A DNA stretch of 63,280 nt, filler included, from an uncultured Methanosarcinales archaeon (lineage in GTDB: Archaea > Nanobdellota > Nanobdellia > Woesearchaeales > CAYMBN01): the NCBI GenBank assembly GCA_964388715.1. It is 4 parts of 4 records of this genome, joined end to end, with 100 filler letters (N's around TTAATTAATTAA, not from the genome) between each part and the next. Parts side by side here need not be neighbours in the genome. Positions count along the whole stretch, not along the records: positions 25,778 to 47,969 come from CAYMBN010000015.1; 3 more parts are not named here. One strand, 5' to 3'. This document shows, in pieces, positions 1-63,280 of this stretch. Each line of letters begins with the position of its first letter. Position 1 is the first letter of the stretch. The translations under genes were made by a program, and so were the position numbers. The notes beneath the pieces were generated by a model that did no database searches, was not told the DNA's origin, and worked only from the letters and a program-made list of their open reading frames with translations.

Positions 1-2
1 CA

Positions 3-503
3 GGGGTTGAAACACAGGGTGCACCTAAACAATACATTGAATTAAAAGATGAAATTTTTATAACTGGTACAAAAGAAGAGTTCATAATTGCTATTCCCTC
101 AGACAAATTAGAAATAGACTACACAGTTGTCTTCAGAGAACCAATTAGAAAACAACATCACCATATCATTGTTACACCTGAAAGTTTTTTAACAGAATTG
201 TCAGAAGCAAGAACAATTGCTTTTACTGGTATTTGGTCATATTTAACTCATTTATTTTATCCAAACAATAATTTTAATCATGAAAACATTCTAGTAGCTG
301 GAAGATATCTCTATGAAAATAGTCCCAGGTATGTAAAACATGGAGAAACAACAGAAATTGTAAGACACAAGGAAAAAGATTTATTAGGTGCTTTGGCTTT
401 GCTGAAAAAACCACTTAAAGCAAAAATAATTGCATACAAAAGTAGTCATGCAGTGGACTTTAAACTAGACAGAAAAATCAACCAGAACCATAAACCTCTT
501 TAA
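3..503 (+). CDS. lpxC: LpxC-like (UDP-3-O-acyl-GlcNAc deacetylase family) protein, 5'-truncated by window edge
   Basis: Frame is open from base 3 (GVETQGAPKQYIELKDEI...), upstream of the called ORF at 198. LpxC C-terminal motifs appear in order: ELSEARTIAF (cf. SRARTFGF), EIVRHKEKDLLG (HKxxD zinc motif), IIAYKSSHA (cf. AYKSGHA). Confidence 0.8.
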   Translation, partial: GVETQGAPKQYIELKDEIFITGTKEEFIIAIPSDKLEIDYTVVFREPIRKQHHHIIVTPESFLTELSEARTIAFTGIWSYLTHLFYPNNNFNHENILVAGRYLYENSPRYVKHGETTEIVRHKEKDLLGALALLKKPLKAKIIAYKSSHAVDFKLDRKINQNHKPL

Positions 504-1467
504 CCTTACAAACCATCTCAAGATTCTTCAAAGCTTCTTCTCCTGACACCAAAGGTTTTATTTCTTCTATTCCTTTCTTGGGTAATCTTGCCTTAAGTAA
601 TTTTCTTATTGAATATTCACTTAAATCACAGTTAAGATCAAACTCTTTTTGATTTTTAGTTACAGTATTTATATATTTTACAGTTGTAATTGCTTTACCA
701 TCTTCTAACCTATCTTCATAAGTAAACCTATGATCACCAAACTGCCAATACCTTTCACCATTTGTTTTCTTTTCTAACTCAATAGTATTATTGTCAAATT
801 TAATCTCAATTCTTCCAGTATCTTCATCCTCACTAACTTTAACATCCTCTAATCTTAAATTTTCATAACGCTTAGAAGGAAGAAGACTCAAAACATGAGG
901 TAATAAATCAGCAATTACATCAGGATGATTACCATTTGTTTCCCACACAGCATGGAAAGGTAAATTACTATTGATTATATCACCGTAGTTATCTGTTCCA
1001 TAAATATCAATTTCTTCTAATAATTCATGAATCCCAGTTAGCTGTAAATTAACACCAAGAACAACTCCTTTTTCTCTTGCTAAATTAACCATTTCTTCGC
1101 CTTCTTTATAATTTGCAGCTAATGGTTTTTCACAAAGAATCCTTTCAATGTTTTTACTATTTAACAACTCTAAAAAATTCTCATAATGCGCTTCAATTGG
1201 TGAAGCAATAATTGCAATACTTGGTTGATTACTCACAACAGCTCTTTTAAGATCTTGAAATGCTGTTAAAGAAACCTCTATATCTCTATATTTTCCCTTT
1301 ACTTTGAGTTCAACAAGTGCTTCCAAAAAAAGTTTAGAATTAATCCTTGTATATGCAATCTGTTCAGCATTAAGATCACCTTTAACATAAAGATCAAGAA
1401 TCTTATCTAGATGAAAATAACCAATCTTACCTGGTTTTGCTCCTACTACTAATACATTCTCCCCCAT
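478..1467 (-). CDS. Gfo/Idh/MocA-family NAD(P)-dependent oxidoreductase
   Basis: N-terminal Rossmann-like VLVVGA..GKIG, IASP...H, and CEKPLA...EGEEMV motifs. Confidence 0.8.
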   Translation of the reverse strand: MGENVLVVGAKPGKIGYFHLDKILDLYVKGDLNAEQIAYTRINSKLFLEALVELKVKGKYRDIEVSLTAFQDLKRAVVSNQPSIAIIASPIEAHYENFLELLNSKNIERILCEKPLAANYKEGEEMVNLAREKGVVLGVNLQLTGIHELLEEIDIYGTDNYGDIINSNLPFHAVWETNGNHPDVIADLLPHVLSLLPSKRYENLRLEDVKVSEDEDTGRIEIKFDNNTIELEKKTNGERYWQFGDHRFTYEDRLEDGKAITTVKYINTVTKNQKEFDLNCDLSEYSIRKLLKARLPKKGIEEIKPLVSGEEALKNLEMVCKVKEVYGSG

Positions 1468-1567
1468 ATACCTTTAAAAGTAACCTCTATTTTTATATTT
1501 TGCTATCCGATACCATTCTAAAGTAATCAAAAAATTTATAAACTAGAGCATTTTTCTGTTTATTAAG

Positions 1568-2077
1568 ATGACAGAACTAAGTGCTTTTGTACTTGCTTTT
1601 AACAATAATGATCCAGAATACCTTACTGATCTGGATGTATTAATAGAAGCAACACCTGTTGAAGAAAGACATTTTTTCTATAACACAGAAGAATGGGGAA
1701 GCAGAGAATATGAAGGAAAGAAAGATGAGACTTTTGATGGTGAGATAAGTGATTTTCTTGCAAGAGAAATTACAGATAATTATGATATAATTCATTTATA
1801 TGGCGGATTAAAAGCTATGAAAAACTTAATTGATTCTATCCTTAAACAATTTTCTGAATCTGAAAAACAAGAGATCACATTTGGTATTGATCAAAACTTT
1901 TCTTTTGATTTTGAAAGAGTCCCTCCAGACAACCTATTAGAAGCTTATAGATTAAGGGATAGAGATGCAAGAAAATTGATTGAAGAAATGGATTTTTCAA
2001 AATATGGTTTACAAGTAAACTTAAGGACAGAAGATTTAGAATCTCATATGACCTATTTAGATTTCAAAAAAGCATAA
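1568..2077 (+). CDS. hypothetical acidic protein
   Basis: 169-aa ORF after a BRE/TATA (aaaaatttataa, ~1530-1541); no family recognised. Confidence 0.6.
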   Translation: MTELSAFVLAFNNNDPEYLTDLDVLIEATPVEERHFFYNTEEWGSREYEGKKDETFDGEISDFLAREITDNYDIIHLYGGLKAMKNLIDSILKQFSESEKQEITFGIDQNFSFDFERVPPDNLLEAYRLRDRDARKLIEEMDFSKYGLQVNLRTEDLESHMTYLDFKKA

Positions 2078-2087
2078 GGCGGTAAAA

Positions 2088-2855
2088 ATCAAAACCTTAG
2101 CATTAATTCTAGCAGCAGGAGAAGGAACACGAGTTAAAAGATTAACTAGAAACCGTTATTCAAAACCAATGCTCCATGTATTGGATAACAGACTTATTGA
2201 ACACACTCTTGCACAAGTAAAACGTTCTGAATTAGAATATATCTGTGCTTTAGTTGGGGAAAAAAGAAAATTTAATTCATTAAAAAGAAGACTTAAAAAA
2301 AGATATATAACAACAATCCAACAATTATTACCAACTAAAATTGCAAAACAATTTAAGTATCTTGAACTACCTCTTGTTCTTTGGGCACAATACCATTATG
2401 CAAAAGATTCTTCTTTCCTAAAACACTTTGATCACATATTAGTTATTCCAACTGACATGTTTATTGATAGAAGAGAAACAGGATCCATTTACCAAGATTT
2501 AATCCAATTCCACCAAAGAAACAAAGCATTATTTACCATGATGTACACTACTAATGGTCGTGGTAGTTCAGTAGATGATCTTAGACTCTCACCTTATCAA
2601 AGAATCTATTCAATAGATAATATTGGAAAAGGAGAAAAATACTCAGACACTGGTGTTTACATCTTTTCAAGAGAATTCTTTGAAGATCCTCTCAAATTAA
2701 TCCAAGACAATCTTAAAGGGCAACTCTTCAGAAGCAATCCTATCTTTGCTCATTTAATTGATGACATTTGTATTGATTGCGGAACAATTGACAACATAAG
2801 AGAAATCCAATCCCACTTACCAAAAAGAGAAGAGTTATGGACTACTCGAGTATAG
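2088..2855 (+). CDS. sugar-1-phosphate nucleotidyltransferase (NTP_transferase family), probable ATC start
   Basis: In-frame KTLALILAAGEGTRVKRLTRNRYSKPML lies upstream of the called ATG at 2169. Also DTGVYIF and IDCGT motifs. SD-like aggcggt sits 4 nt before ATC 2088. Confidence 0.8.
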   Translation: MKTLALILAAGEGTRVKRLTRNRYSKPMLHVLDNRLIEHTLAQVKRSELEYICALVGEKRKFNSLKRRLKKRYITTIQQLLPTKIAKQFKYLELPLVLWAQYHYAKDSSFLKHFDHILVIPTDMFIDRRETGSIYQDLIQFHQRNKALFTMMYTTNGRGSSVDDLRLSPYQRIYSIDNIGKGEKYSDTGVYIFSREFFEDPLKLIQDNLKGQLFRSNPIFAHLIDDICIDCGTIDNIREIQSHLPKREELWTTRV

Positions 2856-2900
2856 AAAACTTTTTAAAATAATCCAATATTCAAGTTTCAAGGGGGAAAA

Positions 2901-3590
2901 ATGGCACAAGAAGGTACAGGATTATATGGTAAATTAGCAGAGAATTTGAATACGGAATTATTATTAAATTTATACACTCTTCCTGAAAATTTATTGTCTG
3001 CTGGAAAACAAGTATATCATATAATTGATCATTTAGCTGAGGATATTCTTATGAAAATGCCAGAATCAGATATAGGAGCTGCTGTCAAAAACACAATAGA
3101 TGGAATTAGAGCATTCTATTTCACAAAAGATTCTTCTGAATTTGGTCATGAAGAACAAAGTGATGACCCAGCTGCAAGAGATACTTATAAATTATTGCTT
3201 GGATTTGCTTTATTTGCACTTCATTAAAAACTATTCAAAAAACACCCATTATTAGCACTTTCACCAATTGTAACTAGAAGATACGGTCAACATTATCATG
3301 ATGTAAGACATAATATAAGTAATAAACATTTTAGAAGAACAACTACCCCATCTCTACAAGACACATTAAGTAATGTTCACTATTCTTTAAAAGAAACTGG
3401 CAAAGATATGGGCAAAATGCCAGGTAGAGTATTGAATATGTTATATTCTTCATTTACTAATCCACGAAGAACAGCTAAAGAACTTACAGAAGGTGTGGAA
3501 ATAGCAAGAGAGTTTGCAGGAGAGTTCTTACATTTTTTTGTAGAAAATGTAATTGAATCACAAAAAGTACCATTAAATTCAAAAAAATAG
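2901..3590 (+). pseudogene. hypothetical ORF interrupted by a single in-frame TAA (3225-3227)
   Basis: ORFs 2901-3227 and 3408-3590 share a frame, and the intervening 60 codons have no stop (KLFKKHPLLALSPIVTRRYGQH...). Confidence 0.65.
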
Positions 3591-3651
3591 TTTCTCAACA
3601 ACAACAAAAAATATAAACTCCAACATCTTCCTTACTTCTTGGGGTGTTCAG

Positions 3652-4260
3652 ATGAAGATTACTATAAGTGGTACAGCTGGTTCTGGTAAGAATATTACAG
3701 GTGAACTTCTCGCAAAAGAATTAGGATACAAATACTATGACATTGGTGGAGTCAGAAGAGAAATGGCTAAGTCACGTGGTATGTCACTAGCAGAATTCAA
3801 TCAACTTGGTGAAAAAGAATCTTTTACAGACAAAGATGCTGACAAATTCGCAGAAAAAATAGGAAAAGAAAACCCAGACCTTGTCATGACAGGTAGATTA
3901 GCATTCCACTTTATCCCAGATTCAATAAAAATCTTCCTTGACGCAGATCTAAAAGTTAGAGCAGATAGAATTCATAGAAGTTTTAGATCAGAAGAAAACT
4001 TCTCTTCACTTGTTGATGCAATGAGAGTCATAACAGAAAGAGAAATCTCTGACAGAAGACGTTATTCAGACATATATGGTATCAACTGTTACCATCATGG
4101 ACATTATGACATTGTAGTTGACACAACTAACAAATCTCCTGAAGAAGCTGTAAGGGAAATCATGTCCTTCATAAAAAACAAAGACAATGATTTCATCAAA
4201 AAACACGTTGACGCTTGCAAAACCAAAGAAGAGGTTAATGTGTGGAAAGAAGAAGATTAA
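3652..4260 (+). CDS. cmk: cytidylate kinase (archaeal type), paralogue 1
   Basis: MKITISGTAGSGK Walker A; R...RE.SD.RRY..IYGI and YDIVVDTT motifs. Confidence 0.85.
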   Translation: MKITISGTAGSGKNITGELLAKELGYKYYDIGGVRREMAKSRGMSLAEFNQLGEKESFTDKDADKFAEKIGKENPDLVMTGRLAFHFIPDSIKIFLDADLKVRADRIHRSFRSEENFSSLVDAMRVITEREISDRRRYSDIYGINCYHHGHYDIVVDTTNKSPEEAVREIMSFIKNKDNDFIKKHVDACKTKEEVNVWKEED

Positions 4261-4338
4261 ACAATCAAATGCATAATACTTATTCCAACATAAACAATCA
4301 AAAAATATATAAATAAACCACCTTTTTTCTTATTAATC

Positions 4339-5121
4339 ATGGCAAAAGAGAAAATAGAAGCATTAGTAGAAGGAGGGAAAGCTACAGCAGCTCCGCCTCT
4401 AGGCCCTGCACTAGGACCTTTAGGAGTTAATATTGGACAAGTTGTAGCTGAAATCAATAAAAAAACAGCCTCTTTCAAAGGAATGCAAGTACCTGTTACT
4501 GTCACAGTTGATTCTGATACAAAAGCTTTTGAAATTTCTGTAGGTACACCACCTGCTTCTGCACTAATCAAAAAGGAAGCTGGTATTGAAAAAGGTTCAG
4601 GTAATCCAAAAGCAGAAAAAATCGCAGATCTTAAAGTTGAACAAATCATTAAAATCGCAAAGATGAAAGAATCAAACTTACTAGGTAAAACACTTAAAGA
4701 AAAAGTTAAAGAAATTATTGGCACTTGTAACTCAATGGGTGTCATGGTTGAAGGTGTTGGTGCTACTGAAGCAATCAAACAAGTTAACCAAGGTAAATTT
4801 GATGAAGAGATTAGAACAGAAAAAACAGAATTAAGTACAGAAGAATTAAAAGAATTAGAAGAAGAAAAGAAACGTCTTGCAGCTGAAATTGAAAAAAGAA
4901 GAGCAGAATTTGAAAAGACTGCAAAAGAAATTGTTGCTACAATGCAAGGTAAAACAAGAGCAGAAATCAAAGCAAAGATGGTTGAAGCTAAACTACCTGC
5001 ACAAATCATAAAAGAATTCTTACCAGCTGAGGAAGCTGCAGCAGCTCCAGGCGCAGAAGGAGCTAAACCAGCAGAAGGAGCAGCAGCTAAACCAGAAGCA
5101 GCAAAAGAAGAAAAGAAGTAA
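4339..5121 (+). CDS. rpl11: 50S ribosomal protein L11 with ~100-aa C-terminal extension
   Basis: GGKATAAPPLGPALGPLGVN, PPASALIKK and GTCNSMGV motifs. Confidence 0.97.
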   Translation: MAKEKIEALVEGGKATAAPPLGPALGPLGVNIGQVVAEINKKTASFKGMQVPVTVTVDSDTKAFEISVGTPPASALIKKEAGIEKGSGNPKAEKIADLKVEQIIKIAKMKESNLLGKTLKEKVKEIIGTCNSMGVMVEGVGATEAIKQVNQGKFDEEIRTEKTELSTEELKELEEEKKRLAAEIEKRRAEFEKTAKEIVATMQGKTRAEIKAKMVEAKLPAQIIKEFLPAEEAAAAPGAEGAKPAEGAAAKPEAAKEEKK

Positions 5122-5144
5122 TTTTATTCTTTAATTAAAATTTT

Positions 5145-6212
5145 TTACTTAGAACCAAAACCACAAACAGTTATACCATATTTCTCTTGAATTTTATCTA
5201 ATGGCTTTTGTAATAGATCATTTACTTCATCAATTTTCTTTTTATCTGTAACAGGTTGACCATTATAAAAAAGAGATTCTAATACAACAGTAGCTTCTTT
5301 TTTCTCTACTCTATATGCTCCAAGAGAATATCCTTGAGGTAATTCCCAGTTTATATCAGCTACTTCTAATCCAAACATACTTCTGAGATCAGCTCCTAAT
5401 GATAAGATAAACTTTTTCTTTAATTCAGCTTTTTTATCCTTTCCCTTTACATTATGAACAATTTCTCTTAAAATATCATACCCAGAATTATTTTTCAATT
5501 CAAAGTCAAGTTTTATTGCATATTTAATATCAATTTCAAGACCATCATCATTTACAGCTTGAGAAATTAACTTTCCAATATCAACATATCCTTCTTCCAA
5601 TAAATAATTGTATTCTCCTGATTTTGCAAAATCTTCTTTATTAACTCCTTTTACTAATTTAAGAGCTTCATCAATAGATATTTCAATATAATCACCAACT
5701 TTTTTACTAAAATCAGGAAGGCTTATTCCTGCTTCTTTAATTTCATCTAATTCAGCTGGTTCTTCATCTAGTCCTTTACCAACATCTTCATCTGAACCTT
5801 CTGGCTTTTCTGATAAATAACCTTTAAATCCTCTTTCCAAACCAGCTTTAGTTCTACCATCTTTCACAGTATTTAATATACAATCAACAATAGCATACTG
5901 AGGCAGAATTCCTTCTTCTAATGAAAACCTTTTATCAAGAGCAATTGCTTCATCAACTTTCAATTTTTTCCTCTTTTTCTGATTACTATTATTCATAGCA
6001 ACATCAACTAACATATCAAGATAAACCATCTTTGTTTGAGGTCTTTTACCATTTGACCTTATGTATTTACCTGTTGCTTTTGTAACACAAGGGTAATACG
6101 GAGATGACTCATTAGAAAAATAAGCAGGATATATTCCTTTAAATAAACTAACTGCCTCTGATACTTTAATACCAATCCTATCTTCTAGATTTTTATCTTT
6201 AGCTTTTGCCAA
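5145..6212 (-). CDS. hypothetical protein with an internally duplicated ~100-aa domain
   Basis: TTG start with SD. Two similar segments (IKVSEAVSLFKG... / ISIDEALKLVKG...) are separated by an acidic linker. Confidence 0.65.
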   Translation of the reverse strand: MAKAKDKNLEDRIGIKVSEAVSLFKGIYPAYFSNESSPYYPCVTKATGKYIRSNGKRPQTKMVYLDMLVDVAMNNSNQKKRKKLKVDEAIALDKRFSLEEGILPQYAIVDCILNTVKDGRTKAGLERGFKGYLSEKPEGSDEDVGKGLDEEPAELDEIKEAGISLPDFSKKVGDYIEISIDEALKLVKGVNKEDFAKSGEYNYLLEEGYVDIGKLISQAVNDDGLEIDIKYAIKLDFELKNNSGYDILREIVHNVKGKDKKAELKKKFILSLGADLRSMFGLEVADINWELPQGYSLGAYRVEKKEATVVLESLFYNGQPVTDKKKIDEVNDLLQKPLDKIQEKYGITVCGFGSK

Positions 6213-6346
6213 CTTAATTCCCCCTTGTTCTACCTATTAAGAATTTATCATATATAAAGGTTTCGTTTTTATCACTACTTTTAAGTGATAGAAAAATTTA
6301 TAAATAAAACCCAGATTTTATGTATAAAACATGTATAAATAGAAAA

Positions 6347-6490
6347 ATGTCAAAGCAGTTTACAATAACAAAGAAAATAGCAAAACATGGCAAACAATCT
6401 GTTCTTGTCATTCCTACCTGTCTAATGGATGAACTAAAACCAAGATCATTAGTTAAAGTAACAATTGACGTTCTGGAGGAAGGGGAATAA
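6347..6490 (+). CDS. small AbrB/MazE-like (swapped-hairpin) DNA-binding protein, 47 aa, absent from ORF track
   Basis: MSKQFTITKKIAKHGKQSVLVIPTCLMDELKPRSLVKVTIDVLEEGE*. Follows a TATA at ~6297; its stop is 1 nt before the next ATG. Confidence 0.75.
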   Translation: MSKQFTITKKIAKHGKQSVLVIPTCLMDELKPRSLVKVTIDVLEEGE

Positions 6491-6491
6491 G

Positions 6492-7382
6492 ATGGCTAGA
6501 CAGATCACATTTGAAAACTGGCATGAATTCATAAGTTCTAGCTTCTTTATATGTGTCAAAGAATTAGAAGAAAAAATCCAAGAAGATAATAATTTCTTTG
6601 AACAACTTAATGGAATTGAAAGAAATCTATCCAGATATAGACCACAAAAACAAAAACCATTTGGTGATTCAAGAAGTTATATGCCAAGACCACCTAGGGA
6701 TCCTTATGCAAAAAGATTCACGAGAAAAAAAAGTAGTAAACCTGGCATTAAAACTAAAGGAATAGGTTATTTAAGAGCACAAAAACCTGACCAGCCTCAA
6801 TTTAGAGAGTGGGCTTGTGAAAGACAAGTTAGAAAACGTAGGAAGATTAGTAGAAGCAAAATAAGATATAAAGATTCAGTTTCAAAGATTAGAAAAGGAG
6901 ATGCACATGATATTTGTAGAGGGTTAATAAATCTAGATTATAATAAAGAAAGTATTATTAAAGTAATAAAACCTACTAAGGATTGTAAATATGAATGTTC
7001 TCCAAGTTATTACATTTCTGGAAGAGGTAAATGGGAATTACCGGCTGATAAGAAGGAGAGTCTAGAAAAAGAATTCACAGAACATAATTTAAAACAAGAT
7101 GAAATCTGGAATATTTTACCAGACTGGGTCAAATTATGTGTAAGAAAATTATATCATTTAATACCAGCACAACCAACTCAGTATGGAATTAACACAGACA
7201 TTAAAGCTACAATTTTTACATGGAAGTCTTTACCTATAGAACTTAAAAGAAAGTTAGGGGGATCAGAATTAGAAGATTTGTATGGTTTTAATTATAATGA
7301 TGTATGTCAACAAGATTTTAAATTTGAGTTAGATGAAAAATTTATAACGGGTGGTGGAAGAAGTTGGCGGGGATATCGATAA
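6492..7382 (+). CDS. hypothetical basic protein
   Basis: ATG 6492 has an SD (ggaggaagggg) and is coupled to the upstream stop; Arg/Lys-rich central region. Confidence 0.65.
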   Translation: MARQITFENWHEFISSSFFICVKELEEKIQEDNNFFEQLNGIERNLSRYRPQKQKPFGDSRSYMPRPPRDPYAKRFTRKKSSKPGIKTKGIGYLRAQKPDQPQFREWACERQVRKRRKISRSKIRYKDSVSKIRKGDAHDICRGLINLDYNKESIIKVIKPTKDCKYECSPSYYISGRGKWELPADKKESLEKEFTEHNLKQDEIWNILPDWVKLCVRKLYHLIPAQPTQYGINTDIKATIFTWKSLPIELKRKLGGSELEDLYGFNYNDVCQQDFKFELDEKFITGGGRSWRGYR

Positions 7383-7412
7383 AAAGAACTCCAACTAAAC
7401 TTATTAATAAAA

Positions 7413-8219
7413 ATGACAAATAAAAATCCTTTAGAACCAACTAATACATCAGACCAACCAAAAAACCTAATTATTCTAGATTATGAAGGTACAATTGGAG
7501 ATATATTTATTCCAAGAGATCTTGAAACTGGAAAGATATGTATTTCAAAAGATTCAGCTTTTGAACCCCATATGAGGTTTAGACCTGGTGCTGTAGAAGG
7601 TTTAACTAGTTTATCTAAGGATTATAATGTTGTTGTTGCTTCTAGTGCAACCTTAGAATTTCTTTCTCATGGATTAAAATATCTAAAGGACCAAGGAGTT
7701 CAATTTGATAACATATACGATCGATCTCAAGTTATGCCAGATTTAGGTGATATGAATTTAAATTGGTTACTTAAAGATTTATCTACTATTTTCCATGATT
7801 TTAGTATTCCAGATGAGGAAATTGAAAAAAGAGTTATATTTATTAATGATTTACAATGGGAGCATAGTGAAATTGATAAGATTGAAGGAGGAAAATTTAT
7901 TATACAAAGAGGTTGCTATGGAAATCCTTTGCCTTACAATGAAAAAGTTCCTTTAACACTTCTTGTTCCCAATCCTAGAAGACAAGTAGGTCGTAAAGCA
8001 GTAAGGATGGATGTAATTGTTAACACAATCAACCAATTATTTGAACTTGGAAATGGAGATTTTTTAGAAGGTTACAGATTATTTGACAAACAAGGTTTCA
8101 AAAAAGTAGAAACTGACTTATTTACCCAAGCAACACCTGGAGAATTCCTTCACAGATATCTAATTATACAAGGAAGTCATTTCCCAACAGAAGAATATAA
8201 ACGTATTCCAATAAAGTAA
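7413..8219 (+). CDS. HAD-superfamily (NIF/FCP1-like) phosphatase homologue
   Basis: LIILDYEGT (DxDxT variant), FRPGAVEGL..LSKDYNVVVASSA, VIFINDL. Confidence 0.6.
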   Translation: MTNKNPLEPTNTSDQPKNLIILDYEGTIGDIFIPRDLETGKICISKDSAFEPHMRFRPGAVEGLTSLSKDYNVVVASSATLEFLSHGLKYLKDQGVQFDNIYDRSQVMPDLGDMNLNWLLKDLSTIFHDFSIPDEEIEKRVIFINDLQWEHSEIDKIEGGKFIIQRGCYGNPLPYNEKVPLTLLVPNPRRQVGRKAVRMDVIVNTINQLFELGNGDFLEGYRLFDKQGFKKVETDLFTQATPGEFLHRYLIIQGSHFPTEEYKRIPIK

Positions 8220-8220
8220 A

Positions 8221-9291
8221 ATGACAAAAATAAACTACGAACAAGAAATTAATAAGCACACTTTTAATAGTTCACCACAGCTTGGTTACCCTCCAAGATT
8301 ACATTCTAATTTAAGATTAAAAGATATTGAAAAGATTAATTCTTCTGATAAAATAACTGTTTTAGATTCTTTTGAAAGAATGGGTGCCTCTAATTTAGCT
8401 TATAATTGTCTTTTAAGATATCCTTCAGAAAGATTTGTTCTTTTTCATTTGTTTAATATTTATGATCTTCATAAAGCAAAATCTCTCGATTCTCTTAGAA
8501 AATACAACCTAAATAATTGGATTGTTGATAATGATGGTGATTTTGTAAGATCCAAAGGAAAGAACCCAACACTAAAAGAGATTATTGAAGATGGTTGTTA
8601 TGGGGAAAACATTCCTATATTTGTTGAAGAATTTGAATATGGAATTAGTTTATACTGCCCAAGAGAACAAACAAGAATAATTAATTATCTTGCAGAACTT
8701 AGTAAAACACATAAAATAATATTGAGAACACAAACTGAAGGGCCAGTTCTTGCTGAAAGGATACCTAATTCTGAATTATATCCCTTAGGGAGCATAGATT
8801 TAGAAGGTATTAAATTAATATTAGAAGAAAGAACACAAGATAGTAAAGTTAAATTTAATGATACTTTTGCTGAGGCTGCTTCAAGAATAATCATTTCACC
8901 TCAAGAATTAAGTGTTATATGTGAAAAAATAGGGTTTGGAATCTCTTGGAAATTTAGTGAAGGAGAGGGAAAATATCCTTTAACTACAGAAATTGGTAAA
9001 AAACATTTGGAAATTTATGTAAAACATTTAGATATGCAAGCTGTTTCAGATTTGAAATATGGCTGGTGGGAAGGAAAATTAGGAAAATTTAAACAAGATG
9101 AGAACTCTCACCTAATGCACACTAATTTTACTCTTGAGCAGCTTTTTAAACCGAGTGATTTAGAATATTTGGAAAAACTAGGAATGGTTCATAAAGTAGA
9201 TGGAATCTATCAATTTAAATCAAATCTATTTAGAAGAGCTCTATGGAGAATAGATGAAAAACAAATTAAAAATATCATAAAACAGGGTTAA
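8221..9291 (+). CDS. degenerate archaeal/STAND-type AAA+ ATPase-like protein
   Basis: Eroded Walker A (VLDSFERMGASNL), Walker B-like IPIFVEEFE, helical lid segment (PLGSIDLEGIKLIL...SPQELSVIC), wHTH-like C-terminus. Confidence 0.5.
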   Translation: MTKINYEQEINKHTFNSSPQLGYPPRLHSNLRLKDIEKINSSDKITVLDSFERMGASNLAYNCLLRYPSERFVLFHLFNIYDLHKAKSLDSLRKYNLNNWIVDNDGDFVRSKGKNPTLKEIIEDGCYGENIPIFVEEFEYGISLYCPREQTRIINYLAELSKTHKIILRTQTEGPVLAERIPNSELYPLGSIDLEGIKLILEERTQDSKVKFNDTFAEAASRIIISPQELSVICEKIGFGISWKFSEGEGKYPLTTEIGKKHLEIYVKHLDMQAVSDLKYGWWEGKLGKFKQDENSHLMHTNFTLEQLFKPSDLEYLEKLGMVHKVDGIYQFKSNLFRRALWRIDEKQIKNIIKQG

Positions 9292-9376
9292 TCTTACCCA
9301 AACATTTAAAAACCCTTAGTGATTTTCAGGGAATATTAGGGATTTTCCCTTTAATTTAATGGAGGAAATGAAAAAC

Positions 9377-9568
9377 ATGAATGGAACCGTAAAATGGTTT
9401 AATGTAAGAAAAGGTTATGGCTTCGTCGAAGGCGAAGATGGCCAAGACTATTTCGTACATATGTCAGCTGTACCTGACGGCGTTACCTTAAACGAAGGCG
9501 ACAAAGTTACTTTTGAAGCAGCTGAAACCGAACGTGGTAAACAAGCACAAAAAATAGCACTAGCATAA
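9377..9568 (+). CDS. csp: cold-shock domain protein
   Basis: GTVKWFNVRKGYGFV (RNP1) and YFVHMSA (RNP2); GGAGG SD at 9361. Confidence 0.95.
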   Translation: MNGTVKWFNVRKGYGFVEGEDGQDYFVHMSAVPDGVTLNEGDKVTFEAAETERGKQAQKIALA

Positions 9569-9658
9569 AAATAGTAAAACAAGGAATTATTTCTTTTTTT
9601 TATGATTTTTTTGATTTAATTAGAAGTATTTATATAATTTTAACATTTACATACAGCT

Positions 9659-10285
9659 ATGAATTACTCAAGATCACAAATAATCAAAAAAAGGAAATAT
9701 AGAAAAAACATCAAAGGAAGCAAGTTATCCTTATACATTTCTAATTATCCAATTATAGTTAAGTACTTAGCAAAAAGAATAGGAAACAAGAATAAAGTCC
9801 TTGCTGAACTTTGCTGTGGCATTGGTGTTACATTAGAATACATAGGAAGTTCATTCAAAAAATTAATAGGCATAGATATTAACAAGAAAATCCTAAACCA
9901 ATGTGCTGAAAACCTTAAACAAACAAAACTACTCAAAAAAACAACTTTAATCCAAGAAAATATTAACAACATCTCAACTCTAAAGAAAATAAAAGCAGAT
10001 ATTGTTATCTACGATATCCCTTATTGGTCAAACCACAAAAAAAATTTAAAAAAGAAAAACCCAAACCTGAAAACAATCATAAAAAAGATAAAAACACACA
10101 TCACAAAAAACATCTTAATTCTATGCCCACCAACATATAAATACAAAACAGTAAGAAAACAACTAGGAAAATGTGAATTCCAAGAAGTTTACATTAACAA
10201 CAAACATGATAGAAATCATATTTATTTAGGAAAACTAATAAAAAAACAAGGTATAACAATTCTCAGTATATCAAAACACCAATAA
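9659..10285 (+). CDS. class I SAM-dependent methyltransferase, Tgs1-like
   Basis: ELCCGIG motif I, IGIDIN motif II, ADIVIYDIPYW, and a C-terminus resembling Tgs1. Confidence 0.7.
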   Translation: MNYSRSQIIKKRKYRKNIKGSKLSLYISNYPIIVKYLAKRIGNKNKVLAELCCGIGVTLEYIGSSFKKLIGIDINKKILNQCAENLKQTKLLKKTTLIQENINNISTLKKIKADIVIYDIPYWSNHKKNLKKKNPNLKTIIKKIKTHITKNILILCPPTYKYKTVRKQLGKCEFQEVYINNKHDRNHIYLGKLIKKQGITILSISKHQ

Positions 10286-10583
10286 CAACCAAGATATTTA
10301 CCAATGTAAACAGAACATAAGTAAAGATTATTGGCTTTGCTTTATGTACAATACCATAAAACAACCAAAATATTGCTCCAATTAAATAAGCAAGCCATGT
10401 TATCAGAGAAACACCAACAGCACTTTTCTCAACCCATATCTTAGTAAGTTGTGGTACTGTTAATATTGGACCAAGAATACCTACCAAATAAATTGATTGA
10501 TCAATAAACCGTTTCCACTTATCAGTATGAGGATAAGGTTGTTTCCTTTTCCTTACATGATAATGATGTAATGCATGTGTCAT
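10263..10583 (-). CDS. SemiSWEET / PQ-loop family transporter
   Basis: TVPQLTKIW...GVSL.TW motif, three TM helices, W.FYG. Confidence 0.85.
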   Translation of the reverse strand: MTHALHHYHVRKRKQPYPHTDKWKRFIDQSIYLVGILGPILTVPQLTKIWVEKSAVGVSLITWLAYLIGAIFWLFYGIVHKAKPIIFTYVLFTLVNILVVIGVLIY

Positions 10584-10614
10584 AAAAAAATAAAAGAAAA
10601 ACTAGTATAAATAA

Positions 10615-11049
10615 TTAACTAATATCAACAACCTTAATCTTAAAGTTCAAAACTTTTCCAGCTAATGGATGATTAAGATCAATTGTTATCTCTTTATCAG
10701 TAACTTCTGTTATTCTTGCTGGAAACTGTTTTCCATCAGGTGTTGCTAAACCAATTACCATTCCAGCTTTTGGTTCTTGATCTTTTGGAAGTTTATCACG
10801 CGGAATCTTTTTCATCATTTCAGATTTAGATTCACCATAAGCTTCACTAGGCTGTATCTTAACATCTTTTTCCTGACCTTTTTCCATTCCAATAACAGCT
10901 TCATCAAAACCTTTGATTAATTGTCCAGAACCAACTTCAAATTCCAATGGATGAGAATGATCACCATGTGTTGAAGAATCAAAAACAGTTCCATCTTCTA
11001 ATGTTCCAGTATAATCAACTTTTACTTTATCTCCTTTCTTTATTGCCAT
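10615..11049 (-). CDS. slyD: FKBP-type peptidyl-prolyl isomerase (short SlyD-like)
   Basis: VDYTGTLEDGTVFDSS, GQLIKGFDEA and DLNHPLAGK motifs. Confidence 0.93.
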   Translation of the reverse strand: MAIKKGDKVKVDYTGTLEDGTVFDSSTHGDHSHPLEFEVGSGQLIKGFDEAVIGMEKGQEKDVKIQPSEAYGESKSEMMKKIPRDKLPKDQEPKAGMVIGLATPDGKQFPARITEVTDKEITIDLNHPLAGKVLNFKIKVVDIS

Positions 11050-11177
11050 ATTAACTCACCTATTTAACAGAAAAATAAGCAAAAAAGCCTATTCAACTGA
11101 GTTTACATAGAAAAATCAACTAATTGTATTTAAGTCTTTTGGAAAGATATATATACCAAAACAACATAAATTCCCAT

Positions 11178-12359
11178 ATGGATTACTTAATATTTTTTTT
11201 AATTGTGGTTGGAGCAGCATTTATTCTACCAGAACTAGCTAAAAAAATCCATATTCCATATGTTACAGCAATAATTATTGCAGGAATAGTCATTGGTCCA
11301 CACGCTTTTAACTTAATCAACCTAGGAGAAGCAGCTCTTTTTCTTGCATCAATTGGCGCAGTATTCTTAATGTTCACTGCAGGATTAGATGTAAAACTAT
11401 CTTCACTAAGAAGAATAAAAGAAAAGATAATTGTAATCTCAATCATAAACGGTGCAATTCCATTTGCAGTAGGATTCTACATAGGAAAATATTTTGGTTA
11501 TGATTTAATCACATCCTTAATCCTAGGTACAATCTTTATCTCTTCATCAATTGCAATCATTGTTCCTTCACTAAAAGAAGCAAAAATCATTAACACACAT
11601 TTAGGAAAATCAATCATAAGTGCAACAATATTTGAAGATACATTTTCTTTATTAATGTTAGCAGTACTTCTTCAATATGTTAATCAAAAAACAACAATCC
11701 CAATCCCACTTTACATTTTCATAATACTTGCTTCAATAATCCTACTCTCAGTATTCTTACCAAGAATAGAAAAAGCCTATATCAAACAGAAAAAAGAAAC
11801 ACAAAAACAAGATATATTTGAAAAAGAACTTAGATTTATATTCATTGTACTTGTAGTAACAGCATTATTTTTTGAATTCCTCGGCATGCATGCAATAATT
11901 GCTGGATTCCTAGTTGGGTTAATCCTCTCAGATGTAATAAAACACAGAGTCGTATACCATAAAATTCATACAATAAGTTATGGAATCTTTATTCCAATCT
12001 TTTTTTTAATAATAGGAATGAAAACAGACCTACCATTACTCTTCTCACTACAAAAATATACAATTATCACACTCTCAATAATCTTTGGATTAACCATATC
12101 CAAATTCATAAGTGGATGGTTAAGTGGTTTAATGATAGGTTTCTCAAACAAAGAAAGTCTTGTTATTGGCGCAGCAACAATACCACAATTGTCAACAACC
12201 TTAGTTGTAGCATTAGCTGCATTTGAACTTAATCTTATGGATGAAGTTCTAGTAACATCAATAATCATACTTTCAATCATTACAAGTTTACTCAGCCCAG
12301 TATTAGTAAAATTATTCCATAGAAGAATTCAAAAATCTAAAACTCCTTCGTCCTCTTAA
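11178..12359 (+). CDS. cation:proton antiporter (CPA2/Kef-like)
   Basis: About 12 TM helices; AGIVIGP, FLMFTAGLD, FED, GFLVGL and FIPIFF..IG motifs. Confidence 0.88.
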   Translation: MDYLIFFLIVVGAAFILPELAKKIHIPYVTAIIIAGIVIGPHAFNLINLGEAALFLASIGAVFLMFTAGLDVKLSSLRRIKEKIIVISIINGAIPFAVGFYIGKYFGYDLITSLILGTIFISSSIAIIVPSLKEAKIINTHLGKSIISATIFEDTFSLLMLAVLLQYVNQKTTIPIPLYIFIILASIILLSVFLPRIEKAYIKQKKETQKQDIFEKELRFIFIVLVVTALFFEFLGMHAIIAGFLVGLILSDVIKHRVVYHKIHTISYGIFIPIFFLIIGMKTDLPLLFSLQKYTIITLSIIFGLTISKFISGWLSGLMIGFSNKESLVIGAATIPQLSTTLVVALAAFELNLMDEVLVTSIIILSIITSLLSPVLVKLFHRRIQKSKTPSSS

Positions 12360-13146
12360 CTTCTAATCCACTCTCATCAACCAACTTTTTAATTTTCTCT
12401 TTAAACTCACCAAGACCTTTCCAATCAAGAATTATTAAATCACATTTAACTCTACTCCTTTTCACTGCCTGATGCAACATCTCTGAATCCAAACCATTGA
12501 GAGCATATTTTGGACAACAATGTCCAATCGCAACATCAGAATTCAACATAATTTTCTTAAAACTAGGCATATGATGCAAACCACCAATTGCAAAAGCTGT
12601 TTTATACTTTGAAATTTCTGATGTAACTAAAAACATGATAGTCTCTGCAACAATCTCACCAGCTCTTTTAATATCCCATTGTTTTTCACTACTACCAATC
12701 TCAATAAACATCATAGGTTTTTCTAGGTAAGGACCATGATGAGTACATTCTTGTATTATTTCAAAATCAAGATCATTCAGTTCATTTAACCTCACCAATG
12801 CCTTTTTCATATAACAAGGCATTGCAACACATAACTCCCTCTCCTTACCACCAAAAGAATTATCTTCACTCCAATTACCAGTCACATGCACACTCAAACT
12901 AGGGATTCCAGATTTTGCTCTATGCTTTGTCGCAAAAATAAACATGTCAGCATCAATCTGTTTGTCAATATCTTCAAAAAAAATAGTTTCTTTTTCAATA
13001 GTATATAACTTTACGTTTTGAAACTCAAATATTAGGTTTGAATCAAATGTTTCAGATATTTCTTTGAAACCATATCCTTCCAAAAATCTCTGCTTAATAT
13101 TCATGCCAGCAGGATCTTTTTTGCTTACAATAATCGCAAATTTCAT
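12337..13146 (-). CDS. dtdA: archaeal D-aminoacyl-tRNA deacylase
   Basis: SKKDPAGMNI, HRAKSG..SLSVH.TGN, ECTHHGP, FIEIGS and GGLHH motifs; start taken at MKFAIIVS. Confidence 0.92.
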   Translation of the reverse strand: MKFAIIVSKKDPAGMNIKQRFLEGYGFKEISETFDSNLIFEFQNVKLYTIEKETIFFEDIDKQIDADMFIFATKHRAKSGIPSLSVHVTGNWSEDNSFGGKERELCVAMPCYMKKALVRLNELNDLDFEIIQECTHHGPYLEKPMMFIEIGSSEKQWDIKRAGEIVAETIMFLVTSEISKYKTAFAIGGLHHMPSFKKIMLNSDVAIGHCCPKYALNGLDSEMLHQAVKRSRVKCDLIILDWKGLGEFKEKIKKLVDESGLEVKRTKEF

Positions 13147-13258
13147 GGTAAAAGTAAGAAAACAGCCATGATTAATAACTCTTTCAGAAAATATAAGTAT
13201 TTTTATAAGCAGAAACATTTATATATAAGTTAGTATTTAAATAAGTATATTAAGATAG

Positions 13259-13310
13259 AAAAAAGGCCTTCCCGACTGCTGGCTAAAAAAAGCCAGTTAG
13301 CCTTTTTTTT
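13259..13310 (+). promoter_or_regulatory. leader hairpin followed by T-run (attenuator/terminator-like)
   Basis: ctggct-aaaaaa-agccag stem enclosed by aaaaggc/gcctttt, then T8, directly upstream of the AbrB-like gene. Confidence 0.5.
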
Positions 13311-13327
13311 AAGCTAATAGCAACAGA

Positions 13328-13510
13328 ATGACAACAGAATTAAAGAGAAAACTGTATAAGCGCGGTTCTAGTTTTGAAACTACTGTTCCTATGCCACTTC
13401 TATTTGCTCTTGATAAATCAAAAAAACACCACGTAGTCTTCAAGTTTGATCCTAAGAATAACAGATGGTATGTTGAGTTTGAAGAGGTGAAAAAAAGCCA
13501 GAAAAAATAA
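13328..13510 (+). CDS. small AbrB/MazE-like DNA-binding protein
   Basis: RKLYKRGSSFETTVP...VVF pattern of swapped-hairpin proteins; 60 aa. Confidence 0.65.
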   Translation: MTTELKRKLYKRGSSFETTVPMPLLFALDKSKKHHVVFKFDPKNNRWYVEFEEVKKSQKK

Positions 13511-13521
13511 CAAAATTCATG

Positions 13522-13578
13522 CTTGTTTTTTGGCGGGAAAACAAGGCCAACATGGAGCTTGCTCCATGTTGGTTTTTT
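13522..13578 (+). terminator. tandem hairpins plus T-tract
   Basis: cttgtttt...aaaacaag stem, then perfect 12-bp inverted repeat ccaacatggagc-tt-gctccatgttgg, then tttttt. Confidence 0.65.
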
Positions 13579-13600
13579 CCTAAAAAGGAGTTGAAAAAAA

Positions 13601-14866
13601 ATGAAAATAAAAATACACGGCGCAGGACAAGAAGTTGGAAGAAGTTGTATTGAAGTTATTAGTGATGATCTTAGATTTTTATTTGATTGTGGTTTAAAAA
13701 TCTCAGAAGAAGGTTCAGAATATCCAGAGTTGTTTGATGCAGAAGAAATTGAAGCTGTATTCATAAGCCACGCACATCTTGATCATTCAGGTGCACTACC
13801 ATTATTTCAAAACAGAGGATTAAATTGTCCAGTATTTTGCACATCATTAACAAGATTACTTACAAAAATATTACTGAAAGATTCTTTACATATTCAACTT
13901 ATAAAAAATGAAAACCCAGCTTACAGAAAATCAAACATCACAAACATAATTAGTTACATGGAAAATGTCAAGTTCAACAAAAAATATCGTTTTAAAGATG
14001 TACATTATCAGTTTTTCAATGCTGGCCATATCCCAGGAAGTGCATCTGTTTTAGTTGAAACTTCTGGTAAAAGAATACTTTACACAGGAGATATTAATCT
14101 AATTGATACTGAATTACTAGACAAAGCAAACACAGATTATGGTCCTCTTGATGTAATGATCTGTGAAACAACATATGGTGATAGAGAACACCCAAATAGA
14201 GAAAAAGAAGAAAAGAATTTCATTAATGAAATCAAAAAAGCAATTGACAAAGGTGGTTCTGTAATTATTCCTGCATTTGGTGTTGACAGATCACAACAAG
14301 TTATCATGATGTTATCAAGAGAAAAATTCCCAATACCAGTTTATCTTGATGGAATGGCAAAAAAAGTTACTCAAAAATTCTTAGAAAAACCAGAATTCCT
14401 AAAACATCCACAAAAACTAAGAAAAGCATTCAAAAAAGTAACACCTGTTCAAGGATTCAAACATAGACTAGAAGTTTCTAAACAAAGAGGAATTTTTGTA
14501 ACAACCTCTGGCATGCTTGACGGTGGTCCTGTAATTGAATATCTAAAATATTTATGGCATGATCCAAACTCATCAATATTATTAACAGGTTACCAAGTTG
14601 ACGGAACAAATGGAAGATTATTGATGGACACTGGTAAAATTTTCATTGACGGACAAATGGTAAAGGTTAAATGTAATGTAAGAAAATTTGATTTTTCTGC
14701 TCATGCTGGATTAGGTAAACTAAAAAACCTCATCAAAAAAACCAAACCAAAACATCTTATACTTAACCACGGTGATCCTGACGCAATAAAGAATTTTGCA
14801 AAAGTAGCAAGAGAGTATTGTAGTGTATTTGCTCCAAAATTAGGTGATACAATTGACATATCATAA
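13601..14866 (+). CDS. MBL-fold beta-CASP ribonuclease (aCPSF2-like, no KH domains)
   Basis: GAGQEVGRSC, SHAHLDHSG, AGHIPGS, YTGD, ETTYG, TSGML.GG, FSAHA and NHGD motifs. Confidence 0.93.
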   Translation: MKIKIHGAGQEVGRSCIEVISDDLRFLFDCGLKISEEGSEYPELFDAEEIEAVFISHAHLDHSGALPLFQNRGLNCPVFCTSLTRLLTKILLKDSLHIQLIKNENPAYRKSNITNIISYMENVKFNKKYRFKDVHYQFFNAGHIPGSASVLVETSGKRILYTGDINLIDTELLDKANTDYGPLDVMICETTYGDREHPNREKEEKNFINEIKKAIDKGGSVIIPAFGVDRSQQVIMMLSREKFPIPVYLDGMAKKVTQKFLEKPEFLKHPQKLRKAFKKVTPVQGFKHRLEVSKQRGIFVTTSGMLDGGPVIEYLKYLWHDPNSSILLTGYQVDGTNGRLLMDTGKIFIDGQMVKVKCNVRKFDFSAHAGLGKLKNLIKKTKPKHLILNHGDPDAIKNFAKVAREYCSVFAPKLGDTIDIS

Positions 14867-14895
14867 TCTCTTAGAACAAAGGGAAAAAGAGGTGT

Positions 14896-14922
14896 TGAGA
14901 TCCAAGCACTGCTTGGGTCTCA
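14896..14922 (+). promoter_or_regulatory. intergenic hairpin before the surface-protein genes
   Basis: tgagatccaagca-c-tgcttgggtctca, 13-bp stem with one G-U pair. Confidence 0.55.
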
Positions 14923-14935
14923 TCCATCTAAAACA

Positions 14936-15562
14936 ATGATGAAAAACAAACTATGGATTTATGTACTCATGATTTTAGTAGTCCTAACAATAGTTAGTGC
15001 TAACACAAACAATAATCAATTAAAAGTAATACTACAAGAATCAACACAAAACATTGAAACAACCAAAGGTGAACTTATTAGAGTAAAAGTTACTGCAATT
15101 GATGAAGTAGAAGTAGAAAATGCTAAACTTTACTTAAGAAAACAAGAACAACAAGAATGGAATTCTTATGAAATGATACCTATTCAACCACCTCTTACCT
15201 CTCCAAAAAAACAAACAACAAAATACACATTTGTATATCCAGCAATTGTTACTTTCACAACTATCCTAATTGGCTTAGTAATAATTCACACAACACCTTT
15301 TTTCAAAAAACCAGAAAAAAGGAAAAAAGGAAAAAAAGCAAACCTACTATTCATAATCTTATTCATAATCCTAATAATAGGTGTTTCTGCAATTGATATT
15401 TTTGTATTTGAATATTATATTGAAAATGTAGACTCAAACATGGAATATTATGTTGAAGTCACAAATGAAATTGGAAACACAATCTCTTATGGAAACAATA
15501 CACATCCTTTTGAGATAATTGTAATTGAAGATTTAAAACAACCAGATAACACTAAAACATGA
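14936..15562 (+). CDS. secreted/membrane protein; Ig-like domain interrupted by a TM hairpin
   Basis: Signal peptide ending VSA; two hydrophobic helices separated by a Lys-rich loop; ATGA overlap with the next gene. Confidence 0.7.
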   Translation: MMKNKLWIYVLMILVVLTIVSANTNNNQLKVILQESTQNIETTKGELIRVKVTAIDEVEVENAKLYLRKQEQQEWNSYEMIPIQPPLTSPKKQTTKYTFVYPAIVTFTTILIGLVIIHTTPFFKKPEKRKKGKKANLLFIILFIILIIGVSAIDIFVFEYYIENVDSNMEYYVEVTNEIGNTISYGNNTHPFEIIVIEDLKQPDNTKT

Positions 15563-18500
15563 AATCAAAAATATATTTATGGACTTTAGTAAGTTTAATT
15601 ATAATATTTACTAGTTTAATCAGTATAACTGCTCAAACAACAGATTTAGTTGCTCATTACAAATTTGATGGAGATGTAAAAGACTCTAGTGGAAACAATA
15701 ACAATGGAGTCATCCAAGGAACATCATCATTTGTTTCAGGAAAATTTGGAAATGCAATGAATTTAGATGGAACTGGTAATAACTTTGCTAGTTTTGGAAG
15801 AACATCAAGTTTAAATTTTGGAGGAAACAAAATAACAATAGAAGCTTGGATAAAACCAACTGATGCACGAAAAAGTGGTGCTCAACGTATGATTGAGGAT
15901 CTAGACAAATATATTTTTTGGTTAATTGATGGAAATGTTTTCTTTCAGATAGTAAACTGCGCTAGTTTTTACCCAATATATAGTTTTAAAACAGAAGATA
16001 GTAACAAATGGACACATCTTGCAATAGTATATGATGGATCAACAGTTTATTTGTACATAAATGGTGAATTAAAATATAATCAAGCAAAGACTTGTACTTT
16101 ATCAACAAATGATGGCCAAAGTCCAACAATAGGTAACAGTTTTAAAGGTGCAATCGATGAAGTAAAAATATACAAAAAAGCGTTAACAGCAAGTGAAATT
16201 AAACAAAGCTTTGAAAAAACAAGCCAAACAACACAAACACAAACAACAAACACTCAAACAACCTCAACAACACCATCTCAAACAACTACAACAACACAAA
16301 CAACTCAATCAACAAGCACTCAAACAACCCAATCAACAGATACTGAGACAAAAACATTTTATGTTTCTCAAACAAGAGGATTATACAAAACCAGTTTTGG
16401 TGATCTTTTCAGTGGTCAATATTCTGGAGCAAAGATGATCACTTTACTCCAATTTGATTTAGCAGAACTAAAAGGTAAAAGTATTCAAGAAGCTACTCTT
16501 AAATTAGCTCCAAGAAGAGTATCAATACCAGTTGAAATAGGAACATTTAGAGTATTAGAAAAATGGATACCAACTGACTTAATAAATTCCCTTCAAGCAC
16601 CTTCTATGTCAAACACATATGAAAGTAAAATATTACCTTCTGTAAAAGATAAATTATACGATTTAGATATCACAAAAATGGTAAGTGGATGGGCTTCTGA
16701 AAAATATCCTAACTATGGTATTGCAATCACTAAGGTAGGTGATGTTAGTGACCATCAAACAAGATATGTTACTATTGACAAAACTACAGTAAAAGCTAAT
16801 GCAAACATAATTAGATTAGTTGTTAAATATTCAGATGCAGTTTGCACTGACAATGATAATGATGGTTATGGTACTGAAGGAAGTCAAGGATGTACAAACC
16901 AAGGTGTTGATTGTAATGATAATGACAACAGCATATACCCTGGCGCTACTGAAGCTTGTGACAATAAAAATAATGATTGTGACAGTCAAACAGATGAAGG
17001 TTGTCCTGAGTGTGGTGACAATAATTGTGAAACAGGTGAAACACAAGCTAGCTGTGCAATTGATTGTGTAGAAGAACAATTAACAATCACAGTTGATAAA
17101 GAGGAATATAAAGAAGAAGATGATGTTAAAGTTACTGTTAAAAACAATATTGATTCATCATTAAAATATTATTATGATTTTTACAAATCAGAAAATAATG
17201 AATGGAATAAAGTAAATAAACTCATTTGTCCATGTGGTTCAAGATGTACAACCACTTTACCAAGTATAAATTCACTTGAAACATTAACTATTAATTGGGA
17301 TAAGGAACAAGATAAATGTGATGGATTTGATCAAATTAGTGAACCAGTTGAAGATGGAGAATATAAAGTAGAAGTAAGAGCTAACACAAGAAAATATTTA
17401 AAACAATTCACAATCAATGCAAACCAAGCAGGAACAGAAACATTCTATCCTTCTGAAGAAGTAGGTCTTTTTAGTGAAGGCAAAGTATCACACTCTCTTT
17501 ATGCAGGAAGGTATGAAGGCAAAAAGATGATGAGTCTTCTAAGATTTGATTTATCTGAATTAAAAGATAAAAAAATAAAAAAAGCAGAACTTAAATTAAC
17601 AAAGCAGTCAAAACTTTCCAATGAAGAAGTTGGTTGTTTCAGAATAAAAGAAGATTGGGAATTAGAATCAATCACAAATGTACTTGATGCACCTGAAACA
17701 AGTGTCTTACTTGAAAGCAAAATACTCCCTAATCAAGCTGGTTTTATTCAATACTCTTTTGATATTACAGAATTAGCACAAAGATGGGTAATTAATGAAT
17801 ATAATAATTATGGAATTGCATTAACAACAACAAAAACAGAGTTTGATAATATCGGACAATATATTATATTTCAAACCAGTTCTAAAACAGAAAAACCAGA
17901 ACTAGTTATTGAATATTCATCAGATCCAGTAGAAAGATGTAAAAAAGAAACAGATAATGAATTTACAGAAGGATATTGTTGTGAAGGTCTAATAAAAGAA
18001 ATCACAAACAATGCTTACAAATGTGTCCAAGACGTATGTATTGATAATGATAATGATGGATATGGAACTAAGATAAGTAGTGTTTGTAGATTACAAGGTA
18101 TTGATTGTGATGATAATGACCCTAACATTTACCCAGGAGTTACTGAGGTTTGTGATGGAAAAGATAATAACTGTAATGGACAAACTGACGAATATCTAAG
18201 CAGAAGATGTGGAATTACAAATACAGGCAGATGCAGCTTTGGAACTCAAACCTGTAATCAAGGTGATTGGGGAGAATGTGTTGGTGGAGTTTTCCCAACT
18301 ATTGAATTAGCTGATAATCTTGACAATGATTGTAATGGTGTCATTGACAACGGTGTTACAAGATGTGAAAACAATGTTTGCGTAATTAATTCATTAAATG
18401 AATTTTCAGTTTCAAATACTATCTCAAAAAATGTTCTTTGGTCTGGTCAAAAATATAGTAATAAAATGATTAGTTTTTTCAAATTTAATTTAAGTGAATT

Positions 18501-21500
18501 AAAAGACAAAAAAATTCTAAAAGCAGAACTAACTTTAAAAACAAAAGAATTCACTAGTGATAAAGAATATCACAGTTATAGAATAATTGATAACTGGAAT
18601 TTAGATTCTATGAACACTTTATCAAATCCACCTGGTTTAAGTGAAGAATACGAAGGCTCTGTTATTCCCTCCCAAGGATATAAACAATACAAATGGGATA
18701 TTACAAACATGGTTAAAGATTGGGTTTCTGAAAAATACCCTAACTATGGTGTTGGTGTTACAATTCCAGAAATTATTGACCAGAATACACAAAAATATAT
18801 TGTTTTTTATACTAATAAACAAGATTTCCGTTCTGGACCAAAACTAATTGTAGAATACAAAACATGTAAAGATAAAGATGAAGAATTCACACAAGGCAAA
18901 TGTTGTGATGATTTAATAAAAAAACCTACTGGTAAAGCACTTGGTGAACCACAGTTTAAATGTTGTGTTTGTACTGATAATGATGAAGATGGTTATGGTA
19001 CAGAAGGTAGTGATGGTTGTATGTATGAAGCTGTTGATTGTGATGATAATAATCCTGACATTAAACCAAGTGCAGCTGAAACATGTGACAATGTAGATAA
19101 TAATTGTAATAATGAAGTTGATGAAGGTCTTTTCCTTAACTTTGGCACTGATGAAGGTGAATGTGAACTCGGATTAAAACAATGTGTACAAGGACAATGG
19201 CCTGTTATTGATGAAGGCATTACAAAAGTTGATGAGATATGTGATAGAAAAGATAATGACTGTGATGGTTCAATTGATGAAGACGCAGGATGTTCTAGTT
19301 TTGGATTAAAACTATCAGTATTAAATGATTTAACAGAAAAAGGCAATTACTGTGATTCAATCCTTGATAAAGATGCAATATTTGATGAATTCAAAGTAAT
19401 ATACCCTGGTTTAGAACAATATTACAAAAAATTAAGTGAATATCTTGTCATTAACACAACAAATATTGGAACACGTACTTTCTATTTTGGTCCTACAATA
19501 AGAGGAAATCAACGTTTTGACAGAAACACAGGATTTACAGTTGAAACAAAAATATACATGAACAAGATTAGTGGAAATGTTGCAGCAGGACCAGGATTAA
19601 ATATATGGTTAAAAGATAAAGATGGTTATGGGACCAAGCTTAGGATCAAACAAGAAAGTATTGAATTAGGTGAATTTGGAGATTATAAATGGGATGTTCC
19701 TGAAGGATTCCATGAAAATATTCATACATACAGAATTACTGTTGATCAAGATAACACTCACCTATATATTGATGGAGAATTAGTATTAACACATGAAACA
19801 AGCAAATGGGTTGTTGGAAGTAATACTGCCGCTCCTTTAATTTTCGCAACTCAATTTTCAGATGAAGAAATTATTTCATTTATTGAGTATGTAATGTATT
19901 CCAGAGAAGGTGCTTTTGCACCTAACACTGGTTATAAATTTAAGACAGAAGGAAGTGAAGAAGAATGTGATGGAATTGATAACAATTGCGATGGAATAAT
20001 TGATATGTACCCTATTGAAACACAACCTTCAAGATATTTAAGAAAAAAATGTGGTGAAACAGAAGAAGGAGAATGTCAATTAGGTTATCAAACTTGTAAT
20101 TTAGAACAAGGAGAATGGAGTGAATGTCATAGTTATATTGGACCAACAGAAGAACTATGTGATGGAAAAGATAATGATTGCAATGGACAAAATGACAATG
20201 GACTTGTACCAACAGACTGTGAATTAACAAAAGGTGTTTGTGAAAATTCTAAAAAAATATGTAGAGGTCAACATGGTTGGGTAAGAAGATGTTATTCTAG
20301 TGATAGGTTCCAATATTATGGTCCAGATTTCCAATCAATTGAAACAAAATGCGATAATCTAGATAATGACTGTGATGGTTTCACAGATGAATTATGTAAA
20401 TTTGAATTAACCAATCTAAACACAATTACAGAACAAGGAGATTATTGTGATTATTTTTATGATAAAGATTCTATCTTAGTTCTTGGTAAGTTTACAGAAA
20501 CAATATGCCATGCTTGCAAAAAACAAGGAGATTATATAATTGTCAATACCACGAGAAACTATCCAACAATATGGAGACTTGGTAAAAACATTGATCTAGA
20601 TGAAGAACAAGGATTCACATTTGAAACCAAACTTGCAGTAATGTTAGATGAAAGTGAAGAAATTGCTCGCATGTCTAGTGGACACAAAGCAGATAGAGAC
20701 AAATCATTCTTTAGTATAATGATTCGCGGTAAAAATAGATTAGGCAAAAGAATTGATATTGATAAAGAAAACCTTACCATGGATGGAGAAACATGGACAC
20801 TCCCTCCTGATTTCCACCACAAAATGCATACATATCGTTTAACATTAAACAAAGATATTGCAAAATTATACATAGATGGAGAATTAGTTTTATCACAAAC
20901 TGTCCAACAAACAAGCCATCAGATTTTTGATATACAATTAGGATCTGAAAACAAACATAACTTAATCACATGGATTGAATATATTACATTCACAAACAAA
21001 GGGACATATGCTCCTGAATCAGGTTATAAATTTAAAATTGGTAAACCAGAAATATGTGATGGTAAAGATAATAATTGTGACGGTCAAATTGATGAAGATC
21101 TAGAACAACCAAATTGTGAACTTACTGAAGGTGTTTGTGAAGGTTCAAAACAAATTTGTGGTGGTGAACAGGGATGGTTACCTTGTAATAAAATAAGTTA
21201 TGGCTCTGATTATGAAGAAATTGAAACAAAATGTGATGGAAAAGATAATGATTGTGATGGACTTGAAGATAACAACTTAAATCCACCAGTATGTGAACTT
21301 AACAAAGGTGTTTGTGAAGGAGTAGAAAGATCTTGTCTAGGCCAACAAGGATGGAGTTCTTGCAATTATGGTGAACATTATCAAGCAAGAGAAACAAAAT
21401 GTGATGGAAAAGACAATGACTGTGATGGTAACACTGATGAAGATGTTATCATACCTCCTTGTGAATTAAGCCAAGGAGTATGTGAAGGAATAACAAGAGA

Positions 21501-22626
21501 ATGCAATGGTGAAGGTGGTTGGTCAGTATGTAATTACGGAGAGATTTACCAACAAGAAGAAACAAGATGCGACAATCTTGATAATGATTGTGATGGTGAA
21601 AAAGATGAAGGTTGCCCTGTATGTGGTGATGAAGAATGTGAAGGAACAGAGATTTACACCTGCCATGATGATTGTAGATCATTATGGAAACCTATCGCAG
21701 GTGATTGTAACCAAGATGCAATCATAACCAGTGAAGACATAGAAATCATTTTAAGTAATGTTGTAGGTAAACAACCAACATGTGAAGTTGATATTGCAGA
21801 TATAAGTAGGGACGGAAAAATCACTTCATACGATGCAATACAAACCTGGTACAAAAAAGGAGTAAGCGGAATAACCATCTTAGAACCAGTTGAAGAAACA
21901 TCAAAAAAGATTTCAGAAACAACTGAGATACTAACAATCTCAACCAATAAACAAGAATATGAAAAAACAGAAGAAGTTCAAGTAACTTTAACAAATAATA
22001 TTGATTCTGACTTAGCTTATTATTATAATTTTTACAGATTAATTGAAAATGACTGGATAAAAATCAATAGATTATCCTGTCCATGTGGTGCAAAGTGTTT
22101 AATTACTCCTCCAACAGTAAAAGCAAAAGAATCAACCACAATAAAATGGGATCAAAAAGAAAAATCATGTGAAGAAATATTTAATTTAGTTGAAACACAA
22201 ATGCCTCCAGGTGAATATAAAATCATAATAAAAGCAGAACAAAAAGAATTTGAAAAAACATTCAGTATAAAACAAGAGGAAGAAGAAGGTGGAGTAGGAA
22301 CAACAGTTGAAAGTGAAGAAGTTCTACCAGAAGGAACATTTGAAATAGCAATCACTGATCAAATTGCACATTATTATGGTAATGTAAATGCCAATAAAGA
22401 TGATGTCATCACTGTAAAAGATGTTGATGATATAACATGTGGTGCATTTGTTATCAAGGAAGATGGTAAATATGGTTTAATCAATGTATATGGAGATGAT
22501 CCAATCACAAAAGACATTGATGAAGGAGCTAAAGATGGAGAAGCAATAAGATTCTTCCTCAATGATGAATTAGTAAAACAAACCATTTGGAACAAAGGAC
22601 AAATTATTGAATTAGATTTAACATGA
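15559..22626 (+). CDS. giant (2355 aa) surface protein: LamG, Thr/Gln linker, three DNRLRE-like domains, Cys/Asp-rich MopE-like repeats, dockerin
   Basis: Signal peptide; LVAHYKFDG...FKGAIDEVKIY (LamG); LLQFDL...A.LKL...DIT..V..W....NYG three times; many E.CDG.DN.CDG repeats; GDCNQD...ADISRDGKITSYDA near 21700-21840. Confidence 0.88.
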   Translation: MKSKIYLWTLVSLIIIFTSLISITAQTTDLVAHYKFDGDVKDSSGNNNNGVIQGTSSFVSGKFGNAMNLDGTGNNFASFGRTSSLNFGGNKITIEAWIKPTDARKSGAQRMIEDLDKYIFWLIDGNVFFQIVNCASFYPIYSFKTEDSNKWTHLAIVYDGSTVYLYINGELKYNQAKTCTLSTNDGQSPTIGNSFKGAIDEVKIYKKALTASEIKQSFEKTSQTTQTQTTNTQTTSTTPSQTTTTTQTTQSTSTQTTQSTDTETKTFYVSQTRGLYKTSFGDLFSGQYSGAKMITLLQFDLAELKGKSIQEATLKLAPRRVSIPVEIGTFRVLEKWIPTDLINSLQAPSMSNTYESKILPSVKDKLYDLDITKMVSGWASEKYPNYGIAITKVGDVSDHQTRYVTIDKTTVKANANIIRLVVKYSDAVCTDNDNDGYGTEGSQGCTNQGVDCNDNDNSIYPGATEACDNKNNDCDSQTDEGCPECGDNNCETGETQASCAIDCVEEQLTITVDKEEYKEEDDVKVTVKNNIDSSLKYYYDFYKSENNEWNKVNKLICPCGSRCTTTLPSINSLETLTINWDKEQDKCDGFDQISEPVEDGEYKVEVRANTRKYLKQFTINANQAGTETFYPSEEVGLFSEGKVSHSLYAGRYEGKKMMSLLRFDLSELKDKKIKKAELKLTKQSKLSNEEVGCFRIKEDWELESITNVLDAPETSVLLESKILPNQAGFIQYSFDITELAQRWVINEYNNYGIALTTTKTEFDNIGQYIIFQTSSKTEKPELVIEYSSDPVERCKKETDNEFTEGYCCEGLIKEITNNAYKCVQDVCIDNDNDGYGTKISSVCRLQGIDCDDNDPNIYPGVTEVCDGKDNNCNGQTDEYLSRRCGITNTGRCSFGTQTCNQGDWGECVGGVFPTIELADNLDNDCNGVIDNGVTRCENNVCVINSLNEFSVSNTISKNVLWSGQKYSNKMISFFKFNLSELKDKKILKAELTLKTKEFTSDKEYHSYRIIDNWNLDSMNTLSNPPGLSEEYEGSVIPSQGYKQYKWDITNMVKDWVSEKYPNYGVGVTIPEIIDQNTQKYIVFYTNKQDFRSGPKLIVEYKTCKDKDEEFTQGKCCDDLIKKPTGKALGEPQFKCCVCTDNDEDGYGTEGSDGCMYEAVDCDDNNPDIKPSAAETCDNVDNNCNNEVDEGLFLNFGTDEGECELGLKQCVQGQWPVIDEGITKVDEICDRKDNDCDGSIDEDAGCSSFGLKLSVLNDLTEKGNYCDSILDKDAIFDEFKVIYPGLEQYYKKLSEYLVINTTNIGTRTFYFGPTIRGNQRFDRNTGFTVETKIYMNKISGNVAAGPGLNIWLKDKDGYGTKLRIKQESIELGEFGDYKWDVPEGFHENIHTYRITVDQDNTHLYIDGELVLTHETSKWVVGSNTAAPLIFATQFSDEEIISFIEYVMYSREGAFAPNTGYKFKTEGSEEECDGIDNNCDGIIDMYPIETQPSRYLRKKCGETEEGECQLGYQTCNLEQGEWSECHSYIGPTEELCDGKDNDCNGQNDNGLVPTDCELTKGVCENSKKICRGQHGWVRRCYSSDRFQYYGPDFQSIETKCDNLDNDCDGFTDELCKFELTNLNTITEQGDYCDYFYDKDSILVLGKFTETICHACKKQGDYIIVNTTRNYPTIWRLGKNIDLDEEQGFTFETKLAVMLDESEEIARMSSGHKADRDKSFFSIMIRGKNRLGKRIDIDKENLTMDGETWTLPPDFHHKMHTYRLTLNKDIAKLYIDGELVLSQTVQQTSHQIFDIQLGSENKHNLITWIEYITFTNKGTYAPESGYKFKIGKPEICDGKDNNCDGQIDEDLEQPNCELTEGVCEGSKQICGGEQGWLPCNKISYGSDYEEIETKCDGKDNDCDGLEDNNLNPPVCELNKGVCEGVERSCLGQQGWSSCNYGEHYQARETKCDGKDNDCDGNTDEDVIIPPCELSQGVCEGITRECNGEGGWSVCNYGEIYQQEETRCDNLDNDCDGEKDEGCPVCGDEECEGTEIYTCHDDCRSLWKPIAGDCNQDAIITSEDIEIILSNVVGKQPTCEVDIADISRDGKITSYDAIQTWYKKGVSGITILEPVEETSKKISETTEILTISTNKQEYEKTEEVQVTLTNNIDSDLAYYYNFYRLIENDWIKINRLSCPCGAKCLITPPTVKAKESTTIKWDQKEKSCEEIFNLVETQMPPGEYKIIIKAEQKEFEKTFSIKQEEEEGGVGTTVESEEVLPEGTFEIAITDQIAHYYGNVNANKDDVITVKDVDDITCGAFVIKEDGKYGLINVYGDDPITKDIDEGAKDGEAIRFFLNDELVKQTIWNKGQIIELDLT

Positions 22627-25600
22627 AAATTGAAAATAAATTGAGGAAGATTGTATTCATGATTTTGTTAGTTTTATGTGTTTGGATAGTTGTTGCTGAG
22701 GAAATAACTGTTCAATTACATAAAGGATGGAATGTGTTGCCTGTTCCGTTAGAATTGGAATCAAAAGATCCAAAAGATGTATTTGGTGAAGACTTGAATA
22801 AGGTTTTGATTATTAGGAAATATCAAGCTGATGGAGTAAAGGTTTATGATCCTGCTATCCCTGAAAGGTTTAATACCTTTACTGAATTAGAACCCAAGTA
22901 TAGTTATCAGATTAAGATGACACATGATGCTACATTAACATTAAGAGGAAGTAAAGTAATTGATCCAACATTTAGTCTTCATGAATTCTGGAATTGTTTT
23001 ACTTATTTAGGTGATAAACCTATGCAAATGAAAGATGTATTTGAAGGAGTTGAAGATAAAATTGATATTATAAGAGAATATGCTGAAGATGGAGTAAAGG
23101 TTTATGATCCTACTATTCCTGAAAGATTTAACACACTAATGACAGCTAAACCTAATACAGGATATCAACTTAAAGCAAGAGGCGAAGCTCAACTTAATTA
23201 TTTACCAACATTATTTAAGAAGAATAATATTAGGGATATGGATAAATATTATGAAAAAGAATTGTTTTTAATTCCACAAGGAGATATTAAAAATATACTT
23301 CAATTAGTTCCTTTAACTGTTTGGAGAGATGATAATTCACATAATTATCCTTCATTAATGTATAATTATGATCTATACAGTAATTTGTTTTCAAGTATTA
23401 ATTTAAGACCACAACCAATTATTACTGTTTATAAAAGTGAGATTAGTACTGAAGGATTAAGTGCTGAAGTAACAAAAGGCGAGATGTATAAAGGAGTTTC
23501 TTCTTCTAAAAAAATAAGATTTAGTGCTGATGGAATGGAAAATATGAACAGTGAGTTTACAAATAAACTTGAAGAATATTGTAAAGGTCTTTACACAGAT
23601 CCAGATAATCCAGAACAAGGAGTTGCAATAGCTAATTGTTTTATGAATCATTTTTTGAGTGGTGCTGATATTATGACTGGAAAAGAACATGTTGATATTG
23701 ACCATAATATTGAAATACAAGAAATAGATCTTACATTTAATGAGCTTGAGATTGGTCAGAAGATAACTGTGGATGTAGTTGCAAAAAATCCTTATCCTTT
23801 TGATATAGTTTTGAATTATATTCAATTAAGTTTTCAAGAGTTAGGAAAATATTTTGATTCAAAGAGGAAAAAACAAGAAAATATTGCAATGGAAATTGGT
23901 GAAGAAAAAACATTTACTTTTGAATTTGAATTTAATGGTGAGTTGATAGAAGAACCTGAGGAAAGTGAAGAAGTAGAGAATGATGAAGAAGTTGAAGAAG
24001 AACCAAAAGTCACTTTAGAAAGTAGTGGGTTTTCTGAAGGAAGTATTGGGTTTGATGAACAAGGAACAATGAATGTTATTGTTAAAAATCCATTTGATTA
24101 TAAAGTTAATGTGTATGATCTTAAAGTTGAATTATCTGATGAATTAAAACCTTATTTTGAACCTGATGAAATAACAAAAAATGTAATACTTGAAGCTAAT
24201 GAAGAAAAAACAGTTGAATTTAAATTTAGATATAGTAATTTGAAAACTGAACTTAATGAAGGATTAAAAATAAATAATTATGAATTTTCTCCTGACAGTG
24301 TTGATGTTGGTCAAGAAGTAATTGTGAATGCAATTCTTAAAAATGAATTACCTTATGAGGTAAAGTATAATAATATTAAATTTGTAATACCAGAAGAATT
24401 AAAACCTAATTTCGAGCCTGATGAAATAACAATGGAGAATATTGTTATTGGAATTAATGAAGAAAAAGAAGTTCCTTTAACATTTACATATGAAGTATTA
24501 AGAGAGCTTGAAATAAGTGAAGAAGAAGATCCTACTTTAAATTTTGTGGATGAATATGTTACAGAAGAAAACAAGAATTCATATAGAATAACAGTAATTG
24601 ATGATATTACTTCTAGTTTGAATGCAAGATTATCAACTAGAGTTGATAATACTCAAAGTATAGAAGCAAGTGATTATTTGTCATATTGGGATACAATACA
24701 TGATGTTGTTTATGTTGAAGAAGATTATGATAAGATGATGTTAGCAACAAGATATGCAGCATTTATTAATGCACCATTAATAATTAAAGATTTTGATTGG
24801 GATAATGAAGCTAATTTTGAAGGTAAAAATGTAATTTGTATTGAAACAGAAGAAGAATTTTGTTCTGAAAATTTAGAAGTTAATGAGGTTAATGAATATT
24901 TGAAATATGTTGGATATAGTGTTGACTTGAGTTTATTTGATAATGATGGTGATGATGTTTCTGATTTAGTTGATAATTGTTTAAATACTCCTGAAGGTGA
25001 AATTGTTAGTGAGAAAGGTTGTTCTTGTTCACAATTAAACACTAATGATTATAATCTTTGTACAGAAGATGCTTGTGAAGATGGAATTGTAACAAATACA
25101 CCAATTCCTGATAAAACAGTTGAATTACCTTGTGATTATGATAATGATTTACCTACAGCAGGTTGTTATGGTGACGGTTTAGATGATCAAAATTATGGTA
25201 CTTACAAGGAATTTGATGGTGGAATTTGTGATGAGCAAGGAATTTTAAGATTACCTTTATGTGAGCCTGTATTAAGTTATAAAAAAGAATGTGATCTTGA
25301 TTGGGATAATGATGAAATATTAAATGAAAATGATAATTGTCCTGAAGTTGCTAATAATGATCAAACAGATGCTGATGAAAATGGTATAGGTGATGCTTGT
25401 AATGATGAATTAGATAGTGATGGTGATGAATGGGAAAATGAATATGATAATTGTGTTGAAATAAATAATCCTGGACAAGAAGATGATGATAATGATGCTA
25501 TTGGAAATGCATGTGATAATTGTATAAATGCATTTAATTTTAATCAACAAGATACTGATGAGGATGGATTAGGAGATGCATGTGATAATTGTCCTGGTAT

Positions 25601-25677
25601 TGTTAATGAAAATCAAGAAGACACTGATGAAGATAATGTAGGAGATATATGTGATAATTGTATGTATCATGCTAATC
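22623..25677 (+). CDS. large surface protein with thrombospondin type-3 repeats, 3'-truncated at contig end
   Basis: Signal peptide; two L..(G/F)WN repeats; Ig/CARDB-like segments; D.D.DG.GDACDNC repeats. Confidence 0.85.
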
Positions 25678-25777
25678 NNNNNNNNNNNNNNNNNNNNNNN
25701 NNNNNNNNNNNNNNNNNNNNNTTAATTAATTAANNNNNNNNNNNNNNNNNNNNNNNNNNNNNNNNNNNNNNNNNNNN
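25678..25777. other. artificial contig linker
   Basis: N-run, TTAATTAATTAA (six-frame stop), N-run; 100 nt in total. Confidence 0.97.
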
Positions 25778-27745
25778 GCATTTCGCTACCTTAAGAGAGT
25801 TATAGTTACCCCCGCCGTTTACCAGCTCTTAGCTCCCTTGAAAAGGAGTTTCAAGTACTGGCACTGGGCAGACATCACCTTCTGTACGCACCTTTACAGG
25901 CTAGCAGAAGGTTAAGTTTTTGTTAAACAGTCGGATATCCTTAGTTATTGCACCCTGCTATCACACGTATAAACACACAATAACAGGGACCCCTTATACC
26001 GAAGGTACGGGGCTAATTTGCCGATTTCCCTCAATTGGATTAATCCATCTCACCTTAGGCTTCTCACCCAGGGGCACCTGTGCTGGTTCTGGGTACGGTT
26101 ACTTAAGATTTATTTTAATTCCCTTTTCACGGATTCCAGGTATCAACCAAATATTCCATAAGGAATACTCATCCCAAATTTAATCAAGTTCTCATCATTA
26201 TAATACTCCCTTGATTTATTTTGGTTAACATCAACGATAATTGGTGTTGATCTAACCTGAAATGTCAAGAATTAAACTTGCGTCGCCGCACATACTTAAG
26301 CAGTAAAGGAATGTTAACCTTTTTCCCTTTCGTATTGTTCTATTTGCGAACTTACTTAGGACCGACTAACCCTTGACTGATCTGCATTGTCAAGGAACCC
26401 TTGCCCTTTCGGTGGCAGAGATTCTCACTCTGCTATGATCCTACTACCGCCAGGATTTTCATTCCTATTAGGTCCATGAATCTTCTCAGAAACAATTCTA
26501 CCCTAACAAGACGCCTACCTACCATACACTAAAGTTAGTGATCTATAGTATCGGTAATCAACTTAGTCCCGTCCATTTTCAGCACTTACAACCTTGACAA
26601 GTAAGCTGTTACACACTTTTTAAAGGATGGCTGCTTCTAAGCCAACCTCCTCGCTGTCTTAGGCTGTAAACAACTTTCACCCTTTAACACTTAGTTGATA
26701 TTTTGGGACCTTAACTATAGTCTGGGTTGTTCCCCTCTCGGAATTAGGGTTTACCCCTAACCCCCGTTTCTTGGAATCTTCGAAGCTAGAACATTTGGAG
26801 TTGGACGAAGAACTGACCAGTTTCCCAGCCTAAATCCTTAATCCGTAGCTCTACCTTTCTAGCGATCTTATCCAAGACTTGACTACGGCCAACTTCGATA
26901 GGAACCAGCTATCGCTGAGCTCGATTGGCTTTTCACCCCTAACCACAAATTAGAAGAACACTTGCTCGTAGAACCTCTACAGGCCTCCACCCCCTGTTAC
27001 AGGGGCTTCACCTTACTCACGGTTAGATCGCTCAGCTTCGGGTCGTATCCAAGTAACTCAAGACACTTTCACATCTTGTCCCTCGTAAACTGCGGACAAT
27101 TGCTTTCGCTTAGGGTCCTCATTTAGATTACCCTTGCTACTTAGACACACTCCCTGGCACGTTATTCGAAACGCACGGCACAACTCCTTAGAGCAGTACC
27201 CCACTATAACTATTAGGTTTCAGGTTCTTTTAACTCCCTATCAAGGGTTCTTTTCAGCTTTCCATCACTGTACTGGTACTCTATCGGACTCGACGTGTAT
27301 TTAAAGTTAGAAGTTGATACCTCCTAGCTTCCTACTTAGTATCAAGTAAGTAGTACTCAAGAACATATCCAAATCCACTAAGTTACCTTTACGGGACTAT
27401 CACCCTTTAAAGTCTCTCTTTCCAGAGAAGTTCAAGTTTCCTAGTTAGGATCTTAAGAATAGTCTTACAACACCACATCTCCTCTATATTTCTACAAAGG
27501 ATTCAGTTTGCCTTGATCTGCTTTCAGTCGCCCTTACTAACAGAATCTCAATTGATTTTTTTTCCTGCAGGTACTAAGACGTTTCAATTCCCTGCGTTCC
27601 CCATCCTTACGGATTTAATGTGAAGTCACATTCGGGAATCTCTGGTTCAAAGTGTACATGCCACTCGCCAGAGCTATAGACAGCTTGTCATACCCTTCAT
27701 CAGCAGTCGAGCCAAGCCATCCACCTAATAGTGTCTCTTCCTAGT
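25778..27745 (-). rRNA. rrl: 23S rRNA, 5' portion (3' part lost at contig end)
   Basis: Conserved LSU motifs on the minus strand: GGTGGATGGCTTGGCTCG, GAATTGAAACGTCTTAGTACC, GGTAACTATAACTCTCTTAAGGTAGCGAAATGC. The 5' end is approximate. Confidence 0.95.
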
Positions 27746-27840
27746 ATCTAGTCTTTGCATGGTTTCATCAATATGAAATAAATACATATCTAACCCTTCA
27801 GCCAAAAAAATTCATTCCTGACTTGCGTAATTAAATGAAA

Positions 27841-27998
27841 TGGACTCGTCGGGAAGTTCACAATTTTTGCCTAAACAAAAATCGTTTTGAACCCGAGGCC
27901 CCCTCCTGTCTTTGTGTATTTGGAAGCCAAAAATTTGCTTTGCAAATTTAACTTCCCACATGCAAGGGAGGTGCTCTACCGGACTGAGCTACGAGCCC
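27841..27998 (-). tRNA. tRNA-Ala(UGC) with two introns (37/38 at 27908-27960; 59/60 at 27855-27885)
   Basis: Spliced sequence GGGCTCGTAGCTCAGTCCGGTAGAGCACCTCCCTTGCA|AGGAGGGGGCCTCGGGTTCAAA|TCCCGACGAGTCCA folds as a cloverleaf with G3:U70; located in the 16S-23S spacer. Confidence 0.93.
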
Positions 27999-28022
27999 AT
28001 ATAATTCAATGAAAATAAAAAA

Positions 28023-28038
28023 GTTAGTTTGATAAGAA
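28023..28038. repeat. arm of the 16S processing stem (pairs with 29700-29715)
   Basis: gttagtttgataagaa is the exact reverse complement of ttcttatcaaactaac on the other side of the 16S gene. Confidence 0.8.
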
Positions 28039-28624
28039 AAAAAAAGGAGGTGATCCCACCGCAGGTTCCCCTACGGTTACCTTGTGACGACTTAACCTGC
28101 CTCGCGGAGTTCAGATTCGATATAATCAAAGATTACATCTCACCTAAACCCTACTCAGATGGTTTGACGGGCGGTGTGTACAAGGAGCAGGGACATATTC
28201 ACCGGACAATGATGATGTCTGGTTACTAGGGATTCCATTGTCATGAGGATGAGTTACAATCCTCAATCTAGACTTGGATAAGGTTTCCAGGATTAGCTTC
28301 TCCTCTCGGAGTTGCATCCCATTGTCCTTACCATTGTTGCGCGCGTGTAGCCCAGAAGATTCGGAGCATACAGACCTACCGTAGCCTACACCTTCCTCCT
28401 TGTTTCCAAGGCAGTCCCCACAATGTGCTCAGTCATAAAACCTGTTAGCAATTGTAGGTATAGGTCTCGCTCGTTGCCTGACTTAACAGGACACCTTACG
28501 GCACGAGCTGACGACGGCCATGCACTACCTCTCGGCTCGTCAAGTAAGCCCTTTAGACTGACTTTCATCCTGCCGTCGCCCCTGGTGAGATTCTCTGCGT
28601 TGAATTAGATTAAACCGCACGCCG

Positions 28625-28681
<57 letters not shown>

Positions 28682-28780
28682 TCCCAGGCGGCGAGCTTAA
28701 CGCCTTCACTTCGACACTGCACATTCACGGAGAATATGCAACACCTTGCTCGCAACGTTTACAGCTAGGACTACTCGGGT

Positions 28781-28886
28781 AATTAGCGAGTAAATCTTCA
28801 TTTAATTTCTTTCTTTAATTCGTAAAGTAGATCTTATAACAAATTTACGAGCTAATTCCAGAAATTTTTTTACGAAAATTTCTCGT
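28781..28886 (-). other. 106-nt 16S intron at E. coli-equivalent 793/794
   Basis: Splits GGATTAGAT|ACCC; BHB with helix ttag/ctaa and bulges at|a and tt|a. Confidence 0.85.
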
Positions 28887-29261
28887 ATCTAATCCGTTTT
28901 GCTCCCCTAGCTTTCGTCCCTCACCGTCGAAACCGTTCTAGCTAGACGCCTTCGCCACAGGTAGTCTATTTAGGATTATAGCATTTTACCGCTCCCCTAA
29001 ACATTCTTCTAGCCCCTCCCGGTTCCAAGTTCAGCAGTGTCTTCTGCACGCCGTTAAGTTAAGCCCAACGATTTCACAAAAGATTTACTGAACAGGCTAC
29101 GGACGCTTTAGGCCCAATAAAAGCGGTCACCACTCGGAGCGCTGGTGTTACCGCGGCGGCTGGCACCAGTCTTACCCACTCCTTATTCGCTAAGCTATTT
29201 ACACTTAAAAAAAGCCTATGTAATACATAAGCACTTAGGGTTCCCTTATCACACTTTCGTG

Positions 29262-29300
<39 letters not shown>

Positions 29301-29372
29301 AGGACCAGTATCTCAGTGTCCTTCTCGGGGCTACCACTCTCATGGCCCCTACGGATCTTTGGCTTGGTGGGC

Positions 29373-29409
29373 ATGTAATTTACAGAGCAAATTATGCAGC
29401 TCCGCAAAC
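29373..29409 (-). other. 37-nt 16S intron in helix 11 (~E. coli 265)
   Basis: Splits GGGGTAAAG|GCCCACC; canonical BHB with helix gtaa/ttac, bulges ag|g and at|g, and a 10-bp intron stem. Confidence 0.88.
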
Positions 29410-29882
29410 CTTTACCCCGCCAACAACCTAATCCGCCGCCGACTCATCCTTAGGCATTTCTTTTAAAGGAAAACTCATTCCAGAATTTTTCCCCTATCCG
29501 GTTTTAGCCTCAGTTTTCCAAGGTTATCCCAGACCTAAGGGCAGATTATCGACGTGTTACTGAGCAGTTTGCCTGTGCTTCCGAAGAAGCCCTCTGACTT
29601 GCATGGCTTAATCGAACCCTAATAGCAGCGACCTCCCGCAGGATCAACGGGAATTTTATTCGGTTTGGTCACAAATTTAAAATAGGAATTTCAAACGTGT
29701 TCTTATCAAACTAACAATACTTAATTTTTACGTTAAGTACTTCCGTGCTTAATTATAAAAATTAAACACTTATTAAAACAAGATAGCAAATGCTAGGTTG
29801 TTTTTATTGATCTATATGTTACTTAGAATTTTATATCTAAAATATAGATTTGGTGGCGATACCTTTTTAGGAGATATAAGTC

Positions 29883-29899
29883 ATATTTAAAGCTTTCTG
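29883..29899 (-). promoter_or_regulatory. BRE/TATA promoter of the rRNA operon
   Basis: Minus strand cagaaagctttaaatat, ~230 nt upstream of the 16S 5' end. Confidence 0.6.
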
Positions 29900-29943
29900 T
29901 TTCAAATCGACTAAAGAAAAATAAAATAAAATAAATCAAAAAA

Positions 29944-31083
29944 TTACTTCAAAAAATCAATTCCAAACTCTGATTCCATCTTTTGTTCTTTATTTGTCTT
30001 ACCACTTTTTAATTCTCTACCACCAAGAATCTGAGTTGATCTAACGCCAGTTACAATTAACATTGCTCTGATTATGTTTTCCATATCTTTATAAATTTGT
30101 GCACCCCAAATAACTTTTGCTTCTGGATCAAGCTTTGTTGAAATTGATTCAACAACATTTTTTGCTTCTTCAAGTGTCATATCTGGTCCGCCAATTACAT
30201 TAATCAAAGCACCACTTGCACCACCTATATCGACGTCAAGTAATGGATTATTAATTGCTTTTTCAACAGCTTCTGTTGCTCTATTCTCAGAATCAGACTC
30301 GCCAACTCCAATCAAAGCAACTCCACCATCTCCCATAACAGTTTTAATGTCAGCAAAATCAAGGTTAACTAGACCAGCTTTTGTAACTAATTCTGCAATA
30401 CCTTTCACAGCATTAGTTAATATCTCGTCTGCAACTTTAAATGAAGTATGCAATGGCAAATCAGGTGCTAATTCAAGTAATTTATCATTTGGAATTACTA
30501 TTAATGTATCAACAATTTGTTCAAGCTTTTCTAAACCAAGTATAGCATTTTCATACCTTCTATGCCCTTCCATTGAAAATGGTAAAGTAACAATTGCAAC
30601 TGTCAATGCACCAAGTTTCTTTGCAATATCAGCAACAACAGGTGCGGAACCAGTACCAGTTCCTCCACCTAAACCACATGTCACAAAAACCATATCAGAA
30701 TCAACAAGTAATTTTTTAATTTCACTTTCACTTTCTCGTGCAGCATTTTCACCAACTTTAGGTTGAGAACCAGCACCCAAACCATGTGTAGTTTCACGTC
30801 CAATAAGAACTTTTTTATTCGCACCAGTGTACAATAAATCCTGAGCATCTGTGTTAATTGCAATTGTATGTGCTCCTTTAACACCCACTTCACTAATTCT
30901 ATTTATTGTATTATTACCAGCACCACCTGCACCTACAACCTTAATTTTTGCTTTTTGTTGAGCAAGCAATGATTCAAGTTCAGCATCAATCTCATTTTGT
31001 TTTATATGGTTATCAGTAACAGGCTCAGCTTCTTCAAACTCAATATTTTCATAATTTTCATCAGGATCAGTTGTCAATCTCAA
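29944..31083 (-). CDS. ftsZ: cell division protein FtsZ
   Basis: [24 protein letters not shown] and NLDFAD motifs. Confidence 0.98.
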
Positions 31084-31142
31084 ACACCTCTCATAAATTA
31101 TACCTATTCAATAATGGTATACAAACTAATATTTAAATATTA

Positions 31143-31811
31143 TTATTGTTTAGTATCTTTTTTCTTCTCAAGAAGAAATTCCATCTCTTTTATCTCTGGA
31201 ATCAATTCATTAATCTTCTTAACAAGTTCCTTTTTTACTTCATCTGGAACAGGATTAAAAACTTTAACAAAAACTTTACTCCCTTCAATTCTTAAATCAG
31301 GCTCTTTAATCCCAAGCTGAAGATTAAAATAAGATTTTAGTTTCTCTTTTATATCTGTAACAATCTTTTTAACTTTAACTTTATAGATTATTTCCTTGCT
31401 TGCAAGTGGATGATTAAAATCAACTATGGTTCTTCCACCAGAAACAGACCTTATTGTCCCAACAACACCATCAATATTAATTTGCAATCCAGGAACAGGT
31501 TGAATATTTTGCCTTGTAAAAACACTTGTTTTAATAATTTTAAGTAATTTACCATCTTTTTTACCAAATGCTTTCTCAACAGGAAGTTCAATTGTATATT
31601 CTTCATCGGTCTTCTTACCAATCATCTCTTCATCAAGTCCTTTAACAAGTTGTGCTTCACCGATACAAACAACAACAGGACCATACTTCATCTTATCACT
31701 AAAAATATCATTCTTTTGTGCAATTTCTTTACTAGTTGTATCAAATATTTCTCCTGTTTCTTTTATTGTACCAGTATATTCAACTTCAACAAAATCATTC
31801 TTTTTAATCAT
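31143..31811 (-). CDS. long-type archaeal FKBP peptidyl-prolyl isomerase
   Basis: VEYTG...GEIFDTT, DFNHPLA and a C-terminal extension. Confidence 0.9.
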   Translation of the reverse strand: MIKKNDFVEVEYTGTIKETGEIFDTTSKEIAQKNDIFSDKMKYGPVVVCIGEAQLVKGLDEEMIGKKTDEEYTIELPVEKAFGKKDGKLLKIIKTSVFTRQNIQPVPGLQINIDGVVGTIRSVSGGRTIVDFNHPLASKEIIYKVKVKKIVTDIKEKLKSYFNLQLGIKEPDLRIEGSKVFVKVFNPVPDEVKKELVKKINELIPEIKEMEFLLEKKKDTKQ

Positions 31812-31917
31812 AATTTAAAGGTTACAGCCGTTATATTTATAGTTTTCTGTTGTTTGGGTTTTCAAGCTATAAAAACCGAAAGGTTTATAAACCTTTTAAT
31901 CACTTAATAGTAGTAAA

Positions 31918-32715
31918 ATGGGTAAAACACTAGAAAAAATACTAATTATTTTACTTAACGGTACAGCTGTATTTGGAGCTGAAGCTATAAAACCAGACTA
32001 TTCTCATGCAGGATTATTTGGTAAATCAAGAAAAGAAAAAAGAAAAGAAAAAGAAGAGAAAAGAAAAGCACTTTTTCCTGAAATAAAATATGGTCACAGA
32101 GATGATTTTAAAGGTAAAGGATCACAAAAGATGCCGCCTCAAAACAAAAAATATGGTATTGTTAAAAGAATATTTCATTATGAAAGAAGTGGAGCTAAAT
32201 TACTGGCTGTTAAAGAAAATTTAAAAAAATATTTCATTGAAGGAATAAAATTACACTATAAAAAATCTGCTGATTCTAAAGCAGAAGAACAAAGAGCGAT
32301 TAACTTTGTTGAAAAATTTTTAATTGGTTGGTTATTGGATTATGGAAAAGCATACAATTATTTTAACATTGGAATTAATAATAGAGGAGAAGGAGTATTT
32401 AATTTTAACAATCAAGTAATTATAGTGCCAAAAGATTTTGCAGTTATAACAGCACTTGCATGTTATAAAGAAACTGTTGAAGAGATTTTAAATTCAAGAG
32501 ATTTAGATTTACTAGAAAGGTTAAATTATGATTTAAAGATTGCTTTAAGACAATACGATGATGAAATTAAAAGTTTTGCAGTTGGTATGGCAACTAACGC
32601 TTTAATAAAAGGAGTAGGTCCTGCCGGTAAAGTGATTAAAAAAATCAACCCAACATCTAGTGTTAGACCTGTTAATGGAAAATATAATGCTTTTAATAAA
32701 TATATGGAAAGATAA
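31918..32715 (+). CDS. hypothetical protein, possibly exported
   Basis: N-terminal hydrophobic stretch; own TATA (aaaggtttataa). Confidence 0.6.
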   Translation: MGKTLEKILIILLNGTAVFGAEAIKPDYSHAGLFGKSRKEKRKEKEEKRKALFPEIKYGHRDDFKGKGSQKMPPQNKKYGIVKRIFHYERSGAKLLAVKENLKKYFIEGIKLHYKKSADSKAEEQRAINFVEKFLIGWLLDYGKAYNYFNIGINNRGEGVFNFNNQVIIVPKDFAVITALACYKETVEEILNSRDLDLLERLNYDLKIALRQYDDEIKSFAVGMATNALIKGVGPAGKVIKKINPTSSVRPVNGKYNAFNKYMER

Positions 32716-32716
32716 A

Positions 32717-33262
32717 TTATTTAATAAATTTTAGAATTTCCTTCAAAACTTCTTCAATACTTAATTTTGTAGTATCAATAACTAAATCATAATTATTCTT
32801 ATCAGTAATATCAATTTTATACACTTTTTTATATCTCTCTTTTTCATATTTCTCTCTTTCCCTTATATTTTTTATTAATTCATTAACATCACTAGCCTTT
32901 TCCTCAACCCTTTTATGCTTAAAAATCCTCTCAGCCCCAACAATTTCATCAACATTCAAAAATATTTTAATTGAATTAGGTAAAAAATCAAATGCAGTCC
33001 TACTTACTATAACAACATCCTTTTCTTTCTCAGCAAACTGTTTTAATTTATTATCAATCACAATATCAATTGGAAAACCATCATCTTCATATTGTTCTGT
33101 TGCCATATATTTGTTCAACTCAGTAATTGACATACCTCTTTCCTTACCAACTTGCCTAAACATATCACCACCAGATTTAACTTTATGATTAAGCTTTTTA
33201 CCTAATAATTTAGCAATAGTTGATTTTCCAGAGCCAGGTGTCCCTGTGATTGTAATTATCAT
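32717..33262 (-). CDS. cmk: cytidylate kinase (archaeal type), paralogue 2
   Basis: MIITITGTPGSGKST, GDMFR and RY...Y.ID......YDLVIDTT motifs. Confidence 0.88.
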   Translation of the reverse strand: MIITITGTPGSGKSTIAKLLGKKLNHKVKSGGDMFRQVGKERGMSITELNKYMATEQYEDDGFPIDIVIDNKLKQFAEKEKDVVIVSRTAFDFLPNSIKIFLNVDEIVGAERIFKHKRVEEKASDVNELIKNIREREKYEKERYKKVYKIDITDKNNYDLVIDTTKLSIEEVLKEILKFIK

Positions 33263-33412
33263 TCTTATTCATTTTGATACTAACTAACATTTAAAACTTT
33301 CGGATAAAAAGCAAAATACAAATAAGCAATTTTAGAGAAAAAATTTATATACTAAGTAGTATTGTAATATACATAGGGGAGTTTAGAGGAGCATAAACAA
33401 TAGTGAGCTAAA

Positions 33413-34378
33413 ATGTCCCAACAAGAAATAGAAAAAACTTTAGCACAGGAATTCTTAGAATGCTTTAATCCAGAGTGCAGTTATAGAAATCAAACAGAAT
33501 TTGACATTTCTTTTGGACCTAATTCTGAAAAAATACATCACATAATCAATAATGGAAGTGGTTTGTTAAACCAAATAAATAATTTAACACAAAATGTTAC
33601 AATGCGGGTTTCTGAATTAGAAGACAGAATGAACTTACAAGGACAATTACATCAAGATGATTTGATAGCGGTTGAAAAAAAACAAGATGGTTTTGTCCTA
33701 GAACTCAATAGAAATTATGCTGATTTTGGAGATTTATACTCTTTTGCAATATTTAAAGAATATCAAGGACATTCAATATTTATTTCTTCAAGCGAATTAG
33801 TAAGAGAAAAACACACTAACCATGGTAAAGTTGAATATGCTTCTATCAGTGACATATTACTAAAGATTGATGGAGAAGAATATATTAATGAGTTATATGC
33901 TATTTCTAATAGAAATAAAAGAGCACCTTTTTTAGTTGGATTCCTAAAAGATATTTGTACAGAGTATGACAAAACAAGCAAATTCGAAAAAGAAAAAGTA
34001 AAACAAATCCTAAAGGAAAATAAAGAAGAAGAGGAAGATGAAAAAGATCAACAGGAAGATAAAGATGATCAAGCAACAGTTTACTTTATCAGCCCAGACC
34101 TAAAAAATAGAATCAACGGCAAATTTAGTCTTATAACTGATGATAAAGGTTTTAGAATAAAGTGCAATGATGAAACAAAAGAGTTAGAAGCTTTCTTTTT
34201 CCATGACTATGGTCGTTTAGGTAAAAGGTACATAGACAGTCTAGAAAATTTCCATGAACAAATTGCATTTGAAATATTCCATTTTGAAAATCTTAATCTT
34301 CCTGATAAACTATATGCAGTATCAAAAATAATAGAAAACAAAAAATTATATGATCAAAGAGCACAACAATTCCATTAA
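33413..34378 (+). CDS. hypothetical protein
   Basis: 321-aa ORF with upstream TATA; no family recognised. Confidence 0.6.
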   Translation: MSQQEIEKTLAQEFLECFNPECSYRNQTEFDISFGPNSEKIHHIINNGSGLLNQINNLTQNVTMRVSELEDRMNLQGQLHQDDLIAVEKKQDGFVLELNRNYADFGDLYSFAIFKEYQGHSIFISSSELVREKHTNHGKVEYASISDILLKIDGEEYINELYAISNRNKRAPFLVGFLKDICTEYDKTSKFEKEKVKQILKENKEEEEDEKDQQEDKDDQATVYFISPDLKNRINGKFSLITDDKGFRIKCNDETKELEAFFFHDYGRLGKRYIDSLENFHEQIAFEIFHFENLNLPDKLYAVSKIIENKKLYDQRAQQFH

Positions 34379-34855
34379 TCAATCTTCAGCTTCTTCTGTT
34401 TCTCTTCTAATTACTTTAACAGCGTCCATCTTTACTGTAATTGGAATCGGAACTGCACTTTCAAGTAATTCAACAACAACTTCTTCTTTCTGCTTATCAA
34501 TCCTAGTTACTTTTGCGTTTTCTCTCTTAAAAGGCCCACTGATTAATTCAACAATATCATTCTTTTTAATATTCATCTCTTGTTTAACTTGCTCAAGCAT
34601 ATGTTCAATTTCCCTATACTCAACTTCTTTAGGTAAAACACCACGTGCATAAGGTACATTAAATGCAGCTTGCTCTGCATCTGTTCTTGTTGCAGCTTCC
34701 ATGAAAATATAACCTCTCATTCCATGTGGTCTTACTATTGTATACACTTCTAATTTCTTTTTTTGAGCATTACTTGTAACAAAATCCATAACCTGATCTT
34801 CCCTATTTGCAGTAGTTCTTAATGCAAATAATGTTTCCTTTTTTGTTTCACTCAT
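34379..34855 (-). CDS. spt5: transcription elongation factor Spt5 (NusG)
   Basis: NGN domain (GYIFMEA) plus KOW domain (VELISGPFK). Confidence 0.95.
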   Translation of the reverse strand: MSETKKETLFALRTTANREDQVMDFVTSNAQKKKLEVYTIVRPHGMRGYIFMEAATRTDAEQAAFNVPYARGVLPKEVEYREIEHMLEQVKQEMNIKKNDIVELISGPFKRENAKVTRIDKQKEEVVVELLESAVPIPITVKMDAVKVIRRETEEAED

Positions 34856-35040
34856 TTGAATAACACCTGAAATAACATTGATATCACAAATCCTAGTAAT
34901 CCAATGACTAAGATTCCAATACCTGATACCTTAACTATTGTTTTAAACTCTTCTGAAGAAGGTTTTTTTGTCAATGTTAAAACTCTTCTGCATTCTTTAA
35001 TAAAAGATTTAAAACGAATCCATTTAACTTTCCAATCCAT
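34852..35040 (-). CDS. secE: protein translocase SecE/Sec61-gamma
   Basis: RVL.LTKKPS.EEF...VSGIG...GLLGF; adjacent to spt5. Confidence 0.95.
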   Translation of the reverse strand: MDWKVKWIRFKSFIKECRRVLTLTKKPSSEEFKTIVKVSGIGILVIGLLGFVISMLFQVLFK

Positions 35041-35135
35041 TTTAATACTAAAACTAGATTTTTATTTATAAATCTTTCTATTCAAAAACAATTCAACAAA
35101 AGATTTATAAATATAATGGATTTTTTCAAAGGTAT

Positions 35136-35229
35136 AGCGGGGTAGGGCAGTTAGGAGTGCCCGTCGGGCTCATAATTTAATTCAAAATGAGGCACCCGGA
35201 GGTCGGAGGTTCAAATCCTCTCCCCGCTA
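35136..35229 (+). tRNA. initiator tRNA-Met(CAU) with a 19-nt intron at 37/38 (35175-35193)
   Basis: A1:U72, AGCGGGG/CCCCGCT acceptor stem, GGG/CCC anticodon stem, BHB helix ctca/tgag; TATA at 35104-35110. Confidence 0.93.
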
Positions 35230-35254
35230 ATTATCAAATTAAAAGGTGATACTC

Positions 35255-35503
35255 ATGGAAGAAAAAGAACAAGATATTTATTCTAAAGAAGGAAGAGAAA
35301 AATTAGTAGAAGATGGTGAAATAACACCAGAAGAAGACGGTTTTATGCAAGGAGAATCTAATGAAGGACAAGATGCAAAGTGTAGAAACTGTGGAACAGC
35401 ATTACTTGACGAAAAAAAGATAGTAGAAAAAGTAATCAAAGAAGAAAAATGTCTTTTCTGCTGTGACAAATGTGCAGAAGAGTATTCTGAGAAAAAAGAA
35501 TAA
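35255..35503 (+). CDS. small acidic metal-binding protein (TRASH-like CxxC...CCxxC)
   Basis: CRNCG...FCCDKC; SD aggtga. Confidence 0.75.
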   Translation: MEEKEQDIYSKEGREKLVEDGEITPEEDGFMQGESNEGQDAKCRNCGTALLDEKKIVEKVIKEEKCLFCCDKCAEEYSEKKE

Positions 35504-35548
35504 TTTTTTAGTAACATTAATAAACTTTGAATTCTATTTTTTATTATA

Positions 35549-36217
35549 ATGAAACTTATTTGTGGTGTTGAGGAAGCTGGAAGAGGGCCTGTCATTGGTC
35601 CAATGGTAATGTGTGGCCTCACAATTGATGAGAAAAAAGAGCCTATGCTAAAAAAGATAGGTGCAAAAGACTCTAAACTTCTCAGTCCAAAACAAAGAGA
35701 ATTTCTTTACAAAAAAATTCTAACAATTGTCAAAAAATCAGAAGTAGTCATCCTAAGAGCATGGCAAGTTGACGCTGCTCTACAAGATCCAAAACTTAAT
35801 CTCAACTGGTTAGAAGCACTAACATCTGCAAAAATCATTGCAAAACTCAAACCAGATAAAGCAATTCTAGATTGTCCAAGTAATAATATCAAAGCATACA
35901 CAGCTTATGTAAAAAAAGAATTAGAAAAATTAAAAATTAAAAAAAAGATTGAACTTATTTCAGAGCACAAAGCAGATCTTAACCATCCTATAGTATCAGC
36001 AGCTTCGATCATTGCAAAAGTAACACGAGATAGAGAAATTGAAAAAATAAAAAAGATAATAAAGCAAGATTTTGGTTCAGGCTATCCTTCTGATCCAACC
36101 ACACAAGAATTCTTAAAAAAGAACTATAAAAAATTCAAAAAATACTTTAGAACTACATGGAGTACTTATCAAGAAATAAAAAACAGCAAAACCCAAAAAA
36201 AATTAGGTGAATTCTAA
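35549..36217 (+). CDS. rnhB: ribonuclease HII
   Basis: GVEEAGRGPVIGP, DSKLL, VSAASIIAKV and GSGYPSDP motifs. Confidence 0.96.
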   Translation: MKLICGVEEAGRGPVIGPMVMCGLTIDEKKEPMLKKIGAKDSKLLSPKQREFLYKKILTIVKKSEVVILRAWQVDAALQDPKLNLNWLEALTSAKIIAKLKPDKAILDCPSNNIKAYTAYVKKELEKLKIKKKIELISEHKADLNHPIVSAASIIAKVTRDREIEKIKKIIKQDFGSGYPSDPTTQEFLKKNYKKFKKYFRTTWSTYQEIKNSKTQKKLGEF

Positions 36218-37680
36218 CTCCTCTCAGTCCTTTCAGCTGTCTTAACTTCAATTGGTTTTTTCTTTGTAAAAAACTCAATTGCTTCAGCCAACTCTTTATG
36301 ATCTTTAGCATACTTCTTAATATCAATCTTTTTCAAATAAGCCTCACATGATTGCACTAATGCTGTTGCACCAGCTTTAGTTCCTTTTGGGTGTGCATGA
36401 CAACCAGCACCCATTGTAGTTATAAAATCAACATTACCCATAACATCAATAAAAGGTTTAAGTAATGTTGGATTTAATCCACCAGATATAATTGGACAAC
36501 ACTTTTTCATACCACGCCATTCATCATCATCCAATATAACATGATGTGCAACATCTTCATGCACTAATCTTAAAGCATCTTCATCTTTCTCAGGTATCTT
36601 AGCCCATGACTGTTTAAAAAAATGTCCTAGTGCAGTATAACTTTGTATATTATGCGCAGCAACAATATCTTCTCCAGGAGAACCTTTCATCTTACCAACT
36701 CCTGCAGTCCCAGTATGAATACCAGAAGCACCTGCTAATCTAGCAAACTTAGACAAAACTAACACAGTAAAACCAATTGGATTTTCTGGTCGTGTAAATG
36801 CACCATGCGCAGCACGATGAAAATGTATAAATACTTTAGGATACCTTCTTCTTAATGTTTGCAAAGCCATCCATCCTGCTGTAATCCCATCAATTAGAAA
36901 AGCATAACTACCTAGCTCAAACCCAGCATTGATAATCATTTCACATCTCTTAATCATTGTATCAAAATCAGGCGCAGAAACATTAAATGAATGCACTTTC
37001 TTTTTTCTTGTTTCTTTAACAGCTTTATCCATTGCTTTTTTAACATGCTTAACCATCTTATTATATGGACAAAAATCTTGATTAGCTTGTGGTTCATCAT
37101 TCTTAACAAAATCACCACCACCAACCCAAAAATCATAACATACCTCTGCATATTCTGCTGATGTTAAACCCATCTTTGGTTTAATTATTGTCCCAAGTAT
37201 TGGCCTACCATAAACACTTAGATATTTTCTCATATTATCAATAGTATAACTTGGCCCATCATATTGTTCTAACATAGCAGGTGGAAACCAAACATCAAGT
37301 AATTTCAATGCAATCACTTCTTTCATACCTAAAACATTACCAACAATATAAGTAAGAATATTTTGAACATTCCCAGGCCTATCAAAAAGTCTCCATGGAT
37401 ATGCAATCCAAACTAAACTTTTCTTAAGATCAAGCTTGTAAACTAATGCATTCATTTCTCTTGAAAAAGGAGTTTCAGTCTTAACTCTAAAATTAGTACC
37501 TGTTGAAGACTCAGCTGCAACCTCAGTAGCTGCCTGTAAAATATTTGCACCTTTACAAGGCTTCAAATGAAACACAGTAAGAAGATATTCTCCATTCTTA
37601 GGCTTACCCAACCTCAGATTAACATAAGCCTTTTGTTTAGAATTAAGTGATTTCAATAATTGCGATTGATTCATTGCCAT
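36214..37680 (-). CDS. rbcL: RuBisCO, form II/III
   Basis: AAESSTGT, GTIIKPKMGL, GGDFVKNDE, HFHRA and HTGT..GKM motifs, plus a C-terminal insertion (...EDVAHHVILDDDEWRGMKKCCPIISGG) like Methanococcoides burtonii RuBisCO. Confidence 0.95.
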   Translation of the reverse strand: MAMNQSQLLKSLNSKQKAYVNLRLGKPKNGEYLLTVFHLKPCKGANILQAATEVAAESSTGTNFRVKTETPFSREMNALVYKLDLKKSLVWIAYPWRLFDRPGNVQNILTYIVGNVLGMKEVIALKLLDVWFPPAMLEQYDGPSYTIDNMRKYLSVYGRPILGTIIKPKMGLTSAEYAEVCYDFWVGGGDFVKNDEPQANQDFCPYNKMVKHVKKAMDKAVKETRKKKVHSFNVSAPDFDTMIKRCEMIINAGFELGSYAFLIDGITAGWMALQTLRRRYPKVFIHFHRAAHGAFTRPENPIGFTVLVLSKFARLAGASGIHTGTAGVGKMKGSPGEDIVAAHNIQSYTALGHFFKQSWAKIPEKDEDALRLVHEDVAHHVILDDDEWRGMKKCCPIISGGLNPTLLKPFIDVMGNVDFITTMGAGCHAHPKGTKAGATALVQSCEAYLKKIDIKKYAKDHKELAEAIEFFTKKKPIEVKTAERTERS

Positions 37681-37806
37681 ACTATTCAACCTCCTTTTTT
37701 AATAATTATATAATCAATGTTTAAATATTTGTTGGTTTCAACCAAAACATTTTAGAAATAAATTTCTAAACCGTTTCGATTTTCAATAGAAAAGTTTATA
37801 AATTAC

Positions 37807-37835
37807 AGTGCATTAATGCATAGCATTAGTGCACT
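37807..37835. promoter_or_regulatory. palindromic operator between TATA box and HTH gene start
   Basis: agtgcattaatgc-ata-gcattagtgcact (13-bp arms, one mismatch), right after TATA tttataaa at 37795. Confidence 0.7.
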
Positions 37836-38030
37836 ATGGATAAAAAACAGAGAGTAATCAAACTTCTGAAAAGCAACACAGATGGTCTTACCATCCTTGA
37901 GATAGCTAAAGAACTCAAGATTTCTCGTAATACTGTTCCTGTCATACTTGCTGAACTAAAAGGAGCAGAGTTAATTAGAGTAAGACCAGTTGGAAGGTGT
38001 AAATTACATTATTGGAAAGGTAAAAAATGA
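37836..38030 (+). CDS. winged-HTH transcriptional regulator
   Basis: GLTILEIAKELKISRNTV...L....LI...VG..KL.Y; ATGA overlap with the next gene. Confidence 0.85.
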   Translation: MDKKQRVIKLLKSNTDGLTILEIAKELKISRNTVPVILAELKGAELIRVRPVGRCKLHYWKGKK

Positions 38031-41000
38031 TAGATAAAAGAATAAACAAACTTGTAATGTTGATTTTATCTATTGTATTTATAATTCAATTAGTTAATGC
38101 AGCAAGTGTTGGTTTAAGTTGGGTTTACCCTACTTCTAATATTAATGTTTCACAGTATAACTTCTTTAACACCACAGTAAATGTAAGTTGTTTTGGTAGT
38201 AATTGTGGAGAAATTAACGTCAGCTTAGATCCGTTTTGTACTGGTGCTAAAGAATATACAAGTCCTGTAGCTTGTACTGCTAGTGGAGTATATAGTGGAA
38301 GTTATTTATGTACTAAAGCTATTGATGGATCTGCTGGTACTATATGGTTATCTTCTTCTGGTGCACCTGAATGGATATTAGTGGATTTAGGTTCTGAAAA
38401 ATGTGTTAGTGGGTTAAGAGTCAATCCATCAAGTAGGAGTAATCAAGTTGCACATGTTGATATTTCAGAAGATAATGTCACCTGGACAAGGGTTTTAACT
38501 TCCTGGACAATTCCAACATCATCTGCTTGGAATGAAAACACGTTCAATGAAACAACAAGAGTGAGGTATGTAAGATTAAATGTCACTACGTTTGTAGCTT
38601 CATGGGCGTATATTGCAGAAATAGAGATTATAACAAGGGAATCTAGTAAAGGTGGATTAATAACAACAAATACTTCAGCAACTCCTTTCTATACAAACAC
38701 CACAAATCCTTACAATATAAGCTTAAATCAAGATGAATCTTCTATTGTGACCTGGTGGGTTAATGCAACAGGAGACCTTAATACCACATATGAATTTTTT
38801 GTCTTTGCAAACATGACTTCAAATCAGAGCATAAATAACATAACTTCAATCTTAAATATTTCAACTATTGATGATACTGTACCAACATTAAACATTACTT
38901 ATCCAATCAATACTACTTATAATGTACATGTCACTAAATTGAATTACACTTACTCTGACCAAAATGGAGGAGGTTTTTGTTGGTATTCAAATAGTTCTGG
39001 AACTTGGAATTCAACACCAGTTTCAGCTGAAACTAACTTCACTGGATTATCTAATTTTGAAGGTGGCAATACTTGGACTGTTTATTGTAATGATTCATCC
39101 GGAAACTCAAATTCCACAACAGTTACCTTCACACAAGATACACCGCTAATTGGACTTGATAGAATTTACCCAACAGGAAATATAGTTGTGAATAAAAGTG
39201 ATTTCTTTAATGTTTCTGTTAATGTTTCTTGTTCAAAAGCAAATTGTGGAGAAATTAATGTTAGTTTAGATCCTATTTGTACTGGTAATTCCTCATATGA
39301 AACACCATCTAGTATTCAAAATTGTAGTTCGGAATATACAATATCTCCATTCTATTGTAACTATAGTAATACTGGAAATATAAATGATGGTTGGATCTCT
39401 CAATCCTCGGGTTCTGCTTACTCTTGGATATGGTGGGAGCTAAATTACACTAAATGTATAAGTGGTATGAAGGCGTATGTTCAGTCTGGATATAATGAAC
39501 AAGTTGTTGACGTTGATGTTTCTGATAACGGCGTTACTTGGACCAGAGTTGTAGATGACTGGACATTTACAACAATTGGATGGAATGAAGAGACAAATTT
39601 TACTGAATTTTCAGGAAATTATGTAAGATTTAATATGTCTAATTCAGGTTATTATGAGGGTGTATGGGAAGTTCAATTCAAAACGCGAGATGGATGCAAA
39701 GCAGGAATAATTTCCATGGATGAATTAGCAACACCTTTTTATACAAACACTACAAATCCATATAATATAAGTTTAAATGAAAATACTTCATCTGTTGTTA
39801 CATGGTGGGTAAATCCAACAGGAGAAAATAATACTGTATATGAGTTCTTTGTATATGCTAATAAAACAGAAGACATGACTATAAGTAATATTACTTCTGT
39901 ATGGAATGTAACTACAATTGAATTCCTTGTTCCTTTAGTTAATATTACATATCCTCAAAACGGTTCAAATTATGTAATTAATGTTTCAACCTTAAATTAC
40001 ACAGTATTAAGTGCTTCAGGATTTAATGTAACCAACTGTTGGTGGAGTAATTCTTCTGGAGTTTGGAATTCATCAGCACAAAATCCTGGAACAAATTGGA
40101 CAGGTTTAGCAAGTATTGAGGGATGGAATAACTGGACTGTTTTTTGTAATGATACTATTAGTAAGATAGGAAATGATTCAGTCACTTTTTACAAAGACAC
40201 AGTCTTTCCTGTATTTAATAATATTACTAATCAAACAATTTTACAAAAAGATAGTTTAGGATATCAAATAAATGCAACTGATTCTTCTGGAATTAGTTGT
40301 TTAACAGTTAATGATTCCACAAATTTCAAAATAAATTGTTCTGGTTACTTAGAGAATAATACCTTTGTGAATGTTGGTTTGTATTGGTTAAATATAACAA
40401 TCAATGATACTACTAATAATATAAATTCTACTTTGATGTGGGTAAATGTTACTCCTACACCTCAAATAGGTTTGACTTTAAGTTCACCAACAGGGAATGT
40501 TAATGTTACTCAAAACCAGACGTTCCAAGTTTCTGTAAATGTTTCATGTTCCAGTGCAAATTGTGGAGAGATTAATCTTAGTTTGGATGCTATTTATGAA
40601 AATATAAGTGATGTAGATATTGCTTTTGTTTGTTATTATAGTGGATGCAGTCAATCTGATGATTTTACAGACTATTTGATTGGTGAAGGTTTTCAATTAA
40701 CACAAAAACAATATACTGCCTGGTCAGATGCAACACTAAATGATACTGCTTTTGATGTCATGGTTGCTGGCGGTTATTATTATGTTCAAGACGTTGCTTT
40801 TAATAACGCTGCTGATCCAGCTAGAGATGCTTTTGAAGATGAAGCAATACCACTTGTTATTGCTGCTGATGAATGTGATGCATGTCAAGATATGGGAATA
40901 ACTACTAGTGATGGAACTATTGATTATACTCAAACATCTATTACTAATATATCATCACATAACATAATGACTGGTTATTCTGGTACTGTTACAATAGCTC

Positions 41001-44000
41001 CAGAAGATAATGATATGGGGTACTACACTTCAAATTTATTTAATGATGAATACACTCAATTATTCGACGGACAAAATTCAGGATGGATTTCTGGTTTTGC
41101 TATGGATGCTGGACAAGCTACTACTGGAACAGATTCTGGGAAATTTGTTTGGTTAGGTTGGGATACTGAAGATTCTTACCCATATACTTCAGGAAAAGAT
41201 GCTAATATAACAAAACAAGCAATATGTTGGGCTGCAACAGGAAGTTATGATTGTGCTCCAAGTAAAAAAATAAGTACTGTTAATACTACAACACCATATT
41301 ATACAAATACTACAAATCCTTATAATGTTACTTTAAATAAAGATGAGTCTATTTTGATTACTTTTTTGGTAAATGCAACAGGTTCTAGAACTAATATCCA
41401 TCAATTTTCTTTGTATGCAAACAAAACTTCTGATATGGCAATTAATAATATTACTGATGCCTGGAATGTTACAATAACAGCTTCATCAGCACCAACCATA
41501 ACTATAAATAATCCTTCAAACAACGGAAATACCACAAATACTGGATTACATGTAAATTACTCAGCAACTGACGCTAACCTTGACACATGTTGGTACAGCA
41601 ATGATACTTTAGGAGTTAATACAACTCTCGCAGGTTGTGCTAACATAACTTCAATCACATGGGCAGAAGGACAGCATAATGTAACTATTTGGGCAAATAA
41701 TACAGGAGGTAATACAGGAACTTCAACAGTAACATTTACTATTGATACAGTTTATCCTACAATTAGTATTTCAACTCCAAACAATAACTCAAACATAACA
41801 AACACAGGTCAAGATGTAAACTATTCTGTATATGATACAAGCACAGATTCCTGTTGGTACAGCAATGATACTATGGGAGTCAACACAACTCTTGCAAGCT
41901 GCGCAANNNNNNNNNNNNNNNNNNNNNNNNNNNNNNNNNNNNNNNNNNNNNNNNNNNNNNNNNNNNNNNNNNNNNNNNNNNNNNNNNNNNNNNNNNNNNN
42001 NNNNNNTGTTGGTACAGCAATGATACTATGGGAGTCAACACAACTCTTGCAAGCTGCGCAAACATTACAACAATTACATGGGCAGAAGGACAACATAATG
42101 TGACAGTATGGATCAATGACACAGCTGGTAACAAAAACACGTCAAGTGTAACATTTATCATTGACACAATTGCTCCACCAATAAGCATTGCAGTACCAAG
42201 TAATCATACTAACACAAGTAACACAGGACAAGATGTAAATTATTCTGTCCTAAGTGCAGATAGACATTCCTGCTGGTATTCCAATGATACAATGGGTGTT
42301 AACACAACACTTGCAAGCTGTGCAAACATCACAACAATTACATGGGGTAAAGGAGAACATAATGTAACAGTATGGAATAATGACACTGCTGGAAACAAAA
42401 ACAGTTCTACAATAAGATTTACTATTGATTTAACCCCTCCAACATTTACAACAATTGCAAACCAAACAATAGAATCTAATGATGCTTTAGGTTATGACAT
42501 TGATGCAAGTGACACTTATGGAGTAGATTGTTTTACAGTAAATGATACAACTAACTTCCAAATCAACTGTTCAGGATACTTACAAAACAACACAGCATTA
42601 AGTGTCAATGTATACTGGATAAATATAACTGTAAATGATTCTCATAGCAATGAAAATTCCAGTTTAATGAAAATAAATGTTACTTCTCAAACCTCATCAG
42701 CTATAAATTTTGTCACACCCACTCCTGCAAATTTAACAGCACAATCAACAACCAATGTTGAAATTAATGTTTCTATTACAGAATCTGATTTAAGTGAATT
42801 AACATATAATTGGAATGGAACTAATTATACAATGTATAATGACTCCATGATTCTAATGATGAATTTTGATAATGTCAGTGCTTTGGGTGAAAATAATACT
42901 TATGTTGTTGATTTATCTGGTAATGATGATAATGGTACAGTCAATGGAGCAACATGGAATAACTCTGGTAAATATAGTGGTACCTATGACTTTGATGGTA
43001 CTTCCAGTGATTATATAACAATCAGTGATAGCCCTAGAGTAAGGTTGGTTGACAACTTCACAATAGGTGTGTGGGTGTATTCAAATAATCCTTCAAATTC
43101 AGGTAGAATTTATAACAAAGAATCATCTACAAACGGTCTCTCTAACTATATTCTTGACATAGCAAATAACAAAATAAGATTCCAATTTAATGACCTCACA
43201 CCTATTACACATTTAGGGGTTGCAAATATTACATCACAAACATGGTATCACATAATGATTACGTATAGCTCCAACACTCTAACTTCATACTTAAACGGTA
43301 CCTTGGACAATGTAAGTACTCACAGTGGCACCATTGGAACATCATCAAATCCTTTTTATATAGGAAGGTTTGACGATCAGTTTAACCAAAATTTCAACGG
43401 TTCAATAGATGAACTTAGAATCTGGAACAGAACTTTATCTGCAGCAGAAGTTTATCAACAATATGCATCTAACTTAAGAAAATATAACACAAACAAATGG
43501 TCACTTTATGTTAACCAAAGTAAAAATGCAACAACAGGTTTAGTTGAAGGTAATTATACTTATCAAGTATTTTCTTTAAATTCAGAGAACAATAAGAACA
43601 GTACTGGACCAAGAACAGTTATCATTGACACAATTGCTCCAACAGTAAGTATTGCTTTCCCAACCAACTCTACAAACCATAGTAATACTGGATTAAATAT
43701 TAATTATAGTGTCTCTGACCAAAACACAATTTCTTGCTGGTACAGCAATGATACTATGGGTGTTAACACAACACTTGCAAATTGCGCTAACATCACAACT
43801 ATTACATGGGAAGAAGGAAAACATAATGTTACTATTTGGGTTAATGATACTGCTGGAAATAAAAACACCACCAATGTTACATTCATCATTGATACAATCC
43901 CACCAACAATATCCATTGCAATACCAAGTAATTATACTAACACAAGCAACACAAACCAAGATATTAACTATTCTGTTTCAAATCCTGGTCGACATTCATG

Positions 44001-46086
44001 CTGGTACAGCAATGATACAATGGGTGTTAATACAACACTTGCAACTTGCGCCAACATAACAACAATAACATGGGCAGAAGGAGAACATAATGTTACAGTA
44101 TGGGTTAATGATACTACTGGAAATAAAAATAGCTCTACAATAAGATTCACTATTGATTTAACCTCACCAACATTTACAAACCTTTCAAACCAAACAGTAG
44201 AATATGGTAATGCTCTTACTTATGATTTAAACTCTTCTGACACAGTATTATTTGATTGCTTTTCAGTAAATGACACAACAAACTTCAAGATAAATTGTTC
44301 TGGCTACTTAGAAAACAATACAAACCTATCAGTCAACTTATACTGGCTTAATATAACTGTTAATGATACTTCAAATAACCAAAACTCAACATTACTCCAA
44401 GTTAATGTTAATGATACAACCTCTCCTACAATTATCCTAAACAATCCTGCTGCAAATTTAATTAATGACAGTGTTAATGTAACTAATGTAACATTTAATT
44501 GTTCAGTAACAGACTTAAGTAATTTATTTAATATTAGTTTATACATCACAAACAGTTCTAACACAAGCTTTGCACTCAACCAAACAACCAATATAACAAG
44601 ATTAAGTAACTCATCAAACTGGTCATTAAGTTTACCAACAGGAAACTATACCTGGAACTGCCTTGGTTATGACACATACAACAACAGTGCATGGGCAAGT
44701 ACTAATAGAACAATAACAATTGGCTTTGTAGACAATGATGGTGATAGTGTTTCTGATAGTCTTGACTTACTTGAAGGAAACGAAACAAATGTTAACACAA
44801 CAGGATTAACCAGTTTAAACATAACCATTAGTGGCAACTCAACAACAGGAAGTTATAGTGATGAACAAGAAATTGTTTTCTATGATTCATCTGAAAAAAT
44901 AGTAAACTTCACACATAATTTTTCATCATCACAACTTGACTTAAGCAAAGTAAGAGTTATAAAAGCAACCAACTCTATAATTATAAATTTATCAGGGCAA
45001 GTACAGGCTAATTATAATAAAACAGTATACATTACAGACAATAACTTTGCTAGTTTGTGTGTTAAAGATGCAGAAGTAAACTCAATTGACAACATTACTT
45101 CTTTATGTACTGGAACTAATGAAACAGATCTTACAACATGTTTAGGAAGTAGTGCAAATCTAAATAATCTTAACTGTTCTGACCTTGGCTCAACAATAGA
45201 AATTAAAAACCTAAGACATTCTGCAATTCGAGGTGTTCCAAGATCAACTCAAACAACAACTCCAGCCTCATCAGGTGGAAGTGGAGGAGGTGGTTCTTTC
45301 TCAGGAGGTATTGCTTCCCAAATAACTAAAGAATGTACAAATAATTCAGATTGCAAACCAAAATATAATTGTTGGAATGAAAAATGTGTAATGTTATTTG
45401 ATGTAAGAATAATTAAATTTATTTCACCAATTGAAACAAGCAAAGTAATCAACTTTACTTACCTAATAAAAGGAAAAGGTTATGTTAAAGGAGATGTAAT
45501 AATAAACTATTGGCTTGAAAAAAATAACCAGATATTATCACAAGGAAAAGATACTGTTTATCTTGATGAGTACGAAGAAAAAGGATTAATTGCAAGTCTA
45601 CCACTTCCAACAAATACAAGTGAAGAACCATACTTATTATATGTAAGTGTGGACTATCAAAGTTACAAAACAAAAGCATCAAGAACAATTGAAATAAAAG
45701 AAGATAAAGTAATTGCACAACCACTAACATCACCAAAGAAAAAAGTAATACCAATTCTCTTAGAGAAAATAAATTTAGCTGGATTTTTAATTATACTATT
45801 GATTATATTTACTATAAATGAAACAATCAACGTTTTCTGGCATAAAGATAAAGAGATTAAACAAAAGAAAATAAAACAACCAATTATTCCTAAAGAAAAA
45901 CCAAAATCAAAAACAGACAAAAGCAAAACTAGTGAAGGAAAAGAACTAATTAAAGGATTACTCAAAGCAACTCTAAACAAAAGTGAAAAAGAAAGTAATA
46001 TCAAAGAATATGAAAGTGAAGATCAAGAAGAGGAAAATTATTACTATGAAGATATTGAAGACATTGAAGAAATATCACAATTATAA
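38027..46086 (+). CDS. giant N-sequon-rich surface protein (discoidin/F5-8C twice, Ig-like repeats, LamG, C-terminal TM anchor), probably one gene across the scaffold gap
   Basis: Signal peptide; WILVDLG...RYVRL discoidin motifs; CWYSNDT.GVNTTLA.CANIT repeats on both sides of the gap; FNGSIDELRIWNR (LamG); SSGGSGGGGS linker; TM helix and charged tail. Confidence 0.8.
41907..42006. other. scaffold gap flanked by an identical 55-nt overlap (collapsed repeat)
   Basis: 41852-41906 is identical to 42007-42061. Confidence 0.9.
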
Positions 46087-46088
46087 TT

Positions 46089-47840
46089 TCAACTATAATA
46101 ATAATTCTCACCAGATTTCTGCTCTCTATCCTTAACACTACCTGGCTTATTTATCCTTGGCCTCTTACTTTCCTTATCCCGTCTCATTGTAATATCTAAA
46201 TCTTTAAGAAACATTGTCATTCCTTTCTGCATTGCAAAAGGACCTTTTACTTCACCTTCTTTTGCAGGAACACCATCAAAAACAAGCAGAGAATGACTTA
46301 AATAATCAATAAACAAAAGATCGTGATCAACAACAATAGCTGATTTGCCTTTTTCTTCCATAAAATTCTTCAAAATTTTCGAAACAATAAGACGTTGCTC
46401 AACATCAAGATACGCACTTGGCTCGTCTAATAAAAACAAATCAGCATCCTGGCTTAAACATAATGCAATTGCAACTCTTTGCAATTGTCCACCACTTAAT
46501 TCATTAGCTTTCCTCATTAACAATCCATCCAAATTTAATGGAGCAATCAACTGATTCTTATACTTACTAACAGCTCTTCCTAATATACCCATCACAAGAT
46601 CATCACTTGCTTCAAGATATTGTGGTTTATAACTTACTTTAACTTTTTTACCAATCTTACCTTTATCTTTTTTTAGATCACCTGCTAAAATTCTTACAAA
46701 ACTAGTTTTACCTATTCCATTTTCTCCTAAAACACCTACAACTTCTCTATTATGTACTTTTCCATCATCAGCCTTAAAAGAAAATTTACCTAATTTTTTT
46801 GTAATCTCACTCCAATCAGTTAAAACATTAGTAAACCTTCTTTTTTTAACAGCTTTTTCATCAAACTTAATTGTTTTATCTCTAAAACGAACATTTTCTT
46901 CTTTAAGAAAACCAGAAAGATAAATATTAATTCCAACTCTAGTAACCTTTGGTTGTGATACAATACCATAAACATCCTCTTTACCATACATTAAATGAAC
47001 TAAATCAGTCATATAATCAAGAATTATTAAGTCGTGCTCAACAACCATTACACCAACATCCTCAGAAGCTAGCCCACGTATAAATTTACTCACTTTAATC
47101 CTCTGCTTAATATCTAAATAAGAACTTGGCTCATCAAAAAAATAAACATCAGCCTTTTTTAGAACAGAAGCTGCAATTGCAACCCTTTGTAACTCTCCAC
47201 CAGATATCTTTTTAATATCATTATCAAGAATTTCTTTTAACTCAAGCTTTTCAACAATCTCATCAAACTTTCCAATCTCATCAACCTTTTTTAACAATGA
47301 TTTAACTTTCCCTTTATACTGTTTAGGAATCATGTCAACTTGTTGTGGTTTATAACTAATCTTAATCTTACCCTTCTTAACCTTTTCAAAAAAACCTTGA
47401 GCTTCTGTTCCTTTGAAAAATTTAATAACTTCATCAAATCCAACTTCTTTTTCTCCACCTAAATTAGGTTTTAACAATCCAGCCAATATTTTCAAAGCAG
47501 TTGACTTACCAATACCATTCCTACCAATTATTCCCACAACTTTACCAAACTGCGGTATTGGAAGATTATAAAGATGAAAACCATTCTGTCCATAACGATG
47601 TATAGCTTGCTGATCAAGTTCTTCAGGCAAATTAACAATAGATATTGCTTTAAAAGGACATCTATTTTGACAAATCCCACATCCAGTACAGAGTTTTTCA
47701 TCTATCCCAACCTTCTTACCAGTATCTTTAACAATGCATTCTTGTCCAGTTCGATTAACAGGACACAACTTAATGCAAAGATAATCTCCACATCCAGAGG
47801 GATTACATTTCTCCTTTTCAACAACAGCTATTCGTGTCAT
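46089..47840 (-). CDS. rli1: ribosome recycling ATPase ABCE1/Rli1
   Basis: N-terminal FeS cysteines (CTGCGICQNRCP) and two ABC domains (GRNGIGKST, GENGIGKTS, SGG.LQR). Confidence 0.97.
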   Translation of the reverse strand: MTRIAVVEKEKCNPSGCGDYLCIKLCPVNRTGQECIVKDTGKKVGIDEKLCTGCGICQNRCPFKAISIVNLPEELDQQAIHRYGQNGFHLYNLPIPQFGKVVGIIGRNGIGKSTALKILAGLLKPNLGGEKEVGFDEVIKFFKGTEAQGFFEKVKKGKIKISYKPQQVDMIPKQYKGKVKSLLKKVDEIGKFDEIVEKLELKEILDNDIKKISGGELQRVAIAASVLKKADVYFFDEPSSYLDIKQRIKVSKFIRGLASEDVGVMVVEHDLIILDYMTDLVHLMYGKEDVYGIVSQPKVTRVGINIYLSGFLKEENVRFRDKTIKFDEKAVKKRRFTNVLTDWSEITKKLGKFSFKADDGKVHNREVVGVLGENGIGKTSFVRILAGDLKKDKGKIGKKVKVSYKPQYLEASDDLVMGILGRAVSKYKNQLIAPLNLDGLLMRKANELSGGQLQRVAIALCLSQDADLFLLDEPSAYLDVEQRLIVSKILKNFMEEKGKSAIVVDHDLLFIDYLSHSLLVFDGVPAKEGEVKGPFAMQKGMTMFLKDLDITMRRDKESKRPRINKPGSVKDREQKSGENYYYS

Positions 47841-47969
47841 AATCCTAAAAAAGAGGCTTTTTGTTAATAAGGTTTTCTGTTTTTAAAGATAAACTTTTAG
47901 AAATTTTTTAATTTTCTAAAATTTAATAAATTTCTAAACGGTTTCGACTATGTCGAAAAATTTATAAAT

Positions 47970-48069
47970 NNNNNNNNNNNNNNNNNNNNNNNNNNNNNNN
48001 NNNNNNNNNNNNNTTAATTAATTAANNNNNNNNNNNNNNNNNNNNNNNNNNNNNNNNNNNNNNNNNNNN
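47970..48069. other. artificial contig linker
   Basis: N-run, TTAATTAATTAA, N-run. Confidence 0.97.
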
Positions 48070-48202
48070 ATCTAAACTCATATATATCTCCCCCATTTTT
48101 TGGTTGTTTTTTATGAAAAGTAATCCATAGGTAGTTTATAAGTTTAATTGTTTTGTAATTGTTAGGATAAAATATATAAGTCTAGGGAAAATAAGGGTTT
48201 TT

Positions 48203-48523
48203 ATGAATAAGAGTGAGTTTAAATGTCAAAGGTGTGGTAAGTGTTGTAAGCCTGTGATTAAGTTGACGCGAGAGGATATTAGTCGGATTAGAGAGTTAGG
48301 TTTTTCTGACAGAGATTTTGTGGAGAGAGATCCGATTGATGAGGAAAGTAAGGGGTTGGTTATGAAAAGGATTGATTTTAAGTGTGTTTTTTTGAATATT
48401 GGTGAGGATGGGTTTACTAGGTGTAAAATATATGGGCATAGGCCTCAGACATGTAGGAATTATCCGTTTTTTGGTTTTGATGAGGTTAAGAATTGTAAGC
48501 CTGTGAGTTTGAGGAATTTATGA
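48203..48523 (+). CDS. YkgJ-family cysteine-cluster protein
   Basis: CQRCGKCC...CVFL...CKIY..RP.TCR.YPF. Confidence 0.9.
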   Translation: MNKSEFKCQRCGKCCKPVIKLTREDISRIRELGFSDRDFVERDPIDEESKGLVMKRIDFKCVFLNIGEDGFTRCKIYGHRPQTCRNYPFFGFDEVKNCKPVSLRNL

Positions 48524-48646
48524 ATTATACATAACTTTTAAAAATTGTTCCAATTTTTAAACCGTTTGAAAAAACAAGTTTTTTCAAAAGTTTTATAAAT
48601 AAATACTAATTTTTAGACTATAATTATATTAATGGAGGGAATTAAT

Positions 48647-49141
48647 ATGGCAGAATTTAAATTAGTGATATCTGATCCTAAAACAGGCAAATCTATGCAA
48701 AAAGAGGTTAAGGATAATGAAGCAACACCTTTTGTAGGTAAAAAATTAGGTGAGAAAGTTAATGGTGAAGGTTTTGGATTACAAGGTTATGAGTTTTCAA
48801 TAACAGGTGGCTCTGATAAAAGTGGTTTTCCAATGAGAAAAGGTATTCTTTCAAATAGAAAGAGAATCTTAACATATGGTGGAGTTGGATTTAAAGGTGC
48901 TGCAAAAGGAATAAAGAAAAGGAAAACAGTGTGTGGTCAAACAATTAATGACAGTACTGTTCAAATTAATCTAAAGATACTTAAAGCAGGAAAAGATAAC
49001 TTGTTTGAAGCAAAGAAAGAAGAAGCTCCTAAGAAAGAAGCACCAAAAAAAGAAGCGCCAAAGGCAGAAGCTCCTAAAAAAGAGGAGAAAAAGCCTGAGC
49101 CTAAAAAAGAAGAACCAAAAAAAGAAGAGGCTAAAAAATAA
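48647..49141 (+). CDS. rps6e: 30S ribosomal protein S6e with KKEAP-repeat tail
   Basis: FKLVISDP, ITGGSDKSGFPMR and RKTV.G...QINLK motifs. Confidence 0.95.
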   Translation: MAEFKLVISDPKTGKSMQKEVKDNEATPFVGKKLGEKVNGEGFGLQGYEFSITGGSDKSGFPMRKGILSNRKRILTYGGVGFKGAAKGIKKRKTVCGQTINDSTVQINLKILKAGKDNLFEAKKEEAPKKEAPKKEAPKAEAPKKEEKKPEPKKEEPKKEEAKK

Positions 49142-49143
49142 AA

Positions 49144-49272
49144 ATGCATCCAATTGATAAATTGTATGAATTATTACGTGTGTTTAACAGACTTCCAAAT
49201 GATATGAAGATTGCTGTTGCAGCAATTGGATTTGGAGTTTTACTGTTAATATTAAGATTCATTGTGTGGTGA
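49144..49272 (+). CDS. 42-aa single-TM protein, absent from ORF track
   Basis: MHPIDKLYELLRVFNRLPNDMKIAVAAIGFGVLLLILRFIVW*, starting 2 nt after the rps6e stop. Confidence 0.55.
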   Translation: MHPIDKLYELLRVFNRLPNDMKIAVAAIGFGVLLLILRFIVW

Positions 49273-49312
49273 TATTATTCCACGAAAACCTTGAGTAGTT
49301 AGGTGAATTAAA

Positions 49313-50303
49313 ATGATGAACAAAAATGTCCGGGGAAGGGATTTAGTTCCTAATCAGCAATTCTGGTACAGATTATTCTAGGTTAGACTATACTTCTTCT
49401 AATGAGGACCTTCAAGAAATATATTATGATTTGTTGGGAATAAAAGGAAAAGGTTTATTTGTTATTGGTGGTTTTGACCAAGTTGCTTCTATGTTATGTC
49501 ATGCTAATTTGAATTTAGCTTATCTTGTAGATATAAATGCTACAGCAGTAGAATATGCTAGATTACGATTAGCTTTAGCTGATTTATCGTATACAAGAGA
49601 AGAATATCTCTCTCGTCTTGTTTCTAGGAAACTTGAAAAAGGTTCTGATTGTATTGTAGATTTGTTGGAGAATTTAATTAAGCAGTATGATAAAGAGCGT
49701 AGTATTAGAATAAAAAATCTAATGAGAAAACGTTGTTCTTCTTTAAGTGATTTATATGTTACAACAGAAGAAATGCAAAAATATATTGAGGATTATGGGT
49801 TTAATGAGAATTTAGCTAATGAAACTGCACAGCTTTTAGAAAGTAATTATGGTATAGTAAGAGATATTTTAGAGAAAACAATATTAAATAAATGGTTTAT
49901 TAGTGATTTATTGAAAGATGATGAAAAAAATAAAGATTATGATTCATTTTCTTACGTGGGGGTTGCAGGAAGAAGAATGCTTAATTTTATGAAATTTAAT
50001 AAAGATAATTGGTTAGCTACTGAAGAATCTTACCAAAAGGTAAGTGGTATGTATAAAGAAGGAAAAATTAAATTGGTTTGTGTTGATTTAATGGATGGTA
50101 ATTTAGATTTGAGTGATCTTGGTGAATTTTCACTGGTTTATACTTCTAATATTCATGAGTGTGTATATAATGGATTAAATAACTTTGTTGACTTATGTGA
50201 ATCTCTTCAAGGCAGAATAAATATAAGTGAAGATACTATGTGGATAATAACAACTACTGAAGATGAAGGACGTGGGCATATAAAACAAGGCAAAAAGAGG
50301 TAA
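49313..50303 (+). pseudogene. DUF3419/BtaA-like methyltransferase-fold gene with disrupted 5' end
   Basis: The main frame runs back through YTSSNEDL to a TAG at 49344. The SD-led ATG at 49313 is in another frame. Motifs GGFDQ..VDIN.....Y..L..A and VYTSNI. Confidence 0.45.
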
Positions 50304-50351
50304 ATTTTATAAAGGGGATGTTCTTCTCGTTTATAACATAGGTGGAATATA

Positions 50352-51620
50352 TTGGTAAAAGAAACTAAAACTAGCAAGAAAAAGAAAGTAGAAGTAAAAC
50401 AACCTGAGGTTAACATTGGTTTGGTTGGTCATGTTGATCATGGTAAGACAACCTTAACAGAGAAACTTACAGGCAAATGGACTGATACTCATTCTGAGGA
50501 ATTGAAAAGAGGAATTACAATTAGGTTAGGTTATGCTGATACTACTTTTTACAAATGTACTAAGTGCCGTGGAAGTAATGCTTATTGTGTTAAAGATAAA
50601 TGTCCAAAGTGTGAGAATAAATGTAAAGTTTTGAGAAAGGTTTCTTTTGTTGATGCGCCTGGGCACGAATCATTGATGGCAACAATGTTATCAGGTGCGA
50701 CAATTATGGATGGTGCATTGTTAATTATTGCTGCAAATGAAAAATGTCCACAACCACAGACAAGAGAACATTTGATGGCTTTGAAAATTTCTGATATAAA
50801 GAATGTTGTTATTGTGCAAAATAAAGTTGATCTTGTGACTGAAGAAGAAGCAATTAAACATCATAAACAAATTAAAGATTTTATTAAAGGGACTGAGTTT
50901 GAGAAAGCTCCTATTATTCCTGTTTCTGCTCAACATAATATTGGGGTAGGACCTCTTATTGAAGCTATTGAAAAGTTTATTCCTACTCCTAAAAGGAATC
51001 CTAAGAAAGATCCTTTGATGTTTGTTGCACGAAGTTTTGACATTAATAAACCAGGTTTAAAACCAAAGGATTTTATTGGTGGTGTTCTAGGTGGAGCATT
51101 GATTCAAGGTGTTTTAAAGACAGGGGATGTTATTGAAATTAAGCCTGGTTATGAAGTTGAAGAGAAAAATCAGAAAATCTATAAACCAATTGAAACAAAG
51201 ATAACTGATCTTAAAACAGGAGGTCAATCTGTGAAAGAGGTTCATCCTGGTGGGTCAATTGGAATATTAACTTCACTTGATCCTGGTATTGTTAAGTCAG
51301 ATTATTTAGCTGGTTCAATTGTTGGGTTAAAAGGGAAATTACCTCCTGTTTGGTATAATCTTAAACTTGAAGCGCATTTACTTAAGAAAGTTATTGGGGC
51401 TAAGAAAGATCTTCCTGTTGAACAAGTTAAAATGAATGAGGTTCTTATGTTGACTGTGAATAATACTGCGACTGTGGGAGTAGTAATTAGTATCAGTAAA
51501 AATCTTATAACATGTAAATTAAAGAGGCCTGTATGTGCTGGTCACAAAGCAGGAATAACTATTTCTCGTCTAATTGATCAGAGATTCAGATTGATTGGTT
51601 ATGGTGTTATGAAGGAGTAA
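50352..51620 (+). CDS. eif2g: translation initiation factor 2 gamma subunit
   Basis: GHVDHGKTT, RGITIRLGY, DAPGHE, QTREH and QNKVD motifs. Confidence 0.98.
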   Translation: MVKETKTSKKKKVEVKQPEVNIGLVGHVDHGKTTLTEKLTGKWTDTHSEELKRGITIRLGYADTTFYKCTKCRGSNAYCVKDKCPKCENKCKVLRKVSFVDAPGHESLMATMLSGATIMDGALLIIAANEKCPQPQTREHLMALKISDIKNVVIVQNKVDLVTEEEAIKHHKQIKDFIKGTEFEKAPIIPVSAQHNIGVGPLIEAIEKFIPTPKRNPKKDPLMFVARSFDINKPGLKPKDFIGGVLGGALIQGVLKTGDVIEIKPGYEVEEKNQKIYKPIETKITDLKTGGQSVKEVHPGGSIGILTSLDPGIVKSDYLAGSIVGLKGKLPPVWYNLKLEAHLLKKVIGAKKDLPVEQVKMNEVLMLTVNNTATVGVVISISKNLITCKLKRPVCAGHKAGITISRLIDQRFRLIGYGVMKE

Positions 51621-51966
51621 GTCCTTTATCAATCACATTATCTATTGCGACTAGTATTGTGCACATTGGGAGGATTCCGTCAATTATTCCAAAAGGGATT
51701 GCTGGGATTATTAATTCTACTACCATTCCTAATGCTAATGCCTTATTTTTAAGGAATAATCCGATTATGAACATACTTGCGAGTTCAACAGCAGTGTTTA
51801 CTATTGGAATCCAACATACTGCAAAGTCAATTAAGTCAAGAATGATTGCAATGCCTAATCTAAATTTGTAAAATAAGTTGCTTAAGTTAAATTTTGTCTT
51901 TTTTTTGCTTTTCTTTTTAGGAATGTTATCAACAATTTCTGCTTTTACTTTTTTGTATTCTACCAT
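51607..51966 (-). CDS. hypothetical membrane protein
   Basis: Basic N-terminus then hydrophobic helices (D...IP......ELIIP....D..LP); coupled to the cca stop. Confidence 0.65.
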   Translation of the reverse strand: MVEYKKVKAEIVDNIPKKKSKKKTKFNLSNLFYKFRLGIAIILDLIDFAVCWIPIVNTAVELASMFIIGLFLKNKALALGMVVELIIPAIPFGIIDGILPMCTILVAIDNVIDKGLTPS

Positions 51967-53180
51967 TTTAGTTTGTCATTGAACCATTTGTCTTTTTTTA
52001 ATGTTTTAATGTAATGTTCTATTTCTCTGTGTTCTGTTTTTACTTTTGCGTAAATTCTTTTGTTTTTTATTACTGTTTTTTTGTGTTTTTTCTTAAAAGC
52101 ATTGAAGTGTTTCTTTACTCTGATAGGTGGTCCTTCATATTCTTGGAATTCAGAAAGAATTTCATCTTTGCAAACTATCCAAAAGAGAACATCTTTGTTT
52201 TCATTCCATTCCCAGCCAGAATCAATTACAGTGAAACCTCTTAATTTAGATTGTTTTACAATATATTCAAGTGATTTTAATAATTTTGAACCAATAACAT
52301 CTCTTTTTCCTTTTAATGGGGAAGGTTTTAATAAAATTATTTTATGTTTTTTGTGTTTTTTCTCTAACTTTTCTAAAGAAAATGGTTTTTTTTCAAAGAA
52401 TTTTTCAGAAGGTTTTTTTGCAAATGCTTTTGCAAATTGGATAAAGTTTTCATACATATCATTACCTAATGCAGCTGCTGCGTTTCTTTGTTTTTGTACA
52501 GGATCTATAATAATCAAAGGAGAATGTTTTTTTGCTTTGTTTAATTGTCTTAATATTTCACCTTTATCTTTGTAATGTTTTTCAATGTCAATTATGGTTT
52601 GTTTGTCCCACTTTGCAATATTTTTGATTAATTTGTCAAAACCTTTGTAATGGATTGTAAGTATTTCTAAGACATAACCTGAGAAACCTTTTATGTATGA
52701 TTCTGCACCATATATCTGATTAGCTTTACAAAATGCTTTTGTAAGTCTAATGTCATCAAAAAACTTTTTTCCGTTCTTGTTAACCCATTTTGCGTGTAAT
52801 GGACTAATGTCTGTGATGTTTAAGGCTTGTTCTGCTTTACTTATCTTTACGATTGGAACGATTTCAAATGTAAAATCTTTTTCCTTTATCTGGAAATAAT
52901 CTCTGCTACCATGTAATCTGTCAAATTTCTTGAAAGTTTTTTTCAAAACCTTTTCTAGGATATTACTTATGTTTTGTTTTTCATGATTAAATAAGACAAA
53001 TATGTCTGCATCATGTGCATCTTTAAGCCATGTGTTCTTTGCTCCAGAACCTCCTAAGACTGCTTTTGCATTTTTAAGATTTTTATTAAGCTTTTTGATA
53101 AAAGAGTTAATTCTATCTGAAACTTGTTTTTCTTCCTGTTTATTTGGTTTTATTTTGTTTAGTATGTTTTTGTAGTTCAT
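51960..53180 (-). CDS. cca: class I CCA-adding enzyme
   Basis: GGSGAKNTWL...DADIF, YGAE..I.GFSGY..E and IIDPV...RNAAAA motifs. Confidence 0.95.
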   Translation of the reverse strand: MNYKNILNKIKPNKQEEKQVSDRINSFIKKLNKNLKNAKAVLGGSGAKNTWLKDAHDADIFVLFNHEKQNISNILEKVLKKTFKKFDRLHGSRDYFQIKEKDFTFEIVPIVKISKAEQALNITDISPLHAKWVNKNGKKFFDDIRLTKAFCKANQIYGAESYIKGFSGYVLEILTIHYKGFDKLIKNIAKWDKQTIIDIEKHYKDKGEILRQLNKAKKHSPLIIIDPVQKQRNAAAALGNDMYENFIQFAKAFAKKPSEKFFEKKPFSLEKLEKKHKKHKIILLKPSPLKGKRDVIGSKLLKSLEYIVKQSKLRGFTVIDSGWEWNENKDVLFWIVCKDEILSEFQEYEGPPIRVKKHFNAFKKKHKKTVIKNKRIYAKVKTEHREIEHYIKTLKKDKWFNDKLKW

Positions 53181-53335
53181 ATTAATTTAAATTACATTTA
53201 ATCTATAAAAACCTTTTGAAACTTCAAGCTCTGCTTGATGGTTCTAAATGGTTTAGAACAATAATTCTAAAACCTTTTGAAAAACATAACATTAATAAAG
53301 GAAAAAGGTTACGTTTAGTTTAAGAGAGGTGAACA

Positions 53336-54526
53336 ATGGGACCATTAGTTTATTTGACTTATTTTGCAATTATTATTCTTATTGGTATATTTTGTTCAAT
53401 TATCTCTGATAAACTTAAGATTCCAAATGTACTTCTACTTGTTGTGGTGGGTATTTTACTAAATAATATTCATTATCAAGGTCATCCTTTGATAGAGTTT
53501 CCAGTTATGTTTATAACAACCATTGCAATACTTGCTCTTGTGATGATTGTGTTTGATAGTTGTTCAAGGCTTAAATTTAAGGAGTTTAATGATTTTTCTT
53601 TTAAAGCATTGGAATTGTCGATTGTTTTTTTATTGGTTAATATGGTACTTTTAACTGCTGCAACTTATTACTTGTTTCCTTCAGAGTCTATTTATTTGAT
53701 TCTTATTTTTGCTGCTTTGATGTCTGGTACTGATCCTAGTACTGTTATGATTATGGTGAAAAATAGTAAACATAGGGTTATTGAATTATTAAAAATTGAA
53801 TCTATAATTAATACTCCTTTAATTGTTTTAATACCTTTTATCTTGTTAGATTTTAAAAAATCTGTTCAGAATCAAATTGTTTTTTCAAAGATTGTTGAGC
53901 AAATTACACCTTTTTTACAACAGATAATCACTGGAATTGGTGCAGGTGTTTTAGTTGGAATTATTATATTTAAGTTTATGAGAAAGAAATATTCAAAAAC
54001 ATTTTCACCTTTAGTAACAATTGCAGCTGCATTATTAAGTTATGTTCTTGCTGAGAATATAGGTGGTAATGGTGTTTTAGCTGTGACTGCTTTAGGACTT
54101 ATGTTTGGAAGGGTTTATGTAAGAGAAAAACAACAATTACAGGAATTTTCTTACTTATTTACAGTGTTATTAGAAGTGTTAGTGTTTGTATTAGTAGGAT
54201 TGTTAATAAAAATTCCTCTTAACTGGGGTTTCTTTGTAAGTTCTATTATTTTGTATGTAATCTTCTTAATAATTAGATTTATTTCATTAAATATTTCATT
54301 TCCAGGTAAAGGTGTATTTCGTTTAAAGGAAAAGATATTTATGACTCTGAACACGCCGAAAGGTATTGCTGTTGCAGTTGTTGCAGCTATCTTTGTTACA
54401 CTTGACATACCAGGGATGGCACCTATATTAAATTTAACACTTGCTTTTTTAGTGTATAGTATTATTGTTGCTACAATAACTCTTAAGTTTTCAAAGTTCT
54501 TTTTAAAAACAGAAGTTATAAAATGA
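53336..54526 (+). CDS. Na+/H+ antiporter (CPA1/NhaP-like)
   Basis: GTDP, IES.INTP, GNG.LAV and PKG..VA motifs; multiple TM helices. Confidence 0.85.
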   Translation: MGPLVYLTYFAIIILIGIFCSIISDKLKIPNVLLLVVVGILLNNIHYQGHPLIEFPVMFITTIAILALVMIVFDSCSRLKFKEFNDFSFKALELSIVFLLVNMVLLTAATYYLFPSESIYLILIFAALMSGTDPSTVMIMVKNSKHRVIELLKIESIINTPLIVLIPFILLDFKKSVQNQIVFSKIVEQITPFLQQIITGIGAGVLVGIIIFKFMRKKYSKTFSPLVTIAAALLSYVLAENIGGNGVLAVTALGLMFGRVYVREKQQLQEFSYLFTVLLEVLVFVLVGLLIKIPLNWGFFVSSIILYVIFLIIRFISLNISFPGKGVFRLKEKIFMTLNTPKGIAVAVVAAIFVTLDIPGMAPILNLTLAFLVYSIIVATITLKFSKFFLKTEVIK

Positions 54527-55299
54527 TATTGTTTGGTCCGGCTGGGAATTGTGCAGGAGATATTCTTTCTTCTTTGAAAAGGTTAAAAGAGATTGGTCTA
54601 GGTACAATGGAAGTTGAGTTTGTTCGTGGAGTTAGGATGAGTAATGATACTGCAAAGAAGGTTGGAATATTAGCGAGAAATTTGAAGATTCCATTAAGTA
54701 TACATGCTCCTTATTATATTAATCTTAATTCTGTTGAGAAAGAGAAAATAGAAGCTAGTAAAAAGAGAATCCTTAGAAGTTGTGAACGTGGACAGTTTTT
54801 TGGGAAGTGTTATGTTGTTTTTCATGCTGCTTACTATGGGAAATCAAGTAAGGAAGAAACTTATTATGCAGTTAAACAAGCTGTTATAGAGATGCAGAAA
54901 GTAATTAAAAAGAAAAAGTGGAATGTTATTCTTGCTCCTGAAGCAACTGGGAAAAAATCACAGTTTGGTGATTTGGATGAATTACTTAGGTTGAGGAAGG
55001 AAACTAAATGTGAGTTATGTGTTGATTTTGCTCATCTTAGAGCACGGAACAATGGTAGAATTGATTACAAAGATGTTTTTGATAAATTAAAAGGAGTGAA
55101 GCATATTCATGCACATTTTTCAGGGATTGAATTTACTGAAAAGGGTGAGAGAAGACATTTGTTGACTGAGAAGAAGGATATAAAACTCTTGTTGACGCAT
55201 GTTAAAAAAAGGAAATTGAAAAGTATAACATTTATTAATGAAAGTCCTAATCCTCCTGGTGATGCTTTGAAGATGAAGGAGTATTTTGAAAAGATTTAA
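54523..55299 (+). CDS. nfo: endonuclease IV-like TIM-barrel protein (archaeal nfo/EndoIV family)
   Basis: FGPAG, MEVEFVRGV, HAPYYINL, PE.TGK.SQFG, DFAH, H.HFSGI and ESP motifs. Confidence 0.88.
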   Translation: MILFGPAGNCAGDILSSLKRLKEIGLGTMEVEFVRGVRMSNDTAKKVGILARNLKIPLSIHAPYYINLNSVEKEKIEASKKRILRSCERGQFFGKCYVVFHAAYYGKSSKEETYYAVKQAVIEMQKVIKKKKWNVILAPEATGKKSQFGDLDELLRLRKETKCELCVDFAHLRARNNGRIDYKDVFDKLKGVKHIHAHFSGIEFTEKGERRHLLTEKKDIKLLLTHVKKRKLKSITFINESPNPPGDALKMKEYFEKI

Positions 55300-55324
55300 A
55301 AAAGGAATTGCATTTTCTGTTCTT

Positions 55325-56287
55325 ATGGTAGAATTAATTGATGATTTGGAAAACTTTGGAAAACAGATTGAAGAAGGTATTCAATTAGGTAAGAATATTA
55401 AGATAGAAAGTGATGTGAAGAATATTGTTGTTGCTGCAATGGGTGGTTCTTGTTTATCTGGTGAGATTTTGAAGTCGTATTTGGATTTGGAGATTCCTAT
55501 TGTTTTGAATAAAGATTATAAATTGCCTAAGGTTGTTGGTGAAGGTTCACTTGTTTTTGTGATATCTTATTCTGGGAATACTGAGGAAACATTATCAATG
55601 TTTAAAGAGGCTTTGTTAAGAAAGGCTAAGATTGTTGTTATTTGTGCTGGTGGGAAATTAAAAGAATTGGCTCAGGAGAACAATGTTCCTTTTGTACTTG
55701 TACCATCTGGACATCAGCCAAGAGCAAGTTTTGGATTTATCTTTTTTTCTATACTTAATGTTTTAGTGAGTGCTGGATTAATTGGATTACAGGAAGAGTA
55801 TTATAAAGAATTACTTGAAGTTATTAAAAATTTTCAGTTAAAAGAGTTTTGTAAAGAGATTGCTGAGAAGTTTAATGGAAAAGTTCCTGTTATATACTCT
55901 TCTAAAAAAATGGCTGCTGTTGCATACAAATGGAAGATTGATATTAATGAAAACTCAAAACAGGATGCGTTTTGGAACTTTTTTCCTGAGCTTAATCATA
56001 ATGAAATTAATGGTTTTTTTAAGTTAGTAGGAAAGTATCATGTTGTGATTATTAAAGATCAAGATGATCATGAGAGAATTAAGAAAAGAATGGATGTTAT
56101 GAAACAGTTGGTTGAAGAGAAAGGTGTTGATGTAACTGTTGTTGAGCTTGAGACTGGTTGTTTGTTAACAAGATTGTTTTTTGGGATTTATATTGGTGAT
56201 TGGGTTTCTTATTATCTTGCGCAGAAGAATAATGTTGATCCAACACAAGTTGAGATGGTAGAGAATTTCAAGAGGTTAATAAAGTGA
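55325..56287 (+). CDS. bifunctional phosphoglucose/phosphomannose isomerase
   Basis: MGGS...G, SYSGNTEET, QPR, NENSK and PELNHNE motifs. Confidence 0.93.
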   Translation: MVELIDDLENFGKQIEEGIQLGKNIKIESDVKNIVVAAMGGSCLSGEILKSYLDLEIPIVLNKDYKLPKVVGEGSLVFVISYSGNTEETLSMFKEALLRKAKIVVICAGGKLKELAQENNVPFVLVPSGHQPRASFGFIFFSILNVLVSAGLIGLQEEYYKELLEVIKNFQLKEFCKEIAEKFNGKVPVIYSSKKMAAVAYKWKIDINENSKQDAFWNFFPELNHNEINGFFKLVGKYHVVIIKDQDDHERIKKRMDVMKQLVEEKGVDVTVVELETGCLLTRLFFGIYIGDWVSYYLAQKNNVDPTQVEMVENFKRLIK

Positions 56288-56385
56288 ATGATTGGCTTCC
56301 TATAATTTTGGGTATAGTTGGTTTTGGTGTAATTTGGTTTGTTCTATTCGGTGGCCAGAAAAAGTATAATGAGTTGTTTAAATAA
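56284..56385 (+). CDS. 33-aa single-TM protein, absent from ORF track
   Basis: GTG start overlaps the PGI/PMI stop (GTGA); SD gagg; MNDWLPIILGIVGFGVIWLVLFGGQKKYNELFK*. Confidence 0.55.
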   Translation: MNDWLPIILGIVGFGVIWFVLFGGQKKYNELFK

Positions 56386-56404
56386 AAAAATAAATAAAAA
56401 GAAA

Positions 56405-56482
56405 TCAACCACAACAACAGCATCTTGACTTTTTCTTTTTTGCTGGTTTCTTTTTTCTTGTTGTTTTCTTCTTTTTTGGCAT
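56405..56482 (-). CDS. 25-aa polybasic micropeptide ending CCCCG, absent from ORF track
   Basis: MPKKKKTTRKKKPAKKKKSRCCCCG*; SD GAGGTGA; BRE/TATA cgaaaacttatttaaa upstream; T-rich tract downstream. Confidence 0.7.
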   Translation of the reverse strand: MPKKKKTTRKKKPAKKKKSRCCCCG

Positions 56483-56561
56483 GAGTATCACCTCAGTAAG
56501 ATGAAAATCAGTAACATTTAAATAAGTTTTCGTTATTATAATATTAAAAAAGAGGGATTGT

Positions 56562-58946
56562 ATGGATAAAGATAAGAAGTTGATTCTATGGTTTAATGAG
56601 ATTGGAATAGTTGATGTTCCTTTAGTCGGTGGTAAGAATGCTTCTTTAGGGGAAATGTATGTTAAACTTACTAAAAAAAATGTAAGAATTCCTTATGGTT
56701 TTGCAATTACAGCACATGCTTATAGATATTTTCTTAAAAAAGCTGGGATTGAAGATGATATTAAGAAGGTAATCAAGAAATATAATATTAACAGATTGAG
56801 GGATTTACAAAAAGCTGGTCATGAGGTTAGGAATTTAATTAAAAAAGCTGTTATTCCAATTATTCTTAGGGATGAAATTCTTAAAGCTTACAGAAAACTT
56901 GTTAGAAAAGAAGGTACAAAAGATGTTGCTGTTAGAAGTTCTGCAACTGCAGAAGATTTACCTGATGCTTCTTTTGCAGGACAACAGGAAACTTATCTTA
57001 ACATAACAGGTGAAGCTGATCTTATTGAAGCATGTAAAAAATGTTTTGCTTCTTTGTTTACAAACAGAGCAATAAGTTATAGAGAACATAAAGGGTTTGA
57101 TCATTTTAAGGTTGCATTAAGTATTGGTGTGCAAAAAATGGTTAGAAGTGATAAATCTTGTTCAGGGGTTATGTTTTCAATTGATACTGAGACTGGTTTT
57201 AAAGATGTGGTTTATATTACTGGTTCATATGGTCTTGGAGAAAATGTTGTGCAAGGAAATGTTAACCCTGACGAATTTTATGTTTTTAAGCCAACTTTGA
57301 AGAAATGGTTTAAACCAATTATTTCAAAAAAGGTAGGTAGAAAGGCAATTAAAATGATTTATTCTCATCATGGTAATAAGCCTACAAAGAATGTTAGAGT
57401 TTCATATGAAGATAGAAAAAAGTTAATTATTTCTGATAAAGAGGTTTTGAAATTAGCAAAGTGGGCTTGTATTATAGAAGATCATTATCATAAACCAATG
57501 GATCTGGAATGGGCTAAGGATGGTATTAATAAAAAACTTTACATTGTACAAGCAAGGCCTGAGACTGTTCAAAGTCAGAAAGATTGGAATGTTTTGGAAA
57601 ATTATAAATTAAAGAAAAAAGGAAAGATTTTGGTAACTGGGCAGAGTGTTGGTGAAAAAATTGCATCTGGTAGAGTTAATTTGATTAAAGATGTACACGG
57701 AATTAATCGGTTTAAGCCTGGTGAAGTTTTGGTGACTGATATGACTGATCCTGATTGGGAACCTGTTATGAAGATTGCGTCTGCGATTGTAACTAATCGT
57801 GGTGGAAGGACTTGTCATGCTGCAATTGTTTCACGTGAGTTAGGATTACCTTGTGTTGTTGGTACGTTGAATGCAACTGAGAAAGTAAAAAATTGGAAAA
57901 GGGTTACAATAAGTTGTGCTGAAGGTGAAAAAGGTTTTGTTTATGAAGGAAGACTTCCTTTTAAAGTTGAAAGGATTAATTTGAAAAGTTTGAAAAGGCC
58001 AAAAACTAAAATTATGATGAATTTAGGTAATCCTGAGCAAGCTTTTAATCTTAGTTTTATACCTAATGATGGGATTGGTCTTGCTAGGGAAGAGTTTATT
58101 ATCAATTCTTACATTAAAATACATCCTCTTGCTCTATTGAATTATAAAAAATTGAAAGATAGAAAGGCTAAAAAGAGAATTAATGGGTTAACTTATGGGT
58201 ATAAAGATAAAGCTCAGTATTATGTTGACAAATTAGCAGAAGGTATTGCAATGTTAGCATCTGCTTTTTATCCTAAAGATGTTATTCTGCGATTTAGTGA
58301 TTTTAAGAGTAATGAATATGCTAATTTGATTGGCGGAAAAGAGTTTGAGCCAAGTGAAGATAATCCTATGATTGGATGGAGAGGAGCGTCACGGTATTAT
58401 GATAAAAAGTTTGAGAAAGCGTTTGCTCTTGAGTGTAAAGCTGTTCGAAAGGTTAGGGAAAAGATGGGTCTTGTTAATCTGAAATTGATGGTGCCGTTCT
58501 GTAGAACTGTTGAAGAAGGGAAAAAGGTTCTAAAAGTAATGAAAAAGTATGGTTTGGAAAGAGGTAAGAAAGGGTTAAAGGTTTATGTTATGTGTGAGAT
58601 ACCTGCAAATGTTATTCTGGCAGAGGAGTTTTGTAAGATTTTTGATGGATTTTCAATTGGTAGTAATGATTTAACTCAATTAGCTTTAGGATTGGACAGG
58701 GATTCTGAGTTAGTCAGTCATATTTATGATGAAAGGAATGCTGCTGTTAAGAATTTGATATGGTTTGTGATTGATGTTGCAAAGAAAAAGAAGAAAAAAA
58801 TTGGAATTTGTGGGCAAGCTCCGTCAGATTATCCTGAGTTTGCTAAATTTTTGGTTGAATGTGGGATTAATAGTATTTCTTTGAATCCTGATACTGTGGT
58901 GAAGACTACTCTTGATGTTCTCAAGTATGAGAAAAACAAGAAGTAG
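56562..58946 (+). CDS. ppsA: phosphoenolpyruvate synthase
   Basis: VGGKNASLGEM, VRSSATAEDLP, GGRTCHAAI, NPMIGWRGA and SIGSNDLTQ motifs. Confidence 0.98.
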   Translation: MDKDKKLILWFNEIGIVDVPLVGGKNASLGEMYVKLTKKNVRIPYGFAITAHAYRYFLKKAGIEDDIKKVIKKYNINRLRDLQKAGHEVRNLIKKAVIPIILRDEILKAYRKLVRKEGTKDVAVRSSATAEDLPDASFAGQQETYLNITGEADLIEACKKCFASLFTNRAISYREHKGFDHFKVALSIGVQKMVRSDKSCSGVMFSIDTETGFKDVVYITGSYGLGENVVQGNVNPDEFYVFKPTLKKWFKPIISKKVGRKAIKMIYSHHGNKPTKNVRVSYEDRKKLIISDKEVLKLAKWACIIEDHYHKPMDLEWAKDGINKKLYIVQARPETVQSQKDWNVLENYKLKKKGKILVTGQSVGEKIASGRVNLIKDVHGINRFKPGEVLVTDMTDPDWEPVMKIASAIVTNRGGRTCHAAIVSRELGLPCVVGTLNATEKVKNWKRVTISCAEGEKGFVYEGRLPFKVERINLKSLKRPKTKIMMNLGNPEQAFNLSFIPNDGIGLAREEFIINSYIKIHPLALLNYKKLKDRKAKKRINGLTYGYKDKAQYYVDKLAEGIAMLASAFYPKDVILRFSDFKSNEYANLIGGKEFEPSEDNPMIGWRGASRYYDKKFEKAFALECKAVRKVREKMGLVNLKLMVPFCRTVEEGKKVLKVMKKYGLERGKKGLKVYVMCEIPANVILAEEFCKIFDGFSIGSNDLTQLALGLDRDSELVSHIYDERNAAVKNLIWFVIDVAKKKKKKIGICGQAPSDYPEFAKFLVECGINSISLNPDTVVKTTLDVLKYEKNKK

Positions 58947-59388
58947 TTAACTTTCTTAGGATTCCTTTACCTCCTGGAGTTATTTTTATTCCTTCAATTA
59001 TTTTATCTAATTCTTTCTGTGCTCTTGAATTTGCTTTATCTGTTTGTTGTATTACATACTTGCCACAGGTAATATTATAACGATTAATATCTTTTGTTTC
59101 TAATCTTTCAACTCGTTCAACTATTAAAGCAATTGCAACATCCCTAGGTTCATTTAATTCATGAAAGACTTCAGATCCAAATATTCCTTCATTTGTAATA
59201 TAATAATCTAATGAACCAATTTTTGGTTCTGGTCCTTTTCCAATTTCTCTTTTTCTAATGTATGCACCAACTCTTTTTGTTTCATAATCTTCTGGATGTT
59301 CTTTCCAATTGTTAAATAAAGGACTATTTCCATCATCCAATTTTTCTACTAACTTAAATAGATCATCTTTGGTTAATTCATAAACCAT
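58921..59388 (-). CDS. hypothetical protein
   Basis: SD aggtga before ATG 59388 and a TATA upstream. Confidence 0.6.
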   Translation of the reverse strand: MVYELTKDDLFKLVEKLDDGNSPLFNNWKEHPEDYETKRVGAYIRKREIGKGPEPKIGSLDYYITNEGIFGSEVFHELNEPRDVAIALIVERVERLETKDINRYNITCGKYVIQQTDKANSRAQKELDKIIEGIKITPGGKGILRKLTTSCFSHT

Positions 59389-59509
59389 GATTATCACCTT
59401 TTAGAAAGGATATCTTTCTTTTTTATAAATATTGTTAAATTTTGAAATGTACAAAAACAAAAAACATTAAAATAAGTTCTTCTTTCTTTTTTATGGGGTG
59501 TTTTAAAAT

Positions 59510-60022
59510 ATGAGACCTAATAAAGATGAGTATTATTTAGGGATTGCAAAGGAAATTTCTTTAAGAACAACTTGTCATAGAGTTAAAATTGGTGCTATTA
59601 TTGTTAGGGGTGATCAGATTATTGCTGCAGGTTATATTGGGTCACCTAGGAAAACCAGAGATTGTCTTGAAAGAGGGTTCTGTATAAGGGATAAGATGAA
59701 TATTCCTCATGGTCAAAGGTATGAACTTTGTAGAAGTGTTCATGCTGAGATGAATGCAATCATTAATGCGGCAAGAGCTGGAGTTAGTCTTTTTAATGGT
59801 GATATGTATGTTTATGCAATGGACAAAGATGGAAATCCAATTAACTCTTTTCCATGCTTTTTTTGTAAAAAATTAGTTATTAATGCTGGTTTGAAGAGAG
59901 TGATTTGTTCTACAAAAGAAGGTGGTCAAAAAACATTTGAAGTTAGTCAGTGGATTAATGATTGGCAAGAAGCTGATATTACTGATGATAGGTATCAGTA
60001 TGGCGAGGATCAAAATAAATAA
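59510..60022 (+). CDS. dCMP deaminase family protein
   Basis: MRP..DEYY, HAE.NAI and PCxxC zinc motifs. Confidence 0.92.
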   Translation: MRPNKDEYYLGIAKEISLRTTCHRVKIGAIIVRGDQIIAAGYIGSPRKTRDCLERGFCIRDKMNIPHGQRYELCRSVHAEMNAIINAARAGVSLFNGDMYVYAMDKDGNPINSFPCFFCKKLVINAGLKRVICSTKEGGQKTFEVSQWINDWQEADITDDRYQYGEDQNK

Positions 60023-60029
60023 GAAGTAA

Positions 60030-60254
60030 TTATTCTTTTTTTTGTTGTTCTAGGTTTGCTTTGCTAGGGTATATTCTTTTTACTTCGATTGGGATTACTC
60101 CTGCTTCGAATTCTTTTTTTGCGATTTCTACTACATTATAACCTAAGTTTTCTAGTTCTTTTTTGCTTAATTTTATTAGAAAAGGAGCACCCATTGAAAG
60201 TTGTAATGCTCTAGCACCGATCATACGTGCTCTTTCATATTTGGTTAAGTTCAT
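60030..60254 (-). CDS. rpoK: RNA polymerase subunit Rpo6 (K)
   Basis: TKYERARMIGARALQLSMGAP. Confidence 0.97.
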   Translation of the reverse strand: MNLTKYERARMIGARALQLSMGAPFLIKLSKKELENLGYNVVEIAKKEFEAGVIPIEVKRIYPSKANLEQQKKE

Positions 60255-60438
60255 TGGACTAGGTGAGATGGTTGTTATTTAAAAACCTTTTGGTTTTTTA
60301 TTGTAAAAATACCTTCATATGGTCTGAAATGGTTGTTTTTTATGGTTTGAGCCGAAATAATAGTTTATTCTTCACTCTTTAAGCATAAAGAAAGTTTTTA
60401 TAATCTAAGTGATTTTAAGCTATTTTGGGGGAAGTTAT

Positions 60439-61335
60439 ATGGCTAAAAAGAAGATGAAAAAGAAGTCTAGAGGTGGGTTGTATCTGGGTGTTGACTTAGG
60501 TGGAACTAATATTGATGTTGGTATTGTTAATAAGAGTGGTAAAGTGTTGAGTAAAATTAGGTTTCTTACTGAAGTTAATAAAGGTAAAAAGCAAGTTCTG
60601 AATAATATTTTTCAAGCTATTGAAGAGATGATTAATGATAAGATTAAAGGAATTGGTATAGGTGTTCCTAGTCTTGTTGATAATAAAAAAGGTGTTGTAT
60701 ATGAAACAACGAACATACCTGGTTGGGATAAAATTAATCTTAAACAAATTATTCAAAAGAAATTTAAGAAACCAGTTTTTGTTGATAATGATGCAAATTG
60801 TTTTGTGATGGCTGAGCATAAATATGGTGCTGCTAAAAGTAATAAAAATGTAGTAGGAATTGTTATTGGTACTGGTCTTGGTTCTGGTTTAATTCTTAAC
60901 GGGAAGTTGTATAGAGGAATATTAGGAGCTGGTGGTGAGATTGGTGTAATTCCTTACAAAGGGATTAGTTTAGAAAATTATGCTGCAGGTGCTGCATTAA
61001 AACGGTTGTCTAATTATATGGGTAAAAGAATGAATGCTTCTCAATTATGTAAGTTAGCTGCTAAGCGTAATGCTTTTGCAAAACAGGTTTTTGATGAGTA
61101 TGGAACAAATATTTCTGTTGTGATATCAATGGTTTACAGTATGTTAACTCCTGATATGATTGTTTTAGGAGGAGGAGTTGCAAAGGCATTTCCATATTTT
61201 AAACAATCAATGTTAAGAGAAGTTAAGAAATCAACATTTAATGCATTGAGATCAAAGATAACTGTTGTAAAAGGAAAGGTTAAAGATGCAGGTATTGTTG
61301 GAGCAGCTATGTTATGTTACGAGAAAGGGTATTAA
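60439..61335 (+). CDS. ROK-family sugar kinase (glucokinase-like)
   Basis: GVDLGGT, DNDAN, GTGLG.G and GEIG motifs. Confidence 0.92.
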   Translation: MAKKKMKKKSRGGLYLGVDLGGTNIDVGIVNKSGKVLSKIRFLTEVNKGKKQVLNNIFQAIEEMINDKIKGIGIGVPSLVDNKKGVVYETTNIPGWDKINLKQIIQKKFKKPVFVDNDANCFVMAEHKYGAAKSNKNVVGIVIGTGLGSGLILNGKLYRGILGAGGEIGVIPYKGISLENYAAGAALKRLSNYMGKRMNASQLCKLAAKRNAFAKQVFDEYGTNISVVISMVYSMLTPDMIVLGGGVAKAFPYFKQSMLREVKKSTFNALRSKITVVKGKVKDAGIVGAAMLCYEKGY

Positions 61336-61581
61336 GCTCTGTATGTACTAGCCATTTCTAGTTCTGGAACTAATTCTGGTTTTTCTTGTTCTTCTTGTTC
61401 AAGACGTTGTTTAAGGGTTGCAATAGCATAAGGATTATAATTAGAACTTTTGTATTTACTAAAACCTTTTACAAATTTGTCAAATCCGTCTGTGACTCTC
61501 ATATAAGGGATTAGGGGAGGGTGGTATATAAATGTTTCGGAAAAGTGACCACCCATAAGTAGTGATTAATCTCTCCGCAAA
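61332..61581 (-). CDS. 3' fragment of a hypothetical protein (start possibly lost in linker)
   Basis: Open frame near the contig edge, ending in a convergent overlap with the ROK gene stop. Confidence 0.4.
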
Positions 61582-61681
61582 NNNNNNNNNNNNNNNNNNN
61601 NNNNNNNNNNNNNNNNNNNNNNNNNTTAATTAATTAANNNNNNNNNNNNNNNNNNNNNNNNNNNNNNNNNNNNNNNNNNNN
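61582..61681. other. artificial contig linker
   Basis: N-run, TTAATTAATTAA, N-run. Confidence 0.97.
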
Positions 61682-62093
61682 ACTCAAGCTTAACTGGAAC
61701 AACAGGAAAATTATATGAACTAGTTTTCATATCTTCAATTAATTGGTCTTTTTTTTCTTCGCTACAAACATAAGCTATTTCATGTGTAAAATCTCCACTA
61801 AGATTTGTTGCCCATGCATTTTTTATATCTTGTTGAGTTAAAGTGTGATATCTTTCAGCTTGATCATTTTGTAAACGGCCATCTTTACACTCTATAAATA
61901 CAATATTATTTATTTTTGGATTAATTAGAGAAATATCTGCATGTATTCTTTTATCATCTATTTTATTAAATTGGGGCTCTATTGTTTCAACATAATAGTG
62001 ATTATTGTATAAGACAGGGTTACATCTTCTGTTTTTGTTACACAAACAAAATATGATATTCATCATTTTTGTATGATTAGATAATCCTTTCAT
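61682..62093 (-). CDS. putative PD-(D/E)xK nuclease-domain protein, 3'-truncated
   Basis: HADISL...VFIECK...Q..RY pattern. Confidence 0.55.
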
Positions 62094-63168
62094 TGTCTTC
62101 CCCCATTAATTTTATTTGTGAAGTAAGAAACGTTTGAATATTTGTTACTAATCTTGTTACTACGTTCCCACAACTCTTTGAGTTCAAGTATATAGACATC
62201 CAATTAGGAGTAATTTCCATATTAACTAGGTCATTTGTATGAAGATCTGCCCCAAAAACCCTAATGAAATCCTTATTTTCCATTTGTTTTACTCCAAATA
62301 TTCTAAAAGGGTTTTTAGAAGAAACTAAAACATCAACAAAATGACCCACATCCTCCAAGGGTTTAAGAAAATCTATATAAATAGGTGTACCTGATAATTT
62401 TAATCCACATTTATTTTTTTCCATTGAAAAACGATATTTTGATTCAATTAAAGCCAATTTTTTTGAATAATCCTCTTTAATTTTGTAAATAATGTTAAAA
62501 TGGCTATCTACTGAATTTCCTTTCATTACAGTGAACCTTCCAAAATTAGAGATATTTTCTTTTGTAAACCCCTCTTCAACAGAATAATTTAAACCTATTG
62601 CAGAAAGAGAAACGCCTTGTTTTAATCTGGGGTTTTCTCTTAGATCTGTTATAACTTCTTTTGCTCCACCACCCCAAAACCTCATAGAAACATCCTTCAT
62701 CACTTCATCATCATCTTTTATATTGAATTTGTTTTGAAATTTAATACCAAATCCCGTATTACGACCAAATCCCATATATTTTTCAAGTAAACTGGAAGCT
62801 AACCATAAATAATCTAAATTACTCCCGTTGTTTTCTACTAATTTTTTTATTATATGGTGTGTTGTTTTTGAATCATAGAATGAATGGAGCTTCCAAAAAC
62901 GTTTGTCATCAATGTCTAAATAAAAGTTAAGTAGGGACTTTTCATTTAATCTTGCTTGAAGTATCTTTAAAGTGGGATCTGAAGTGTTTTGTATACTAAA
63001 AAATCCATTAATTGATTCAGAATTCACATTTTGTATATTTGACTCAATAATATATGTTTTTAATTTTTTTTTATAATCTAATTCCTCTTCTCTTTGACTA
63101 TTTTCTATTACAGAGCCAAATATAGTTTTGAGTTCTTTTCGATCATTAACTAGAGGAGCTCTTGGCAT
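62077..63168 (-). CDS. hypothetical protein overlapping the nuclease-like gene
   Basis: 363-aa ORF with upstream TATA and a 17-nt overlap with the downstream gene. Confidence 0.65.
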   Translation of the reverse strand: MPRAPLVNDRKELKTIFGSVIENSQREEELDYKKKLKTYIIESNIQNVNSESINGFFSIQNTSDPTLKILQARLNEKSLLNFYLDIDDKRFWKLHSFYDSKTTHHIIKKLVENNGSNLDYLWLASSLLEKYMGFGRNTGFGIKFQNKFNIKDDDEVMKDVSMRFWGGGAKEVITDLRENPRLKQGVSLSAIGLNYSVEEGFTKENISNFGRFTVMKGNSVDSHFNIIYKIKEDYSKKLALIESKYRFSMEKNKCGLKLSGTPIYIDFLKPLEDVGHFVDVLVSSKNPFRIFGVKQMENKDFIRVFGADLHTNDLVNMEITPNWMSIYLNSKSCGNVVTRLVTNIQTFLTSQIKLMGEDNERII

Positions 63169-63280
63169 ATATAAGGGTTAGGGTCGGTTTATATTTAAAT
63201 ATTGTTGTTTTTTATGAAATCCTAAATTTAACACCCGATATCCCTCTTATTAACTACCTTTTTTACTTATCGTAAACTAT

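Follow-up and report, generated by a model that had tools for sequence, protein, structure and literature searches.

The insert in the 790 loop and its host

The DNA described here contains an archaeal 16S rRNA gene interrupted by 106 nt in the 790 loop, which raises the question of what this insert is, how the loop could be restored in the rRNA, how common such inserts are, and what they mean for surveys based on the primers that bind there. The window, i.e., the whole stretch of 63,280 nucleotides that was analysed, consists of four joined contigs of the host genome G000 (1.30 Mb, approximately 30% GC, 95.75% complete), and its features are collected in Table 1. The evidence brought together below makes it highly probable that the insert is a protein-spliced archaeal BHB intron, cut by EndA and ligated by RtcB, which most likely represents an ORF-less homing remnant and splits the binding site of primer 806R.

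Table 1. Features of the rRNA operon in the window (positions along the whole stretch).
Feature	Position	Strand	Details
tRNA-Ala(UGC)	27841..27998	-	16S–23S spacer; two introns; ARAGORN calls the in-silico spliced form
tRNA-Ala introns	27960-27908; 27885-27855	-	53 nt at 37/38; 31-nt BHB in T-loop
Archaeal 16S rRNA gene	28045..29654	-	sole copy in assembly; 1467 nt without both introns
806R site, 3' exon part	28768..28780	+	13 nt (adjacent base also matches by chance)
3' half of BHB	28780..28790	-	intron stem CUCG 28790-28787; central-helix CUAA 28786-28783; 3-nt bulge cut 28781/28780
16S intron, predicted	28781..28886	-	106 nt, ORF-less BHB; E. coli 16S numbering 793/794, in the 790 loop of helix 24
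5' half of BHB	28882..28892	-	central-helix UUAG 28892-28889; 3-nt bulge cut 28887/28886; intron stem CGAG 28885-28882
806R site, 5' exon part	28887..28893	+	7 nt, the primer's 3' end
515F primer site	29148..29166	-	intact, 0 mismatches
Second 16S BHB intron, predicted	29373..29409	-	37 nt; helix 11 loop, ~E. coli 265/266; perfect BHB, 10-bp stem

The insert has a GC content of 24.5%, lies within the match to archaeal SSU rRNA (28045-29654), and is interrupted by stops in all six frames, with a stop-free maximum of about 30 codons. On sequence alone, the 790 loop can be restored by deletion in four registers, whereas BHB geometry allows only the cut after U793; moreover, 13 of the 114 distinct homologues have end bases that fix the junction at 793/794 (E. 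coli numbering, derived from the name of primer 806R, site 787–806) without register ambiguity. An initial sequence-only reading of this DNA had described an ORF-less, AT-rich insert of this length, whose removal by BHB cleavage rules restores the loop at 793/794, and both statements hold in the present analysis. The misassembly that it had named as a possible refutation is not borne out: contigs of 148 nt spanning 28756-28903 were found with 0 differences in the DNA runs X1 and X2, from two studies, although their flanks of 25 and 17 letters fall below the 31-letter bridging threshold and X1 is possibly the sample of origin. Together with more than 100 other genomes in which the site is occupied, these contigs establish that the insert is due neither to chance nor to misassembly.

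The host assembly contains no intron-free copy of the 16S gene. Its nearest titled 16S relatives are 86–88% identical and mostly labelled Woesearchaeota (L093: 87.5%) and, thus, the host is read as a Woesearchaeota-like member of the DPANN. The runs that hold the organism best are seawater metagenomes, and the 23 runs listed include no amplicon run.

Structure of the junction and its conservation in homologues

The predicted BHB consists of a 4-bp central helix between two 3-nt bulges located at the exon–intron junctions. In the pre-rRNA, the exon UUAG (788–791) would pair with the intron CUAA, and the motif would be closed by the intron stem on one side and, beyond an A787–C795 mismatch, by helix 24 on the other. 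The bulges read AU/A and UU/A, where the slash marks the cut, and cuts after the second bulge base restore the conserved 16S loop. The central helix has a probability of 0.86 in the short-flank ensemble, and the precursor is more stable than shuffled sequences (z = -2.9). In the minimum-energy fold the central helix has 5 bp, since A787 pairs with the first bulge U, a non-productive register in which the loop is not restored; however, 63 of the 114 homologues have a base other than U at the first bulge position, so that conservation lies with the 4-bp register. The non-Watson–Crick pair adjoining the 3' bulge, A787–C795, is A–C in every one of them.

A search of genome contigs with the 3'-junction pattern returned at least 118 matching stretches. 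Among the matches listed, 80 record titles comprise 32 Woesearchaeota, 10 Nanoarchaeota/Nanoarchaeia/Nanobdellati, 9 Aenigmatarchaeota, 9 labelled 'archaeon', 2 Pacearchaeota, 2 Parvarchaeota, 2 Asgard, 2 Thermoproteota, 1 Euryarchaeota, and 11 labels that are distrusted. Hosts titled Methanosarcinales (10/80) and Aminicenantes (1/80) are not accepted as such, given that L031, L048, L078, L104, L109, and L072 are placed among Woesearchaeota in the tree; these records are likely mislabelled or mis-binned.

The full intron could be parsed in 121 of 128 loci, the others having no matching junction or no 5' exon, which yielded 114 distinct introns of 20–745 nt (median 105). Stem pair 1 is Watson–Crick in all of them (CG 51, UA 51, GC 12). 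Stem pairs 1–4, whose bases lie outside the search pattern, are paired in 97.6% of cells, compared with 50% (max 58%) after exchange of arms among the introns and 21–46% in shifted registers, figures to be read with the relatedness of the introns in mind, as these are not statistically independent. The exon pairs of helix 24 are likewise maintained in 114/114 homologues. The flanking intron and exon helices are thus maintained through compensatory change.

Splicing machinery and the rRNA operon

The host genome encodes an EndA of 177 aa (G000:C2; PF01974 and PF02778), the single subunit found, and contains two matches to RtcB. The single-subunit type of EndA is the stricter type of the enzyme and, together with the A787–C795 pair, it counts against the splicing proposed here. 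According to established archaeal biology, EndA would cleave both bulges and RtcB would ligate the exons, restoring the 790 loop, while the excised 106-nt intron would probably be released as a small circle; the motif and the enzymes are present in the sequence itself.

The use of EndA would not be limited to this intron. The tRNA-Ala(UGC) gene in the same operon was overlooked by ARAGORN and Rfam until its two introns were removed in silico, and it provides context for EndA use within the operon. In the whole host genome, ARAGORN made just 21 tRNA calls, 15 of them with introns and, thus, more multi-intron tRNAs are probably hidden. These calls include two for tRNA-His(GUG) and a doubtful one for tRNA-SeC (G000:C1 and C12).

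The 37-nt intron in the helix 11 loop, which the sequence-only reading does not mention, was assigned to about 265/266 by its distance from the 349F site, on the assumption that no indels intervene. Inserts at this site occur in 14 of 110 aligned loci, a count to which the locus in the window and some duplicates contribute. In loci L001-L110, further recurrent inserts in the 16S are found in the 690 loop (10 loci), at ~908 inside the 926R site (at least 9 loci), inside or adjoining the 515F site (~6 loci), and at ~1391 (4 loci, 428–836 nt), and L095, L089, L066, and L035 carry at least 6 inserts apiece. The Caldiarchaeum loci 722, 908, and 978 of Jay and Inskeep agree with inserts in L050 and L151-L153. 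In the assembled part of the 23S gene, no clear inserts were seen in comparison with 10 relatives that cover only a portion of it. The 16S gene is flanked by a stem (~29699-29714 with 28022-28037, minus strand) that forms a continuous duplex of 16 bp or more in which no BHB is evident, and it differs in this from the processing stem customary in archaea.

RNA contigs and alternative explanations

The RNA evidence consists of contigs, and one of the two runs concerned, X4, is labelled 'probably DNA'. Both X4 and X5 show zero depth in the intron bin 28805-28871 and also none outside the 16S gene, while their exon contigs are identical to the window (218 and 140 nt in X4; 98, 152, and 125 nt in X5). 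A contig joined across the 106-nt intron is present in X4 (side 23) and also in the DNA run X1 (side 18) and, thus, may derive from intron-free relatives. The joint across the 37-nt intron was seen only in X4 and X5, and the X4 contig listed differs at 4 other letters in 92. No spliced junction unique to the organism was found among the RNA contigs, which give no more than a weak hint of splicing, and splicing itself we infer.

This result is also what would be expected if the insert were excised and the exons not rejoined, leaving a fragmented 16S rRNA like that produced by bacterial intervening sequences. Such an outcome is very improbable, given that the host has RtcB and that the predicted cuts restore the loop exactly in all homologues, including the 13 with unambiguous ends; moreover, the 790 loop belongs to the functional core of the small subunit. 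Retention of the insert in mature rRNA as an expansion segment would agree with the conserved interior and long irregular hairpin of the ~105-nt introns, but it has to accommodate homologues from 20 to 745 nt, some with endonuclease genes, that have the BHB alone in common, as well as 127 genomes of the same order without any insert, and we regard it as still more improbable. An assembly artefact or chimera might be suspected because errors are frequent in the rRNA genes of metagenome bins and because the contig breaks off within the 23S gene; against this stand the identical contigs from the DNA runs of two studies and the homologous inserts in other genomes, which leave this explanation practically no probability.

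Self-splicing introns of group I or group II have been considered as well, since group I introns occur, alongside BHB introns, in DPANN rRNA genes (PMC6125680, whose main text does not mention '793'), and a group I intron with a LAGLIDADG endonuclease occupies nominal site 793 in the mitochondrial rns of the green alga Chloroparvula pacifica, according to the available text of 10.1101/530998. However, that intron is a self-splicing ribozyme, whereas the archaeal introns at 793 have no ribozyme core and would need EndA. With 106 nt, and with as few as 20 nt among its homologues, the intron is far too small for a ribozyme core, it ends in U rather than G, and no Rfam intron model matches at gathering score or at E<=10. 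This alternative is effectively refuted, and a BHB intron spliced by proteins is retained as the reading of the insert. Two other ideas were rejected along the way: the 106-nt intron is not a genomic repeat, as G000 has no second copy and only AT-rich matches of 13–18 nt, and it is not recognizable as a box C/D guide or other known RNA, as its six Rfam matches (E 0.4–10) are all far below the gathering score.

Prevalence of introns at site 793

Among 401 genomes of the same order, the site is intact in 127, shows an intron junction in 62 (host G000 included), and neither was found in 212; no genome was seen in both the intact and the intron lists. Without the host, occupancy is 61/188 (32%), and without the unpublished G182 and G131 as well, from which the count derives in part, 59/186. 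In a sample of one genome per family, 7 of 28 relatives covering the site bear the intron (2 unclear ones left out), and in a class-wide sample it appears in 14 of 118 matches, centre genome included. In Thermoproteota, there are at least five carriers, 5/150 among the matches listed, two of five being previously known. If 16S genes with introns are easier to assemble and bin, these figures may be too high. The survey of DPANN 16S genes for inserts at position 793, which the sequence-only reading had proposed, thus reveals a scale beyond what that reading had claimed: 793 is a lineage-wide intron site.

Origin and homing

Introns at site 793 form a homing series, of which the ORF-less intron of the host may be part. 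Long LAGLIDADG ORFs are present in the site-793 introns of L065, L089, and L102, the ORF is frameshifted in L035, and L074 retains a LAGLIDADG remnant with no Pfam match. In three Thermoproteota (L151, L152, and L153, i.e., G611, G463, and G550), the site holds introns of 743 nt that are 98.7–99.9% identical to each other and contain a two-motif LAGLIDADG ORF, shortened in L151, and the 16S of these hosts is 97–99% identical over 420 nt; such near-identical introns suggest recent homing. The Thermoproteota intron protein (L152, L153) is 33–51% identical to the LAGLIDADG proteins of DPANN introns at 793, and these proteins represent a single family common to both groups. The series fits the homing cycle described in the available text of PMC4496867, and it includes all stages at 793 (intact, broken, remnant, and 20-nt hairpin) in non-thermophilic archaea.

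The 106-nt intron, having no ORF, lacks a LAGLIDADG endonuclease, and no gene for a site-793 endonuclease was found elsewhere in the host genome, where the single match was weak (23% identity, E 1e-4). As judged from the shared site, the intron is most likely what remains of a 793-specific LAGLIDADG homing intron after loss of the ORF. The weak LAGLIDADG-like match, at G000:C1:84868-85479, lies just past a tRNA-Tyr call and is possibly a free-standing or intron-borne endonuclease.

The 106-nt intron falls into a class of ORF-less introns of ~105 nt that fold as long irregular hairpins and have a conserved interior, with 70–81% identity among top relatives and alignment scores of up to 141 compared with a shuffled maximum of 82. 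The similarity of introns does not correlate with that of the host 16S (46 loci, Mantel rho -0.01, p 0.51), and introns at least 70% identical occur in 19 of 965 distant-host pairs and in none of the shuffles. A slowly evolving structured RNA, combined with saturated host distances, could also produce similarity that does not track the hosts. It is conceivable, though we consider it rather doubtful, that 793 is an unreported archaeal homing hot spot, where a LAGLIDADG family was exchanged by Thermoproteota and a number of DPANN phyla, and that its ORF-less ~105-nt derivatives still travel laterally between distant Woesearchaeota families or persist as structured circular RNA. If this were true, data sets obtained with Taq and 515F/806R would systematically lack about one in three Woesearchaeota species.

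Relation to known rRNA introns

The 13 archaeal 16S intron loci given in the available text of Jay and Inskeep 2015 (PMC4496867) include neither 793 nor 265, which agrees with the view, already taken from the sequence, that the site is not a classical Thermoproteales position. Those introns of Thermoproteales, Desulfurococcales, and Aigarchaeota resemble the present one in their junction BHB, EndA/RtcB splicing, variety of forms, some coding for LAGLIDADG proteins and others short and non-coding, insertion into conserved loops, and disruption of universal primers; in contrast, their hosts are thermophiles, with no DPANN among those covered. In the same text, locus 803 breaks Ab789F and Arc806R and holds 3 introns, partial or uncharacterised, whereas 793 is occupied in 62/189 genomes of the present order in which the site is assembled. 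Disruption of the 806R site by an archaeal 16S intron is accordingly already in print for locus 803. Primer Ab779F, which spans 793, is marked there as broken by 781 only and, thus, locus 803 looks like a site other than 793; the idea that it is a mis-numbered 793 is not supported, as this listing and the Caldiarchaeum loci agree with the numbering (PMC4496867).

The rRNA insertions of CPR bacteria (PMC11270868) are comparable in that they occur in lineages that are uncultured or have small genomes, where 16S introns hinder amplicon surveys, but they are group I/II-like bacterial introns rather than BHB introns, and '793' is absent from the main text. Site 793 is likewise not described in the available text of PMC3082918, PMC11270868, PMC9793634, PMC8359207, and PMC8612568, and the main text on 208 complete Nanobdellota genomes (bioRxiv 10.64898/2026.05.13.725050) mentions neither rRNA introns nor this site. 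Overall, the literature search gave no report of an archaeal 793 intron or its prevalence, although subscription papers on DPANN genomes or primer gaps may contain one. With high probability, the insert is an ordinary BHB intron, at a site not found in print and commonly occupied in its order; it is of note for the survey bias and the homing series rather than for its mechanism. Giant sulfur bacteria, in work attributed to Salman in 2012, reportedly also carry 16S introns, one at a site near 795, that are group I/II-like rather than BHB and hinder amplicon surveys.

Consequences for primers and surveys

The splicing mechanism is well established, and it is in survey practice that the intron matters, as 515F/806R is a standard amplicon pair. 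On the DNA, both versions of 806R mismatch at 4 positions (6, 5, 2, and 1, counted from the 3' end) and 805R mismatches at 6, and all of these mismatches disappear once the intron is removed in silico. Perfect matches on the DNA were obtained for 515F, 349F, 915R, and 926R. The matched 14-nt 5' part of 806R has a Tm near 49 °C, and priming at the other half-site is considered negligible (9 matched 3' bases, 7 mismatches, Tm ~9 °C). Among the 114 homologues, 806R has 2 mismatches in 20, 3 in 54, 4 in 36, and 5 in 4, so that the block differs in strength from one to another.

The outcome of PCR also depends on the polymerase. The available text of PMC8421222 reports that editing at the 3' end of primers is near complete and extends over as many as 6 bases with KAPA HiFi and 2 with Phusion, while Taq edits none, figures that come from single mismatches. 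Drop-out of the organism should thus hold for Taq-type PCR with 515F/806R on DNA, while KAPA HiFi might rescue the template as a product of 399 bp instead of 293 bp, which would probably be lost to length filters or 2x150 reads. Judging from the primer sites, surveys based on cDNA or on 515F/926R (523 bp) would not be blocked by the 793 intron. The sequence-only reading had noted a mismatched 3' end of 806R beside an intact 515F site, as borne out by the four mismatches in the last six bases and none in 515F. It had also predicted that V4 amplicon surveys would miss the organism, a prediction that can be expected to come true with Taq-type PCR on DNA and has to be narrowed for KAPA HiFi, cDNA, and 515F/926R.

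By splitting the genomic 806R/805R site, introns at 793 would lead Taq-based 515F/806R surveys to lose or strongly under-count this organism and approximately one quarter to one third of the order's species. Since the site is split in 61/188 other genomes of the order in which it is assembled, surveys may underestimate how diverse and abundant one of the largest DPANN groups is, in a manner that is patchy by lineage, and primer-coverage checks on intron-free references would not reveal this bias against intron-bearing lineages. Moreover, in some intron-free sites U793 is replaced by G (14 matches in the class-wide sample; G430 and G438 in Thermoproteota), which mismatches the W of 806R/806RB and thus constitutes a second, intron-free source of mismatch for these primers.
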